This document shows, one piece after another, positions 1-64,000 of a stretch of DNA of 64,000 bases. Position 1 is the first letter of the stretch. The number at the start of each line of letters is the position of its first letter. The position numbers were made by a program, and so were the translations under genes. Origin of the DNA: an uncultured Acidobacteriota bacterium (GTDB lineage: Bacteria > Acidobacteriota > Vicinamibacteria > Fen-336). The notes beneath the pieces were generated by a model. That model saw only the letters and a program-made list of their open reading frames with translations. It had not been told where the DNA came from and made no database searches. The stretch spans positions 8,238 through 72,237 of the forward strand of contig CAVOYO010000019.1 in assembly GCA_963700695.1 (NCBI GenBank), in the 5' to 3' direction.

Positions 1-669
1 CGTCATGTACTGCTGTTTGACAAGATATCCCTTGGACACAATGCCAGAACTTTCACCGTATCCCATATAGTCCGGCATGAGTACGACAGTTCCATTGGAG
101 GCTAGGGCGACATTCAAGAGTATATCAAGACCCGAATCGGCTCCATTAAAGAGGGTAGTGGGCACTGTGGACGTGGACGTGCCATGACAATACACGGCTC
201 CCACGTGAGTGCCAGGAAGAATACTGCTGTCATTAGATAATGGTATCAGTGCAAGACCAGAGTGCAACACGTTGGAACCATAGGCTGTGGGACTGCAAAA
301 GTCTTGCTCCTCGAGAGAGGGAAAATCAGTGCACTTGGCACAGAGCTTTCGAATCTGGACACCGTGGGACATGGAGGGAAGTAACGCGAATTTGATTCCA
401 AGGGCGGCTGTGGAGTCTTGTAGGTTGGCATCAATGGCGTCACTCACGTAGGTGGTCACATCCTCCACATCCCATGTGGCCAAGATTTCATCACATGCAG
501 CAGCATCGTCAAGATTGCGGCCAGCACCGTTGTTGTTGTTGTGGAATATTTCACTCATCATTCTCTCCCAACTAAAGACTTGTTGCGATTGAGAAAGTGC
601 TGTATTCGTCAAGAGCAGTGCAAGCAGCCATAGTGACGACGATGACAACATGCGAGTGGTACTCATCAT
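1..669 (-). CDS. Secreted alpha/beta-hydrolase (lipase-like), eukaryotic; 3' end runs off the window
   Basis: Translated by hand (missed by the ORF track because there is no stop in the window): MMSTTRMLSSSSLWLLALLLTNTALS (signal peptide) ...SGLALIP...GAVYCHGT...VALASNGTVVLMPDYMGYGES, matching the HGT and PDYxGxG motifs of secreted lipase-like hydrolases. Confidence 0.7.
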   Translation of the reverse strand, partial: MMSTTRMLSSSSLWLLALLLTNTALSQSQQVFSWERMMSEIFHNNNNGAGRNLDDAAACDEILATWDVEDVTTYVSDAIDANLQDSTAALGIKFALLPSMSHGVQIRKLCAKCTDFPSLEEQDFCSPTAYGSNVLHSGLALIPLSNDSSILPGTHVGAVYCHGTSTSTVPTTLFNGADSGLDILLNVALASNGTVVLMPDYMGYGESSGIVSKGYLVKQQYMT

Positions 670-2318
670 GGTCCAAGAACAAACAACAGCAGCAACAATG
701 CATCTGATGATCACGGGTTTGCACTGTTCTTCGAAATTGTGAGGTGGCAGGCGTTACGAAACAGTTATAATACGTTACGAAGGACACGTTTACTTATAAT
801 TGAAACGTGCTATTCAAAATTACACTTACAATTAGTCGGGAATTACAACTATTGTTAAGTAATTTCACAAGATCGTTAAACAAAAATCAGACGATTGGCC
901 CGGCTCATGTCTGTCCATCTGTGCGCCCCATGCATGTGCATGAGTGACAACACAAGCAAAACACAACAGCATTCCCATGGGACTAATCCGTTGACGACAA
1001 ACCAATGGTGGTTAGCACTGCTGCTGTCATGATGTCTGGTGAATCCAAACCAGGATTACCAGGGAAGATGTAGTAACTAGCTAGTAACTGAAGTAGGACT
1101 ATGAGATAACGGGCATCGGTTGAGATTAATGGACATTGGTACATGATTGGGACTGTTTATCTACATGATCGGGACTCTTGAGAAACATGTTCAGGATTCT
1201 CAGCAGACCCAATTGGGAATCTGGATGAGCAAAGTGGCCAAATGTGGTCACTTTTTTGTCTGAAGCGTCTCTGCAACTACAAGCAAATAAAACTTTTGAC
1301 AGGGTTTTTTTATAAGCTTTAGTTTACTATCACTTCATGATGCCCAAGACAAAAGAGTCAAGGAGTATGTCTCTCTGAGCACTCAGGACACCCGTGGGGA
1401 CTCTCCTCATGGGACGGACGTGGAGGATCTCCTTTAGGTGGAGACAATGGAGGAGGATTCTGATAATGATGTGTCACCTGCGGTGGCTCTACAACAGCCT
1501 ACATGAGCTCAAAAAGGATCCAAAAGATCCTTGACAGGTGGGTGGTTACTACGTAACCCCCAACTTACATATGCATTTTATGAGTATTCAGTTATCAACT
1601 GCGACATCACATTCTCCTGAAGCGACTACCAAAACTGGACGGCAACCTTACATCTTTGTTACATAAATAATGTGGTTGACATCCAAACGGAGGCATGATG
1701 GTGGGCATGGAAGCAACAGACAGGTGTTACGCTGCGTCAACACTTCTTGTTCCTTGGCGGGTGTTACGCCGCGTCAACACATGAAACGGTGTTCGCTGGC
1801 AGTTGAAATTTTAAATCAGACCGTTATTAGAAGCCGTTCACTCTTAGTAGTTTTGTATCATGGTACAAAAAATTAATTCTATGTGTGGCTACAGGGATTT
1901 TGACTCTGGGAGGCCATAGGAAAGGCTCCTTGTGCGTGAAATTTGATTTCCCGCCGAAAAAGATCCGCCGCTCCGTCGAAAAGATTGTCCGTGTTCGCCC
2001 TGTCTCTTTGTCTGTGTCCTTGTCAGTCTCGTATTCTTGTCCGCCTCTTCGACAGGTGTCCACCTGTCGCGAGTCTTCCTCCGTGTGGCAACCACATTAT
2101 TTACATAGCGTGACAAAGATGTACCGTAAGATGCGACATTGAATTGACAAAAACCAATTATTTCCGCTAATGACTATCGTGATATAAATTTGAAAACACA
2201 GAACGACGAATCCAATAACCCCGTGACGGGTTCGTTCTCTTCTCATCCCCCCTCCCCGGAATAATTTGAGGCTCGGTATCTCAAGAATGGTGGAACGAGT
2301 CACCATTATTAGCAACTC

Positions 2319-3506
2319 TTAGCTGCATCCATAAGAAGTACGCAGGATGTGAAAAAAGTGCTCGCCACTTGTGGTATCTTGAACCACGGACACCACGAAC
2401 GGCGACGAAAGATAGGCTTCGACCGTGAGTTGGACAAGTTTCGGGAATCTGTTCTTGTCCAAGAACTTCATGCAATATATGTGGTCATTGCCTGTGACAT
2501 AGAGGGTGGGAATCGTTTTGTATGAATCCAGCACACTCAAAACGTTGCTCGACAAATTGCTGTGTCCGAAAATGACGATTGCACTTGGCGACTTGCCCGA
2601 CAACTGATCGGAAACGAACGCTGCGTTGACTGGATCGTAATAGGTATCCCCTGCAGGCTCGGTGATCCCAAAGAACGCAATGTTCTTCGTATTATAGTAA
2701 AAGAAGAAGTTCTGAGGTTGGTTGACAGGTCGGTAGACGCTCGGGCTGGTAGCACCAGACGGAAGAGGACTGCGATTGAAGCCAGCCAAAGTGCCGGTCG
2801 TAAAGTAGCTTCGCCAGCGCGTCTTGATAACGTCGTTGACAGTCGGATTGGTGTTGTATCCAGTGCATTCGTTCCATTCATTGTCTCCGGGGATAATGAA
2901 AAAGTCAATGAGGTTAGGCGACGATTCCGCGATGCTAAAGAGACTGCTTCGTGAAGAAAAGAGTTGATCCGTGCAATACTGAGAGTATGTGCTACTGCCC
3001 TTTTTGATGTCACCTACGTGCGCCATGAAATCCACCTGGCTCGCTAAATTCAGCTTGACACCAGGTAAAAGTGTTTTCTGAAGACAAGCGTACTCTTGAC
3101 CTTCAAAGTAAGGCGCCGGGGCTTCTTCATCATACGGTGTGTCACCAAAGGCAACAAATTTCATGACGAGATTCAGACCAGCAGGGTTGGGACCATTTAC
3201 ATTGCAGGCTGTGCCAGTATACCCAACAGTAGTGGCTGGCGTTGGTGCTGGCGTTGGTGCTGGCGTTGGTGCTGGCGTTGGTGCTGGCGTTGGTGCTGGC
3301 GTTGGTGCTGGCGCTCGGCAGCTCTTGTTGACGCAGGTCAGGTTGACGCAGCAGTCAGAGTTTCTCCTGCAGGATCGTCCTGAAGCTGCGCAGCGAAGCT
3401 GACGAAGAAATGAGCCCTCAGGAGAAGCACAATGTACGCTCGAGGCGAGTAGCGCTAACAGCATCAACGCCCACAAAAGCAAGAACTTCTTGCCAGACGT
3501 CATCAT
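2319..3506 (-). CDS. Secreted calcineurin-like metallophosphoesterase with N-terminal 6-Cys module and APTP linker (eukaryotic)
   Basis: Signal peptide from ATG 3506; CAASGRSCRRNSDCCVNLTCVNKSC; (APTP)n; motifs FGDTPY, HVGDIK, PGDNEW, FGH, GNDH. Confidence 0.75.
   Translation of the reverse strand: MMTSGKKFLLLWALMLLALLASSVHCASPEGSFLRQLRCAASGRSCRRNSDCCVNLTCVNKSCRAPAPTPAPTPAPTPAPTPAPTPAPTPATTVGYTGTACNVNGPNPAGLNLVMKFVAFGDTPYDEEAPAPYFEGQEYACLQKTLLPGVKLNLASQVDFMAHVGDIKKGSSTYSQYCTDQLFSSRSSLFSIAESSPNLIDFFIIPGDNEWNECTGYNTNPTVNDVIKTRWRSYFTTGTLAGFNRSPLPSGATSPSVYRPVNQPQNFFFYYNTKNIAFFGITEPAGDTYYDPVNAAFVSDQLSGKSPSAIVIFGHSNLSSNVLSVLDSYKTIPTLYVTGNDHIYCMKFLDKNRFPKLVQLTVEAYLSSPFVVSVVQDTTSGEHFFHILRTSYGCS
3234..3312. 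repeat. 12-bp tandem repeat (gctggcgttggt) x ~6.5, encoding the APTP linker
   Basis: Directly visible perfect tandem units. Confidence 0.95.
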
Positions 3507-5201
3507 CTCCGGTACCTTTCTGTCCGACACAAGAAGAAATGAGAGGGTTAATGTACTGTACGGCCAACTGCAAAGAAAGAAGTGGCGAACTCACCTGCTG
3601 TCGAAAGTGATCCAGGGTTGCTTTTTCGTTGGGCGAAACTATGAATGAACGCACGGAACACTCAACACGCTCGTGAAACAATGGACATCTTCAGAGGCAT
3701 TATCCATTGAACTGGCATTGTATTTTCTTAACAACACAGTCTTTTCCAATCGGGTGGGGCTTGACTTGTCAAGCTTGTGAGCTTGTGATGTGAGGGACAG
3801 TCACACGATTCAGTACAGTACATAGCATAGATTCCCTCTAATAATGTCTCATATCTTACGGTATTTATGACCCCCCCCCCTAAGTCCCGTAAAGATTTTT
3901 TGTGTGTTGTCAGTTTTCCAGAGTGTTGAGAGAATTAGCTGCTCCCTAATTGCTTCAGCACTGACCATGACAGACGAAAAAATGAGGCTCCCGTCCGTCC
4001 CTGTGTCCCTGGTACAGATTCTACGTCAGCTCTACGGCGGGGGAGCAGGAAGATTATTGACGCATGTCACACCAAGCGAGAACAAAAAAGTGAGAAGCGG
4101 TGTCAATGACAACACAGCACGTCTATCTCCTTGACTCTTTCACCATCTTAGACCCAGTCTCTTCATCATGATTCCTTTGCAGCAGCATCGCCATTTGCTT
4201 CGCGTGGCCCGCCGGCGAGGAGGACGCACGTTCGCATATACATCGAAACGAAGAAAAGCGTCTTGCCAAGAACCATTTCATGGTCTACGGTTGGGTGTGC
4301 TCTGCGCTGCCGCCATCGCCATTCGAACGACCCCGGCCCCGACCTCCACGGAAGACAAGTCTTTTTTCTCACAAGCGCACGACGCGAACGTGTAGCTGCA
4401 TGCCCGCGTTTTTCATCGTTGTAATTCATTGTTTCATGATGGACGTAGTTGTATTCGGGATCCTCATCACATTCCATTCATCCAGAGAAGAACTCATGCG
4501 ACACAAGTCACTGCCAGTCCTTTCGTTATCTTCAAGTCGCACTATGATACAAGCAATGTCGACGCGGATCAACGAGCGCGTCCAACTGTGTATCGGTACC
4601 CGTGTACATGCTGGAGCTATGACAAGACATTTCAAGGGCATCCTTCGTTTTCGCGTCCTCGCCACAACCATGCGGACAACCCCCCGCCTTCTCGATGCAC
4701 GATGTTGCTTCCAGAAAATAGGCGCTCGTCGTGAGATTAGCGCTCAAATCGGGGCTCACCTTCTCGAGCTGATCAGACGAGCAGTACCTCATTCAGAGCG
4801 GCAAACGGCTTTTGCTCCTCGTTTGGATTGAATCCGTGTTCTTGACATGTCATCCGACGAGCGACACGGGTGCCATTTCTGTCAAGGAGGACACGATATG
4901 AAAGACTTTTGAGTATCAAAGTTTGTGATACCTTCAACTGAGACAACCCGTGGATGGATGGTCGATGGCGGGAAGTTGTTGAAATGTGGCATAGTTGTAA
5001 TGACGGCGGGCCATCTTTCGAACTTTCTCTTTGCAGCAACATGCCTCCTCGCTTTTACACCAGTGTTGTTCTCTCTAGGTCGCTGTGCCGGCGGAAGGAC
5101 TAGCTTCAAAACTAGTTTTTCGTGTTATTTGAAGACAGCCGATATTACTAAGCAAATATTGCACGTTATAAGTTGGATCGTTTTCACGATGCTGCCATCT
5201 A

Positions 5202-6830
5202 CTACAGTACTGCCAATTCATTTGACTCACTTGTGTGCGGAAGTGCCCACACCTTGAGGGTCCTGTCACTGCTTCCACTCAGGGCTCGAGTGTCATTGGC
5301 AAACACTGTGCAGCACTAGACACTATCCCGTGTGCCCTTGGAGCGTGTACAGTTCCTGTCTGTTGGACAAATCCCACACCTTGAGGGTCTTGTCCATGCT
5401 TCCACTCAGGGCTCGAGTGTCATTGGCAAATACTGTGCAGCAAGAGACATAACCCGTGTGCCCTTGGAGTGTGTACAGTTCCCGTCCGTTGGACAAATCC
5501 CACACCTTGAGGGTATTGTCCCAGCTTCCACTCAGGGCTCGAGTGTCATTGGCAAACACTGTGCAGCAATAGACAGTACTCGTGTGCCCTTGGAGCGTGT
5601 ACAGTTCACGTCCATTGGACAAATCCCACACCTTGAGGGTATTGTCATCGCTTCCACTCAGGGCTCGAGTGTCATTGGCAAACACTGTGCAGCACGGACA
5701 TAATTCGTGTGCCCTTGGAGCGTGTACAGTTCCTGTCCGTTGGACAAATCCCACACCTTGAGGGTATTGTCCGCGCTTCCACTCAGGGCTCGAGTGTCAT
5801 TGGCAAACACTGTGCAGCACCAGACACAATTCGTGTGCCCTTGGAGCGTGTACAGTTCCTCGTCCGTTGGACAAATCCCACACCTTGAGGGTCTTGTCGT
5901 CGCTTCCACTCAGGGCTCGAGTGTCATTGGCAAACACTGTGCAGCACTTGACATAATCCGTGTGCCCTTGGAGCGTGTCCAGTTCCTCTCCGTTGGACAA
6001 ATCCCACACCTTGAGGGTCTCGTCAAAGCTTCCACTCAGGGCTCGAGTGTCATTGGCAAACACTGTGCAGCAATCGACACAATCCGTGTGCCCTTGGAGC
6101 GTGAGCACTGGAAGAGGCTTGGCAATGATGCTGGAGAATTTCGGGATGATACTTCTCATCAGAAAGGCTTTCCAGTTCCGGAAGAAAGTGAATGAACAGC
6201 TGCATTTTCCAGTTCGGGAAATCTTGGATGATCTGCGTTGATACTGCTGGGGAAGAAGTCATAGACGGTGCAGCTCAAAGCAACAAAGGACTGCAGTATG
6301 CGCGTCCGCTTTTGCTTGTTTTGAACGACAGGACGTCGGATGAGTTTGAGCTCCTCTTTGGCCGCCTTGTCCAACTCGGGCATCATACGAACATATTGAC
6401 GAAAACGCTTCTGTGCCTCGCCCTTACCCGCTTCCCAATTCGGTGGCGATGAGTTGAGGGCCACAAGGTGATAGTCAGCAAAGATAACGAAAAAAGCCGC
6501 TGTGATCTCTGTCGTTTGGATCCGGCACATTTCTGAAGGCTTTTACGGCACTTTCGCTGGCGTGTCGGAGGTGGTTCTTTTGTGTGTAACTGTCAATGGG
6601 CTCACTCGATGCATGCCAAGCTGACAATTGATCACCGAGCAGTCATCAATTCTGCATAGCGAAGCACCTTGGTGTCTTCTTTGATTCGCTCAAGTTCGCT
6701 AAGGAGCATTTCCTTCACATCCTGCTCGTTGTACTGATCTATTTGTTGAGCTACAATGGCTGCTCTTGTGGTATTTGCTGCCGAATTTCGCGACAGCACT
6801 TGCGGCGGCTGATGCAGCGGCCTCTGCCAT
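5202..6830 (-). pseudogene. Frameshifted WD40-repeat protein: N-terminal helical region plus 7-bladed propeller (eukaryotic); may be an intact gene with consensus errors
   Basis: ORFs 5797-6159, 5658-5909 and 5323-5754 join through single-base indels into 7 WD40 repeats ending ...TLKVWALPHTSESNELAVL-stop at 5202. Upstream fragments run back to a candidate ATG at 6830; the start is uncertain. Confidence 0.7.
5242..6102. repeat. Seven near-identical 126-bp WD40-coding tandem repeats
   Basis: Anchor gtgtgcccttggag at 5330, 5456, 5582, 5707, 5833, 5960, 6086 (spacings 126,126,125,126,127,126). Confidence 0.95.
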
Positions 6831-7064
6831 GGTCAGGAGAAGGCTGGGTTGGGATGAATTCGAGACAGGGTATGTACCGGTAGTATGAAGGCTCGCAGAA
6901 GTGGTGTATCCATCATCTAATCATGAATCAATCATGAAGTACCCGAAAAAAGGTGCATCCACACGTAGAGTCCAGTCGTGGATTGGAATTCGAGTCGTGG
7001 ATTGAAGTAATCACTCCCCAACGTTCGCAGTCACCTCAATTAGGGGCAGTTCTTCTACTGTACA

Positions 7065-7556
7065 TCAATTGGTGATGGACAGAACCAGGTCAAACGTTGA
7101 GGCGCGCTGGACCATGAGACTGGCGCCGGCCTGCCGGTATTGATAGATCGCGTCCTTGTAGCGGTGGGTGCGCTCGTAGATGGAGCCGAGATAGAAGTTG
7201 ATCTTCGGGTTCCCGCGTGTGAGCTCGAGGGCCTTGAGGAAGGCGGACTCGGCGTCCTCGAGTCGGTTCAGCTTGGTGCAGATGAGGCCGAGGTTGTAGT
7301 GGAGTGTATGAGCATCGGGGCTCTCCGTGATCAGCTTCCGGTAGACTTCCTCCGCCTTCTCCAGCTTCTCCTGCCGGAAGTAGATGAGCCCCAGGAGATT
7401 CAGGACACGCACGTCACGGGGCCGCAGGAGATAGGCCTCCTCGAGCTCGCGTTCGGCCTCCTCGAGCTTGCGGGCGTCGAACAGCTCGCGCCCCTTGTTG
7501 AAGTGGGTCAGGAAGAGGCCCTGGTCGAACGGTCCGCGGGGTATGTTCTCGGGCAT
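7065..7556 (-). CDS. TPR-repeat protein, C-terminally truncated at the junction
   Basis: TPR motifs (VLNLLGLIYF, HYNLGLIC, INFYLGSIY); the last ~12 aa come from the low-GC side. Confidence 0.75.
   Translation of the reverse strand: MPENIPRGPFDQGLFLTHFNKGRELFDARKLEEAERELEEAYLLRPRDVRVLNLLGLIYFRQEKLEKAEEVYRKLITESPDAHTLHYNLGLICTKLNRLEDAESAFLKALELTRGNPKINFYLGSIYERTHRYKDAIYQYRQAGASLMVQRASTFDLVLSITN
7095..7106. other. Eukaryote/bacterium junction (probable chimeric join)
   Basis: Abrupt change in GC, codon usage and gene density; the bacterial TPR ORF reads through into low-GC sequence. Confidence 0.85.
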
Positions 7557-7558
7557 GA

Positions 7559-8405
7559 TCAGTCGAGGGCTCGGATCATCGTGTACACCGTGCCCTCCGC
7601 CGGTGGCTCCTCCGCCACGTGGGTCACCCCCCGCTCGTCACGCCAGCGGTAGTAGATTCCGGGGCGGGCGGGCTCGATCCGCTTCGGGGGAGCCGGTTTG
7701 CGGGCGGTCTTGCGAGTCTGCTTGAGCCGGGCCGACGGGACGAAGAATGCGGCGGCGTCCGACGAGGAGGCGGACCGCGCGGGGACGGATCCCATGAAGC
7801 GGTGCACCTTCCGCACGTAGTCTCGCGTCTCGCGGTAGGGAGGGATCCCCCCGTAGCGGCGCACCGCGTTCTCTCCGGCGTTGTAGCCGGCCAGGGCGAG
7901 GGAGACGTCGCCTTGGAACATGTCCAAGAGGATACGGAGGTACTGGGTTCCGGCAAAGATGTTCTGCCGCGCATCGAAGGGGTCGGAGACCCCGAACCGC
8001 CGGGCGGTGGGAGGCCAGAGCTGCATCAGCCCCTGGGCCCCCTTCGAAGAGACCGCCCACCGGTCGAAGTCCGACTCGGCCTTGATCACGGCCTTGACGA
8101 GGTTCGGATTCAGCTGATGCAGGGCGGCCGCGGCCTCGATGTGATGGTCGAACTCGCCGGAGTAGGAGCCCTGAAACCCGCGCGAGTGGATGAGGGTGCC
8201 CTTGCCCGGATAGGTCAGGCGGTAGCCCGGGGAAGAGCTCGGGACATTCGTGGCCTCCACGACGCCATTGGCGTTCTCGCGCGTGTAGATCTGCGCCGGG
8301 GCCGGCGGGGCAGCCAGAAGCGCCAGGGCGACCAGCAGCAGAGGGACACCAGGTCTCGCGCCGGTGCCGCGCGCCAGCGAGACCCCCGAGCAGAGTGACA
8401 CCGCC

Positions 8406-8413
<8 letters not shown>
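7559..8413 (-). CDS. SLT-family lytic transglycosylase
   Basis: Signal peptide; AVIKAES, GAQGLMQL, ALAGYNAG and GGIPPYRET motifs. Confidence 0.9.
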
Positions 8414-11118
<2,705 letters not shown>

Positions 11119-11119
<1 letters not shown>

Positions 11120-11667
11120 CAGTCGAGCCCGTGGCCTTCGTCGTCCAGGGCCTCTGCCGGCTCGATTCCCTCGAGGGCGTCCGACCACCGGGGCCAGAGG
11201 GCGCGCAGACGGCGTCTCACGTGGTCGGCGGCGAATCCACGTCGGAGGAGAAAACCCCAGAGACGGGGCAGCCTTCGCGCAGGCTCCACCCGCGTGTTCT
11301 GCCGCCAGTAGCGCCGGGCCAGCTTGTCGAGCACCTCGTCCTCGGGCACCTCCTGGAGGGCGGCGACGAGGCCGGCCTCCACCTGCTCGCGCCCGAGCCC
11401 CCGCTGCCTCAGACCCTGGCGGATCCGTGCGCGGCCCTGCCCGTGGTGGGCGAGCCGGCTTCGCGCGTAGCGAACCGCGTAGGCGTCGTCGTCCACGTAG
11501 CGCTGGGCGCGGAGCCGGGCGAGGGCCTCGTCGATCTCCTCTCCCGAGTGGCCACGCGCGGCGAGGGCCACGCGCAGCTCGGCCTCGGAGTGGTCGCGCC
11601 GGGCGAGTCGCCGGAGCGCCCGCTGATAGGCGGAGGGGGGAGGCCCCGCCGGAGCGCTCCGGGGCAT
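11119..11667 (-). CDS. recX: Regulatory protein RecX
   Basis: ALRRLARRDHSEAEL...YVDDDAYA...FLLRRGF; immediately upstream of alaS. Confidence 0.85.
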
Positions 11668-11676
11668 GCGGTCCCT

Positions 11677-12810
11677 CTACGACTCCAGGTCGAAGGACTG
11701 CATGGTCTGCTCCATCTCCTCCGCGGCCATGTCCGAGGCGGACTGGATGCCCTGGATCTTGAGCTTGAACTCGTCCGGGTTGCTGGCGCGACGCAGGGCC
11801 TCGTCGTAGGAGATGAGCTCCTTCTTGTAGAGCTGGAAGATCGACTGGTCGAAGGTCTGCATCCCGTACTGGGAGACACCGGCGGCGATGGCCTCGTGGA
11901 TGAGCTTCGTCTTGTCCTTGTTGATGATGCAGTCGCGAATGAACGGCGTCGTGATCATCACCTCCGCGGCCGGCACGCGGCCGTGCCCGTCGGCGCGAGG
12001 GATGAGGCGCATGGAGATGACCGCCTTGAGCACCCCGGACAGCTGAAGGCGGATCTGCTTCTGCTGGTGGGGTGGGAAGACGGAGATGATGCGGTTCACG
12101 GTTTCGGTGGCGTCCAGGGTGTGCAGCGTGGAGAGCACCAGGTGGCCGGTTTCGGCGGCCGTGATGGCGGTCTCGATCGTCTCGTAGTCGCGCATCTCGC
12201 CGACCAGGATGACGTCGGGGTCCTGACGCAGCGCGCTGCGGAGCGCGGCGGCGAAGCTGCGGGTGTCCACCTCGACCTCGCGCTGGTTGACGATGGACTT
12301 CTTGTCGCGGTGGAGGAACTCGATGGGGTCCTCGATCGTGATGATGTGCTCGCAGCGCTGGGAGTTGATGTAGTCGATCATCGCGGCCAGCGTCGTCGAC
12401 TTGCCGGAGCCGGTGGTCCCGGTGCAGAGGATGAGCCCCCTCTGCTCGGCCGCGATTCTCTCGAGGACCGTGGGCAGGCCCAGCTCGCGCACGGTCATGA
12501 TCTTGACCGGGATGACACGGAGGACCAGGCCGACCGTGCCGCGCTGCTGGAAAACGTTGCAGCGGAAGCGGCCGAGGCCGGGCACGGAGTACGCGATGTC
12601 GATCTCGAGGTTCTCCTTGAACTTCTGCTTCTGGCGGTTGCTCATGATGGAGAACGCCATCGCGATGGTGTCCTCCTGCATGAGCCGCTTGGTCTCCACC
12701 AGCGGGATCAACTCCCCGTTGATGCGCAGCACGGGGTGCGAGCCCACCTTCAGGTGGAGGTCGGAAGCCTTTCGCTCCGACGCCATCTTCAACAGGTCGT
12801 TGATGTGCAT
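11677..12810 (-). CDS. pilT: Type IV pilus retraction ATPase PilT/PilU
   Basis: ASDLHL, GTTGSGKSTT, TIEDPIE, LRQDPDVILVGEMRD, AAETGHLVLSTLHT, GMQTFDQ; start reset to ATG 12810. Confidence 0.92.
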   Translation of the reverse strand: MHINDLLKMASERKASDLHLKVGSHPVLRINGELIPLVETKRLMQEDTIAMAFSIMSNRQKQKFKENLEIDIAYSVPGLGRFRCNVFQQRGTVGLVLRVIPVKIMTVRELGLPTVLERIAAEQRGLILCTGTTGSGKSTTLAAMIDYINSQRCEHIITIEDPIEFLHRDKKSIVNQREVEVDTRSFAAALRSALRQDPDVILVGEMRDYETIETAITAAETGHLVLSTLHTLDATETVNRIISVFPPHQQKQIRLQLSGVLKAVISMRLIPRADGHGRVPAAEVMITTPFIRDCIINKDKTKLIHEAIAAGVSQYGMQTFDQSIFQLYKKELISYDEALRRASNPDEFKLKIQGIQSASDMAAEEMEQTMQSFDLES

Positions 12811-12848
12811 GCCGCTCTCTCCGCCCGGGGGCTTCCTGGGCTCCCGGC

Positions 12849-13808
12849 CTAGACTGCGCCCGATCCCTCCGCCACCGCAGAGGGGCTGGGCACGGGCGTC
12901 AGCCACCCGTGCTCGTCCCCGCTCCGGCCCTCGATGACGTCGAAGAACGCCTTTTGCAGGGACTGCGTGATCGGCCCCCGCTTCCCGGGGCCGATCGGCC
13001 TTCGGTCGACCGAGCGAATCGGCGTGACCTCGGCCGCGGTGCCGGTGAAGAAGAGCTCGTCCGCGAGGTAGAGCATCTCCCGGGGAATCGCCTTCTCGTC
13101 GACGGGGATGTCGAGACGCGCGGCCAGGGAGATGACGGTGTCCCGCGTGATGCCCGGCAGGATCGACGAGACGAGCGGAGGCGTGATCAGGCGTCCCTTC
13201 GAAACCACGAACAGGTTCTCGCCGCTCCCCTCCGACACGAATCCCTGAGAGTCGAGAGCGATCCCTTCGACGAAGCCGCCCTTGATCGCGTCGACCTTGA
13301 TGAGCTGCGAGTTCATGTAGTTCGCAGCACTCTTGGCCATCGCCGGCAGCGTATTGGGGGCGAGGCGATTCCAGGAGCTGACGCAGACGTCGACGCCCTG
13401 CTCGAGGGCCTCCGCCCCGAGGTACTTGCCCCACTCCCACACGAGGATGGCGACCTCGACCGGACAGTCGAGCGGATTGACCCCCAGCTGGCCGAAGCCT
13501 CGATAGACGACCGGGCGGATGTAGCAGGACTGCAGGCGGTTGACCTGGATGGTCTCGAGGATGGCCTCGTTGAGCTGGTCGAGGGACCAGGGTATGTCCA
13601 TCCAGTAGATCTTGGCGGAGTTGAACAGCCGCTCCATGTGGGCGTGGAGGCGGAACACCGCCGGACCCTCGTGGGTGGTGTAGCAGCGGATCCCCTCGAA
13701 GACGGCGGAGCCGTAGTGGACGACGTGGGCGCCGACGTGGATCCGGGCCTCGTCCCACGGCACGAGCGTGCCGTTCATCCAGATGACATCCGAACGCGGA
13801 GAAGGCAT
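12849..13808 (-). CDS. ilvE: Branched-chain amino acid aminotransferase
   Basis: HYGSAVFEGIRCY, AKSAANY, EGSGENLF, ILPGITR, FFTGTAAEVTP. Confidence 0.93.
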   Translation of the reverse strand: MPSPRSDVIWMNGTLVPWDEARIHVGAHVVHYGSAVFEGIRCYTTHEGPAVFRLHAHMERLFNSAKIYWMDIPWSLDQLNEAILETIQVNRLQSCYIRPVVYRGFGQLGVNPLDCPVEVAILVWEWGKYLGAEALEQGVDVCVSSWNRLAPNTLPAMAKSAANYMNSQLIKVDAIKGGFVEGIALDSQGFVSEGSGENLFVVSKGRLITPPLVSSILPGITRDTVISLAARLDIPVDEKAIPREMLYLADELFFTGTAAEVTPIRSVDRRPIGPGKRGPITQSLQKAFFDVIEGRSGDEHGWLTPVPSPSAVAEGSGAV

Positions 13809-13816
13809 GACACCGC

Positions 13817-13846
13817 ATTCTAGCCGCCCACCTCCGAGGCTGTCAA
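13817..13846 (-). promoter_or_regulatory. Sigma70-type promoter of ilvE (near-leaderless)
   Basis: TTGACA-18 nt-TAGAAT, 8 nt upstream of the ATG. Confidence 0.65.
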
Positions 13847-13888
13847 TGGACCGGGGCGGCGAAGTGTCTGAGATCTCTGAAGTTAGGC

Positions 13889-14824
13889 CTATTGCCTTTC
13901 GCCGCAGAACGCGCAGGTCTCCGAGCGGCTGTGCAGCGGCTTCCGGCAGTGCCAGCAGAACCCCTTGCGCGGCACCTCGCGAGCGCGCAGGCGGCGGCGG
14001 ATGTCCTCCATCTCCGTGGCGCTGTGGTCGATCTCGGCGGCGGTGGACAGATCGTCGAGCAGCTCCGAAGACCGCTGGTAGCGGTCGGACAGCTCCGGGG
14101 CCAGGCTCTTCATCACGATGTCCGAGATCTCCTTCGGGATCTGGTTGTTGCGGAGCCGGGGAGGCGTGCAACGCCCCTGGGCGACCAGCTTCTCGATCTG
14201 GGCAGGGTTGGGGCTGTAGTACGGCAGCTGTCCCGTCAGCATCTGGTAGAGCATGACGCCCACCGAGTAGATGTCGGAAGCGAGCACCGCCCGGCCCTGA
14301 AAGGCCTCCGGTGCCATGTAGGGCGGGCTCCCGATGACGGTGGTCGCGTGGGAGCGTTCGAGAAAGCGGGAGGTCCCGAAATCGGCGACCTTGATTGCAC
14401 CGCTCTCGGAGATCAGCACGTTGGCCGGGCGCAGGTCGCGGTGGAGGATCTGGGCCTCGTGGGCGTGCTCGACCCCCCGGAGGATCTGCACGGCGTAGGT
14501 GAGGGCCCGGGGCGGGTCGAGCGATTTCTCGCGGTCGAGGACGGCCTCGAGGCTCTCCCCCTTGATGTATTCCATGACGATGAAGAACGTGTCCTCCACC
14601 CGCTCCGCGGTCACGATCCCGACGATGTTGGGGTGATCGAGGGCGGCGAGAAGACGGGGCTCCTGCAGGAGCTCGTCGAAGTCGCCCCGCTGGCGGTGGG
14701 GGACCTTGATGGCCACCTTCTTGTCGATCCAGGTGTCGCGGGCGAGAAGGACGGTGCCGAATCCGCCGGATCCGAGGTTGGAGAGGATCTGGTATTTTCC
14801 GACCGTCTGTCCCAGGAGGAACAT
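13889..14824 (-). CDS. Hanks-type Ser/Thr protein kinase with C-terminal zinc ribbon
   Basis: GSGGFG, VAIK, HRDLRPAN, DFG, YMAPE, SDIYSVG; C-terminal CWHC-x10-CAFC. Confidence 0.9.
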   Translation of the reverse strand: MFLLGQTVGKYQILSNLGSGGFGTVLLARDTWIDKKVAIKVPHRQRGDFDELLQEPRLLAALDHPNIVGIVTAERVEDTFFIVMEYIKGESLEAVLDREKSLDPPRALTYAVQILRGVEHAHEAQILHRDLRPANVLISESGAIKVADFGTSRFLERSHATTVIGSPPYMAPEAFQGRAVLASDIYSVGVMLYQMLTGQLPYYSPNPAQIEKLVAQGRCTPPRLRNNQIPKEISDIVMKSLAPELSDRYQRSSELLDDLSTAAEIDHSATEMEDIRRRLRAREVPRKGFCWHCRKPLHSRSETCAFCGERQ

Positions 14825-14943
14825 GGAGCGCGGCGAGTATAGCATCGCCTCCGGCGCCCGCCGTGGACTGGTGCCGATGCCCCATATCCGTCGTTGGCCA
14901 CGTCCCGTAGAATCATGGGAAGGGGAGTGTGCGGAGAGCAACG

Positions 14944-15915
14944 ATGAGCTTCATGGAGACGGTCTACGCGAAGGTGAAGGGGCGCGGGGCCCGGGTTGTG
15001 TACCCAGAGGGCCTCGAGGAGCGCGCGCTGCGGGCCGCGGCATGGCTGCGCGACCGCGATCTGGTGGTGCCGGTGCTGGTGGGACCGGCGGCCGAGGTGC
15101 AGGGCCGGGCGAAGGCACTGGACCTCTCCCTCGACGGGATCGAGGTCCGCGATCCGGCGGCCGACGCGCGGCGCGAGGACTTCGTGGCCGAGTACGTGGA
15201 GCTACGGAAGCACAAGGGGATGACGCCGGAGAAGGCGCAGGAGCGCGTGGCGCTCCCGCACTACTTCGGCGCGCTGGCCGTGCGCACCGGGGAGGCCGTC
15301 GGCATGGTCTCCGGGCTGAACAGCGAAACCAAGCCCTTCCTGCCCGCCTTCGAGATCATCAAGATGGCGGAAGGCTACAAGCGGGCCTCGTCCGTCTTCA
15401 TCATGACCTGGCCGGACCGGACCTACTTCTACGCCGACTGCTCCGTGAACATCTCCCCCGACGCCGAGACGCTGGCCGAGATCGGCCGGGCCACTGCTCG
15501 AAGCGCCCGAGCCTTCGGACACGAGCCGCGCGTCGCCTTCCTGTCCTTCTCGACCCGGGACAGCGCGACGGACGCCTCGATCGACCGCGTCAAGGAGGCG
15601 ATGGCGCTCCTGCGTGAGGTCGAGCCCGAGCTCCTCGTCGACGGCGAGATGCAGATGGATGCCGCCATCGTTCCCGAGGTCGCGAAGAAGAAGTGCCCGG
15701 GCAGCCCTCTCGAGGGAAAGGCCAACGTCTTCATCTTCCCGGACCTGAACGCCGGCAACATCGCCTACAAGATCACCGAGCGCCTCGGCGGCGCCTCGGC
15801 CTTCGGCCCCATCCTTCAGGGCCTCCGGATGCCGGTGAACGACGTGTCGCGGGGCTGCTCCGTCCAGGACTTCGCCGACATCGCGACGATCACCGCGCTG
15901 CAGGCGATGGGGTAG
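14944..15915 (+). CDS. pta: Phosphate acetyl/acyltransferase
   Basis: RVVYPEG, FYADCSVN, DGEMQMDAA, FIFPDLNAGNIAYK, GPILQGL..PVNDVSRG. Confidence 0.88.
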   Translation: MSFMETVYAKVKGRGARVVYPEGLEERALRAAAWLRDRDLVVPVLVGPAAEVQGRAKALDLSLDGIEVRDPAADARREDFVAEYVELRKHKGMTPEKAQERVALPHYFGALAVRTGEAVGMVSGLNSETKPFLPAFEIIKMAEGYKRASSVFIMTWPDRTYFYADCSVNISPDAETLAEIGRATARSARAFGHEPRVAFLSFSTRDSATDASIDRVKEAMALLREVEPELLVDGEMQMDAAIVPEVAKKKCPGSPLEGKANVFIFPDLNAGNIAYKITERLGGASAFGPILQGLRMPVNDVSRGCSVQDFADIATITALQAMG

Positions 15916-16178
15916 TCAGCGGCACTTCACCGTCTCTGCAGCCCCTCTGTTAGCGGATCGCCGTCGCCGATGCCTCTGCTCCAGGCGCTCGGTTCGCGTG
16001 GCTTCGCGGGCCCTCTTTGGCCGCGGGGCGGCGGTCCGGGGGTGGACGTCATCAAGGTCCGCGCTCCGCAAGAGAGGGTAGCGGGGCGGCGAGAGCGATG
16101 CATGATGCGGGTGACTCGAGAGGCAGTTGCGGCGGGTGACCGAGCGCGGACTGAAGGAACTTCCCGGACGCGCGCACT

Positions 16179-16910
16179 CTAGGAGCCCAAATCCCCCCAA
16201 AGCGCCTGGGCGAGGGCGACCGCGGTGATGGCGGCGGTCTCCGCGCGGAGAACGCGGGGACCCAGCGACACGGGCGTGAAGCCGGCCTCGAGGAGCCGCG
16301 GGACCTCGACGGGGTCGAAGGCGCCGGGTGGGCCCACGAGGAGAAGGAGCGAGGCGGGGGGCTCGAGGGCGGTGAGAGGCGGGTGGCCTTCGGTCTCCAG
16401 GAGGACGGCCTTCGTCCCCTCGAACGGGCGCTCGACCAGGCGATCGAGGGTCGTCGTCTGCTCGATGTGGGGCACGGTGGCGCGGCCGCACTGCTCGGTC
16501 GCCCCGGACACCACGCGATCCCAGCGCTTGTCGCGGGTCCCCTTGAGGGCGGGGCGGGCGGCAGCGTCGGTCCGAGCCGTCACGACCGGCCAGATCTCGG
16601 TGACGCCCAGCTCCGTGGTCTTCTGGAGGACGAGCTCCATGCGGTCGCCGCGCAGAGGGGAGAGCGCAAGGACGAGGCGCAAGGCCGACTCCGGGCGGGT
16701 CTGAGCCGGGGAACCGAGACGCGCGGAGACCTTTCGACGGGAGACCTCGTCCAGAGTGGCCGTGAACTCCGTCCCTCGGCCGTCGAAGACGAGAACGTCA
16801 GCTCCCGCTCGCAGCCTCAGCACCTCGCGCGCGTGGTGCGCGGTGTGCTCGGGAAGTGCGACACGTGCCCCCGGGGCCGCATCGGGAACGTGGAAGCGCG
16901 GCCGGCTCAC
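16179..16910 (-). CDS. rsmE: 16S rRNA m3U1498 methyltransferase
   Basis: HHAREVLRL, QKTTELGV, EQCGR, SLGPRVLRAETAA; follows prmA. Confidence 0.9.
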   Translation of the reverse strand: MSRPRFHVPDAAPGARVALPEHTAHHAREVLRLRAGADVLVFDGRGTEFTATLDEVSRRKVSARLGSPAQTRPESALRLVLALSPLRGDRMELVLQKTTELGVTEIWPVVTARTDAAARPALKGTRDKRWDRVVSGATEQCGRATVPHIEQTTTLDRLVERPFEGTKAVLLETEGHPPLTALEPPASLLLLVGPPGAFDPVEVPRLLEAGFTPVSLGPRVLRAETAAITAVALAQALWGDLGS

Positions 16911-17719
16911 GGTCCGCGCTCGTAGACGAGGGCCGCCCACTCGCCGTCGCGGTGCACTTCGGGAATCCCTGAGGCGGCGTAGGCGCCCTGGACCTCGTCG
17001 AGGTCGGCGTCGAGCAGGCCGGAGAGGACGAGCGCGCCCCCCGCCGCGCGGAGCGCCACGAGACCCCGCGCGTGGGCCACGAGCAGCGGGGCGGTCAGGT
17101 TGGCGAGAACGAGGTCGAAGACCCCCGGCCGGAAGGCGCCCGCACCGTCCGCGCGGACCAGATGCAGGGGAACTCCGTTCAGGCCCGAGTGAGCCCGAGC
17201 GGAGCCGATCGCTTCCGGATCCGTGTCGGAGGCCACCACTGACTGCGCCCCGAGACGGGCCGCAGCAATGCCGAGGATCCCGGTGCCGGTGCCGATATCG
17301 ACGGCCCGGCCCAGGGCGCGCCGCGCGGCGAGCCGCTCGATGGCGGCCAGGCAGAGCCGGGTGGACTCGTGGGTTCCCGTTCCGAACGCGCGACCGGGGT
17401 CGACGAGCAGGAGATCGCCGGCGTCCGACGGCCGGTCCCAGGGCGGGGCGACGACGAACCGCCCGACACGGAAGGCCCGGAAGCTCTCCCGGAAGCGGGC
17501 GACCCAGTCGACGTCGGGGACCGGCACGGGTTCGACCGTCGCGTTCTTCAGACGTTCACGGAGCGCCGCGAGATCGACGTCGTTGGAGAAGTAGGCCAGC
17601 AGCGTGACCTGGCCGCTCGTGGTCGGGCCCACCTCGATGCCGTCCGTGCCGGCCTCGTACAGCTCGCCGGTGACGAGGTCCTCGTCGTACTCGACCACGG
17701 TCACTCGAAAGGCGCGCAT
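16907..17719 (-). CDS. prmA: Ribosomal protein L11 methyltransferase
   Basis: DPGRAFGTGTHESTRLCL, DIGTGTGIL, FDLVLANL, LSGLL. Confidence 0.9.
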   Translation of the reverse strand: MRAFRVTVVEYDEDLVTGELYEAGTDGIEVGPTTSGQVTLLAYFSNDVDLAALRERLKNATVEPVPVPDVDWVARFRESFRAFRVGRFVVAPPWDRPSDAGDLLLVDPGRAFGTGTHESTRLCLAAIERLAARRALGRAVDIGTGTGILGIAAARLGAQSVVASDTDPEAIGSARAHSGLNGVPLHLVRADGAGAFRPGVFDLVLANLTAPLLVAHARGLVALRAAGGALVLSGLLDADLDEVQGAYAASGIPEVHRDGEWAALVYERGP

Positions 17720-17738
17720 CGTCGACCAGACCTGCCGC

Positions 17739-18851
17739 TCAGCCGAAGAAGTCCCTCATTCGATCAAAGAGCGATTTCTCCTCGTCCCCGAAGTCGGGCA
17801 CGGGGAGGGTCTCGGCGAGCTTCTCCATGAGCCCGCGCTGCTCGGCGCTGAGGCGTGTCGGGACCACGACCCGGACGAGGATGTGCAGATCGCCTCGCCC
17901 CCGGCCGCCGAGCTGGGGCACGCCCTGACCCCTCAGGCGGAGGACGGTCCCGGACTGCGTGCCCTCGGGGACGTGCAGCCTGGTCTTCTCGCCCTCCAGC
18001 GTGGGGATCTCCAGGGTGGCGCCCAGGGCGGCTTGCGGCACGCTGACCGGGAACTCGCAGAAGAGGTGAGTGCCGTCGCGCCGGAAGAGGGCGTGCTCCT
18101 GGACGCGGAGCACCACGTAGAGGTCGCCGGCCGGGCCGCCGAGGGGCCCCGCCTCGCCCTCCCCGGTGATCCGCAGCTGGGAGCCGTTGTCGACGCCGGG
18201 AGGCACCTTGATCTGGAGCGTCCGCTCGTTCGTGATCTGACCCTCGCCCCCACAGGTCTTGCACTCCTCGGTGACGATGCGCCCGGCCCCGCGGCAGTGG
18301 CTGCAGGTGCGGGCGACGCTGAAGAAGCCCTGCTGGAACGTGACCTGGCCCACGCCCCCGCAGGTGGGGCAGGAGGCGGGCTTGGTGCCGGGGGCGGCCC
18401 CCGAACCCGAGCAGTCCTCGCAGGCCTCGCCGCGAGGGATGCGGATCTGCGTCTCCGTCCCGAAGGCCGCCTCCTCGAACGAGATCTCGAGGTTGTAGCG
18501 GAGGTCGGCGCCGCGTCGTGGTCCCCGCCGTCGGCCAAACAGATCTCCGAAGCCGAAGAAGTCGCCGAGGATGTCGCTGAAATCCGCGAAGATGGTCGGA
18601 TCGAAGCCGGCCCCGCCGGCCCCCCCGAGCCCAGCGTGCCCGAAGGCGTCGTACCGGCGCCTCTTCTCGGGGTCCCCGAGAACACCGTAGGCCTCCGCCG
18701 CCTCCTTGAAGAGCTCCTCGGCGCGCGTGTCGCCGGGGTTGCGGTCGGGATGGTGCTTGAGAGCCAGCTTCCGGTAGGCGGACTTCACCTCCTGCTCGGA
18801 GGCGTTGCGGGGGAGGCCGAGGACCTCGTAGTAGTCGCGCTTCGGGGCCAT
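17739..18851 (-). CDS. dnaJ: Chaperone DnaJ
   Basis: J domain with HPD; four CxxCxGxG motifs. Confidence 0.95.
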   Translation of the reverse strand: MAPKRDYYEVLGLPRNASEQEVKSAYRKLALKHHPDRNPGDTRAEELFKEAAEAYGVLGDPEKRRRYDAFGHAGLGGAGGAGFDPTIFADFSDILGDFFGFGDLFGRRRGPRRGADLRYNLEISFEEAAFGTETQIRIPRGEACEDCSGSGAAPGTKPASCPTCGGVGQVTFQQGFFSVARTCSHCRGAGRIVTEECKTCGGEGQITNERTLQIKVPPGVDNGSQLRITGEGEAGPLGGPAGDLYVVLRVQEHALFRRDGTHLFCEFPVSVPQAALGATLEIPTLEGEKTRLHVPEGTQSGTVLRLRGQGVPQLGGRGRGDLHILVRVVVPTRLSAEQRGLMEKLAETLPVPDFGDEEKSLFDRMRDFFG

Positions 18852-18908
18852 AGTGGTGTCGTGAGCCTGGAGACGGCGGGCGGGGGAGCCCTCGCCGGGG
18901 CCGCTCGC

Positions 18909-20723
18909 TCAGGGACGGAGCATGGCCTGGCCGATGACGGTGGCCGCCTTCTCCATGTCCGCCAGACGACTCTTGAGCTCCTCGACGTTGCCGTCTCCCT
19001 TGGCCTTCTTGGCCTTCTGGATGGACTCGAGGATCTTCTTCTGCTCCTCGTCGGTGAGCTTGCCCTCGAGCGCCTGCACGGATCTCATCGTGTTGGCCAC
19101 GAGGCCGTCGAGCTGCCGAACGACCGCCTCGAGGTCCTTGCGGTCCTTCTCCTGCGCTCTCTCTGCGCGCGAGTCTCCTCGACGAGGCGACTCACCTCGG
19201 CCTGACTGAGGCCGCCGGAGGGGTGGATCGTCATCGACTGCTGGCGGCCGGTGGCCTGGTCCAGGGCGGAGGTGTTGTACGACGCCGTTCACGTCGATCT
19301 CGAAGGAGACCTCGATCTGGGGTACGCCCCGGGGTGCGGGGGGGATGTTGGTGAGCTCGAACTTCGCCAGGCTCTTGTTGTACGCCGCCATGTCGCTCTC
19401 GCCCTGGAGCACGTGGACCTCGACCCGGGTCTGGTTGTCGGCGACCGTCGTGAACACGCGGCTCTTCCGGGTCGGGATCGTGGAGTTGCGCTCGATGAGC
19501 GGCGTGAACGTGCCGTCCTTGGTCTCGATGCCGAGGGTGTGCGGCGTGACGTCGAGGAGCACGAGGTCCTTGACCTCGCCCTGGATGATGCCGGTCTGGA
19601 TCGCCGCCCCCATCGCGACGCCCTCGTCGGGGTTCACCGCCCGGTTGGACTCCCGCCCGAAGACCTTCTTGGCGAGCTCGGAGACCTTCGGGGCGCGCGT
19701 CTGGCCGCCGACGAGGAGGACCTCGTCGATCTCGTCGAGCTTGAGGCCGGCGTCGTCGAGGCAGCGCTTCGCAGGGCTCGAATCGTGCGCTCGAGGAGGT
19801 CGTCGGTGAGCTGCTTCGTACTTCTCGCGGGCGAGGACGGTGTTGAGGTGCTTGGGGCCGGAGGCATCGGCCGAGATGAAGGGGAGGACGATCTCGGTCT
19901 GCTGCGCGGTGCTGAGCTCGCACTTGGCCTTCTCCGCCGCCTCCTTGAGGCGCTGCAGGGCCATCCGGTCCTGCTTGAGGTCGATCTGGGTCTCCCTCTG
20001 GAACTCGCCGATCAGCCAGTCGATGATCCGCTGGTCGAAGTCCTCGCCGCCGAGGTAGGTGTCGCCGCCGGTGGCCAGGACCTGGAAGAGACCGTCCGAC
20101 ATCTCCAGGATCGTGATGTCGAAGGTGCCACCCCCGAGGTCGTAGACGGCGACCTTCTGGCCGTCGCTGCCCGCGGACTTCAGGCCGTAGGCCAGGGCGG
20201 CCGCGGTCGGCTCGTTGATGATCCGAGAGACCTTGAGTCCGGCGATCTGCCCCGCGTCCTTGGTGGCCTGTCGCTGGGGGTCGTTGAAGTAGGCGGGGAC
20301 GGTGATGATCGCCTCCTCGACCGTCTCCCCGAGGTAGTCCTCGGCCGCCGCCTTCAGCTTCTGGAGCACGAAGGAGGAGATCTGCGGAGGGGAGTAGACG
20401 TTCTCCTCGATCTTGATGTGGAGGTCGCCGTTCTCGGCCGCGACCAGCTCGAACGGCAGGAACTTGCGGGCCTCCTCGGCTTCCTGGTCGTCGGCCTTGC
20501 GGCCGATGAGCCGCTTGACCGCGAAGACCGTGTTCTTCGGGTTGGTGAGGGCCTGGCGCTTGGCGATCTGGCCGACGAGGCGCTCGCCCTTGGCGGTGAA
20601 GCCGACGATGGAGGGGGTGGTGCGGGCGCCCTCCTGGTTGGGGATGACCTGGGGGACGCCCCCCTCCATCACGGCAACGCAGGAGTTGGTCGTGCCCAGG
20701 TCGATTCCGATCATCTTTCCCAC
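18909..20723 (-). CDS. dnaK: Chaperone DnaK (short compensating frameshifts near 19170-19290 and 19780-19815)
   Basis: [50 protein letters not shown]. Confidence 0.95.
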
Positions 20724-20859
20724 GTCGAACCTCGCTCCCTTCGTGTGCGGGGTGGACTAGTACCGTTCCAGCGTCTCCGCCGAATCCCTGGTTTCGTCTG
20801 AGGCTGCCACGTCGATCCCATCCTTGCCCCCCTTCTCGGCACGGCAAGTTGGAACGGCA

Positions 20860-21522
20860 CTAGTCGTCCACGCCCTCGCCACCGCCCTCCTGCCCGTCCT
20901 CGGCGTCGTCACCCTTGGCCACCTTGACCAGTGCTGGGCGCAGCAGACGCTCTCCGAACAAGTAGCCCTTTCGGAAGACCTCCGCGACCTCGCCCTCCGC
21001 GAGCCCGGGAACCGGCTCGTGGAGCAGCGCCTGGTGCACGGCGGGGTCGAAGCGCTCACCCATGGGATCCACGGGCAGGATGTCGTGCGCCTCGAGGAGG
21101 CCGACCAGCTCGCGGTGAGTCAGCTCGACTCCCTTTCGGAGCTCGTCCTCGCCACCGCTCGCGGACAGGGCCCGCTCCAGGTTGTCGACCGTGCCCAGCA
21201 GCTCCCGAAAGGTCGCGGTCAGGGCCTCCTGGGCCGCGGTGTGACGGTCGCGGTCCACCCGACGCCGGAAGTTCTCGAAATCGGCGCGGCGGCGCAGGAG
21301 CTCTTCGGCCAGCTTGTCACGCTCTTCGCGGAGGGCCTCCAGCGCCCGCTCGGGCGTCGCCGCGGGCTCCTCGACCGCCTCGAGGCCGCTCTCCCCGCTC
21401 GCCGACGAGGAGAGCTCGTCGAGGACGGCGGAGGACAGGTCGTCGGGCGCGGCCGCGTCCTCGGCGTGATCCGACACCTCTTCGTCCTCCTCGTGAAATC
21501 GCTTCCCTCGGGCTCGACTCAC
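20860..21522 (-). CDS. grpE: Nucleotide exchange factor GrpE
   Basis: RADFENFRRR, DNLERAL, FDPAVHQA, KGY...LLRPALVKV. Confidence 0.92.
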   Translation of the reverse strand: MSRARGKRFHEEDEEVSDHAEDAAAPDDLSSAVLDELSSSASGESGLEAVEEPAATPERALEALREERDKLAEELLRRRADFENFRRRVDRDRHTAAQEALTATFRELLGTVDNLERALSASGGEDELRKGVELTHRELVGLLEAHDILPVDPMGERFDPAVHQALLHEPVPGLAEGEVAEVFRKGYLFGERLLRPALVKVAKGDDAEDGQEGGGEGVDD

Positions 21523-22568
21523 GACCGCAGCCCTCGCAGGGTGTCGGCGAGCGCGCGCGCCATGTGATCGACCAGGGCAACCACGTGAGCGTACTCCATG
21601 CGGGTCGAGCCCAGGACGCCGAGGCCCCAGCCCGTGTCACCTTCGACGCTGCAGCTCGCGGTGACCAGCGACAGGTCGCGCAGGTCGGGGTCGGGGTTCT
21701 CGTGCCCGATCAGGACGCGGATGCCTTCCCCCGCGATGCAGGCGTTGAGGATCTGGACGAGGCGGTTCTTCTCCTCGAAGGTGCGGAAGAGCGCCCGCAT
21801 GCGCTCCAGGTCCTCGAAGTCGGGGTGCGACAGGATGTTGGATGTTCCGTCGAGATAGACGCTGGCCTCCGCGTCAGACTGCGCGAAGGCGCGCTCTCCC
21901 AGGCTGACGACCTTCTGGAGGAGGGAGTCGTAGAGAGCCTTTTCCTCGCGCATCAGGGCCAGCAGCTTCTCCCGGATGGCGGAGAGCGCCATTCCCGAGA
22001 AGTGCGCGTTCAGGTAGTTGGCGCAGGCCTGAAGCTCTTCCGCGGACAGCTCCTCCTCGAGCTCGATGACCTTCTGGGTCACGAGGCCGGTGGCCGAGAC
22101 CATCACCACCAGGACGCGACGCCCAGCGAGCGCCACCAAATCGATGTGGCGGAAGCTGGTCCGGGCGATGTCGGGGGCCAGGACGAAGCCGACGTGCCGG
22201 CTCAGCCGGGAGAGAAGGTGGGACGCCTTCTCCATGACCTGCTCGGTGGAGGCGTCGGGGGAGGCCAGGGCCGAGGCCACCGCGGCCGCGTCTCCCGGCG
22301 CGAGGGGACGAGGATCCATCATCAGGCCGTCCACGAAGAAGCGGTAGCCCTCGTCCGTCGGCACGCGCCCCGCGCTCGTGTGAGGGTGATCGAGGTACCC
22401 GAGGGCCTCGAGGTCGGCCATGATGTTCCGCAGCGTCGCCGGCGACAGGACGCGGTCGATGGCTCGAGACAGACTCTCCGAGCCGACCGGCTCGCCGGTC
22501 TCGATGTGGAGCTGGATGAGGGTCCGGAGGACCTCCCTCCGCCGATCGTCAAAGGCGGCCGCGGGCAT
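21519..22568 (-). CDS. hrcA: Heat-inducible transcription repressor
   Basis: TGEPVGS, SPATLRNIMADLE, PHTSAGRVPTDEGYRFFVD, GVLGSTRMEY. Confidence 0.93.
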   Translation of the reverse strand: MPAAAFDDRRREVLRTLIQLHIETGEPVGSESLSRAIDRVLSPATLRNIMADLEALGYLDHPHTSAGRVPTDEGYRFFVDGLMMDPRPLAPGDAAAVASALASPDASTEQVMEKASHLLSRLSRHVGFVLAPDIARTSFRHIDLVALAGRRVLVVMVSATGLVTQKVIELEEELSAEELQACANYLNAHFSGMALSAIREKLLALMREEKALYDSLLQKVVSLGERAFAQSDAEASVYLDGTSNILSHPDFEDLERMRALFRTFEEKNRLVQILNACIAGEGIRVLIGHENPDPDLRDLSLVTASCSVEGDTGWGLGVLGSTRMEYAHVVALVDHMARALADTLRGLRS

Positions 22569-22582
22569 GCTTCGCTTCGGAA

Positions 22583-22610
22583 ATTATACGGCGGTAAGGA
22601 GAAACGGCAA
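22583..22610 (-). promoter_or_regulatory. Sigma70 promoter of the hrcA-grpE-dnaK-dnaJ operon
   Basis: TTGCCG-16 nt-TATAAT, 14 nt upstream of the hrcA ATG. Confidence 0.6.
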
Positions 22611-22657
22611 GGGCTCGGCCGTTCGCCACGGCGGACCGGACGCCGGCGCTCGGGTCC

Positions 22658-23110
22658 TCAGGCGCCTCCAGGTCCGCCTCCGTGGGGGGACATGTCGCTG
22701 TTGCCCTTGAACGTCGCCCCCTCGACGATGACGACGCGGGGAGCTCGGATGTTCCCGGTGAGCTTCCCGCTGGCCTCGAGGTGCACTCGCTGTGCGGCCT
22801 GGACATCGCCGATGATCTCGCCGGCCACCAGGACCGACTGGGCGCTCACGGTGGCCTTCACGCAGCCTCCGGGGCCGACGCGCAGATCGCGACCGATGCG
22901 GATGGTGCCCTCGACGGTGCCCTGGACCAGAACGTCCTCCTCGCCCGTGATGTCCCCCTTCAGGACGGTCTTGGGTCCGATGACGCACTGGGTGGACGTC
23001 GAGGCGGGGGGCACGGCCTTTTCGGCCGTCCCTTTCGGGGGAGCCGACGGCGTGGTCGGAGGCGTCACGCGCTGCAGGGGCTTGGTCTCTGTCTTGCCGA
23101 AGATGCCCAT
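22658..23110 (-). CDS. Bactofilin (polymer-forming cytoskeletal protein)
   Basis: IGPKTVLKGDI...VQGTVEGTI...VAGEIIGDV...GNIRAPRVVIVEGATFKG beta-helix pattern. Confidence 0.88.
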   Translation of the reverse strand: MGIFGKTETKPLQRVTPPTTPSAPPKGTAEKAVPPASTSTQCVIGPKTVLKGDITGEEDVLVQGTVEGTIRIGRDLRVGPGGCVKATVSAQSVLVAGEIIGDVQAAQRVHLEASGKLTGNIRAPRVVIVEGATFKGNSDMSPHGGGPGGA

Positions 23111-23160
23111 CAGTTCCTCCCGGGAGGACCCTCCCGTCAGGGCCTCTCGCGCGCAGGGTG

Positions 23161-23236
23161 TGGAGCGGGCGACGGGGTTCGAACCCGCGACTCCGAGCTT
23201 GGGAAGCTCGTACTCTACCAACTGAGCTACGCCCGC
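23161..23236 (-). tRNA. tRNA-Gly(CCC)
   Basis: GCGGGCGTAGCTCAGTTGGTAGAGTACGAGCTTCCCAAGCTCGGAGTCGCGGGTTCGAACCCCGTCGCCCGCTCCA; 76 nt cloverleaf, anticodon CCC, encoded CCA. Confidence 0.97.
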
Positions 23237-23258
23237 CCGCGCTCGATGACTCCCCTTG

Positions 23259-23287
23259 ATGATAGCCAACGCCGCGGGCACGGTCAA
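23259..23287 (-). promoter_or_regulatory. Sigma70 promoter of tRNA-Gly
   Basis: TTGACC-17 nt-TATCAT. Confidence 0.6.
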
Positions 23288-23295
23288 TCATTGAC

Positions 23296-23665
23296 CCCCG
23301 ATCATTCAATAACCCCCCTCCCTATCCCTCCCCACGTAGGGGGAGGGAAAGGCTTGAGATAGGCCATGGACACCCGCGTGTCCCCAGGGAAGGGACACGC
23401 GGGCGGGCCTGGGCCTGGTGGCCGGTCGCACCTGTTGATCGACCCCCGAGGGTATCCCTCCCCACGTAGGGGGCTCGGGGGACGCGACGTCGAGCTCGCG
23501 GGACGAGCGTCGACCCCGAGTGCAAGTCGCGACGCGCAGCGTCGCTTCCGACAGGCCGGAAATCCTTGGCATAGGCCACGTACACCCGCGTGTCCCCAGG
23601 GAAGGGACACGCGGGCGAGCCGAGGCCTGGTGCGCAGTTGCACTTGTTCATCGACCCCCCCCCGG
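23296..23665. repeat. Modular palindromic intergenic repeat, family 1, copy A (contains an empty IS target site)
   Basis: Modules ccctatccctccccacgtagggggaggg, 2x cccgcgtgtccccagggaagggacacgcggg and ggggacgcgacgtcgagc...gacgagcgtcgaccccgag recur across the window. Confidence 0.9.
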
Positions 23666-23675
23666 GGGTCCAGGC

Positions 23676-24728
23676 TCAGGAAGTGCGGGAGTAGTCGCTG
23701 AGGACGGAGCCCGCGCCGAGCAGGGCCCCCTCGAGACGGCTCTTCCGGCCGAGGATCACGCCGGGGCCGACGAGGGACCCTGCGACCTCGGCGTCGGGCC
23801 CGACGCGAGCGCCGCGCCAGATGACGCTGTCGCGGACCCGGGCGCCCGGAGCCACCGCCACGTCGGACACCAGGACCGCGTCCGGACCGAGGTGAGCGCC
23901 CGGCTCCACCTGGCAGCCCGGACCGACGTAGAAAGGGGCCTCGAGCACCGCTTCCCTGGCCACGGTGGCACCCGGGTGTATCCAGCCTCCTCCGCGGGGC
24001 TCGCCTTCGAGGTCCACCGGGAACCGGCGGGCCAGGATGTCGCGGTGAACCTGCAGGTACTTCTGCGGGGTCCCGATGTCGATCCAGTAGCCCTCGTGCA
24101 CGGGCCCGAGCACCCGGTCGCCGCGCTCGAGGAGGGAGGGGAAGAAGCCCCGCTCGATCGAGTACGGCACCCCGGCCGGCATCAGCTCGAGCACCGGCGT
24201 CTCGAGGACGTACACGCCGGCGTTGATCGTGTTCGTTCGGATCTGCTCGGGCCGTGGCTTCTCGACGAAGCGGAGCACCCACCCATCCCGGTCGGTCTCC
24301 ACCACACCGTACGCCGAAGGGTCGGGAACCGGGGTGAGGACGATCGAAGCGGCGGCGCTCTCTGCCTCGTGGCGTGCCACGATCGACGCCAGGTCGAGGT
24401 CCATCAGAACATCGCCGTTCAGCACGATGGTGCGCTCGTCGAGGAGGGGCTCGGCGTTCTTCACCGCGCCGCCCGTGCCGAGGGGCGTCGACTCCACCGC
24501 ATACTGGATTCGGATGCCGAAGTCGCGGCCGTCCCCGAAGACCGCCTCGACCTGCTCCGGGTGATAGGCGATGGAGAAGACGACCTCCGAGACACCGGCT
24601 CGGGCGAGAAGATCGAGCTGGTGACGGAGGAAGGGCCGGTCGACGACGGGGGCAACGGGTTTCGGGGTCGAGAGGGTGAGAGGACGGAGCCGCGTCCCCT
24701 CGCCTCCGGCGAGGATGACTGCCTTCAT
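23676..24728 (-). CDS. NDP-sugar pyrophosphorylase (mannose-1-phosphate guanylyltransferase family)
   Basis: MKAVILAGGEGTRLRPLT..PKP, PLGTGGA, NGDV, FVEKP, YWIDIGTP, C-terminal hexapeptide repeats. Confidence 0.9.
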   Translation of the reverse strand: MKAVILAGGEGTRLRPLTLSTPKPVAPVVDRPFLRHQLDLLARAGVSEVVFSIAYHPEQVEAVFGDGRDFGIRIQYAVESTPLGTGGAVKNAEPLLDERTIVLNGDVLMDLDLASIVARHEAESAAASIVLTPVPDPSAYGVVETDRDGWVLRFVEKPRPEQIRTNTINAGVYVLETPVLELMPAGVPYSIERGFFPSLLERGDRVLGPVHEGYWIDIGTPQKYLQVHRDILARRFPVDLEGEPRGGGWIHPGATVAREAVLEAPFYVGPGCQVEPGAHLGPDAVLVSDVAVAPGARVRDSVIWRGARVGPDAEVAGSLVGPGVILGRKSRLEGALLGAGSVLSDYSRTS

Positions 24729-24875
24729 GATCGGTTGCGCCGCTCCGGGGCGCCGTGGGCCGCAGGATCGTAGCCCCGATCGGGAGAAAAGACTATCGGG
24801 TGACGGCCACCGGGCCCTGGATTCGCTCGCCGCCAGGAAACAGTCGGAACGGGGCGAGCACCCCGTGCGACGATC

Positions 24876-24905
24876 TTGACTCCCTTGGGGTCGATCCACT
24901 ATCGT
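24876..24905 (+). promoter_or_regulatory. Promoter of pgsA (leaderless candidate)
   Basis: TTGACT-18 nt-TATCGT, 7 nt before the TTG start. Confidence 0.5.
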
Positions 24906-24912
24906 CCGCGCG

Positions 24913-25479
24913 TTGAACCTGCCGAACGCGCTGACGCTGCTCCGGATGTTCCTCGTTCCCCTGCTGGTCGTCGTCCTCCTGACGCGCGTGGAAGGGCATG
25001 TGTACCTGGGCGCGGGGATCTTCGGGCTGGCCGTCCTGACCGACTACCTCGACGGGTATTTCGCGCGGCGGCGCAACGAGGTGACCCGCCTCGGCATCCT
25101 GCTCGACCCCCTCGCCGACAAGCTCCTGATCGCCGCCGCGCTGCTCTCGCTCGTGGAGATGGGGCTGGTTCCGGCCTGGATGGTGATGATCATCCTGGCC
25201 CGCGAGCTCGCGGTCACCGCCCTTCGAAACGTGGCGGCGGGAAAGGGCGTTCTGATCCGCGCCTCCGGCCTCGGAAAAGCGAAGATGGTTGCCCAGGTGA
25301 CGGCCGTCCTGATGCTCATCCTCTCCCCGGCGCTGCCCGCGCTCCGACGGCCGGGGCTGGTGGTCCTCTGGGTCGTGGTGCTGATCACGTTGTGGTCGGG
25401 GGCGGACTACTTCCTTCGGTTCTGGCGCGAGGTCGTGCGGGCGCCGACCCGCGAGTCGGGTTCCCCCGACTCGAAGTAG
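24913..25479 (+). CDS. pgsA: CDP-diacylglycerol--glycerol-3-phosphate 3-phosphatidyltransferase
   Basis: NLPNALTLLR, TDYLDGYFARR...LGILLDPLADK. Confidence 0.92.
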   Translation: MNLPNALTLLRMFLVPLLVVVLLTRVEGHVYLGAGIFGLAVLTDYLDGYFARRRNEVTRLGILLDPLADKLLIAAALLSLVEMGLVPAWMVMIILARELAVTALRNVAAGKGVLIRASGLGKAKMVAQVTAVLMLILSPALPALRRPGLVVLWVVVLITLWSGADYFLRFWREVVRAPTRESGSPDSK

Positions 25480-25485
25480 AAGCGG

Positions 25486-25541
25486 CTGGCCACCAGGCCT
25501 AGACTCGCCTGCGTGTCCCTTCCCTGGGGACACGCAGGTGG
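25486..25541. repeat. Family 1 repeat, copy B (inverted), between convergent genes
   Basis: ccaccaggcctagactcgcctgcgtgtcccttccctggggacacgcagg; compensatory changes keep the stem paired. Confidence 0.85.
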
Positions 25542-25547
25542 TGAGTT

Positions 25548-26684
25548 TCATCTCAGCTCGATCTGATCTCCGACCATGACCTCCTCGCGTGAGTAGGTGA
25601 TCTTGGCGGTGGCGGTGGTGTCCCGGGTGGCAATCACCGTGACCTGCCCCACGACGTTGCGCGGGGTCGGAACCGAGGGATACATCACGCGGAAGATCGA
25701 GAAGACGCTCCCCGGGGAGATGCCGTCCTCCGAGCCGGCGCTGATGCTGACGAAATGGCCCTGCCCGGCGACGACGGCGTCGTTCTCGATGTCGATGACG
25801 TAGGCGTCCAACTTGCCGCTGGGAGGAGTCAGTCGGTCGGCGGAGGTCCGGCGCACCACCATCGGCACGTTCACACGCTCGAAGGGCTTCAAGTAGTCGG
25901 CAGCGTGGATGTCGCTGCAGGACTCCTCGATGACGGCGGTGGCGCTGTCCTCCTGGACCAGGATGACCTTGACCCAGCCGGTGGTCTCGACCTTCGTCCC
26001 GAGCTTGCGCCCGGTGACCGGGTGCTTCACGGGGTACGAGACGTGGTGCAGGGAGTAGACGTCACCCGCCCTCACGCCGGCGTTGCTCCCCTTGCTCAGG
26101 TAGACGATGTCACGCTCGGCGAATGCGAACTTGTCCTGCCCCTGCTCGGAGCCGATGACGTAGAGGCTGTCGTCCTCCTGCTCGTCGATGATGTACATCG
26201 CGCACTGCAGCGCGGTCTCCTCGGTGACCGGGCCCAGAGATGCACCAGGGCCGCCCGCGGCACCGATCTCGGCCTCGGCTGCGCCCCCGACGTCGAACTC
26301 GTCGACGATCCCCTCGGGGCCGCCAAGGGCCAGCTCCTCGCCGGCCGCGTCGCTGATGACCGCGACCTCGGGCAGGACGATCGGGTCCCCGGGATAGATC
26401 CAGTGGGCGTCCTCGATGTACTTGTTGGTGTCCCACAGCTGGGGCCACAGGTACGGGTTGTCGAGGAAGCGAGCGGCAAGGTCCCAGAGGGTGTCGCCCC
26501 GCTCGATGATGTGGTAGGTCGTCCCTTCGGGAATCGTCGTGGGGAAGCCCGTGTTCTTGGTCCAATGGGGGGCCACCGTCGCCGGGCCGGTCTGGAGGCC
26601 GGCCGGCGGGGCATCCTGTGCAGCGACCAGCGTCCCCGCCAGTGCGAATCCGACGAGACCACCGAGAATCACCTTCGGTCTCAC
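25548..26684 (-). CDS. LysM peptidoglycan-binding protein
   Basis: Signal peptide; YHIIERGDTLWDLAARFLDNPYLWPQLWDTN..IEDAHWIYPGD; GGAGG RBS before the GTG start. Confidence 0.88.
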   Translation of the reverse strand: MRPKVILGGLVGFALAGTLVAAQDAPPAGLQTGPATVAPHWTKNTGFPTTIPEGTTYHIIERGDTLWDLAARFLDNPYLWPQLWDTNKYIEDAHWIYPGDPIVLPEVAVISDAAGEELALGGPEGIVDEFDVGGAAEAEIGAAGGPGASLGPVTEETALQCAMYIIDEQEDDSLYVIGSEQGQDKFAFAERDIVYLSKGSNAGVRAGDVYSLHHVSYPVKHPVTGRKLGTKVETTGWVKVILVQEDSATAVIEESCSDIHAADYLKPFERVNVPMVVRRTSADRLTPPSGKLDAYVIDIENDAVVAGQGHFVSISAGSEDGISPGSVFSIFRVMYPSVPTPRNVVGQVTVIATRDTTATAKITYSREEVMVGDQIELR

Positions 26685-26828
26685 TGCCTTCCTCCCGGAC
26701 GGACCTGGTTCCGTCCTCGCAAACCCCACACGGCCCCCTCGAGAGACCCGGGTTCAAGGGGACCCTATCAGGAAAAAAGGGCTTTCGTCAAGGGGTCTTT
26801 TGGCAATTCCTCAAAGTGACACTTGAGG

Positions 26829-27683
26829 TCAGCCCTGGGGAGGAGGGCCGTCGGCCTGGCCTGGAGGGGGTGGGCTCGGGCCGGCCTGCTCGGTCGGTTC
26901 CGGGGCCGCGGCGGACATGGCCGGCATCTCGGCGAGTATCTCGTCGGCCTTGGACACCCACCTGCTGTCCGGGTACTCCTCCTTGAGCCGGCTGAGCATC
27001 GGCAGCGCCTCGGCGAAGCGGGCCGAGGCGGCGAACGACTCGCCGAGTCGGAAGATCACCTCGTCGAGATTCTCGTAGTCGGGATACTCGCGCAGGACGC
27101 GCTGGTAGCGCAGGGAGGCCGCTCGCCAGGCCTTTCGCGTCTTCTGGTAGAAGTAACCCACCTGGAATTCGGACTGGGCGAGGATCTGGCGGCACTCCTG
27201 GATCCGGCCACGGGCCGGCTCGACATAGGCCGAGTTCGGGTAGACGTCGAGGAGCCGATTGAACTCATCGAGCGCCTGCTTGGTGGCGGTCTGATCGCGG
27301 TCGGGGCTGTTCTTCTGCTTGAAGTAGGCCTCCGCCGCCTGGTATTGCGCGTAGGCCGCTTCGGGAGCCGACGGGTAGAGGGTGAGGAACTCCCGAAAGG
27401 CAGACACGGCCAGGATGGAGTTGCCGGGACCGCCCTGTGCCACGTAGGCGTCGGCCAGGCCGATCCGGGCCCTGGGCTGATACTGGCTTTGGGGGAAGGC
27501 GTCGACGATCCTCCGGAAATACTGGCGGGCCGCCTCGTAGTTCTTGTCCTCCATCGCCTGCTGGCCCGCTTCCCAAACGACCTGGTCCGAGGGGCTGGAC
27601 AGCTTCTCCAGGTCGATGGTCTTCGACCCACAGGCGGCCAGAAGCAGGGCGAGGACGAGTCCGATCGCGAGACGAGACGTCAA
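26829..27683 (-). CDS. bamD: Outer membrane protein assembly factor BamD
   Basis: Lipobox LAAC; TPRs; PDRDQTATKQAL..F..LLDVYPNSAY; EFQVGYFY. Confidence 0.85.
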   Translation of the reverse strand: MTSRLAIGLVLALLLAACGSKTIDLEKLSSPSDQVVWEAGQQAMEDKNYEAARQYFRRIVDAFPQSQYQPRARIGLADAYVAQGGPGNSILAVSAFREFLTLYPSAPEAAYAQYQAAEAYFKQKNSPDRDQTATKQALDEFNRLLDVYPNSAYVEPARGRIQECRQILAQSEFQVGYFYQKTRKAWRAASLRYQRVLREYPDYENLDEVIFRLGESFAASARFAEALPMLSRLKEEYPDSRWVSKADEILAEMPAMSAAAPEPTEQAGPSPPPPGQADGPPPQG

Positions 27684-28619
27684 CGATTCCCTCTCAGCCA
27701 GTCCCACTCCCGGGCCAGGCCTTCGGCGAGCCGGACGCGGGACTGGAACCCGAGGTCGCGGCGCGCAGCCGTCGTGTCCGCGAAGGTGTCTCGCATGTCG
27801 CCTTTCTGGACCTCCTCGCGCTGGATCTGGAGTGGTGCCCCGGTGATCTCCTCGATCAGCCGCAGCACGTGGTTGAGCTCCACGCGCTCCCCACCTCCCA
27901 CGTTATACACGGAGCCGGGGTGTCCGGAAACCGCCGCGGCACGGGTGGCGGCCACGATGTCCGACACGTAGGTGAAGTCGCGGGTCTGCCGCCCGTCTCC
28001 GTACAGATGGATGGGCTCGCCGTCGCCCGCGGCCCTCAGGAAGCGGTGGAACGCCATGTCCGGGCGCTGGCGGGGTCCGAACACCGTGAAGTAGCGGAGG
28101 CTCACCGTCGGCAGGCCGTAGTTGCGGTGATAGAGAACGGCCAGGTGCTCGCCCGCCAGCTTCGTGACCCCGTAGGGCGAAACGGGCTGGCACGGCCCGT
28201 CCTCGCGGAGCGGCAGCGTGGGTGTGACCCCGTACACCGACGAGGAGGAGGCGTAGACCAGCCGTCGGACGCCCCGCGGCCAGTGCCGCCTCCAGGAGCT
28301 GCTGCGACGCGAGGACGTTGTGGTCGCTGTAGTGGGCGAAGTCCCGACCCCACGAGGCCCGCACGCCGGCCTGCGCCGCGAGGTGATAGACCTGATCGGC
28401 GCCCTCGAGCAACGGCGCGAGGTCCAGATCCTGCAGGCGTCCCTCGACAAGGCGAAAGCCTCCGTGCTCGCTCAGGACGGCGACGTTCTCCTCCTTCACC
28501 GCTCGCGGGTAGTAGTCGGTGAAGCAGTCGATCCCGACGACCTCGGCACCATCCGCGAGGAGGCTCTCCGCGACGTGTGACCCGATGAACCCGGCGGCGC
28601 CGGTGACCACCGCCTTCAC
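27680..28619 (-). CDS. NAD-dependent epimerase/dehydratase (NDP-sugar), one indel near 28270
   Basis: VTGAAGFIGSH, HLAAQAGVR, ASSSSVYG, SPYGVTK, LRYFTVFGPRQRPDMA split over two frames. Confidence 0.88.
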
Positions 28620-28728
28620 TCGAGACGCCTCCGAAGCCCGACGGACAGACGGCGCGCTCGCGCGCTGCCGTCGCTGGCCGTCTCATTCTCGGCGTAGCGG
28701 ACGCGGATACGGGAGGACGAAGCCCGGC

Positions 28729-29379
28729 TCACCCGCAGGCCTCGATCAGCCCCCGCGCCGCGGCCTCGGGGTCCCCGGCGGCAAAGGAGGCGCTGCCGGC
28801 GACGATGATCTCCGCCCCGGCCTCGACGACGGTCCGGATGTTCTCGGTGGTGACCCCTCCGTCCACCTCGATCCGGGCCCGGAGCCCGCGGTCGCGGATG
28901 GTCCCGTGGAGGCGGCGGATCTTGTCGAGCGCAGACGGCAGGAACACCTGTCCCGAGAAACCCGGGTTGACCGACATCAGCAGGACGTAGTCCACCTCGG
29001 GGAGGATCTCCTCGAGCGCGGACAGGGGCGTCGAGGGGTTCAGAACCACTCCGGCCTGCACGCCGCGCTCGGAGAGGTGAGCCACCGCCCGCTGGAGGTG
29101 CGTCACCGCCTCGACGTGGACGCTGACCCAGCTGGCACCGGCGTCGACGAAGGCGTCGAGGTGGCGCTCGGCTCTCTCGACCATCAGGTGGACGTCGATC
29201 GGGAGGTCGGTGACTCGGCGCACGGCCGTCACAACGGCGGGTCCCAGGGTGAGGTTGGGGACGAAGTGACCGTCCATGACGTCCACGTGGATGACCCCCG
29301 CGCCGCCGCGCTCGACGGCGGCGATCTCGTCGGCGAGGCGGCCGAGATCGGCGGCGAGGATGGAGGGCGCGAGGATCAC
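28729..29379 (-). CDS. rpe: Ribulose-phosphate 3-epimerase
   Basis: APSILAAD, HVDVMDGHFVPN, DVHLM, MSVNPGF, IEVDGG. Confidence 0.95.
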   Translation of the reverse strand: MILAPSILAADLGRLADEIAAVERGGAGVIHVDVMDGHFVPNLTLGPAVVTAVRRVTDLPIDVHLMVERAERHLDAFVDAGASWVSVHVEAVTHLQRAVAHLSERGVQAGVVLNPSTPLSALEEILPEVDYVLLMSVNPGFSGQVFLPSALDKIRRLHGTIRDRGLRARIEVDGGVTTENIRTVVEAGAEIIVAGSASFAAGDPEAAARGLIEACG

Positions 29380-30110
29380 GATGTCGCCCTGCTGACGTCG
29401 AGGCTGAGGGGAGTCCGCGGATCGATGCGATGGCCCGCCGGCGGCAGCTGCCGAAGGACGATGCCCGGCGCCACGCCGGGGTAGGTGCGGTAGCGGACGT
29501 CCGCGACCTTGAAACCCGCCGCGAGGAGCGACGCCATGACGCTCTGGGCGGGACGGCCGATCAGGTCCGGCATCACGTACGCGGCGCGCCCGCCGCCCCG
29601 GCTCACGAGCAGGGAGGCCCCGTCGCCGGACACGTCGGTTTCACCCGAAGGGGGGCGCTGGACGAGGACCTGGTCTTCCGGAGCAGGGTCGCTCACCTCG
29701 ACCACGTGGGCCACGTGCAGGCCGGCCTGCTCGAGGGCGATTCGCGCGGTGCGGACCGACTGGCCCTCGACCCGCGGCACCGTGACGCGGCGGGGGCCGA
29801 GGCTCACCCACACGCGAACGTGGCGGTGGGCCTTGAGCGTGCCCCCGGGCGGAGGCTCCTGCGCGATCACGTGAGCGGCGGCGACGGCGGCGTCGTGGCG
29901 CCGTCCTTCGACCCGGATGGCGAGTCCGCGCTGGGCGGCCAGCCCGCCGGCCTCGGGCAGTGGGCGCCCGACGAGGCCGGGCACCGCCACGTCGCGGGCC
30001 GAGAGCACCACCCTCATCGTGACCACGGCGCTCACCCCGAGCGCGGCCAGGAGCGCGGCGCCAAGGAGAGCGTTTCGGGCGAGGAGGCGGAGGACGGTCT
30101 TGACGGTCAA
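29376..30110 (-). CDS. PASTA-domain membrane protein
   Basis: N-terminal TM helix and three PASTA repeats (VPGLVG, VPRVEG, MPDLIG; Q-x-P-P-x-G). Confidence 0.85.
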   Translation of the reverse strand: MTVKTVLRLLARNALLGAALLAALGVSAVVTMRVVLSARDVAVPGLVGRPLPEAGGLAAQRGLAIRVEGRRHDAAVAAAHVIAQEPPPGGTLKAHRHVRVWVSLGPRRVTVPRVEGQSVRTARIALEQAGLHVAHVVEVSDPAPEDQVLVQRPPSGETDVSGDGASLLVSRGGGRAAYVMPDLIGRPAQSVMASLLAAGFKVADVRYRTYPGVAPGIVLRQLPPAGHRIDPRTPLSLDVSRATS

Positions 30111-30176
30111 GGCGTGGCGATCCCGTGGCTTTCAGCGTGACCTCGCAGGTTACCACATCCCCCGTCGGCGACGGCC

Positions 30177-31471
30177 TCACCGCGTGCGGGTGAGGCGAGC
30201 GGCGAAGAAGGCGTCGCCGCGGTGCCGCGTCGGGCTCATCTTCACGAACGGACCCACCGCGAAAGCGGAAGCCCACGGGGGAGCTCCTCGGGCTCGAACA
30301 TGGGGTGGGCCTCGAGAAAGGGCCGCACGACACCCTCGTTCTCCTCGTCCTCGACGGAGCACGTGGAGTACACCAGCCGCCCGCCGGGCCGGACGAGGGG
30401 GGCCAGGGCGTCGAGCAGCGCGCGCTGCCGCACGGCGTGCCGCTCGACGTCCCGGGGTCCACACCGCCAGCGGATGTCCGGGCGGCGGGCCAGCGTGCCG
30501 AGGCCGCTGCAGGGGGCGTCGACGAGGATCGAGTCGAACGGTCGGTGAAACGGCGGGTGCAGCGCGTCCCCCGCCACGAGATGCACGTTGCGAGCGCCCC
30601 AGCGTGAGCACACCTCGGACAGGGTGCGCAGGCGTCGGGGGGCCGCCTCGGTCGCCACGACGCGGCCGGACGCCCCCAGCCGATCGGCGATGAGAAGGGC
30701 CTTGCCCCCCGGCGCGGCGCAGGCGTCGAGAACGAGCCCCGATCGGACCGCGAGCTGGGCCACCAGCTGCGAGCCGACGTCCTGGACGTAGAGCAGGCCT
30801 TCACCCGCGAGATCGGCGAGGCGGCCGTCGGCCGCCTCCCACGCGTCCGGCACGTCCGTCCCCCGCGGGTCGAGCCCGGCGGCGGCGGCACGGGCGGGGG
30901 CGTCACCGACGTGGGGATTGAATCGGAATCCGGTCGGCGGGGGCTCGAGGAGGGCGCGGGCGCGCGCGACGGCCCCTGCGGCGCCGAGGCGGTCGAGCCA
31001 GCGCTCGGCGAGCCACCGGGGGAGCGAGCCGGCGGTGGTCAGCCAGCCGAGCGGGTCGTCCCCGGCGCTGGGCTCGGAGGGCGGGCCCTCTCGCTGCAGG
31101 CGGCGGAGCACGGCGTTGACGAAGCCGGTGGCGCCTCCCCTCGGCTCGGCCGCGCGCGCGAGGGCGACGGACTCGGACACCGCGGCGTGCGCGGGCACCC
31201 GCAGGTAGAGGAGCTGGTACGCGCCCAGGCGAAGGGCGTCCCGCACCCGGGGCGTGGCCCGCCCGAGGGGACGGCTCGCGAGGCCGGCGAGGACGTGGTC
31301 GAGCCACCCTCGTCGGCGGAGCGTCCCCAGGACGAGCTCGTGCAGAAACGCCCGCTCCCGAGGATCGAGCTGGTCGATCTCCTTGGCGGCGAGCGCGTCG
31401 GCGAGGGTGCCCTGCCCGGCCGCGACACGGGCCAGGACGGACGCGGCGAGGCGGCGCGCGGGAGTCGGCAC
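30177..31471 (-). CDS. rsmB: 16S rRNA m5C967 methyltransferase (indel near the 3' end)
   Basis: NusB-like N-terminus, VQDVGSQ, LDACAAPGGK, DAPCSGLG, LVYSTCS, GDAFFAA. Confidence 0.9.
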
Positions 31472-31478
31472 TCGCCTC

Positions 31479-32426
31479 TCAGCCGAAGACGCGGCCGGTG
31501 TGCAGCCGAGCGCTGGCGGCAAAGGCGGCGGCGGGCATCGGACGACGGCTCTCGGGCTGCACCTCGGTCACCAACAGCCGGGACCCGGCACCGCACGCCA
31601 CGACGAGGCCCTCGGGCACCAGCTCGAGGAGCGCCCCCGGGGCTGTCTCCGGCCCATCCTCGGTGGCGGCGACGGCGACCGGCTGAGCCCCAAGGATCTT
31701 GAACGTGCGGCCGTCGAGCGAGGAGAAGGTGCCGGGCCAGGGGTCGAATCCGCGGATCCGGCAGTGCAGCTCGTGCGCGGTGAGCGACCAGTCGAGGCGG
31801 CCGTCTTCCTTCTTGAGAAGGGGAGCCAGCGTCGCGCGGTCGTGATCCTGCGATGAGGCGGCCAGGGTGCCCTCGGCCAGCCCGCGGACCGTCTCGATCA
31901 GGACGTCGGCGCCGAGCCGGGCGAGGCGAGGCTCGAGATCGGCCGAGGTCTCGTCGGGGCCGATGGGAGTGCTCCGCTGCAGAAGTACGGGGCCAGTGTC
32001 GAGCCCCTCGTCGATCAGCATCGTGCTGACCCCGGTCTCGCGCTCTCCGTTGGCGACAGCCCACTGGATGGGGGCGGCCCCGCGGAGCTTCGGGAGCAGC
32101 GAGGCGTGCACGTTGACCGTGCCGAGAGGGGCGATGTCGATCACGCTGCGGGGGAGGATCTGGCCGAAGGCCACGACCACCTGCAGCTCGGGGGCGAGTC
32201 GACGCAGCGCCTCCTGAGCGTCGGGGTCACGGACGCGCCGGGGCTGGACGACGGCCACCTTGCGCCCCTCCGCCACTGGCTTCAGCGGCGGGGGAGCGAG
32301 CGCCTTTCCCCGCCCTTTGCGCCGATCGGGCTGGGTCACGAGGGCGGCGACGTCGTGGCCGGCGTCGAGGAGCTCCTCGAAGCAGGGGATCGCGAACGCT
32401 CCGCTGCCAAGAAAGACGATGCGCAC
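31479..32426 (-). CDS. fmt: Methionyl-tRNA formyltransferase
   Basis: RIVFLGS, VTQPDRRKGRG, NVHASLLPKLRGAAPI, LDTGP. Confidence 0.95.
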   Translation of the reverse strand: MRIVFLGSGAFAIPCFEELLDAGHDVAALVTQPDRRKGRGKALAPPPLKPVAEGRKVAVVQPRRVRDPDAQEALRRLAPELQVVVAFGQILPRSVIDIAPLGTVNVHASLLPKLRGAAPIQWAVANGERETGVSTMLIDEGLDTGPVLLQRSTPIGPDETSADLEPRLARLGADVLIETVRGLAEGTLAASSQDHDRATLAPLLKKEDGRLDWSLTAHELHCRIRGFDPWPGTFSSLDGRTFKILGAQPVAVAATEDGPETAPGALLELVPEGLVVACGAGSRLLVTEVQPESRRPMPAAAFAASARLHTGRVFG

Positions 32427-32431
32427 CGTCC

Positions 32432-32947
32432 TCAGGTCTCCCAACCCTCGCGGCTGAGCTTGCGGAGCCGGCGCTTCATCAGGTCTCGCTTCAGCGGGGA
32501 GAGCCGGTCGACGAAGAGAAGGCCGTCGATGTGATCGATCTCGTGACAGAAGGCGCGGGCCAGAAGGTCGGTGCCGGTGTAGGCCCGCTCGACGCCGTCG
32601 GGGTCGAGGCCCTTCACCTCGACGCGCGCGGGCCGGGCCGGCGATCCGCCGTAGCCTGGAACCGAAAGGCACCCCTCCTCCTGCCGCTGGTCGCCCTCGC
32701 GAACGACGAGCTCGGGGTTGACGAGCTGGATCAGCTGGTCGCGGTCCTCGCCCACCGAGAGGTCGATCACGATGACTCGGAGGGGAACCCCGATCTGGGG
32801 GGCGGCGAGGCCGATCCCGGGCGCGGCGTACATCGTCTCGACCATGTCGGTGAGCAGAGCGCGGATCGAGTCGTCGATCCGCTCGACGGGGGCGGCGGGG
32901 GAGTGGAGCACGGGGTCGCCGTACTTGACGATGGGACGGATCGGCAT
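32432..32947 (-). CDS. def: Peptide deformylase
   Basis: GIGLAAPQIG, EGCLSVP, HEIDHIDG. Confidence 0.95.
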   Translation of the reverse strand: MPIRPIVKYGDPVLHSPAAPVERIDDSIRALLTDMVETMYAAPGIGLAAPQIGVPLRVIVIDLSVGEDRDQLIQLVNPELVVREGDQRQEEGCLSVPGYGGSPARPARVEVKGLDPDGVERAYTGTDLLARAFCHEIDHIDGLLFVDRLSPLKRDLMKRRLRKLSREGWET

Positions 32948-33001
32948 GACCGACTGATTATGTCCCGACGACGCTGAGGGAGCGCAACCCGACTGGTGTC
33001 G

Positions 33002-33249
33002 TGTCACCGAAGTTGTGTGGACTTCAACCACGCGGAGCCCTGGGGGGCTCCGGCGGCCACCCCGACTGCGGCGGGGTGCTCGAAACGCGCGGAGCCGAAG
33101 GCTCCGACCGGTATCGCCGGGCACGCCGTTGTCCGCGATTCGAGCACTCCGAAACCGCCAGCCTCGAAGTAGAGCAGGGTCCTCGTCGGGGTCCCGCCCG
33201 CCGAAGCCCTCACCGCGTGGTCTGTGACGTGCACACGACTTCCGTCACA
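33002..33249. mobile_element. MITE-like element, repeat family 2
   Basis: Imperfect terminal IRs tgtcaccgaagttgtgtg / cacacgacttccgtcaca (15/18); internal segment shared with 35755-35828. Confidence 0.6.
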
Positions 33250-33254
33250 TGCCA

Positions 33255-34439
33255 CTAGTCGGAGGCGTCTCCGATGAGGGCCTGCTGCTGCTCGCGGGTG
33301 GCCTTCAGGTGGGCGAGGAGCTCGTCGAGCGAGTCGCCTCCGAGCTTCTCGAGCAGGGCATCGGCCAGGATCCAGGCCACCATGGCCTCAGCCACCACCC
33401 CGGCGGCGGGGACGACGCAGGTGTCGCTCCTCTCGACCGAGGCCTTCCGGGGCTCGCGTGTCGAGAGGTCGACGGAGCGCAGCGGGATGAGGAGCGTGGG
33501 GATCGGCTTCACGGTTGCGCGGGCCCGGATCGGCTTTCCGTTGGAGACGCCGCCCTCGATACCCCCGGCGCGGTTTGTGGGACGATCGATGCCGTCCTCG
33601 CCGGACCACACGATCTCGTCGTGGAACGCCGAGCCCCGCGCCGCCCCGGCCTCGAACCCGGCGCCCAGCGCCACCGCCTTCACCGCGTGGATCGACATCA
33701 GGGCCTGGGCGAGTCGGCCGTCGAGCCGGCGGTCCCAGTGGGCGTAGGAGCCGAGGCCGGCGGGGACGCCGCGGACGACGACCTCGAGCTCGCCCCCGAC
33801 GCTGTCGCCGTCCTTCTTGGCGCGATCGATCTCCGCGATCATCGCTTCGCTCACCTCGGGGTCGACGCAGCGCACGGGAGACTCCTCGACGCGCTCGAGG
33901 TCGTCCCACGCGACGGTGGTGTCGGGGGCGAGGGCCGCCCCCGAGATCCGGACGACGTGGCTGCGCACCTCGACCCCGGTCTCGAGCAGGAGTGCGCGCG
34001 CGAGGGCGCCCGCGGCCACGCGAGCGGTGGTCTCCCGGGCGCTCGCGCGTTCGAGGACGTTGCGCAGGTCCGTCGTGCCGTACTTCAGCGCGCCCGCGAG
34101 ATCCGCGTGCCCGGGGCGCGGGTAGTGGAGCCGGCGGCGCTGTCGCGCCTCCTCGGGCTGCGGGTCGGGCGACATGACGTCGCCCCAGTTCGCGAAGTCG
34201 CGGTTGCGGACGACCAGGGAGACCGGGCTGCCGAGGGTCGAGCCGTGCCGTACGCCCGAGAGGATCTCGACGGCGTCCTTCTCGATCTTCATGCGCCCGC
34301 CGCGGCCGTAGCCGCCCTGCCGCCGGCGGAGGTCGGAGTCGATCGCCTCGCGATCGACGGGGACACCGGCGGGCAGCCCTTCGACGATGACGGTCAGGCC
34401 GGGGCCGTGCGACTCGCCGGCGGTCAGGAAGCGCAGCAT
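33255..34439 (-). CDS. aroC: Chorismate synthase
   Basis: LTAGESHG, RRQGGYGRG, PRPGHAD, RASARETTAR, NRAGGIEGG, ERSD. Confidence 0.95.
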   Translation of the reverse strand: MLRFLTAGESHGPGLTVIVEGLPAGVPVDREAIDSDLRRRQGGYGRGGRMKIEKDAVEILSGVRHGSTLGSPVSLVVRNRDFANWGDVMSPDPQPEEARQRRRLHYPRPGHADLAGALKYGTTDLRNVLERASARETTARVAAGALARALLLETGVEVRSHVVRISGAALAPDTTVAWDDLERVEESPVRCVDPEVSEAMIAEIDRAKKDGDSVGGELEVVVRGVPAGLGSYAHWDRRLDGRLAQALMSIHAVKAVALGAGFEAGAARGSAFHDEIVWSGEDGIDRPTNRAGGIEGGVSNGKPIRARATVKPIPTLLIPLRSVDLSTREPRKASVERSDTCVVPAAGVVAEAMVAWILADALLEKLGGDSLDELLAHLKATREQQQALIGDASD

Positions 34440-34610
34440 GCGAGGAATCGTGGGCCAGCCCCCGAAGTCGTGTCAAGAACGTTCCAGCCGCCCTCGCTGT
34501 GACGGTTCGGAATCTGTGACAGTGGGCGACCAGCGCGCGAGACGCTCGTCGTAGCCTCTCCCCGCTTCCGACAGCGAAGCGCCACGTCGCTCGAAGCAAG
34601 GAGGAATGCC

Positions 34611-35567
34611 ATGCCACACGAGGCCGCGGGACCGCTCGGCGGTCTCCTGGGCCGCTCTGCGGCCATGGAGGATCTGCGGTCGGAGATCATGAAGTACGGA
34701 CCCAGCGAGCTGCGCATTCACGTCCACGGGGAGACGGGAACCGGGAAGGAGCGGGTGGCGCGTGCGCTGCACGCACTCTCGTCCAGGGCCCGCGGCCCCT
34801 TCGTCCCCTTCAATGCCGCCGGCTTCTCGGACGAGCTGGTCGAGGCCGAGCTGTTCGGACACACGCGGGGAGCCTTCACCGGGGCCCTGCTGGCGCGCGA
34901 GGGGTACGTGGCCGCGGCCGAGCACGGGACGCTCTTCCTGGATGAGGTCGCGGAGCTGAGTCCCCGGGCCCAGGCGAAGCTGCTGCGCTTCCTCGAGGAG
35001 CGCGAGTACCACCGGCTCGGAGAGACGGTGCCGCGCCGCGCAGATGTGCGAGTGCTGAGCGCCACCAACGTCGATCTCGGCCAACGCGTTCGAGAGGGCC
35101 GCTTCCGCCAGGACCTGTGGTACCGGCTGCAGGAGCACCGCGTGCTCCTCCCGCCGCTGAGGGAGCGGGGAGGGGACGTGCTCCTTCTGGCTCGGCACTT
35201 CCTGCGCCAGGAGGAGCGGCCGTCGGGGACGCTGCCTCCCCGGCTGAGCAGGGAGGCCGAGACCGCGATCGCGCGGTTCACGTGGCCGGGCAACGTGCGA
35301 CAGCTGGCCAACGAGATGCGTCGCCTGGTCGTGACCGCGACGGACGGGGTGGTGCTCCTGGAGCATCTCTCGGACGAGGTTCGCGCGTCGCTGCGGGTGC
35401 CCGCCGGCTGTCTCCGCTCCAAGATGTCGGCCGTCGAGAGGAAGATCCTGCGGGAGGCCCTCGCGCGGAACGGAGGCGTTCGGACCGCGACCGCCGCCGA
35501 GCTGGGGATCACACGGCAAGCGCTCGTCAACAAGATCCGCCGCCTGGGCGTCTTGGCAGAGGGCTAG
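34611..35567 (+). CDS. Sigma54-dependent enhancer-binding protein (AAA+ plus Fis HTH), no N-terminal sensor domain
   Basis: GETGTGKE, ELFGHTRGAFTGA, LFLDEV, WPGNVRQL, C-terminal HTH. Confidence 0.9.
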   Translation: MPHEAAGPLGGLLGRSAAMEDLRSEIMKYGPSELRIHVHGETGTGKERVARALHALSSRARGPFVPFNAAGFSDELVEAELFGHTRGAFTGALLAREGYVAAAEHGTLFLDEVAELSPRAQAKLLRFLEEREYHRLGETVPRRADVRVLSATNVDLGQRVREGRFRQDLWYRLQEHRVLLPPLRERGGDVLLLARHFLRQEERPSGTLPPRLSREAETAIARFTWPGNVRQLANEMRRLVVTATDGVVLLEHLSDEVRASLRVPAGCLRSKMSAVERKILREALARNGGVRTATAAELGITRQALVNKIRRLGVLAEG

Positions 35568-35572
35568 CGCCG

Positions 35573-35859
35573 TGTCACCGGAGTTGTGTCAAATCCTCTG
35601 GAGCGTTCGGCGCTCGGCGGCCACTGTCAATCATCGACCCCCCACCCTCCCCACGTAGGGGAGGGAAATGCCTGAGATAGGCCATGGACACCCGCGTGTC
35701 CCCAGGGAAGGGACACGCGGGCGAGCTGGGCCTGGCGGCCAGCCGCACTCGTGCGCTCCGGAAGCGACCAGCTTCGAAGTACAGCCGCGTCCTCGCCGGG
35801 GCCCCGCCCGCCGAGCCCCTCGCCGCGCCGTCGGCCGTGTTCGCAGGACTTCAGTGACG
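35573..35859. repeat. Family 2 element with a nested family 1 repeat (copy C, ~35630-35750)
   Basis: Ends tgtcaccggagttgtgt / ggacttcagtgac; interior ccctccccacgtaggggaggg and cccgcgtgtccccagggaagggacacgcggg. Confidence 0.75.
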
Positions 35860-35943
35860 CACGATTGACCGGGTTCCCGCGGGTCGCCAGAGCCTGCCGC
35901 CGGGTTCAGGCAGCGAGCGACACGGTGCTATCCTCGCGCGCCT

Positions 35944-37533
35944 TTGATCCTGGGGGAGGGGACGGTGGTCGAGCAGACGCCAAAGCGGCTGGGCACCTGG
36001 GGCAGCCTGCGTTCCGTCGCGGGGAGCTGGCGGCTGCTGTCGGTGAGCCTGCTGTCCTTCGCGTCGGGGCTGCCACTCGGCCTGGTCTGGATCGCCATCC
36101 CGACCTGGATGGCCCGGGCCGGGGTCGACATCAAGGTCATCGGTCTCTTCACCCTCGCCCAGGCCCCCTGGAGCTTCAAGCTCCTGTGGTCGCCGTCGAT
36201 GGACCGCTACCCGCCCCCGTTCCTCGGGAGGAAGCGGGGCTGGATCCTGGTCGGCCAGATCGCTCTCTTCGCCCTCGGCCTCGCCCTGGCCGGTGTGTCC
36301 GACCACCCGGAAGCGGTCTGGGTGATCGGGGCGTTCGCCCTCGCGATCGCGTTCGCGTCGGCTTCTCAGGACATCGCCTACGACGGCTACGCGGTCGAGG
36401 TTCTTCGAAAGGAAGAGCACGGGATGGCCACCGGCGCGCGCGTCGCCTTCTACCGGGCGGCGATGCTGGTTTCCGGCGGTCTCGCGATCACCCTGGCCGC
36501 GGAGATCTCCTGGGCCTCCGTCAACCTCCTGCTCGCCTTCCTCTATCTGCCCTTCATGGTGGTGACCTGGTTCGCGCCCGAGCCCGAGTCCGTCCCCGAG
36601 CCGCCGCGGACGCTGCGGGATGCCGTGTTCGGGCCGTTCGTGGGGCTTCTGGCGAAGCACCGGGCCCTCGAGATCCTCGGCTTCGTCGTGCTCTACAAGC
36701 TCAGCGACAACCTCACCCAGGCCCTCACCCGGCCCTTCCTGGTCCAGGTGGGCTTCAACGACTTCGACGTCGGGGTGGCCACCGCCACGATCGGTCAGGC
36801 CGCGGTCATCGGCGGGACGCTCGTCGGGGCGCTCCTCACGAACCGACTCGGTCTCGGCCGGGCGCTCTGGATCTTCGGCTTCCTGCAGCTGTTCTCGAAC
36901 CTCGGGTACGCCGCCGTTGCCCACGTGGGCGTGAACCGCCCACTGATGTACGCCGCGCAGGCGTTCGAGCTGGGCTCGAGCGGTCTCGGGACGGGGGCCT
37001 TCGGCGTCCTGCTGCTGCGCCTCACCCAGAAGCGATTCTCCGCCACGCAGTACGCGCTGCTGTCGAGCCTGTTCACCCTTCCGCGCATCCTGGCCGGCCC
37101 CGCCGCCGGCGTCCTCGCGGACACGATGGGGTGGCGCGATTTCTTCATCGCCACCGTCCTGTTCGGTGTGCCGGGGATGGTGATGCTCGCGCGTTTCGTG
37201 CCGTGGGGCGTCAGGGAGCCGGTCTTCACGGTCGAGAGCGTCCCGCACGGGGCCCCCCTCACGCGGGGTCAGCTGATCCGGCGCTCGGCGGCGGGAGCCC
37301 TCGTGGCCTGGGCGGCGGGAGTGATGGCGGTCGGCCTCGTAGGAGCCCTGCGCAGCCTGCGCGCGGGGGAGGGCTTCGACCTCCTGACCCCGGTCCGGGA
37401 CGTCCTCCTTCCCGCCACCCTGGGAGGCTGGACGACGGCAGTCGGCGTCGGGGTCTTCGGCCTCCTCGCCGGCCTCGCCACCGGTGCTCTCCTCGTGGCG
37501 CGTCGTACGGTCCACGACGACGCCGGGGGATGA
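35944..37533 (+). CDS. ampG: AmpG-family muropeptide MFS transporter
   Basis: SFASGLP, PWSFKLLWSP.MDRY..PFLGRKRGW, SASQDIAYDGY, FSATQYALLSSL. Confidence 0.88.
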   Translation: MILGEGTVVEQTPKRLGTWGSLRSVAGSWRLLSVSLLSFASGLPLGLVWIAIPTWMARAGVDIKVIGLFTLAQAPWSFKLLWSPSMDRYPPPFLGRKRGWILVGQIALFALGLALAGVSDHPEAVWVIGAFALAIAFASASQDIAYDGYAVEVLRKEEHGMATGARVAFYRAAMLVSGGLAITLAAEISWASVNLLLAFLYLPFMVVTWFAPEPESVPEPPRTLRDAVFGPFVGLLAKHRALEILGFVVLYKLSDNLTQALTRPFLVQVGFNDFDVGVATATIGQAAVIGGTLVGALLTNRLGLGRALWIFGFLQLFSNLGYAAVAHVGVNRPLMYAAQAFELGSSGLGTGAFGVLLLRLTQKRFSATQYALLSSLFTLPRILAGPAAGVLADTMGWRDFFIATVLFGVPGMVMLARFVPWGVREPVFTVESVPHGAPLTRGQLIRRSAAGALVAWAAGVMAVGLVGALRSLRAGEGFDLLTPVRDVLLPATLGGWTTAVGVGVFGLLAGLATGALLVARRTVHDDAGG

Positions 37534-37625
37534 AACCGACCCGTTCGGACGTAACATCTGCAGGACGAGGGAACCCGCCGGAGGTCTGGGTGTCCAAGCT
37601 TGTGGATCGTAGCGGAGAGTTCGGA

Positions 37626-38264
37626 ATGAGCGCGGGAGAGATTCCGCTCGAGGCCGCGGGGCGTGCGACCGGTCGGGCTGCCGACGTCGTGCTCGTGGCG
37701 CGGTGCCGACACGGGGAGGAGGAGGCCTTCGCCCGTCTCGTCGCCCTTCACGAGGGGATGGTGTTCAACCTCGCTGCGCGGCTTCTCGGCGACGACGAGG
37801 AGGCCCGCGACGTCGCCCAGAATGTCTTCCTGCACGTGTACCGCAAGCTGGGCCAGTTCGAGGGGCGAAGCAGCCTTCGGACCTGGATCTATCGGATCAC
37901 CGTGAACCAGTGCCACAACCGCCGCCGCTGGTGGCAGAGCCGCCGGAAGGAGAAGGAGGAGCCCCTCGATGACGTGGCGGCTGGACCCAACGCCATTCGC
38001 CTGGCCGACGGGAGGCCCGAGAGCAGCCCGTTCGCCCAGACGCATCGCCGCGAGCGCGCCCGCCGTGTGCAGGAGGCGCTCTTGCAGCTGAGCTTCGATC
38101 ACCGCGCGGTGCTGGTGCTGCGGGAGATCGAGGGACAGTCTTGCGAGGCGATCGCAGACGCGCTTGGAATCGCCGCGGGCACGGTCAAGAGCCGGCTCTC
38201 GCGCGCACGCGAGGCGCTGCGGAAGCGGCTGGCCGATGTGATCGGAAAGGGCGAACAGGGATGA
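37626..38264 (+). CDS. ECF sigma factor (sigma70 group 4)
   Basis: AFARLV..H...VFNLA, DVAQNVF, SLRTWIYRITVN, GTVKSRLSRAR. Confidence 0.9.
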   Translation: MSAGEIPLEAAGRATGRAADVVLVARCRHGEEEAFARLVALHEGMVFNLAARLLGDDEEARDVAQNVFLHVYRKLGQFEGRSSLRTWIYRITVNQCHNRRRWWQSRRKEKEEPLDDVAAGPNAIRLADGRPESSPFAQTHRRERARRVQEALLQLSFDHRAVLVLREIEGQSCEAIADALGIAAGTVKSRLSRAREALRKRLADVIGKGEQG

Positions 38265-38977
38265 GGTGCGCATTCGTCCGAGGTCGGCTCTCGGCCTGGA
38301 TCGACGGAGACCTCCCGCCCGCCACCGCGGGCGCGGTGAGCGCCCATCTCGGCAGCTGCCAGGGGTGCGGGCAGAGGGCGGCGGAGCTGCGTGGCGTCTC
38401 GCAGCTCCTGGGCGAGCTGCCGCGGCTGGAGGCCGCCGAGTCTGTCGCTCAGGAAGTGCTCACGCGACTGGAAGTCGAGACGCGCGGGCCGGGCCTCGGC
38501 ATGCTCCTTCGGCGCTTCGGGGCGGCGAGACCCTTGATCATGCCCAGTCTGGTGCCCGCTGCCCTGGTGTTGGTCACCGTCCTCTCCGCCGCGCTGGCCC
38601 TCGACTCGGGCGCTCATCCGCGCCTCCCCGCGAGCATCGCCTCCTGGGGCGTCGTCCCCGCCCTGGGGACCGAGAGCAACCCGCGGTTCCCTTCCACCGG
38701 CGTAGGCCTGCCCCGCGAGCGTGACGGTGGGCGCCTCGCCGCGGACGCAGTGCTCGCCGGGGCCGGGGAAGAATCGCTCTTCGTCGAGACCGTGGTGGCA
38801 CGAGACGGCACGGTTTCGACCGTGACCCTCCTCGAAGGGAACGCCGAGCAGGCGGGCCCGCTCCTCGACGCGCTGCGCCAGCTGCGATACGAGCCGCCCC
38901 GGTATCGGGGCCGCCCGGTCGCGGTGAGCGTCTACCGACTGATCAGCCACACGGACGTCGGCCTCCCGCAGACCTGA
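38261..38977 (+). CDS. Zinc-finger (zf-HC2) anti-sigma factor with TM helix and TonB-C-like C-terminus
   Basis: HLGSCQGC motif; hydrophobic segment; VARDGTV...DALRQLRYEP..YRGRPVAV. Confidence 0.8.
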   Translation: MRCAFVRGRLSAWIDGDLPPATAGAVSAHLGSCQGCGQRAAELRGVSQLLGELPRLEAAESVAQEVLTRLEVETRGPGLGMLLRRFGAARPLIMPSLVPAALVLVTVLSAALALDSGAHPRLPASIASWGVVPALGTESNPRFPSTGVGLPRERDGGRLAADAVLAGAGEESLFVETVVARDGTVSTVTLLEGNAEQAGPLLDALRQLRYEPPRYRGRPVAVSVYRLISHTDVGLPQT

Positions 38978-39005
38978 GAGCGGAGCGCCCAGGCGCCTCC
39001 GGCTT

Positions 39006-39145
39006 GATTGAGCAAGTGCGGGTGGTCACCAGGCCTAGGCTCGCCCGCGTGTCCCTTCCCTGGGGACACGCGGGTGTACGGGGCCTATCTCGGGCATTTC
39101 CCTCCCCTCCGTGGGGAGGGATAGGGTGGGGGGTCGATGAACGAT
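39006..39145. repeat. Family 1 repeat, copy D (inverted)
   Basis: caccaggcctaggctcgcccgcgtgtcccttccctggggacacgcggg...gtggggagggatagggtggggggtcgatgaacg. Confidence 0.88.
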
Positions 39146-39210
39146 TGTGCACGCCGAGCCCAGCCTGAGGTTCCGCGCCGCAGAGACACGGACGACTTCG
39201 GGAGACGACA

Positions 39211-40134
39211 CTAGTAGAGGGAGCCCGACGCTCGCTTGGCCCTCAGCATTCGACCCGCCGCGGCGTGCACGACAGCGAGGTCGAGCCCCTTCATCTTCTT
39301 GTCGGGGGAGCGGACCGTCTCGACCGCCGGACCCACGGGGGCCCACACGGCGGGGTCGGTCGGCCCGAACAGCGCGAGCGTTGGCGCACCCGCCGCGGCG
39401 GCGAGGTGGCTGACGCCCGAGTCGTTGCCGACGTAGAGCCCCGCCTGCGCGAGCAGCGCGCCCAGCACGCGGATCGGCACATCGCGCAGGGGCAGGGCGC
39501 CCGGGAGCCGACAGAGGGGGGCCGCCGCCTCCTCGTCCGCGGGGCCGATCACGAGGAGCCACGGCCGCCCGCGCCCGTGGGCGTCCGAGAGGGCGGCAAA
39601 CCGTTCGGCCGGCCAGTTCTTCGCCGGAGACCCGCTCCCGGGGTGAATGGCGAGGAAGCCCGGCGACAGGGACGGGCCGGCCGCCTGCGCGGCTCGCCGT
39701 TCTTCCGGTCTGAAGACGAGCGTCGCCGGCTCGGACATTGGATCGCCTCCGAGTCCCCGCGCGGGGGCGGCAAGCCAGATCGAGGCGTGCGGGCCCGGTT
39801 GCGGGTGGGGCGACCGGGCGAAGACCCGTGAGGCGAGGGGCCGGAGTCGGGCACGGAGGTCGGCGCTGTCCGTGAACGCGAGGACGGCGTCGGCGCGGAG
39901 CGCGTCTGCGAGTGGAGGGGCGGCGGACTCGCCGGCCATCAACCGCGCCATCTCCGGGCCATCCAGGGGGGTGAGGCTCGCGACCTCCGAAGGACCGGCG
40001 CCGACGAGGGCACGCCCGGGGCCGGAGGGGGCCAGGAGGCGGACGCGGTGGCCCGCACCCCGCAGCGCCGCCACCGCGCGGCGGAGGAGGAGCACGTCGC
40101 CGAGCGCGCCCGCCCGCACCAGGAGAACGTCCAG
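39211..40134 (-). CDS. Glycosyltransferase family 9 (heptosyltransferase-like); start approximate
   Basis: VRAGALGDVLL, AIHPGSGSPAKNWP, YVGNDSGVSHLAAA, ALFGPTDP..WAP. Confidence 0.85.
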   Translation of the reverse strand: MDVLLVRAGALGDVLLLRRAVAALRGAGHRVRLLAPSGPGRALVGAGPSEVASLTPLDGPEMARLMAGESAAPPLADALRADAVLAFTDSADLRARLRPLASRVFARSPHPQPGPHASIWLAAPARGLGGDPMSEPATLVFRPEERRAAQAAGPSLSPGFLAIHPGSGSPAKNWPAERFAALSDAHGRGRPWLLVIGPADEEAAAPLCRLPGALPLRDVPIRVLGALLAQAGLYVGNDSGVSHLAAAAGAPTLALFGPTDPAVWAPVGPAVETVRSPDKKMKGLDLAVVHAAAGRMLRAKRASGSLY

Positions 40135-40150
40135 GGCCGCGTGCTCCGCG

Positions 40151-42385
40151 TCAGGGCACGTCGACGCGGCCGGTGGCGACGTTGCCCAACCGGTCGAAGA
40201 CGCGCAGGACGACGACGTGGGGCCCGACGCCCCCGGTCGAGGGGATGGCGAACTCGTAGGACTCCTCGCTCGAGTCGTTGATGCCGTCGAGGGGGTACAC
40301 CTGCTGCCAACGGCCGGCATCGACGGAGAACTCCAGGCGCTGGATCCGGCTCCCGGCGTCGCGCGCCGTCGCCCGGACCCGGTCGGTGCTTCCGGAGACA
40401 AAGGAGGCGACGAGCGTCGGCGGGGCATTGTCGACCTCGAAAGAGACGGAGTCCTTGTGTCCGGTCAGGGCGAGCGCGGGGGGATTGTCCGGCGCGTCCG
40501 AGGCGGTCACGCGGACGACGTACCGCCCGTCGGGTATGGCGGTGGTGTCCCAGGCCAGGACGGGCTCGGTCAGACCTTTCCGAAGGACACGCCACTGGTC
40601 GTCCCGCAGGGCGCGATACTGCACGTCGTAGACGAGCACGTCGCGGTTCTCGTCTTCCGCGTTCCACACGAAGGTGCGCAGCCCTCTCCTGTGGAGAGCG
40701 CGGCTGAAGGCGGTGACGGACGGCGCATCGGGAGGCCGGCGGTCGCCGTCCCGCTCGCCGAGGGTGTCGGGCTCGAGCCCCAGGACCTCGGGCTCGGTGC
40801 TCACGGTGATCGGCTTCTGGAAAACATGGCCCGGGGGATGCACCGTGATGGAGGAGACCTGCGGACGCAGGTTGCGCTCCAGATAGGCCGCCGAGAGCGC
40901 CTCGATCTCGGGGGAGGTGTCGTCCCGGCCGACGAGGGTGAGCCGGATCTGGAGGAATCGGGCGCTCTCGCTTCGGATCGGGGCGCCGGGGGCGCCCGTC
41001 CCGGCCGGAGTCCACTCACCCCAGGTCGTGTCCGGAGCCGAGGTGTTGCCCGAACGGGTCTCGAGACGCACCCCCGTCCCGTCGGGTGCATCGCCCTCCC
41101 AGCGGACGCGACCCCACGCCGCCACGATCCGGGCGTCCTTGATGCCGGAAACGAATGTGCCCTCGGCGGCGTTGGCGGAGGAGAGGGTGAGGAGCCGCGC
41201 GGGATTCGAGGTGACCAGCGCCGCGGCTTCGCCATCCTGCGTGGCGATCCCGGTCACCTGTCGAGCGGGGAGGCTGGCGACGAGGGCCCAGCGGCCGTCG
41301 CGGTGGACGCGGAAGACCTTGCCCTCGTCGCCGGTGCCGACCAGGACCCCTCGCTCGGCCCGCGCCAGCGAGTGGGGCCTGTCGTCCTTCGAGCTCCAGA
41401 GCGTCTCGACCGTGCCCCTCGGATCGATGCGGAGGAGCGCCCCCTTGGCGGTGGCCGTCGAGGTTGCGGGCGGGGCATCGGCCAGGGTCAAAGGCGCGGC
41501 ACCCGGGGCGGGGACCACCGCGAAGCTTTCCGTGACCGTGACCTCGGCGCCGGGAGTGGCGATCGGAGCCGAAGGTCCGGCCGGTGCGGGTGGGGTCGAC
41601 GGACCCCCGTTGATGGCACCGACGTAAAGGCCTCCGTCCTCGCCGACGATCAGGGCCTTGATCTCGCGGAACGGCGAGTCGAGGAGAACGAAGACCTCGC
41701 CTCGCCGATCGATGCGATAGACGACGCCCTCGGGAGAGCTGCCCGCGTAGACCCGGCCGTCGTCGTCGAGGGCCAGCGCCAGCACGTGCGTGTCGGCCGA
41801 GCTCAAGATCAGCTCGGACGTCCCGTCGGGCCGGACGCGGTAGACGCGGCCCTCACCGCCGGTGGCCACGACGAGGTCACCTCGATCATCGAATGCCAGG
41901 GCCCAGATGTACGTCTCCTCGGGGTCGAAGAAGGAGCGAGCACCCCCATCGGCGTCGATGGCGTAGACCGCTCCGTCAGGCGAGGTCGCGGCGTAGACAC
42001 GGTCGTCGGGCCCCACCGCCACCGCGTGCACCTCGAGCTGCTCCGCGTCGAACAGCACGCGTCCCACTTCGCCCTCCACGCGAAACACCCGACCGTCGTT
42101 GCCGGTCCCGACGTACAGGACGCCCTCGTCGTCCCGCGAGACGCACCAGGCGTTCGGAGCCTCGGGATCGAACAGGGTCTCGATCGCCGGGCCCAGGCGC
42201 AGGCGGGCTTCGGAGTCCAGAGAGAGGTTCTCGATCTCCCCCTCGAGGAAGGCCGAGGTTCCCTCGAGCCTCCAGAACTCGGGAGCGGCGGCACCCGCGG
42301 CGGGGACCAGAAGAAGGGTGAAGACGAGCGCGAGCGCGGCTCGGTGGAGCATGGCGGTCCTCCGGGAGGAAAGGAGCGGGCTCAA
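40151..42385 (-). CDS. Secreted beta-propeller protein with C-terminal Ig/FN3-like domains, uncharacterised
   Basis: Signal peptide; repeated blades (LYVGTGNDGRVFRV, VYAATSPDGAVY, LVVATGGEGRVY, VYAGSSPEGVVY); WDTTAIPDGRY, VDNAPP. Confidence 0.75.
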   Translation of the reverse strand: MSPLLSSRRTAMLHRAALALVFTLLLVPAAGAAAPEFWRLEGTSAFLEGEIENLSLDSEARLRLGPAIETLFDPEAPNAWCVSRDDEGVLYVGTGNDGRVFRVEGEVGRVLFDAEQLEVHAVAVGPDDRVYAATSPDGAVYAIDADGGARSFFDPEETYIWALAFDDRGDLVVATGGEGRVYRVRPDGTSELILSSADTHVLALALDDDGRVYAGSSPEGVVYRIDRRGEVFVLLDSPFREIKALIVGEDGGLYVGAINGGPSTPPAPAGPSAPIATPGAEVTVTESFAVVPAPGAAPLTLADAPPATSTATAKGALLRIDPRGTVETLWSSKDDRPHSLARAERGVLVGTGDEGKVFRVHRDGRWALVASLPARQVTGIATQDGEAAALVTSNPARLLTLSSANAAEGTFVSGIKDARIVAAWGRVRWEGDAPDGTGVRLETRSGNTSAPDTTWGEWTPAGTGAPGAPIRSESARFLQIRLTLVGRDDTSPEIEALSAAYLERNLRPQVSSITVHPPGHVFQKPITVSTEPEVLGLEPDTLGERDGDRRPPDAPSVTAFSRALHRRGLRTFVWNAEDENRDVLVYDVQYRALRDDQWRVLRKGLTEPVLAWDTTAIPDGRYVVRVTASDAPDNPPALALTGHKDSVSFEVDNAPPTLVASFVSGSTDRVRATARDAGSRIQRLEFSVDAGRWQQVYPLDGINDSSEESYEFAIPSTGGVGPHVVVLRVFDRLGNVATGRVDVP

Positions 42386-44214
42386 CGCTCCACCTGGATG
42401 CTCAGGCGGCGGGCGCCCGAGATCGCGTGGTCGGTGGCTTTCTCTGCCTTCCAGACCGGCATCGTCCGCAGGGGAACGACGCTCGCTCCCTGGTCGGGGG
42501 CCTGCAGAACGGAGAGGACGGACCCGGGCAGCGAGGGCAGGTACTCGCCGCCCACGATCATGCCTTGACCCGGTCGGGTCAGACGGGCGTACAGACGGTG
42601 GCCCGACCTCAGCTCGTTGAGGGCGCGCAGCAGCTGATCGAGGTCGCGGTACACGAAGGGCTGCTGCATCTCCTGCTGCTCGAGGGCGTTGAACGTGGCG
42701 GCGTCCGCGACGAGCAGATCGTACGTGCCGGCCGAAGCGCTCACCGGGATGCGGAGGGGCAGGGAGTGGGTCACGGAGCCGCCACGGTGCGTCCGCAGGA
42801 GCACCTTCAACGTGGCGGTCGTTCCCGGTCGCAGGCGGCCGGAGTAGTCCAACCAGGCCCTCACGATCGTGGCGCTGCGTGCCTCCTCCTCGACCGCCAC
42901 GTCCACCTCGATGGATCGAACGGCCACCGTCTCGAATTCGTTGGCCACGAGCAAGGCCAGGGGGCCGGCCACGAGGGCGGCCGCGCGCGCGGCCGGCTCC
43001 CCGGTGGCGAGGACGTCCTCGACCCGCACCTCCTGCCCTCCCTCGAGAGCGAGACGGGCGTGGAGGCGGAGGGTCGTGGTTCCGAAGGCGCGCTCGTGAC
43101 CCTGCAGGACGGAGAGGAGGGACACGTAGGCGAGCACCGGCGTGAAGAGCTCGTCCCGGACGATGCGGAAGCGGAACGTGCGTTCTCCTCTCCGGGCCGA
43201 GTGGAGGCGCACCTCCGAGGCGATCATGGACGGAAAGCTGCCCAGCCGACCGGCGATCGCGCTCGCGCGGTCCTGCTCAACGGTCCCGACGGCGTCGAGC
43301 GCGGCCGCGATCTTCCACGAAGCCTGCAGGCTCGGGTAGACGGAGTAGACGTAGGCCTTCTTCATCGGGAACTGCGTGGGCCCGAGGTTGTACAGGGGGT
43401 GTCCGAACGCGTAGACACGGCCCTGGTCGATGTGGGTGACGGTGCCGGTGGCCGAGAGATCGAGGTCGCCCTCGATGAGCGAGACGCCCACCGCGGCCCC
43501 CGGCACCAGATCGGGCAGGGGCCCGACGGTCTCGTCGGCGGAGCCGCCGGAGCCGAGAACCGGCACGAAGCCCATCGACGAGAAGACGTGTCGAGCCCAC
43601 TCGAAGGCCGAGGGCTCGAAGCCCGAGAAGACGAGAGGCAGGGCGAGGGGGCTCAGGCTGGCGCCGGCCAGCCGTGGCGGCAGGGCCTCGCCCCGGAACG
43701 GGCCCGCCACGATCGCCCGCTGCGGGCGCTCGACGGCGGCAGCCACCGCCTCCCGGTCGAGGGGGGCGGCCAGACCCCCCGGGCCCAGGACGGGCTTGAA
43801 GCGCGCGGAGCTCGCGCGCGGGGTCGCCACCCTCGTGGCTTCGATCATGTCGCCGATGGGGGTGATCCCGGCGATGGGCTCCTTGCCGAATGGAAAGGAG
43901 TACGCCACCGCGCCCACGAGCTTTCCGTCGACGAAGACGGGGCTGCCGCTCATGCCCCGGATGACCCCGGTCTCGGAGAGGGGACCGCCCGCGAGGCGGG
44001 CCAGTATGAGGCTCTGCCGCGGACCCGCCATGTTGTCGATGACGCCGAGGATGTGGACACCGAACTCCTCGACCCGGGACCCCTCGAAGACGGTGCGGCC
44101 CGTTCCGTCCATTCCCGGTCGCACCCGTTCGAGGGGAAGGATCTCGGCGGCTCCGGCACCCGCGGACGCGAGGAGGACGGCAAGAAGGACGGCCGACGGC
44201 GAGGGGCGACTCAT
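42382..44214 (-). CDS. SpoIVB-like peptidase S55 domain protein
   Basis: Signal peptide; GVIRGMSGSPVFVDGKLVGAVAY; ATGTVT..D..RVYAFGHP. Confidence 0.85.
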   Translation of the reverse strand: MSRPSPSAVLLAVLLASAGAGAAEILPLERVRPGMDGTGRTVFEGSRVEEFGVHILGVIDNMAGPRQSLILARLAGGPLSETGVIRGMSGSPVFVDGKLVGAVAYSFPFGKEPIAGITPIGDMIEATRVATPRASSARFKPVLGPGGLAAPLDREAVAAAVERPQRAIVAGPFRGEALPPRLAGASLSPLALPLVFSGFEPSAFEWARHVFSSMGFVPVLGSGGSADETVGPLPDLVPGAAVGVSLIEGDLDLSATGTVTHIDQGRVYAFGHPLYNLGPTQFPMKKAYVYSVYPSLQASWKIAAALDAVGTVEQDRASAIAGRLGSFPSMIASEVRLHSARRGERTFRFRIVRDELFTPVLAYVSLLSVLQGHERAFGTTTLRLHARLALEGGQEVRVEDVLATGEPAARAAALVAGPLALLVANEFETVAVRSIEVDVAVEEEARSATIVRAWLDYSGRLRPGTTATLKVLLRTHRGGSVTHSLPLRIPVSASAGTYDLLVADAATFNALEQQEMQQPFVYRDLDQLLRALNELRSGHRLYARLTRPGQGMIVGGEYLPSLPGSVLSVLQAPDQGASVVPLRTMPVWKAEKATDHAISGARRLSIQVER

Positions 44215-44323
44215 GTTGAAACCATGTTAGCCCCGATCCCACATTCTCTGGGCGGTGGGCATGCCTGGTCGCGATGCCGAATCGGGGTGAGGGGCCCCGG
44301 CTCGTTCTCGAGACGGACCTTCT

Positions 44324-44403
44324 TCTGTCGGAGGCGACGCTGTCGCGTCGCGGCGTACACTCGGGGTTGACGCTCGTCTCGCCAGCTCGACTTCGCATCC
44401 CCG
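44324..44403. repeat. Family 1 repeat, partial copy E (inverted)
   Basis: ctgtcggaggcgacgc...actcggggttgacgctcgtctcgccagctcgacttcgcatcccc matches 61337-61415 and the reverse complement of 23478-23555. Confidence 0.8.
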
Positions 44404-44491
44404 AGCGTCTTGACCGTGTAGAGTCGCGCCGGTACGATCGGCCGGTTGGGCCGAACGACGAGCCGCCCCGTAGCAACGAGGAGAAATATCT

Positions 44492-44896
44492 TTGCCCCAC
44501 GACGATGCCGTCCAGGCCTCCCGCGACTCGTCGCGCACCGTCGCCGCCGGCCTGTTGGCCTGGGTGTGGCCTGGCCTCGGGCACCTGTACCTGAGGCGAC
44601 GGGGCAAGGGGCTGGTTCTGATGGGAGCGATCCTCGCCCTCTTCGTGCTCGGCGTCGCGATGGACTCGCGCCTGCAGCTGCACCTGGGGCTCGAAGATCC
44701 GTTGGCCCTGCTGTTCAGCCTCGCGCAGATGGGGATCGGCGCGCCCTACTTCCTGGCCCGCGCCGTCGGCCACGAGGCGGGGGTGGTCACCTCGGCAACG
44801 TACGAGTACGGCAACACCTTCACCGCGGTGGCGGGCCTCCTCAACATCCTGCTCATCCTCGACGCCCTCGACATTGCCCGGGGGTACAAGCGTTGA
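44492..44896 (+). CDS. Membrane protein (DUF6677-like)
   Basis: LLAWVWPGLGHLYL.RRGKG...EYGNTFTAVAGLLNILLILDA. Confidence 0.7.
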   Translation: MPHDDAVQASRDSSRTVAAGLLAWVWPGLGHLYLRRRGKGLVLMGAILALFVLGVAMDSRLQLHLGLEDPLALLFSLAQMGIGAPYFLARAVGHEAGVVTSATYEYGNTFTAVAGLLNILLILDALDIARGYKR

Positions 44897-45069
44897 TGCA
44901 CTCTCACCTCATCACGCTCGTCGTGTTCTCCGCCCTGGTGTCCGCGGTCTTCGCCGTGCTGCTCCGCGACACGCCTCGCGACCGCCTGCGCTTCGGGCTC
45001 CTGGCGTTTGGAGCCTTCGTCGTGTTGACGCTGGTGATCGGCTGGCTGACGAATCCGTTTCCAAGATAG
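44896..45069 (+). CDS. Small 2-TM membrane protein (57 aa)
   Basis: TGATG coupling to the upstream gene; MHSHLITLVVFSALVSAVFAVLLRD...GWLTNPFPR. Confidence 0.7.
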   Translation: MHSHLITLVVFSALVSAVFAVLLRDTPRDRLRFGLLAFGAFVVLTLVIGWLTNPFPR

Positions 45070-45086
45070 TGGCCTGAAGGCTCGAT

Positions 45087-45502
45087 CCCCCCGATCGTTC
45101 AATGACCCCCCACCCTATCCCTCCCCACGTAGGGGGAGGGGAAGGCTTGAGATAGGCCATGGACACACCGCGTGTCCTCAGGGAAAGGACACGCGGGCGA
45201 GCCTGGGCCTGGTGGCCAGCCGCACGTGGTCATCGAGCCCGCAGCCTGATCTTCCCCACGTAGGGGGCTCGGGGGACGCGACGTCGAGCTTGCGAGACGA
45301 GCGTCGACCCCGAGTGTAGGTTGCGACGCGCCAGCGTCGCCTCCTGCAGGCTGGCGAGCGCCGGGGGCCAGGGCTCCAGGGCCGCTCCTGAGCCCTCTAT
45401 CGTTCAATGACCCCCCTGCCTATCCCTCCCCACGTGGGGGGAGGGAAAGGCCTGAGATAGGTCCCGTGCGTCCGCATGTCCCCAGGGAAGGGACATGCGG
45501 AC
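45087..45502. repeat. Family 1 repeat, copy F (tandem, multi-module)
   Basis: Near copy of 23296-23555, followed by a second head module with palindrome variant tccgcatgtccccagggaagggacatgcgga. Confidence 0.9.
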
Positions 45503-45543
45503 GACTCTAGACCTGACGCTCTACCGAACCTGGACTCTGGGAG

Positions 45544-46569
45544 CTACGGCAGCCAGCGGGGCGAGGCCATGCGGTATCCGGCGTCCTCGACGTGGAGGAC
45601 CTGTCGGTCCCTCCCGTCGGCTTGAATGACGACGAGGCGCGACTCCCCGGCGGCCAGGTCGGTCTCCACGAAGACGATGCCGGTAGCGTTCCAGTCCGGG
45701 GCGCCCCGGTAGACATCTCCGCCGCCCACGAGGAGCTGGGGCTCGCCGCCCCCCTGGGTGGTCGAGACGAGGTAGAGGTCCCAGGTGCCGAGGCCTCCGT
45801 TTCCCGTCCCGGTCAAACGACGGAACACGATCTGCTGGCTGTTCGGAGAGAAGGCCGGGCTCGCGTCCGAGCCGACGAGGTAGGGCGTTCCCGGCAGGAC
45901 CTCGCTGCCCGGTCCTCCGTCGGTCATCCTCAGCGGGGGTTCGGGGACCGCCTGGAAGAATGTGACGAAGATCCCGCTCTTGCCCGGGGTCTCCTCGAGC
46001 CGCTCGTACGCGGCGCCGCTCACCGTCGGGTCGATCCGGGGGCTGCGCTCACGCTGGTCGGGGGTCTGGATGATGAGCCCGTCCTGGTCGCCGTTGGGGC
46101 GGACGGCGAAGAGATCTTCCACGTCTCCGGTGCTGTACACGAGGAACCTGTCGTCGACGGCCCAGTCGGCGGCCTGGACGCGCCGGGCCAGCGCGATGAT
46201 CGTCTCGACGGACCGGCCGAGATCGATGAAATACAGAGCCGAGGCCTCGGGATCGCCGCTGACCGAGCCGCGCACCGCCGCCACCCGGTCTCGATTGGAC
46301 GAGGGGGCGACCTGCAGGAAGTCGCAGGGATCGGTCCGCTGGGTGCAGCTCGTCAGGCGCTCGACCTGCGAGCCGTCGGCGTCTACGGCGAACAGCTCGC
46401 GGGGCAACCCGGTCTGCTCGGCCCACGCCCCGCTCACGTAGAGCAGCACCGCGTCCTCGCTCGGGGACCGGGAGAATGAGAACTGGGTGAAGGGGTTGGT
46501 CTCGTCGCTGCCGCAGGCGGCCAGGCACGCGGCGAGGACGGCAACGACGTGCATCGCCCTGTGACGCAT
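45544..46569 (-). CDS. TolB-like (PD40) beta-propeller lipoprotein
   Basis: Lipobox LAAC; DADGSQVERLT, SPAFSPNSQQIVF, APDW, SPRW. Confidence 0.75.
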   Translation of the reverse strand: MRHRAMHVVAVLAACLAACGSDETNPFTQFSFSRSPSEDAVLLYVSGAWAEQTGLPRELFAVDADGSQVERLTSCTQRTDPCDFLQVAPSSNRDRVAAVRGSVSGDPEASALYFIDLGRSVETIIALARRVQAADWAVDDRFLVYSTGDVEDLFAVRPNGDQDGLIIQTPDQRERSPRIDPTVSGAAYERLEETPGKSGIFVTFFQAVPEPPLRMTDGGPGSEVLPGTPYLVGSDASPAFSPNSQQIVFRRLTGTGNGGLGTWDLYLVSTTQGGGEPQLLVGGGDVYRGAPDWNATGIVFVETDLAAGESRLVVIQADGRDRQVLHVEDAGYRMASPRWLP

Positions 46570-46857
46570 GATTGAAGCAGCGTAGGCTCGCGCGCGTGGG
46601 CAAGTCAAGGAGACGTGGGGGGGTGCCGTGATAGACTCGTCGGTCGCGCCGGGCTGGACGGTTCGGCGTGATCTCGACCGGGAGCGCGGCGGAGCGACGG
46701 CCCGGCACGAGCGCGTTCAAAGAGGCTGAGGGCTTCGCGATGGCGATCCAAAGGGCGGGGATGGTCGGGTGCGGCCTCCTGGGCCGCACGTCCGGTCGCG
46801 GATGCCACGACTGCTCTCACGAGCCGCCCACGGCCGGGCTGGCCTGACGGGGGACCC

Positions 46858-47640
46858 ATGGGCTACGAGAACCTTCAGGTCGAGCGTAAGGACGGCATCG
46901 CGGTCGTCACCGTGTGCCGGCCGAAGAAGCTGAACGCCCTGAACACCCAGACGATCGACGAGCTCGACGCCGTCTTCACCGCCCTTGCCTCGGACGTCGA
47001 GGTGAAGGGGGTGATCGTCACCGGCGCAGGCGAGAAGGCCTTCGTGGCGGGCGCAGACATCGCCGAGCTCGCGGGGCTCGACGCGGCCGCCGGTCGCACC
47101 CTGTCCGCGCGCGGACAGCGCGTCTTCGACCGCATCGAATGGCTGGGGAAGCCAGTGGTGGCGGCGATCAACGGGTTCGCGCTCGGAGGTGGCTGCGAGC
47201 TGGCCCTCGCCTGCCATGTGCGTCTCGCCTCCGAGAACGCCTCGCTCGGGACGCCGGAGGTGACGCTGGGTCTCATCTGCGGCTACGGCGGCACCCAGCG
47301 GCTGCCGCGTCTCGTCGGCCGCGGCGCCGCGCTCGAGATCCTCTTGACCGGGGAGCGGGTCGGAGCCGAGGAGGCGCTTCGGCTGGGCCTGGTGAACAGG
47401 GTCGTGCCCCTCGAGCGGCTGCTTCCGGAGGCGGAGGCCCTGGTTCGGAAGATGGTGGCGAACGGCCCGCTGGCCCTGCGCGCCACGCTCGAGGCCGTCC
47501 AGGGCGGGCTCGACCGGCCGATGGCGGAGGCCCAGGACGGAGAGGCAGAGCTCTTTGGCGAGCTGTGCGCGAGCGCGGACGCCGCCGAGGGGACGAGAGC
47601 CTTCCTCGAGAGGCGGGCGCCGCGGTTCCGAGGCCAGTGA
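46858..47640 (+). CDS. Enoyl-CoA hydratase/crotonase
   Basis: RPKKLNALN, AFVAGADI, AAINGFALGGGCELALAC, PEV.LG...GYGGTQRL. Confidence 0.92.
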   Translation: MGYENLQVERKDGIAVVTVCRPKKLNALNTQTIDELDAVFTALASDVEVKGVIVTGAGEKAFVAGADIAELAGLDAAAGRTLSARGQRVFDRIEWLGKPVVAAINGFALGGGCELALACHVRLASENASLGTPEVTLGLICGYGGTQRLPRLVGRGAALEILLTGERVGAEEALRLGLVNRVVPLERLLPEAEALVRKMVANGPLALRATLEAVQGGLDRPMAEAQDGEAELFGELCASADAAEGTRAFLERRAPRFRGQ

Positions 47641-48134
47641 AGAAGCAGGCCCCCAGGGATCGGCCGTCGGCACGCGGTCTCCGCGTGGCGGTTCTCTGCG
47701 CCCGGTTCAACCCGACGGTCACCGACGGCCTTCGGGACGGGGCGGTCGAGGCTCTGCGCGAGATGGGGGCGGCGGCCTCGCGCGTGGCCGTGTTCGACGT
47801 CCCGGGCGCCTTCGAGCTGCCGCTGGCCGCGAAGGCCGCGGCGACCTCGGGGCGGTTCGACGCCGTCGTGGCGCTCGGGGCGGTCATCCGCGGGGACACC
47901 GACCACTACGAGCACGTGGCCCGGGAGGCGGCGTCGGGGCTGGCCGCCGCCGCCTTCGAGACCGGGGTCCCCGTGGCCTTCGGGGTGCTGACGGTCCGGC
48001 GCGCTCGGCAGGCGCTCGAGCGGGCGGCCCCGGGGCCGGACAACAAGGGGGCGGAGGCCGCCCGCGCCGCCGTGGCCATGGTGCACACGCTGCGGGCCAT
48101 CGCCGGCCATCCGGCCCGTCGCCGAGGCCGCTGA
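47637..48134 (+). CDS. ribH: 6,7-dimethyl-8-ribityllumazine synthase
   Basis: ARFN, VPGAFELP, LGAVIRGDTDHYE, PVAFGVLT, NKGAEAA. Confidence 0.92.
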   Translation: MKKQAPRDRPSARGLRVAVLCARFNPTVTDGLRDGAVEALREMGAAASRVAVFDVPGAFELPLAAKAAATSGRFDAVVALGAVIRGDTDHYEHVAREAASGLAAAAFETGVPVAFGVLTVRRARQALERAAPGPDNKGAEAARAAVAMVHTLRAIAGHPARRRGR

Positions 48135-48579
48135 TGGGACGCCGCACGAAGGCCCGGGAGTGTGCCTTCCAGATGCTCTACCAATGGGGGATCACCAACG
48201 GCCCGATGGAGGAGGTGGTCGACTCGTTCTGGAGGGTGCGCCGGAGCACCACCGCCACGCGGGCGATGGCGGACCGGCTCGCCAAGGGTGCGCGCTCGCG
48301 CGTCGTGGAGATCGACGCCGCCATTGCGGAGGCGGCCTCGAACTGGCGGCTCGACCGGATCGCCCCGGTGGACCGCACGGTTCTGCGCCTCGGCGCCTGG
48401 GAGCTGATCGGGGAGCCCCAGACCCCCTCGGCCGTCGTGCTCGACGAGGCGGTGGAGCTGGCCAAGCGCTTCGGTGAGGAAAACTCTCCCGCCTTCGTCA
48501 ACGGCGTCCTCGACGCCATCCGGCGCCGCGTGCGCGGCTCGGCGACGCCGACCGCGGTGCCGCAGGAGCGCGGCGAGCC

Positions 48580-48583
<4 letters not shown>
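48134..48583 (+). CDS. nusB: Transcription antitermination factor NusB
   Basis: RTKARECAFQMLYQ, NWRLDRI, VVLDEAVELAKRFG...FVNGVLD. Confidence 0.92.
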
Positions 48584-50210
<1,627 letters not shown>

Positions 50211-50214
<4 letters not shown>

Positions 50215-51446
50215 GCATGCCCTGGGAGCTGCGGGTCGCCCTCCGCTACCTCACCGCACGCCGTAAGCAGGCCTTCATCTCGCTGATCTCGGGTGTGGCG
50301 GTCGTGGGGGTGGCGGTCGGGGTGATGGCCGTCCTCATCGCGCTCGGGCTGATGACCGGGCTGCAGTCGGAGATCCGCACGAGGATCCTGGGCGCCACCG
50401 CGCACATCAGCATCTTCCAGGGCCGGGGGGACCCCTTCCACAACTACGCCGAGGTCGTGGAGAAGGTGCGAGCGGTGCCCGGGGTCTCGGGGGCGGCTCC
50501 GGCGGTCTACGGCAAGGCGCTGCTCACCAGCTCGACCGGCTCCGCGGTGGCCACCCTCAAGGGGATCGTCCCCGCCGACGAGGCGACGGTCACCGACGTG
50601 GTGACGCAGGTCCGCGAGGGGGACGTGGGACCCCTCGAGCGACCCGGGGAGGGTCCCACGCCAGTGCTTCTCGGCTACGCCCTCGCCGACACCCTCAACG
50701 TGGGAGTCGGGGACGTGGTGACGGTCACGTCGCCCAAGGGCCGTCTGTCTCCGATCGGCGTCCTTCCTCGCGTCAAGAAGGTCCGGGTCGTGGGGACGGT
50801 GAAGACGGGGCTCTTCGAGTTCGACTCGTCGTGGGTCTACATGCCGCTCGAGGCGGCCCAGCGCTTGTTCGAGCAGAGAGACCAGGCGACCCTGGTCGAG
50901 GTCCGCCTCGACGACATGTTCGCCGTTCGGGAGGGGGCGGCCGCGATCCTCGAGACGCTGGGCCTCGGGTACCTGACCACGGACTGGGTCCAGATGAACC
51001 AGAGCCTCTTCTCCGCGCTCTGGATCGAGAAGATGGCCATCGGGATCACGATCGGTCTGATCGTGGTGGTGGCCGCGCTCAACATCGTGGCCACGCTCGT
51101 CCTGATGGTCATGGAGAAGCACAAGGACATCGCCATCCTCGTCTCGATGGGGGCCTCTCGCGGCGCCATCACCCGGATCTTCATGTTGCAGGGCACCATC
51201 ATCGGCGCGGTCGGCACGTCCGTCGGCGGCGCCCTGGGCTGGGGGGCCTGCAAGGTGCTCGACCACTACCAGCTGATCCGGATCCCCGAGGATGTCTACC
51301 AGATCGCCTCGGTGCCGTTCCGTCTGCTCCCCGGGGACGCGACGGTCGTCATCGTGAGCGCTCTCCTGGTGTGCTTCGTCGCCACCCTTCACCCGGCACG
51401 GGTCGCGGCCCGGGTCGATCCCGCCGAGGCCCTCCGGTACGAGTAG
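50211..51446 (+). CDS. Lipoprotein-releasing ABC transporter permease LolC/E
   Basis: ALRYL..RRKQAFISLIS, N.SLFSAL.IEK, DIAILVSMGA, PAEALRYE. Confidence 0.9.
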
Positions 51447-52157
51447 ATGAGCACCGCACTCACCGCGGGGACTCCCCGAGCCGCGCCCCTTCTCGCCGCC
51501 ACCGGGCTCGTCAAGAGCTACCAGACCGCCGCCGGGCCGGTCGAGGTGCTCCGGGGGGTCGATCTCGAGGTGGCCGAGGGCGAGATGGTGGCCATCACCG
51601 GCGCGTCGGGCGTGGGCAAGTCCACGCTCCTTCACGTCCTGGGGACGCTCGATCGACCGGACGCGGGCTCGCTCCGGGTGGCGGGAGAGGACGTCCTGGC
51701 GCTGTCGGAGGCGCGGCGCTGCGCGTTCCGGAACCGGACGCTCGGCTTCGTCTTCCAGTTCCACCACCTGCTGCCGGAGTTCTCGGCCCTGGAGAACGTG
51801 GCGATGCCCCCCCTCCTCGCGCGCCGGACGCGGGACGAGGCGCACGCGACTGCCCGGACGCTCCTCGAGGAGCTGGGCCTCGGCGAGCGCGCCGATCACC
51901 GCCCCGGGGCGCTCTCCGGCGGCGAGCAGCAGAGGGTGGCGGTGGCCCGCGCGCTGGCGATGTCCCCTCGGGGCCTTCTCGCCGACGAGCCCACCGGGAA
52001 CCTGGACCGGGCGACCGGCCAGAAGCTCCACGACCTCCTGCGGCGGCTGGCCGGGGAGCGTCGGCTGAGCGTCCTCGTCGTGACCCACAACGAGGAGCTG
52101 GCCCGGGGCTGCGACCGGGTCCTGCACCTCGAGGGCGGTCGGCTGACCGGGATGTGA
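51447..52157 (+). CDS. lolD: Lipoprotein-releasing ABC ATPase
   Basis: GASGVGKST, GFVFQFHHLL, LSGGEQQR, LADEPTGNLD. Confidence 0.9.
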   Translation: MSTALTAGTPRAAPLLAATGLVKSYQTAAGPVEVLRGVDLEVAEGEMVAITGASGVGKSTLLHVLGTLDRPDAGSLRVAGEDVLALSEARRCAFRNRTLGFVFQFHHLLPEFSALENVAMPPLLARRTRDEAHATARTLLEELGLGERADHRPGALSGGEQQRVAVARALAMSPRGLLADEPTGNLDRATGQKLHDLLRRLAGERRLSVLVVTHNEELARGCDRVLHLEGGRLTGM

Positions 52158-52256
52158 GAGGGTGTCGCGGGGCCGCGAAACCCGGATGGATTGGGCTATG
52201 ATCGAAAAAGAGCCCGGGGACGGCTCACCCAGGCGGCTTCGGGACAAGAGATAGAG

Positions 52257-54656
<2,400 letters not shown>

Positions 54657-54689
54657 CGGGGGCGCGTCGGTCGTGAGAAGGGTGCCGTC

Positions 54690-57119
54690 GTGAAGAGACT
54701 TCTTGTCGTCGCGACGTCTTTGTGTCTCCTCGCCCCCCCCGGGGGGGCGCGGGCCCAGGAGGGGCCGGTCCCGATCGTCGAGCGGGTCGAGATCCTGAAC
54801 AACCGCTACCTTCAGACGGAGACGCTGCTCTTCTACGTCTCCACCAAACCCGGCGACCGCTACGACCCCAAGCGCCTGCGGGAGGATTTCCGGCGTCTGT
54901 GGGACACCGGCTTCCTCGACGACCTCGCGGTGGAGGCGCTGGACGGACCACAGGGGAAGATCGTTCGCTTCCGGGTCGCGGAGCGCAAGCGCATCCAGAT
55001 CGTGGACTACCGGGGCAGCAAGGAGCTCTCGAACTCCGACATCGAGGACATGCTCAAGGAGAACGACGCGGAGATCCGCATCGACACCTTCTACGATCCG
55101 TCCAAGGCCCGAAAGGTGGAGGCCATCATCAAGGCGATGCTGATGGCGAAGGGCCGTCCCTTCGGCAAGGTCTCCCACGAGGCGAAGAACATCGGGGGAT
55201 CGGGTCAGCAGCTGTCGTTCGTCATCGACGACGGACCGAAGGCGAAGATCCAGGAGATCGTGTTCGAGGGCAACGAGGTCTTCTCCGACGGTCAGCTCCG
55301 CGGGCAATTCGACAAGATGAAGGAGCCCGGCTTCTTCAACCTCAGCTGGCTCGGGGGCAAGACCACCTACACCGAGGAGAAGTGGTTCGGTGGCGCCGAG
55401 GACCCCCAGGGCGACCGTGGCCGGGTCGAGGACTACTACCTGAACCGCGGTTACGTGACCGCCCGCATCGGCCAGCCACGCCTCGAGTACACCGACGGCG
55501 AGTCCGGCATGTTCAAGAAGGGGGCGGTCAAGTGGATCAAGATGATCATCCCCGTCGACGAGGGTGATCAGTACCGGCTGGGCACCCTGGAGTTCGAGGG
55601 GCTGACCGTCCTGAAGGAGGAGTTCGTTCGGGACTACATCAAGCTGCAGCCCGGCGAGATCTACAACGAGTCGAAGTTCAAGAAGGCCTACGAGAATCTG
55701 CGCGACCTTTACGGGACGCTCGGCTACTTCCAGTGGACGGCATCGACCCAGCGGACCCCCGACGCCGAGCGGAAGGTCGTCGACGTGGTCGTGAGCATGG
55801 ACGAGGACCTGCAGTACTTCGTCGGCCAGATCGGCTTCGTCGGCAACGAGACCACGAAAGACAAGGTCATCCGCCGCGAGGTCTTCATGAACGAGGGGGC
55901 GGTGTTCAACACCCAGGCCCTGAAGATGTCCATCCAGCGGATCAACCAGCTCGGGTACTTCAAGCCGATGGAGGGCGCGCCCGACATCCGCCCCAACCCG
56001 GACGAGGAGAACAAGGTCGACATCACCTTCAAGGTCGAGGAGCAGAACCGCAACCAGTTCACCTTCGGTGGGGGCGTGAGCGGGCTCGAGGGGACATTCA
56101 TCAACGGCTCGTTCTCGACCACCAACTTCCTCGGTGCCGGCGAGACCCTCTCCGTATACGTCCAGAGCGGCAAGCGGACGAAGAACTACTCGCTCTCCCT
56201 CAACGAGCCCTATTTCCTCGACCGCCCCATCACCGCCGGAGTGAGCCTCTTCAAGAGGAAGATCACCTACCTGAGCTACGGGAACGTCGCCGGCTACAGC
56301 CAGGACACGACCGGCCTCAGCCTGCAGGCTGGCCGCCACGTCGGGAAGTGGTCCCGGGCCTTCCTCAGCTACTCCTACCAGGTGTACAGGATCGACGAGA
56401 TCGACCCCGGCGACTTCAACGACCCGTACTACCCCGGCTTCGGTGGGGGCATCTACGGGCCGACCTACGATCCACTCCTCTTCGGCGACGTGGGCCAGCG
56501 CCGGGAGAGCGCCATCACGCCGAACCTCGTCTACAACACCGTCGACAACCCGTGGACACCTCGCCGGGGTCAGAATCTCACCGGGACGTTCCAGGTCACG
56601 GGGGGCATCCTCGGGGGCACGGTGAACTATCTCCGCCCCAGCCTCAGGATGATCAACTACGTCCCGTTCCTGAGTAAGCTCGCCCTCGGCGTCCGCGGTG
56701 AGGTCGCCTGGATCAAGCCCTACGGCGACACCATGGTGCTGCCCCTCTACCAGCGGTACTACCTCGGCGGAGAGACCCAGGTGCGTGGGTATCCCATCCG
56801 GTCGATCGGGCCGACGGACGGCTCGGGCCGGGCGCTGGGGGGCAACAAGCTCCTTCTCTTCAACGCGGAGTGGTACTACGATGTGTTCGGCCCCCTCCGG
56901 ATGCTTCTCTTCTTCGACGCCGGGCAGGCCTATCTCGAGGGCGAGCGTTTTCGCGTGGACGAGCTGAGGATCTCCTACGGGGTCGAGGCCCGCTTCGTCA
57001 TGCCCGTTCTCAACGTCCCGTTCCGTCTCATCTACTACTTCAATCCGAACCGGTCAGCGCGGGAAAGCCTCTTTGTCCAACCCAGGGGCTTCAAGTTCGC
57101 CGTCGGCACCACCTTCTAA
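54690..57119 (+). CDS. bamA: Outer membrane protein assembly factor BamA
   Basis: POTRA domains, GNETTKDKVIRRE, YLGGETQVRGY, C-terminal F. Confidence 0.92.
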   Translation: MKRLLVVATSLCLLAPPGGARAQEGPVPIVERVEILNNRYLQTETLLFYVSTKPGDRYDPKRLREDFRRLWDTGFLDDLAVEALDGPQGKIVRFRVAERKRIQIVDYRGSKELSNSDIEDMLKENDAEIRIDTFYDPSKARKVEAIIKAMLMAKGRPFGKVSHEAKNIGGSGQQLSFVIDDGPKAKIQEIVFEGNEVFSDGQLRGQFDKMKEPGFFNLSWLGGKTTYTEEKWFGGAEDPQGDRGRVEDYYLNRGYVTARIGQPRLEYTDGESGMFKKGAVKWIKMIIPVDEGDQYRLGTLEFEGLTVLKEEFVRDYIKLQPGEIYNESKFKKAYENLRDLYGTLGYFQWTASTQRTPDAERKVVDVVVSMDEDLQYFVGQIGFVGNETTKDKVIRREVFMNEGAVFNTQALKMSIQRINQLGYFKPMEGAPDIRPNPDEENKVDITFKVEEQNRNQFTFGGGVSGLEGTFINGSFSTTNFLGAGETLSVYVQSGKRTKNYSLSLNEPYFLDRPITAGVSLFKRKITYLSYGNVAGYSQDTTGLSLQAGRHVGKWSRAFLSYSYQVYRIDEIDPGDFNDPYYPGFGGGIYGPTYDPLLFGDVGQRRESAITPNLVYNTVDNPWTPRRGQNLTGTFQVTGGILGGTVNYLRPSLRMINYVPFLSKLALGVRGEVAWIKPYGDTMVLPLYQRYYLGGETQVRGYPIRSIGPTDGSGRALGGNKLLLFNAEWYYDVFGPLRMLLFFDAGQAYLEGERFRVDELRISYGVEARFVMPVLNVPFRLIYYFNPNRSARESLFVQPRGFKFAVGTTF

Positions 57120-57128
57120 GGAGAAGAC

Positions 57129-57749
57129 ATGAAGAAGACGTTCCTGGTCACCCTCGTCCTCGCGCTCGCCGTGGCCGGCCTCGCGGTCGCGCAGGAGGCG
57201 GGTGCCCCCAGATCCGCCAAGATCGCCGTGATCGACATGGCTCGAGTGTCCGCGGAGAGCCAGCTGGGCAAGTCCTACGCCGCCCAACTGGAGAAGCTGC
57301 AGGTCGAGATCAACACCGCGGCCCAGGCGAAGCAGACCGAGCTCCAGAAGATGGACGCGGCCATCCAGACGCTGCAGGAGGAGCTCCAGAACCAGGGCGC
57401 CGTCCTGAGCCAGGACGCCCGCGACAGCAAGCAGCGGGAGATCGTCCGCCAGGGCCGCGAGCGCCAGGCCTTCCTCGAAGACGGCCAGGCGGAGATCGCC
57501 CGCATGCGCGAGCGGGCCCAGCAGTCGGCTCAGTCGATCAACAACGAGTTCCAGGTCAAGATCCGCCCGATCGTCGAAGACGTGGCGAAGGTCAAGGGCT
57601 ACGACCTCGTCCTGGACTCCCAGGTCGCCTACACGATCTCCCGGGATATCGACATCACCCGGGACGTGATCGCGAAGGCGGACGAGGCGGCCGCGGCAGC
57701 GAGCACCGCGCCGGCCGCCCCCGCCGCGCCGAGCGGGCCCCCGCAGTAG
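57129..57749 (+). CDS. skp: OmpH/Skp periplasmic chaperone
   Basis: Signal peptide, KIAVIDM, coiled coil, GYDLVLD...DIT; follows bamA. Confidence 0.85.
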   Translation: MKKTFLVTLVLALAVAGLAVAQEAGAPRSAKIAVIDMARVSAESQLGKSYAAQLEKLQVEINTAAQAKQTELQKMDAAIQTLQEELQNQGAVLSQDARDSKQREIVRQGRERQAFLEDGQAEIARMRERAQQSAQSINNEFQVKIRPIVEDVAKVKGYDLVLDSQVAYTISRDIDITRDVIAKADEAAAAASTAPAAPAAPSGPPQ

Positions 57750-57840
57750 GGCGGTGACACGGGTGGGCCCCGCAAGCGGGCTGCAGGCGTCGGACGCTGC
57801 CCCCGCCCGGGGCCCCGCCGCGTGTCGCTCCCTCCGGCTC

Positions 57841-59094
57841 ATGAGCTCCGGCGAGATCGGACGCCTCGTCCGCCAGATCCCCACCCAGTACCCCTTCGTC
57901 CTCGTGGACCGCATCGTGGAGCACGATCCGCGGGGGCGTCTGGTCGCGGCCAAGAACGTCAGCGGCACCGAGGACTTCTTCTCCGGCCATTTCCCCGGGC
58001 AGCCGGTCATGCCGGGCGTGCTCCTTCTCGAGTCGCTCGCCCAGGCGGCCGGGATCTGGCTGCTGAAGACGGCGCCCGACCCTCGGCAGGTCGAGGTCCG
58101 GGTGGTCGGCATCGACGACGCCAAGTTCCGGCGTCCCGTCGTCCCCGGCGACCACCTCCGACTCGAGGTGGAGCTCGTCCACCGTCGGGCCGAGCTCTGC
58201 CGCTTCCGGGGCGAGGTGAAGGTCGGGGACACGCGGGCCGCGGAGGCGCGGCTGCTCCTCCAGGTAGCGACACTGCCTCCGCCCGAGGTCGACCCCCTCG
58301 CCCGGGTGGCGCCGGGGGCGGTGCTGGAGCCCGGTGTCCGGGTGGGCCCCTTTTGCCTGGTCGGGCCGGAGGTGCGTCTTGGTCCCGGGACCGTTCTCGA
58401 ATCGAACGTCGTGATCGACGGGGACACCCGGGTGGGGGCGAGCAACCGGTTCTTCCCCTTCAGCTCGATCGGCCTCGTCCCGCAGGACTTGAAGTACCGT
58501 GGTGAGCCGTCGCGGGTAGAGATCGGCGACCGCAACATCTTCCGTGAGGGCAGCACGGTCCACCGGGGAACCGAGGGCGGAGGCGGCGTGACCCGCATCG
58601 GCTCGGACAACCTCTTCATGGCCCAGGCGCACGTGGCCCACGACTGCCAGGTGGGCAGCCACACCGTGTTCGCCAACTCGGCGACCCTTTCCGGCCACGT
58701 CGAGGTTCAGGACTACGCGGTCCTCGGCGGCTTCGCCGGGGTGCACCAGTTCTGCCGGGTCGGCACCCACGCCTTCATGGGCGGGGCCACGGTCGCCACC
58801 AAGGACGTCCTTCCCTTCTCGATGACCGTAGGGGATCGGGCGCGGCTCTACGGTCTGAACCTCGTGGGGCTGCGCCGGCGCGGTCTCTCCGCGAACGCGA
58901 TTGCCGCCTTGCGCCAGGCCTATCGCGTCCTGATGCGGCTGAACACCTCCGAGGCGATCCGCACGCTCGAGGCCGAGGGCCCGCACACCCCCGAGATCAC
59001 GACGCTCCTCGAGTTCATCCGGAGCGCGAAGCGGGGCGTCGTCCTCCGGCCCCGAAGCGGCGCGGCCGGGTCTGCAGAGGGCGAGGGGGCCTGA
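57841..59094 (+). CDS. lpxA: Fused 3-hydroxyacyl-ACP dehydratase FabZ / UDP-GlcNAc acyltransferase LpxA
   Basis: N-terminal YPFVLVD..FFSGHFPGQPVMPGVLLLE, in frame with hexapeptide LpxA (PQDLKY, IFREGSTVHRGT, AHVAHDC, VHQFCRVG). Confidence 0.9.
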   Translation: MSSGEIGRLVRQIPTQYPFVLVDRIVEHDPRGRLVAAKNVSGTEDFFSGHFPGQPVMPGVLLLESLAQAAGIWLLKTAPDPRQVEVRVVGIDDAKFRRPVVPGDHLRLEVELVHRRAELCRFRGEVKVGDTRAAEARLLLQVATLPPPEVDPLARVAPGAVLEPGVRVGPFCLVGPEVRLGPGTVLESNVVIDGDTRVGASNRFFPFSSIGLVPQDLKYRGEPSRVEIGDRNIFREGSTVHRGTEGGGGVTRIGSDNLFMAQAHVAHDCQVGSHTVFANSATLSGHVEVQDYAVLGGFAGVHQFCRVGTHAFMGGATVATKDVLPFSMTVGDRARLYGLNLVGLRRRGLSANAIAALRQAYRVLMRLNTSEAIRTLEAEGPHTPEITTLLEFIRSAKRGVVLRPRSGAAGSAEGEGA

Positions 59095-59099
59095 GCGGC

Positions 59100-59939
59100 G
59101 TGGGGGAGGGCGAGCCCCTCGGCGTGATCGCCGGCAACGGCCGCTTCCCCTTTCTGGCCGCGGCCGGGGCCCGCCGGGCCGGGCGTCGGGTCATCGCCCT
59201 CGCCATCCGGGAGGAGACGGACCCCGGGCTCGAGCCCGAGGTCGACGAGCTCCACTGGGTCGGGCTCGGTCAGCTCGGGCGCGCGATCGACATCCTCCGA
59301 CGGGCGGGCGTACGCGAGGCCCTGATGGCGGGGCAGGTCAAGCACCGTCAGATCTTCTCCGACATCGTGCCGGACCTGAAGCTGGTGGGCGTCCTCGCCC
59401 GGCTCGCCCTCCAGAACACCGACAGCCTGATCGGGGGAGTGGCGGATGCCCTCGCCCGCGAGGGCATCAAGCTGCTGCCGTCGGTGGCCTTCCTGGGCGA
59501 CCAGCTGGCGGAAGCGGGTGCGATGACCCGACGAAGGCCGTCGCGAGGCGAGAGGGCCGATCTGGAGTACGGGGAAACGGTGGCCCGCGCTCTCGCCGGG
59601 ATGGACCTGGGTCAGACCGTCGTCACCAAGGACCGCGCCGCCGTCGCGCTCGAGGCGATGGAGGGCACCGACGAGGTGATCCGGCGGGCCGGACGACTGG
59701 CTGGCCCGGGAACGACCGTGGTGAAGGTCTCGAAGCCCGGGCAGGACATGCGCTTCGACGTTCCCGTGGTCGGGGCGGGAACGCACGAGGCCATGGCCGA
59801 GGCCGGGTCCAGCGTCCTCGCGATCGACGCTGGCCGGACCCTGATGATCGACAAGACGGCCTTCCTCGAGCGGGCCGAGGCCGCCGGCATCGCGGTCTGG
59901 GGCCTCGAGGTGTCGGAGGCGAAAGGGGCGCGCGCGTGA
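59100..59939 (+). CDS. lpxI: UDP-2,3-diacylglucosamine pyrophosphatase
   Basis: GVIAGNGRFP, MAGQV, DLGQTVV, EAMEGTD, KPGQDMRFDVPVVG. Confidence 0.9.
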   Translation: MGEGEPLGVIAGNGRFPFLAAAGARRAGRRVIALAIREETDPGLEPEVDELHWVGLGQLGRAIDILRRAGVREALMAGQVKHRQIFSDIVPDLKLVGVLARLALQNTDSLIGGVADALAREGIKLLPSVAFLGDQLAEAGAMTRRRPSRGERADLEYGETVARALAGMDLGQTVVTKDRAAVALEAMEGTDEVIRRAGRLAGPGTTVVKVSKPGQDMRFDVPVVGAGTHEAMAEAGSSVLAIDAGRTLMIDKTAFLERAEAAGIAVWGLEVSEAKGARA

Positions 59940-60874
59940 GCGAAGGAGCGGTTCGGGTGGGCGTCGTCGGGGTCGGAGCGCTCGGTCGCCATCACACCCG
60001 GGTCTGGGCCTCTTCGCCCGGGGCCCGCCTGGTGGGGGTTCACGACATCGACGCGGCCCGAGCCGAGGCGGTGGCGAAGGAGTTCGACTGTCCGGTCCAC
60101 GCCGAGTTGGACGCCCTTCTGGAGCAGGCGGAGGCGGTGTCGGTGGCCGTCCCGACCGTCGACCACCACCCGGTCGGGCGCCGGGCCCTCGAGAGGGGGT
60201 GCGACGTCCTCCTCGAGAAGCCGATGACCGCGACCCTGGCGGAGGCGGATGACCTCGTGGCCCTGGCCGAGGACAAGCGCGCGGTCCTGCAAATCGGGCA
60301 CATCGAGCGCTTCAACCCGGCCACCGACGTGCTCCTCGCGGCGGTGAACGCCCCCCGCTTCATCGAGGTGCACCGGCTGGGGTCGTTCTCTGCCCGGAGC
60401 CTGGATGTGGACGTGGTGCTCGATCTGATGATCCACGACCTCGACATCGTCCTCGCCCTCGACGGCTCCGAGCCGACCCAGATCGAGGCCGTCGGGGTCC
60501 CCGTCCTGACGCCCCGAGTGGACATCGCGAACGCCAGGGTCCGATTCGGGTCCGGGCTCATCGCCAACCTCACCGCCAGTCGCGTGTCGGTGGAGAAGGT
60601 CCGCAAGTTTCGGGTGTTTGCCCCCCGCACCTACGTCTCCGTCGACTTCAGCTCCCGGGAGGCGCAGGTGTTCCGCCTCGAGCCTGACGACGGGGGCCGT
60701 CCCCGGATCGCCTCCGAGAAACGGGGCGCCCCCGAGCAGGAGCCGCTCCGACGGCAGATCGAGGCCTTCCTCGGTGCCGTGCGGGATCGGACCCCCCCGA
60801 CCGTCCCGGGGCAGGACGGGCGCCGGGCCCTCGCCCTCGCCCACCAGATCCTGGCCCGAATGGCTGAGGGCTGA
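59936..60874 (+). CDS. Gfo/Idh/MocA oxidoreductase (GnnA-like)
   Basis: GVVGVGALGRHH, LLEKPM, GHIERFNP, DVVLDLMIHDLD; located in the lpx operon. Confidence 0.85.
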   Translation: MSEGAVRVGVVGVGALGRHHTRVWASSPGARLVGVHDIDAARAEAVAKEFDCPVHAELDALLEQAEAVSVAVPTVDHHPVGRRALERGCDVLLEKPMTATLAEADDLVALAEDKRAVLQIGHIERFNPATDVLLAAVNAPRFIEVHRLGSFSARSLDVDVVLDLMIHDLDIVLALDGSEPTQIEAVGVPVLTPRVDIANARVRFGSGLIANLTASRVSVEKVRKFRVFAPRTYVSVDFSSREAQVFRLEPDDGGRPRIASEKRGAPEQEPLRRQIEAFLGAVRDRTPPTVPGQDGRRALALAHQILARMAEG

Positions 60875-61229
60875 GGCTCACCGAAGCCGTTACGTATCCT
60901 TTGAGGTGCGTGACGACTTCGATGACGTACCGCTGCCCCACCGAGGACCACGACCTGGCCTGGACCCCCTTGGGTCGCTCAGGTCGCCCGCTCGCGGGGA
61001 CGCTCGTCTCGGGCGTCGGCCTCTTCAAAGGAAGCAGCGCCCTCGCTCGCTCGATTCGCCCGCACGGGCTAACGGACATATCGCCCAGCGAAGCATTCAC
61101 GATGCGGAGCTCGACGCCCCGCTTAGCGGGCGCCTTCGCGCCCAGGCTCGATCCTTGTCGTGGTCCCTTGCCCCTCCGACCAGGAGCGGCCGTATCCAGA
61201 CTCGGCGTGGCTGCCGAGGCCCCGGGGCG

Positions 61230-61440
61230 TGGGGGGTCGATGAACAGGTGCGGTTGGCCACCAGGCCTAGGCTCGCCCGCGTGTCCTCTCCTTGGGGACA
61301 CGCGGGTGTACGGGGCCTATCTTGGACCTCCCCGGCCTGTCGGAGGCGACGCTCGCGCGTCGCAACTTACACTCGGGGTCGACGCTCGTCTCGCAAGCTC
61401 GACTTCGCGTCCCCCAAGCCCCCTACGTGGGGAGGGTTAG
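61230..61440. repeat. Family 1 repeat, copy G (inverted), left part; interrupted by the IS
   Basis: ggggggtcgatgaacagg...cccgcgtgtcctctccttggggacacgcggg...cccctacgtggggagggttAG. Confidence 0.9.
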
Positions 61441-61535
61441 TCAAGATGGGATGACCGGCTCCGATCGCGAGTTCGTAGGTTACGCTCCGATCGGCTTGAC
61501 CTGTAGCGCAGAGCTACAAACGAAAGGAGCCGGTC

Positions 61536-62670
61536 ATGGACAAGCATATCCGACACGTCGGGTTTGATGTGGACTCGGAGAAGATCGTGGTGGCGGTGGC
61601 GGAGCCTGGGGGTGAGGTCCGGTCAGTGGGAGCGGTCCCCCACAGTCGTGAGTCGGTTCGGCGGCTCGTGAAGAAGCTGGGGCCGGCGAAGCGGCTGCGG
61701 GTCTGCTACGAGGCGGGTCCTCATGGCTATGGGCTGTACTGGCAGCTGAGGGAGCTCGGAGTGCACTGCGACGTGGTGGCCCCGACGCTGGTGCCGGTCA
61801 AGGCCGGGGATCGTGTGAAGACGAACCGGCGGGACGCGTTGAAGCTGGCGCGGAGCTACCGGAGCGGGGACCTGACGCCGGTGTGGGTACCGGACGCGGA
61901 GCAGGAGGCCCTCCGAGACCTGGTGCGGGCGCGTGAGGTGGCGAAGAAGGATCAGCTGCGGGCGCGGCACCGGCTGGGGAAGTTTCTGCTGCGCCGCGGG
62001 CTGAGGGCTGGGGCGGGGGTGAAGAACTGGACGACGACACACCTGGCCTGGGTGCGGACGCTGCGCTTCGAGCAGCCGGCGCAGGAGGCGACGTTTGTGG
62101 ATTACCTGCACGAGGTGGAGCACGCGGCGGCGAGGATCGAGCGGCTGGAGAGGGCGATCGACCAGGCGGTGGAGAGTCTCTCGGAGGACAGAAGGGCCCT
62201 GGTGGCGGGGCTGCAGGCGTTGCGGGGGATCAAGCAGATCACGGCGGCGACGATCGTGGCGGAGCTGGGCGTGGTGTCCCGCTTCGAGCGGCCGAAGCTG
62301 CTGATGGGCTACAGCGGCATGGTCTCGAGCGAGGACTCTACGGGCGAGCCGGATCCGGCGCTTTGGGATCACCAAGACGGGCAACGCCCACCTGAGGCGG
62401 GTCGGCGGTGAGGCGGCCTGGGCCTACCAGTACCGGCCAGCGATGTCGCCGGCTCTGAAGAAGCGGCAGGAAGGGCTGAGCGAAGAGGTCAAGGAGATCG
62501 CTTGGAGGGCCCAGCACCGGCTGTGCTCCCGGTACCGACGGCTGCTGGCGAGGGGCAAGCTCAAGCAGGAGGCGATCACGGCGGTGGGCCGGGAGCTTTG
62601 GGGTTTCATCTGGGCGGTCGGGATGCAGGTGGAGAAGGAGCAGCGGCTGCGGCGCGGGCGCGCCGCCTGA
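61536..62670 (+). CDS. IS110-family DEDD recombinase/transposase (one +1 indel at ~62349)
   Basis: VGFDVD, VCYEAG, VKTNRRDA, YSGMVSSEDSTG; removing one C gives ERIRRFGITKTGNAHLRR...AITAVGREL; aaggag RBS. Confidence 0.92.
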
Positions 62671-62721
62671 GACGAACGGGGAAACGCAACGTAGTCACAA
62701 GGAAAAGAGGACCGGGACCTT

Positions 62722-62931
62722 TGGAGAGGAGCAGGCGGTGGTCGAGGGGCCTACGGAATGGAGGATCCTCGTTCTCCCTATGTGGCAGGGCCAATACCCT
62801 GATCCACGAAGTTAGTCCGAGGCAGCTCCCGACGGATCACGACCATGACGGCGGGCCCCAGGCTCGATCCGCGAATATCAGAGTGATCAACCGTCGAAAC
62901 AGCCGCCTCGACCGCCTCCTCCTCCGCTCCA
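62722..62931 (+). ncRNA. Predicted bridge RNA/seekRNA of the IS1111-type element
   Basis: Enclosing stem 62722-62747 / 62906-62931; target loop 62760-62829 (ttctccctat, gaagttagtc); donor loop 62831-62895 (gaccatgacg, gaatatcaga); loop strands match the target and donor sequences. Confidence 0.8.
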
Positions 62932-62954
62932 GGGGACACCCCCTACCTCGGGGC

Positions 62955-62960
62955 TTGACA
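62955..62960 (+). promoter_or_regulatory. -35 box (TTGACA) of the circle-junction promoter
   Basis: On circularisation: TTGACA-cggtcatcccatatcagt (18 nt)-CAAGAT, upstream of the transposase. Confidence 0.6.
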
Positions 62961-62975
62961 CGGTCATCCCATATC

Positions 62976-63020
62976 AGGGAGGGGGGTTATTGAACGATCA
63001 GGGTGGGGGGTCGATGAATG
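62976..63020. repeat. Family 1 repeat, copy G, right part
   Basis: AGggaggggggttattgaacgatc is the reverse complement of 23300-23323 with one mismatch. Confidence 0.88.
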
Positions 63021-63155
63021 ATTGGGGCCGCCTCGCCCCGAGACCTCGTAGCTCCCCTTGTGGAGAAATGCAACATCTTGTGTAGGCTTCTTGATCCATC
63101 TCCGGGGCGGGTGCTACTTTATGGGGTCCAGGATGGCCGTGGAGGCGGGAACAGG

Positions 63156-64000
63156 GTGCAGCGAGTCAATCAGCGGCAAGGGTTCCTCCTCTCGGCGATC
63201 GTTCACCTGACCCTGCTGATGATAGTGCTGGCCCAGCCGCCATCGACGCGCGCGCCCGAGGACCTCTCCGAGCTCGAGAGGAGGGAGGTCGTGTTCCTTC
63301 CGCCGGCGGAGGTGCTGCGCCAGCTCTTCCCCGCGCCCGCGGCCCCGGCGCGATCCCGCCCGGCCGTTCCCACCCCACCGCCCCAGTCCCAGGACCCGAC
63401 CAAGAAGGACCGGATCAGCATCGGGCCCCCGTCCGAGCTGCGGAGCACGGGACCGCTCATCCTCAGGCGGGAGGACGACCTCACCAAGGTGCCCAAGGGG
63501 CAGCCCGAGCCGCCGCCGCGACCCGCCCCGACCCCCGTCGCGCCCACTCCGGGACCGGCGGTGGCCCAACGTGGGGGAGAGACTCCGGAGACAAGGGGTC
63601 GGGAAGGGCTGCGACTCCCCCCGGGGCTCCTCGGGCCGTCGCCCCCGCACGGGGATGAGGGGACACGCCGGCGCCCGGAGGCATCGGCTCGTCCGTCGAC
63701 GGAGCGGTGGACGAGGTGGCGCGCCGATCCCGGGACACGCGCCTGGGGCTGCCCACAGGGACCGGAGAGAACCAGTACGGGCTCCGCTTCGACCCTCAGG
63801 GGGCGGACTTCACCCTGTGGATGAACGACTTCAAGAACCAGGTCTACCGTAACTGGAACGTGCCCCAGGCCGTGTTCCTGGGGTACGGAGGGCCATGTCG
63901 ACTTCGAGTTCACCGTTGAGAGGGACGGATCGATGTCGGCGCTTCGGATGCTGAAGACGTCCGGGACGGATTCGCTGGATCGGGCGGCACGAAACGCGCT
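63156..64000 (+). CDS. TonB-family energy transducer (indels near 63690 and 63890; truncated at the window end)
   Basis: TM helix with SAIVH (SxxxH), Pro-rich linker, FDPQGADFTLWM..FKNQVYRNW.VP, ...KTSGTDSLDRAA. Confidence 0.75.

Follow-up and report, generated by a model that had tools for sequence, protein, structure and literature searches.

Located at 61441-62975 of the window (the whole 64,000-nucleotide stretch of DNA analyzed here) is what is very probably an insertion sequence of the IS1111 family, ISSso6/ISEc45 subgroup, in the genome of a Vicinamibacteria-like Acidobacteriota (a soil-type bacterium). Its insertion specificity appears to be set by a pair of short RNA guides within the 3′ noncoding region, rather than from the palindrome of the repeat into which it has inserted, and we give this RNA-guided explanation as a whole a probability of about 0.87. 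It is an RNA-guided jumping gene of known kind, a clean but ordinary example.

The body of the element (TCAAG...CATATC, 61441..62975; features are on the forward strand unless noted) is 1535 bp long here and 1534 bp in intact copies, or 1536-1537 bp with one AG counted. It opens with a left terminal extension, TCAAG (61441..61445; AGTCAAG, 7 nt, with the core counted in, and TCAnn then ATGG in relatives), followed by the left subterminal inverted repeat ATGGGATGACCG (61446..61457). The right subterminal inverted repeat, CGGTCATCCCAT (62961..62972), is the complement of ATGGGATGACCG and is followed by the right terminal extension ATC (62973..62975), which is ATC in every relative with ends located; the position of the inverted repeats is conserved in those relatives as well. 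The repeats are perfect over 12 bp and lie 5 nt inside the left AG and 3 nt inside the right AG, exactly the offsets given in the first-pass annotation. Between them are the transposase gene (61536..62670), which encodes 377 amino acids in intact copies and is frameshifted here, and a structured noncoding RNA domain of 212 nt (62721..62932), a candidate seekRNA or bridge RNA. The noncoding sequence amounts to 95 nt upstream of the gene (61441-61535) versus 305 nt downstream of it (62671-62975). On the left, the G-rich head of the target repeat (61420..61440, ending in CCCCTACGTGGGGAGGGTTAG at 61440, and common to the left side of all nine copies described below) closes with the core AG (61439-61440); on the right, a second core AG (62976-62977) begins the right target half, GGAGGGGGGTTATTGAACGATC (62976..62999). 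An AG flanks the element on both sides, and nothing is duplicated past this 2-nt core in 9/9 copies, as had been claimed. The empty site can also be reconstructed as proposed: removal of the element, leaving one AG, yields a 43-mer with two mismatches to the reverse complement of 23300-23342, an unoccupied, intact head of the target repeat on the reverse strand of the same window.

The IS1111 criteria (Partridge and Hall 2003, as restated in PMC11187229) are perfect or nearly perfect inverted repeats of ~11-13 bp, extensions of 7 (or 6) nt on the left and 3 nt on the right, a longer downstream noncoding region, a specific target in one orientation without duplication past the core, and a transposase akin to that of IS1111 over its full length. 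The element has inverted repeats of this length, 7/3-nt extensions, the long downstream noncoding region, and one target in a single orientation without duplication, and its assignment to the IS1111 type in the first-pass annotation stands. The transposase has 377 aa, versus the 330-350 aa stated for the family in PMC11187229. Elements of the IS110 group proper (IS621-like) have a long left end that encodes the bridge RNA upstream of the gene, and inverted repeats that are absent or 2-3 bp long; our element instead has a short left end, a downstream RNA domain, and 12-bp inverted repeats. Among named elements, ISSso6 and ISEc45 are the closest, with transposases 43-45% identical in amino acids over 95-96% of the protein. 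ISSso6 shares with our element subterminal inverted repeats (13-14 bp in ISSso6), a right end composed of TTGAC, the inverted repeat, ATC and AG, and a long noncoding region downstream of the gene, within which a 28-nt RNA segment is shared at 89% identity. However, ISSso6 and ISEc45 have other targets and guides, and their hosts are Enterobacteria and alpha-Proteobacteria rather than Acidobacteriota. ISSso6 is labelled IS1111 in the source data of Fig. 8b of PMC11187229, which, with the 43-45% identity, gives indirect support for kinship of our transposase to that of IS1111; by the same source data, ISSso6 is only about 18-25% identical to the main cluster of IS1111 elements. A tblastn search against plasmids (E≤1) returned no IS1111A, IS5075, or IS4321 feature among the best 60 of 1749 records, and the transposase matches IS621 and ISCro4 weakly (E 1e-5 and 1e-7, respectively).

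BLAST of the element against the genome (the assembly is 75% complete) found nine near-full copies at 98-100% identity, plus one 501-bp internal fragment; pairwise identity among the copies is 98.0-99.8% (28 pairs of eight copies). On contig C3, the copy lacks its right end. It should be noted that a segment near the 3′ end of the element (GGGGACAC...CCCCTAC...GGGG) resembles the repeat and that the truncation point of the C3 copy coincides with it; kinship between this segment and the repeat was considered and set aside, the likeness being too short to separate from chance. When all copies are tabulated with their flanks, the check that the first-pass annotation had proposed, the nine near-full copies are found at the same AG of the G-rich repeat head and in the same orientation, none in unrelated sequence (0/9) and none with different end positions (0/9). 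The 501-bp fragment is also inside a repeat head, giving 10/10 matches in the same head. Because the flanks of the nine occupied loci diverge beyond ~40 bp, the copies represent separate insertion sites.

The target repeat is a mosaic of hairpin modules, with two different left modules seen and with tandem arrays present; its head occurs in ~120 copies in the genome, ~110 of them empty. The first-pass annotation described the target as a palindromic repeat. The repeat as target is borne out in 9/9 copies, but four of the nine occupied sites, that of the window included, lack the long left hairpin arm, and "palindromic" consequently fits only part of the repeat family. The parallel drawn earlier with REP-targeting IS110 elements is apt, although the repeat family is unrelated. 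Like ISPa11 (which targets REP; PMC11187229), IS621 and, reportedly, ISPpu9 and ISPpu10, the element enters a GC-rich repeat that is dispersed through intergenic regions, beside a stem, with fixed site and orientation and without duplicating the target. Here, in contrast, the repeat concerned is the G-rich head of acidobacterial repeats that are mosaics of hairpins, and, unlike in the REP-targeting elements, the stem next to the target is dispensable in 4/9 sites. IS621 and, reportedly, ISPpu10 also belong to the IS110 group and carry their RNA at the left end, whereas here it is downstream.

The heads differ at two polymorphic flank bases, L2 (two bases left of the core) and R3 (third base right of the core), and we used these to define site classes. 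The class (L2,R3) = (T,A) has 4 occupied and 5 empty sites, (T,T) has 2 and 9, (A,A) has 2 and 28, and (A,T) has 0 and 59. Thus, occupancy drops with the match to the guides described below, from 4/9 to 2/11, 2/30, and 0/59 (44%, 18%, 7%, and 0%). L2 is T at six of the nine occupied sites and A at the other three. One-sided Fisher tests give p values of 0.0012 (L2=T), 0.020 (R3=A), and 0.001 (the two combined). The exact motif GTTAGGGAG is unoccupied three times in the genome, each time within a repeat head (3/3). The guides favor a minority allele of the repeat, and the palindrome itself is unnecessary.

The RNA domain (62721-62932) has a predicted minimum free energy of -104.9 kcal/mol (z -5.16; 0/200 shuffles as stable), with a long closing stem around a target-binding loop and a second loop. 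In an alignment of 35 relatives, 26 of 55 predicted pairs show compensatory changes, 95.9% of cells are paired versus 32-43% with the partners slid, and 0/500 shuffles reach the observed covariation score. A search of Rfam over 61000-63400 gave no match at E≤1. Two segments flank a hairpin in the first loop. The T guide, TTCTCCCTAT (62772..62781), is complementary to top-strand TAG/GGAG, with two G-U pairs in addition. The B guide, GTTAG followed by TC (62811..62817), equals the top strand of the left flank (G61436, T61437, then T61438) plus the core and then the first two bases of the element; being identical to the top strand, it would, as read from its sequence, pair with the bottom strand. 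In both sequence and covariation, the segment complementary to the top strand lies 5′ of that complementary to the bottom strand and the two overlap at the core, and this is the order given for IS1111-type seekRNAs by Siddiquee et al. (2024; PMC11187229). The layout also resembles those of the IS621 bridge RNA and the ISEc11 seekRNA (PMC11208160, PMC11208158, and PMC11187229): one loop holds two guides around a hairpin, the guides address opposite target strands and overlap at the core, and the other loop has a match to an end of the element itself. However, the guide order here, with the top-strand guide first, is that of IS1111 and unlike that of IS621, and the core is AG here versus CT in IS621. 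The second loop holds ATATCAG (62875..62881), which equals the right end of the element plus the core and is a candidate donor (right-end) guide. ATATCAG is invariant in 35/35 aligned relatives and so is the right end of the element; covariation is impossible in this case, and the donor role is something that we infer. A guide for the left end was sought and none was found; in the second loop, the 5′ side (GACCATGA here, GATTATG in most relatives) showed no covariation with the variable fourth and fifth bases of the left extension.

The guides could be compared with insertion sites in relatives. We examined 83 loci; 69 of them contained both anchors and represent 59 distinct sites, and both guides covary with their own flanks over these 59 sites (0/5000 permutations). 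The reverse complement of the T guide matches the right flank at a mean of 4.58 of 6 bases, versus 2.21 when permuted (0/5000), and the B guide matches L2 in 48/55 sites and L3 in 33/55 (0/5000 permutations); T precedes the core in all 55 left flanks read. The relatives' insertions have the same junction geometry in unrelated, unique, nonrepeat flanks that match their guides. There are some misfits. The base adjoining the core is mismatched in 10/59 of the relatives' sites, mostly in genomes that also have sister guide variants. Within our genome, guide base 62775, which pairs with R3, is polymorphic (T in seven copies, A in two). Judged by sequence, A at this position would be complementary to R3=T, the commoner allele. 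The C10 copy has guide base T at an R3=T site, and the C26 copy has guide base A at an (A,A) site.

The transposase matches both Pfam PF01548 and PF02371, as well as NCBIfam NF033542 ("IS110 family RNA-guided transposase") at 214 bits versus a cut-off of 140. Its tetrad residues are D11, E59, N97, and D100, and a T269-G270 motif is present. The canonical DEDD arrangement, as in IS621 (D11/E60/D102/D105 plus S241), consists of four acidic residues and a Ser-Gly nucleophile loop; we do not call the active site canonical because of N97 and T269-G270. N97 lies opposite the Asp of KTD in the alignment to ISCro4, the tetrad motif being KTN here versus KTD in ISSso6 and KND in ISEc45, and the residue before the conserved Gly is Thr here versus Ser in both of those elements. 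The C-terminal motif, G-M-V-S-x4-T-G, fits the "S(t)G" form, with Ser where Pro is usual. Judged from the sequence, homology to the IS110 family is clear despite the noncanonical tetrad.

The substitution raises the question of whether the copies are relics, either spread before an enzyme now dead acquired its Asn, or moved in trans by a helper missing from the 75%-complete assembly. The third tetrad residue is Asn, not Asp, in 9/9 copies; mutation of the matching residue of IS621, D102, abolished recombination (PMC11208158). In addition, one copy is truncated and 3/9 frames are broken, i.e., those on C25 and C26 and that of the window, where one extra base near 62345 leaves 291 aa before the frame changes (possibly an assembly error). 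The genome yielded no further intact gene of the IS110 family. However, all nine near-identical copies (98-99.8%) already carry Asn, from which it follows that the burst of copies came after the change. Asn is also kept in 119 of the 120 nearest protein clusters (77-96% identity, 365-389 aa; the remaining one has Tyr), and in elements with 76-77% identity from three other genera, where each element's guides agree with its flanks. Furthermore, in the IS621 structure (PMC11208158), D102 hydrogen-bonds G242 of the serine loop and does not bind metal, and by analogy Asn could fill this role. We regard relic copies as unlikely.

Less likely still is that the target is chosen by the DNA structure of the repeat (hairpin or G-quadruplex) or read directly by the protein, with a minor role for RNA. 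A stem-loop gate of this kind is reported for ISPpu10 in a preprint (bioRxiv 10.64898/2026.03.19.712850), all nine copies are 4 nt past a GC-rich inverted repeat and within a run of four G-tracts, and the intact head at 23300-23342 folds as a hairpin at -11.5 kcal/mol. The loosened motif [AT]TAGGG[AT]G occurs at 65 genomic sites outside repeats, none of them occupied; but when G at L3 and G at R5 are also required, 74 of 86 genomic matches are already in repeats, and sequence alone explains the bias toward them. The left flank of the window copy, one of those without the long left arm, folds at -4.6 kcal/mol, and 160/200 shuffles are as stable, and the relatives' insertions follow their guides into nonrepeat sequence. 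A hairpin or G-quadruplex gate is not supported, and numbers this small still leave room for an added effect. Spread by homologous recombination or segmental duplication of blocks of repeat plus element would find a possible substrate in a dispersed repeat that also forms tandem arrays. Yet identity between loci ends ~20-40 bp from the junctions on both sides, two different left modules occur, and which bases stand at the two polymorphic flank positions does not depend on the resident copy. Shared flanks were seen to be no longer between occupied loci than between empty heads, and relatives in other genomes have the same junction geometry at unique sites. We find this explanation highly improbable.

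Under the RNA-guided explanation, the element would excise as a circle with its ends joined via one AG. The circle junction would bring TTGACA (62955..62960), a candidate -35 box, to 18 nt from CAAGAT (61442-61447), a candidate -10 box, creating a putative promoter for the transposase gene and then the downstream noncoding region. All 45 right ends that were aligned contain TTGAC; this motif was also considered as a left-end guide, but it is constant while left ends vary and so is better read as a -35 box. The downstream region, if transcribed, would fold into an RNA of ~210 nt that has two internal loops. The first of these would present both target guides: UUCUCCCUA, on the 5′ side, would base-pair with TAG and GGAG of the target's top strand and then add two G-U pairs, and GUUAG, on the 3′ side, would anneal to the bottom strand across the left flank and core. 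The recombinase would exchange strands at AG. The preferred site, GTTAG/GGAG, is confined in this genome to the minority allele of the ~120-copy G-rich head, which on this reading is why all copies are there. Contigs of four public runs (four studies), which cannot show absence, contained neither a circle-junction joint nor an unambiguous empty form of the window locus. Two joints that skip the element (61438 to 63000 and 61436 to 63001) were rejected as the empty locus, as they end in the second G-run, at 63000, and resemble empty heads at other loci; a joint that goes back (62985 to 61241) was rejected as a circle, as it reads as another copy of the element and, after it, the next module of the repeat.

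These findings leave the established picture of the IS1111 family as it is. They do account for one route by which mosaic repeat arrays in Acidobacteria are disrupted, and they provide a natural data set: because occupied sites and ~110 graded near-targets share one genome, the in vivo cost of single guide mismatches can be read from occupancy. The relatives amount to dozens of natural retargetings on a constant RNA scaffold, which is useful for the design of guides for bridge/seek recombinases of the IS1111 branch. We lean, by a little, toward the view that a large and seemingly mobile clade of RNA-guided recombinases of the IS1111 type (in several Acidobacteriota genera, with at least 120 clusters of proteins at 90% identity) uses a D-E-N-D tetrad and a Thr-Gly loop, and that the U/A difference at 62775, which mirrors the A/T polymorphism of the repeat, is a case of natural retargeting inside a single genome, away from a rare allele and toward the commonest one. 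The Asn that the whole clade has as its third tetrad residue offers a natural test of the role of this residue. Should the clade prove active, bridge recombinases would have, as their third "catalytic" Asp, a replaceable hydrogen-bond donor to the nucleophile loop.

The insertion sequence occupies window positions 61441-62975, between a left flank that ends in ...CCCCTACGTGGGGAGGGTTAG at 61440 and a second AG at 62976-77 that is followed by GGAGGGGGGTTATTGAACGATC. The inverted repeats are perfect (ATGGGATGACCG at 61446-61457 and CGGTCATCCCAT at 62961-62972) and lie 5 nt (left) and 3 nt (right) inside the two AGs, as the first-pass annotation had read them from the sequence. Joining the flanks with one AG recovers the empty site that it had reconstructed, with two differences from the reverse complement of the intact repeat copy at 23300-23342. 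It had also proposed site-specific insertion. All copies in the source genome (a 6.2-Mb assembly of 31 contigs with 69% G+C, in which the window is G000:C19:8238-72237) were tabulated with their flanks. BLAST of the element against this genome returned nine near-full copies, on contigs C19, C10, C2, C30 (two), C24, C25, C26, and C3, and pairwise identity is 98.0%-99.8% among eight of them (28 comparisons; the truncated C3 copy excluded). All nine sit in the same G-rich repeat head, in a single orientation and with the same ends, preceded by ...GGGGAGGG[A/T]TAG and followed by AG and then GG[A/T]GGGGGGT. The flanks of individual loci diverge beyond ~20-40 bp, and the left modules are of two kinds. 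Copies in unrelated sequence or with other end positions were looked for in the source genome, and none was seen among the nine; because both the ends and the site are constant, this check does not refute the proposal. The earlier observation and its interpretation both stand, apart from one qualification concerning the palindrome (see below).

Six of the nine copies retain a 389-codon open frame that would encode, from its ATG, a 377-aa protein. The window copy and the C25 copy have one inserted base each, and several indels are present in the copy on C26. In the window copy, the N-terminal 291 aa are encoded at 61536-62411 and the C-terminal part follows in another frame, up to 62670; thus, the transposase gene is interrupted. 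The extra base, near 62345, is absent from the contigs of four public runs (four studies), and the frameshift may be an assembly artefact. The C3 copy (L119:1385-2860, equivalent to G000:C3:175829-177304) ends after element position ~1476, where a CCGCC microhomology marks its junction with the next repeat unit's hairpin module; the right inverted repeat and half of the RNA closing stem are gone, and the copy sits within an array of three repeat units. In addition, a 501-bp internal fragment on C12 (L122:1437-1935, equivalent to G000:C12:438450-438948; element positions 496-995) represents a double internal deletion that has removed both element ends; the target halves on either side of it, a left head (...GGGGAGGGAT) and a right half (AG followed by GGAGGGGGG), are normal. 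Other broken or partial IS110-family transposase genes occur at G000:C2:232327-232977, C2:172923-173165, and C23:141403-141606.

The target itself is abundant. A 32-mer around the insertion site occurs 89 times in the source genome at no more than four mismatches, and a tighter pattern that spans the core (the AG shared by both flanks) identifies 110 unoccupied heads. The head consensus is GGGG-A-GGG-[A/T]TA-GGG-[A/T]-GGGGGG, split by the element between TAG and GG. Within the window, unoccupied heads are found at ~39104-39135 (plus strand) and, on the minus strand, at ~45104-45135, ~45409-45440, and ~23311-23342 (the last inside the intact copy), and a partial head, GGGGGGTCGATGAAC, lies upstream of the element at ~61241-61256. 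On the C15 minus strand (reverse-complement offsets 201262-201818), complete mosaic units are repeated in tandem, with five heads at an exact spacing of 131 bp. The target had been described as a palindromic repeat, and the intact copy (23296-23352) does form a stem of 9 bp plus (-11.5 kcal/mol). However, the left module has no long arm at four of the nine occupied sites, and for the left flank of the window copy the predicted fold is not more stable than that of shuffled sequence. Therefore, the palindrome is not required.

Downstream from the gene, window 62721-62932 is predicted to fold at -104.9 kcal/mol (z -5.16), a stability equaled by none of 200 shuffles. RNAalifold, run with 35 relatives, predicts 55 pairs, 26 of them with compensatory changes. 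By an independent count, 95.9% of cells are paired versus 32%-43% with slid partners, and the covariation score is 0.298 versus 0.04-0.09 for slid partners (0 of 500 shuffles reach 0.298). The predicted architecture has two domains within a 23-bp closing stem. In the first domain, an internal loop closed by the constant stems GGAG/CUCC and CCUCG/CGAGG has a covarying hairpin at its center, the predicted guide for the top strand of the target (right flank) on its 5' side (T guide, 62772-62781), and that for the bottom strand (left flank and core) on its 3' side (B guide, 62811-62817). The second domain carries AUAUCAG (62875-62881) on its 3' side, which matches the right end of the element plus the core base for base. 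According to Durrant et al., IS1111 elements have the bridge RNA in the right end; according to Siddiquee et al. (PMC11187229), their seekRNAs have the top-strand guide first, with matches that overlap at the core, as is the case here. A putative seekRNA (bridge RNA) within the element is well supported by these sequence comparisons.

The guides specify GTTAG and, across the junction, GGAG, then two G-U pairs. This exact 9-mer occurs unoccupied three times in the source genome, each time in a repeat head. When sites are classed by the second base left of the core (L2) and the third base right of it (R3), occupancy is graded: four occupied and five empty for (T, A), two and nine for (T, T), two and 28 for (A, A), and none and 59 for (A, T). 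One-sided Fisher tests on the eight occupied sites (the C3 copy was omitted because its right flank is lost) associate occupancy with L2 = T (p = 0.0012), with R3 = A (p = 0.020), and with the two combined (p = 0.001). The element is thus directed to, and prefers, an allele that a minority of the copies of this dispersed G-rich repeat carry. The guide base that pairs with R3 (62775) is itself polymorphic, being T in seven copies and A in two; the A form was found also in the contigs of one public run. Of the two A-form copies, one fits its (T, T) site perfectly and the other is at an (A, A) site; one T-form copy is at a (T, T) site. Given these misfitting pairs, copies and sites correspond loosely, which is what RNAs acting in trans would lead one to expect.

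Some match to the element exists in 19 of 61 related genomes, with long matches at 76%-77% identity in three other genera (L002, L003, and L004). A protein-based scan, with one genome per species, yielded 392 relatives, of which 80 loci were kept (mainly Acidobacteriota, plus some Gemmatimonadota and Steroidobacteraceae). Wherever ends were found, the geometry is the same: nTAG, then TCAnn and ATGG... on the left, and the inverted repeat, ATC, and then AG on the right. Between constant CCTCG and TATG is a variable RNA stretch of 7-8 nt whose reverse complement matches the bases directly right of the AG (e.g., CGTCTGC with flank CAGA, ATTGACC with GTCAA, AAAACAC with TGTTT, and CCAGGGC with CCCTG), and a second variable stretch, directly 5' of constant TAGTC, equals the left flank. 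Both anchors were present in 69 of the 83 loci examined (14 were dropped), resulting in 59 distinct sites. The T guide matches the right flank at a mean of 4.58 of 6 positions versus 2.21 when permuted (maximum 2.78), and the B guide matches the left flank at L2 in 48 of 55 sites and at L3, one base further out, in 33 of 55 (none of 5000 permutations does as well in either case); from L4 to L6 it is near chance. The base adjoining the core is mismatched at 10 of the 59 sites, most of them in genomes with a sister element whose guide fits, which suggests that guides may act in trans at such sites. In a genome of another genus in the same family (G031), sequences at contig ends (L005:1498-1609 and L021:1-136) are ~90% identical to the ends of the element. 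Their flanks, GCGAGTAG on the left and AATCGACTG on the right, are unrelated to the target described here. This combination implies what would be a recent retargeting, read from ends and flanks, as the guide region falls outside the assembly.

The intact protein has PF01548 at residues 8-151 and PF02371 at residues 226-298, and scores 214 bits against NCBIfam NF033542 ("IS110 family RNA-guided transposase"; cut-off 140). Among solved structures, ISCro4 and IS621 are weak matches. Of the named elements, those closest to it are two from enterobacterial plasmids, ISEc45 (45.5% amino-acid identity) and ISSso6 (43.3%). The inverted repeats of ISSso6 (13-14 bp) are likewise subterminal, its right end has the same layout (TTTGAC, the inverted repeat with its last bases overlapping ATC, and AG), and CCGCGAATATCAGnGTGATnnACCGTCG is common to the two non-coding regions. 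In the source data of Siddiquee et al. 2024 (PMC11187229), the family given for ISSso6 is "IS1111", and 801 unique insertion events are recorded for it; its identity is only ~18%-25% with the main IS1111 cluster and 43%-49% within its own subgroup. The features that the same paper restates for IS1111 are 11-13-bp inverted repeats, 7-bp and 3-bp extensions, a non-coding region that lies downstream, and the absence of a duplication. The element has all four (the 7-bp left extension is obtained by counting one AG as part of the element), which agrees with the original IS1111-type label, although its 377-aa protein exceeds the 330-350 aa stated there.

Alignment to ISCro4 places the active-site tetrad at D11, E59, N97, and D100, with loop T269-G270. 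Asn97 (codon at window 61824-61826) lies in KTNRRDA, which is found in all nine copies and in L002, L003, L004, L031, and L032 (L031 agrees with L003, and L032 with L002, in ends, flanks, and guides). Among the relatives' loci, 79 matches to the motif, including that in ISSso6, have KTDRRDA; ISEc45 has KNDHRDA, so that Asp is kept, as in ISSso6 and more distant relatives. In a large protein collection, Asn is present in 119 of the best 120 clusters (P0001-P0120; 77%-96% identity, 365-389 aa) and Tyr in the remaining one, and Asn appears in 3 of the 19 motif-bearing rows in the part of the supplementary table of Durrant et al. that was covered. According to Hiraizumi et al. (PMC11208158), mutation of IS621 D102 abolishes recombination; this residue hydrogen-bonds G242 of the serine loop, and the metal is held by D11, E60, and D105. 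Conserved as it is in a lineage that apparently grew to nine copies after gaining Asn, N97 is best read as functional. Our literature search found nothing on asparagine in the IS1111 DEDD tetrad or on IS110 insertion sequences in Vicinamibacteria. Overall, the element belongs to the IS1111 family, within whose ISSso6-like branch it is a new member that has no name yet; the kind of system is already known. Of modest interest are the graded occupancy of its target, the polymorphic guide base, and a D-E-N-D tetrad shared across the clade.

Follow-up and report, generated by a model that had tools for sequence, protein, structure and literature searches.

A predicted bridge RNA downstream of an IS110-family transposase gene in an uncultured Acidobacteriota bacterium

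The 64,000-nucleotide stretch of DNA analysed here (the window) contains near its right-hand end an IS110-family insertion sequence that interrupts a REP-like repeat, and in which a transposase gene is followed by a structured non-coding region (Table 1). A search of the genome with 61400-63020 returned 51 matches, which include nine near-full copies at different loci with 98-100% identity and one internal fragment of 501 nt (L010); the remainder are 34-46 nt long and correspond to the flanks only, and the flanks are therefore part of a dispersed repeat. Similarity among most of the element copies begins only at the left half-repeat. When the two flanks are joined at the shared AG they make a 42-nt site, of which there are 81 uninterrupted examples in the genome with no more than eight substitutions, and because these empty sites join the flanks at the AG, the element ends assumed in the initial annotation are right. 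The single AG core can be assigned neither to the target nor to the element, and there is no target duplication. The target repeat consists of a G-rich hairpin followed by (A/T)T-AG-GG(A/T)GGGGGG; its 23-nt core pattern is present at 103 genomic sites with up to two substitutions, and the window itself holds four copies (23313-23335, 39111-39133, 45106-45128 and 45411-45433) where none is expected by chance.

Table 1. Coordinates of the insertion sequence, its target repeat and the predicted guide strands in the window.
Feature	Position	Strand	Description
Left half of REP-like target repeat	61419..61440	+	Hairpin CCCC..GGGG, GGGTT, AG core (61439-61440); the same 22 nt run straight into the right half at empty sites
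IS110-family insertion sequence, IS1111-like layout	61441..62975	+	1,535 bp without the shared AG; bounds from empty sites
Left end	61441..61457	+	TCAAG extension (61441-61445), then 12-bp subterminal inverted repeat (61446-61457)
Transposase gene, broken in this copy	61536..62670	+	One extra base near 62345; 291 aa, then frame shift
Bridge/seek RNA gene (predicted)	62722..62931	+	Outer stem 62722-62752 with 62901-62931, enclosing a target-binding and a donor-binding unit
Target loop, 5' strand CUCCCUA	62774..62780	+	Complement of + strand T, AG core and GGAG right of the insertion point
Target loop, 3' strand GUUAG, then UC (62816-62817)	62811..62817	+	GUUAG corresponds to left flank GTT plus AG
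Donor loop, 5' strand UGAC	62846..62849	+	Complement of core G plus left-end TCA; short, partly conserved
Donor loop, 3' strand AUAUCAG	62875..62881	+	Last five right-end bases plus AG core; invariant in 44/44 RNAs
Right end	62955..62977	+	TTGACA (62955-62960), subterminal inverted repeat 62961-62972, ATC, AG core (62976-62977)
Right half of REP-like target repeat (AG, GGAGGGGGG...)	62976..62997	+	From empty-site comparison

The ends of the element are conserved at 72 homologous loci. The left-end repeat forms an inverted repeat with 62961-62972, as seen in copy L002 and identical here, and this arrangement is common to most of the homologues. The short extensions outside these 12-bp repeats, TCAAG on the left and ATC on the right, are those of the IS1111 group, which is recognised by repeats of 7-17 bp with short terminal extensions. 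There are 305 nt of non-coding DNA 3' of the stop codon (62671-62975) and 95 nt 5' of the start (61441-61535), and a longer non-coding end downstream of the transposase gene is the IS1111-type layout as described in PMC11187229 and PMC11208160. The IS1111-type organisation proposed in the initial annotation is thus borne out by the position of the RNA region and by the subterminal repeats, and we place the element as IS1111-like by its layout, ends and strand order, rather than by phylogeny. Ends and guide loops are intact in eight of the nine genomic copies, and L009 has lost its right end.

The extra base in the transposase gene is unique to the window copy among the nine. An intact open reading frame of 377 aa is present in at least five of them (L002, L004, L005, L007 and L009), L006 and L008 carry other indels, and L003 has no indel; since intact copies exist in the same genome, repair of the indel, which had been thought necessary before any recombination assay, is not needed. 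Assignment of the protein to the IS110 transposases is confirmed with the intact copy, which scores 214.3 bits against NCBIfam NF033542 'IS110 family RNA-guided transposase' (cut-off 140) and matches Pfam PF01548 (E = 3.7e-14) and PF02371 (E = 5.7e-15), corresponding to the N-terminal RuvC-like DEDD domain and the C-terminal Tnp domain. By its sequence it is an IS110-family protein. The catalytic motifs GFDVD and CYEAG and the second Asp of KT-x-RR-D-A are present, as is the conserved S/T-G motif, which is STG in ...SSEDSTGSRIRR... and aligns with the SG of ISCro4; TG is given as a variant of that motif in IS1111-type proteins in PMC11187229.

For the first Asp of KT-x-RR-D-A the element has an Asn (KTNRRDA), as do 119 of its 121 closest proteins, and KTDRRDA is found in 78 of 80 homologous loci at 63-79% identity. 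Alignment to ISCro4 makes this position the third DEDD residue, and its equivalence to IS621 D102 is drawn from the residue list of PMC11208158 together with inference, rather than from an alignment with IS621. A possible reading, which we put forward tentatively and consider somewhat doubtful, is that the closest 120 proteins form a branch of RNA-guided recombinases that has not been studied, and whose catalytic tetrad naturally has Asn in place of its third carboxylate. Elements of this clade look recently mobile, with nine copies at 98-100% identity here. The initial annotation had spoken of a poorly sampled lineage, and in this it was mistaken: at least 8,000 proteins are related at E <= 1e-20, with 77% identity or more in each of the best 120, species-representative genomes gave 390 confirmed relatives, and there are matches in 925 plasmid records.

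Folding of 62671-62960 with RNAfold yields the long outer stem and two stem/internal-loop/hairpin units that had been described from the letters of the sequence, with an energy of -131.7 kcal/mol compared to a shuffle mean of -108.1 (sd 5.5; z = -4.29), and none of 200 shuffles is as stable. For the homologues we used the best 80 of the 390 confirmed relatives, at loci with 63-79% protein identity; these are mostly from Acidobacteriota, with others in Steroidobacteraceae and Gemmatimonadales. They supply an alignment of 44 distinct versions of the RNA, in which RNAalifold finds 54 pairs, 24 of them with changes on both sides. The named structure has 96.6% of its cells paired, as against 31-43% when the partners are slid by one to three columns, and none of 500 shuffles reaches any of five structure measures. 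The compensatory changes lie mostly in the outer stem and the unit-1 hairpin; the loop-closing stems are invariant and thus uninformative either way. We note also that there are invariant U-G pairs (columns 68/97 and 135/163) and that G-U pairs are frequent in the outer stem, both consistent with a + strand RNA. In the minimum-energy fold of the window copy the guide strands pair partly with each other, and the mean probability of being unpaired is 0.44 and 0.58 for the two loop-1 strands, 0.70 for ATATCAG and 0.27 for TGAC; in the consensus fold of the family the loop-1 strands are unpaired. The proposed architecture thus survives the fold check, being kept in the 44 RNAs with compensatory changes. 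An Rfam search of 60800-64000 (E <= 10) gave no relevant match, those to snoR9 and RsmY being at chance level.

Two internal loops had been proposed to read the target and the donor, and the letters and positions given for their strands (CTCCCTA at 62774-62780, GTTAG at 62811-62815, TGAC at 62846-62849 and ATATCAG at 62875-62881) are correct. In loop 1, the GUUAG of the 3' strand is identical to the GTT-AG of the left flank and so able to pair with the - strand. For the window RNA taken alone the chance level of these matches is only moderate, because the target is G-rich: in 20,000 dinucleotide shuffles of the 210 nt, a core-spanning 7-mer plus 5-mer in the right order arose 174 times. The decisive support for the guide reading comes from the sequences of the homologues, where the ends are the same and the flanks differ, and a loop-target comparison is therefore possible. 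From 81 loci (80 fetched plus L002) we removed nine without recognisable ends, leaving 72, then two without a match to the loop pattern, leaving 70, and two with a flank shorter than 7 nt, leaving 68; these represent 62 unique sites and 34 guide classes, and one representative of each class was scored. The reverse complement of the 5' strand agrees with right-flank positions +1 to +5 in 28, 33, 32, 31 and 20 of the 34 classes respectively, and positions +6 and +7 are at background (8/34 and 11/34). The 3' strand agrees with left-flank positions -1, -2 and -3 in 34, 32 and 20 of the 34, position -1 being always a T. Altogether 144 of 170 right-flank cells are matched (permutation mean 52) and 64 of 102 left-flank cells (permutation mean 37), and none of 10,000 permutations reaches either value. 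The covariation with the target that the initial annotation had looked for among homologues is therefore present, and from the sequence comparison loop 1 is taken to be the target-binding loop, covarying with four to five bases to the right and two to three to the left of the insertion point. This pattern of matches implies that the family reads approximately N-N-T-AG-N-N-N-N-(N).

Site usage within the genome points the same way. There are seven sites with a perfect 9-mer match to the guide, four of them occupied and three empty, compared to four occupied and 43 empty sites with one mismatch and no occupied and 55 empty sites with two (Fisher p = 4e-4 for perfect sites versus the rest). Occupancy within the host genome thus follows the match to the guide. 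Some copies lie at sites that mismatch their own guide, namely L004 (at +3), L008 (at +3 and -2), and L007 and L009 (at -2). The guides of L005 and L008 have a U-to-A change opposite +3, fitting the commoner T allele of the repeat, and L005 is located at such a site and L008 is not. There are two guide alleles among the genomic copies, matching the two common alleles of the target.

The donor reading of loop 2 could not be assessed in the same manner, as close relatives show no variation in either the donor loop or the ends, and are uninformative on donor covariation. We turned to plasmid-borne relatives at 43-50% protein identity that have the same RNA architecture and different ends, and assembled 11 lineages, seven of them from plasmids and one (L107) with uncertain ends. 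ISEc45 (L101), ISSso6 (L110), L112, L113 and L114 were left out of the counts with their ends not resolved, as was L105, a duplicate of L102; rows L022, L070 and L090 were not cleanly extracted, and in L097 the match falls in a stem. The right-end types ATAAG, ATGAG and ATCGG of these relatives, all below 50% identity, each have their counterpart in the 3' strand of loop 2. A stretch of 7 nt or more is common to the 3' strand and the right end in nine of the 11 lineages (permutation mean 3.5; 2 of 20,000 permutations reach nine), the misses being L106, which has AA instead of AG, and L107, which has one mismatch. The complement of left-end bases 1-3 is found within the last 8 nt of the 5' strand in seven of the 11 (permutation mean 2.0; 2 of 20,000 reach seven), the left-end/RNA triplets being TCA/UGA, ACA/UGU, ACC/GGU (three lineages), TTA/UAA and ATG/CAU. 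The 11 lineages are clean rows of our own selection, and the weight of both tests is limited accordingly.

Of the two donor strands initially proposed, ATATCAG has the support of the nine lineages; a 7-mer donor match arises by chance in 1,184 of 20,000 dinucleotide shuffles of the window RNA. TGAC by itself is not significant, since a 4-mer match of this kind appears in 18,334 of 20,000 shuffles; it gains support through the seven lineages, and it is absent from most of the close RNAs, 37 of 44 lacking the inserted segment that carries it, just as four of the 11 lineages lack the complement. The left-end match would therefore be a short and apparently dispensable guide. Together the sequence correlations identify loop 2 as the probable donor-binding loop. 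We considered other candidates for the left-end reading. The GAUUAU strand found in most of the close relatives can be set in register with left-end bases 2-7, with ATGG of the inverted repeat, or with the core plus TC, and none of these can be selected because nothing varies there. CTTGAC, within the right end, complements the first bases of the left end here; we rejected it as a guide because L103 retains it unchanged despite a different left end. We note that all of the guides are short, the two strands measuring 7 and 5 nt in the target loop and 7 and 4 nt in the donor loop.

Two further features bear on how the element may move. The UC that follows the target guide reads as left-end bases 1 and 2, and varies little or not at all in the alignment of the close family; among more distant lineages, the first base after the AG is left-end base 1 in nine of nine (a U with T, an A with A), and the second is left-end base 2 in six of nine, by our own reading of the rows. 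UC is therefore a candidate handshake guide, by analogy with that of IS621, whose position and logic, as described in PMC11208158, it shares with the strands mirrored. The second feature is the TTGACA at the right end, which is placed 18 nt from the CAAGAT of the left end once the ends are joined; a TTGAC lies 16-18 nt from a left-end CAnnAT hexamer in all 38 distinct inferred circle junctions. It seems likely from this spacing that TTGACA is a -35 box, belonging to a promoter that exists only once the element is circular, and a junction promoter is said in PMC11187229 to co-transcribe the transposase mRNA and a long seekRNA. A scan of the linear copy (61300-63100) found neither a sigma-70-like promoter nor an intrinsic terminator. 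Four metatranscriptome runs have contigs covering small shares of the element: library X19 has one of 151 nt that is identical to 62734-62884, X20 has one related contig over 62765-62897 that then diverges, and in X17 and X18 most of the element is covered by contigs from a 90-99% relative. Since contigs do not reveal the strand, ends or level of a transcript, and DNA can be present in libraries of this kind, these are a hint of expression only, and the missing cover elsewhere in X19 and X20 is not to be taken as evidence.

The RNA-guided mechanism of IS110 elements was first described in 2024 (Durrant et al., PMC11208160; Hiraizumi et al., PMC11208158; PMC11187229), and the class to which the initial annotation referred the element, the bridge-RNA type, is accordingly a known one. 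As in the IS621 bridge RNA described in PMC11208160 and PMC11208158, there are two internal loops, for target and donor, each of which reads opposite strands flanking a 2-bp core with the core included in both, two bases after the target guide match the donor, and the protein has the same domains. Unlike IS621, where the RNA is encoded upstream of the gene, it lies downstream here; with AG as the core on the transposase strand, the roles of the strands are mirrored; and there are 12-bp subterminal inverted repeats, shorter guides, and units set inside a long closing stem. Similarity to the solved IS621 protein is distant (phmmer E = 1.2e-5 over about 100 residues), and that to ISCro4 is likewise only distant. 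The closer parallel is with the IS1111 seekRNAs of ISEc11, ISKpn4 and ISPa11 (Siddiquee et al. 2024, PMC11187229), which as described there share the non-coding region 3' of the gene, the subterminal inverted repeats, a top-strand-complementary segment placed 5' of the bottom-strand one, matches that overlap at the insertion point, and a promoter at the circle junction, which is predicted here; ISPa11 likewise targets REP sequences. The differences from the account in PMC11187229 are the length of the transposase, 377 aa compared to the 330-350 aa stated for the IS1111 family, and the second loop with donor complementarity that is evident here and not in the seekRNAs as described. ISPpu9 of Pseudomonas putida differs, in a comparison by description, since it is reportedly without a junction promoter and has the extra small RNAs Asr9 and Ssr9 (PMC12288879).

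The closest named elements that we found are ISEc45 and ISSso6, with 45.8% and 43.3% transposase identity over 95-96% of the query, and the ISEc45 locus also has a non-coding stretch 3' of the gene. A literature search for these two returned resistance-genomics and IS-survey papers, with no descriptions of an RNA found among them, and one for IS1111 with Acidobacteria found no paper with IS1111 among those listed. Neither the element nor its RNA was found in the literature searched, which did not extend to the supplementary tables of PMC11208160 and PMC11187229, where relatives may be listed. The mechanism is not new, and the element belongs to a family that is well sampled in sequence data and as yet unstudied.

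We conclude, with a probability of roughly 0.9, that 62722-62931 encodes the bridge RNA (seekRNA) of an IS110-family element with IS1111-type organisation, a reading built on the observed element boundaries, the conserved RNA structure, the covariation of loops with target and donor, and the protein family. By analogy with IS621 and ISEc11, the RNA would be transcribed and bound by the transposase, which would carry out catalysis. In the scheme that we propose, the element would excise as a circle in which the right and left ends join at the shared AG, creating a junction promoter from which the transposase gene and the downstream RNA would be transcribed. The transposase would then bind the RNA of about 210 nt, whose first internal loop may pair with both strands of the target around the AG core, the 5' strand with T-AG-GGAG of the + strand and the 3' strand with GTT-AG of the - strand. 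Loop 2 may pair with the circle junction, its 3' strand with ATATC-AG of the - strand and its short 5' strand with G-TCA of the + strand. Strand exchange would take place at the AG, where the UC following the target guide could pair with the incoming left end as a handshake, and the outcome would be a precise, oriented insertion into the REP-like repeat without duplication. The window copy, which is frameshifted and has intact ends and RNA, would therefore depend on the intact copies elsewhere in the genome.

Other explanations would retain parts of these observations. One is that the RNA guides the choice of target only, the protein reading the ends through the subterminal inverted repeats, in which case unit 2 would be a protein-binding scaffold and the resemblance of ATATCAG to the right end incidental. 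Such an arrangement would account for a close family in which second loop and ends are both invariant, so that no covariation is seen there, and in which most RNAs have no left-end complement in the 5' strand; moreover, an 82-nt ISEc11 seekRNA with target matches only sufficed according to PMC11187229. It does not predict that the 3' strand should change together with the right end, as it does in nine of 11 lineages at less than 50% identity with only 2 of 20,000 permutations doing as well, nor that the 5' strand should follow left-end bases 1-3 in seven of them, and we therefore regard it as improbable.

The conserved structure could also act at the level of DNA or as a 3' UTR element, for example as a transposase-binding hairpin, an mRNA stabiliser or an attenuator, with the loop matches arising as by-products. 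Neither an independent promoter nor a terminator was found within 61300-63100, and the statistics from the window alone are moderate, both of which this explanation accommodates; yet neither a stabiliser nor a protein site predicts that loop 1 should follow the target through 34 guide classes with the stems unchanged, and the G-U pairs, some invariant and others frequent, speak for a + strand RNA, so that it seems to us very improbable. Least probable of all is that the element is a decayed relic whose RNA no longer functions in the host genome. There are certainly signs of decay, in the frameshift of the window copy, the indels of L006 and L008, the lost right end of L009 and the 501-nt fragment L010, but these have to be set against the 377-aa reading frame in at least five of nine copies, the 98-100% identity across loci, and the ends and loops that are intact in eight of nine.

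As a bridge RNA, the region would provide a natural example of RNA-guided recombination in which the four guide strands, a candidate handshake, a predicted junction promoter and the target repeat can all be read from the sequence. Among its relatives there are 34 target guides reprogrammed by nature and four or more types of donor end, a dataset that is useful for choosing bridge recombinases and for deriving guide-length rules in the IS1111-like branch, which is less studied than IS621, and in which, according to the sources cited here, donor recognition is still unclear. If the clade with the Asn is indeed a separate branch of RNA-guided recombinases, a D-E-N-D tetrad would be one that bridge recombinases can accommodate at their metal-binding site, or to which the site has become adapted. 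The compact RNA of the clade, in which two internal-loop units carry very short guides, would then count as a natural variant in its own right and be worth testing as a tool.

The target of the element, an IS110-family insertion sequence with an AG core, is a REP-like repeat, which is its sole insertion site. This repeat is present in about 100 copies genome-wide, and in it a G-rich hairpin precedes (A/T)TAGGG(A/T)GGGGGG and TCATTGAA-like tails; the copies are frequently arrayed with other modules, in arrangements that closely resemble BIMEs. A module of ~85 nt in the left flank of the window copy is missing from five of the nine element copies in this genome, and the tabulated left-flank interval is also skipped in relatives' RNA-library contigs; the repeat arrays adjoining the element thus have a modular and polymorphic organization. 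At its other end, one of the nine copies (L009) is divergent past the equivalent of window position ~62900 and continues into another repeat unit, such that its right end is gone. Elsewhere in the window, a 446-aa ORF may encode a FabZ-LpxA fusion, which its translation resembles in its motifs.

Features of the window discussed here
Feature	Window position	Strand
Asn codon in KTNRRDA, transposase residue 97	61824-61826	
TTGACA near right end of element	62955-62960	
Left end of element, with CAAGAT	61441-61447	
Left flank of element, including ~85-nt module	61323-61418	
REP-like repeat copy	23313-23335	-
REP-like repeat copy	39111-39133	+
REP-like repeat copy	45106-45128	-
REP-like repeat copy	45411-45433	-
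ORF, 446 aa	57754-59094	

In the transposase, an asparagine replaces the first aspartate of the conserved KTD..DA motif, a residue predicted to be the third of the DEDD tetrad. Of the 121 closest proteins, out of at least 8,000 relatives, 119 likewise have asparagine at this position, and among 80 homologous loci with 63-79% identity (the best 80 of 390 relatives) 78 have aspartate; members of the asparagine clade nonetheless look to have been mobile recently. We also note that TTGACA and CAAGAT would together constitute a predicted sigma-70-like promoter, formed solely in the circular form of the element, and the same type of arrangement is seen in all 38 distinct junctions inferred for homologues.

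The target loop of the bridge RNA shows natural variation. In four relatives, L106 (on an Alicyclobacillus plasmid), L108, L109, and L111, its 5′ strand has UU in place of CU where it pairs with the core, and the L106 junctions have AG at the left and AA at the right; core pairing may therefore tolerate a wobble or mismatched core. Closer to home, two copies in the window's own genome (L005 and L008) share a target-guide substitution, U to A, at the equivalent of window position 62775, and the identical change is present in one metatranscriptome contig from a relative. At +3, the third target base to the right of the insertion point, the altered guide would be able to pair with T, the commoner allele of the repeat, and the change in these two copies may represent a small natural retargeting step.
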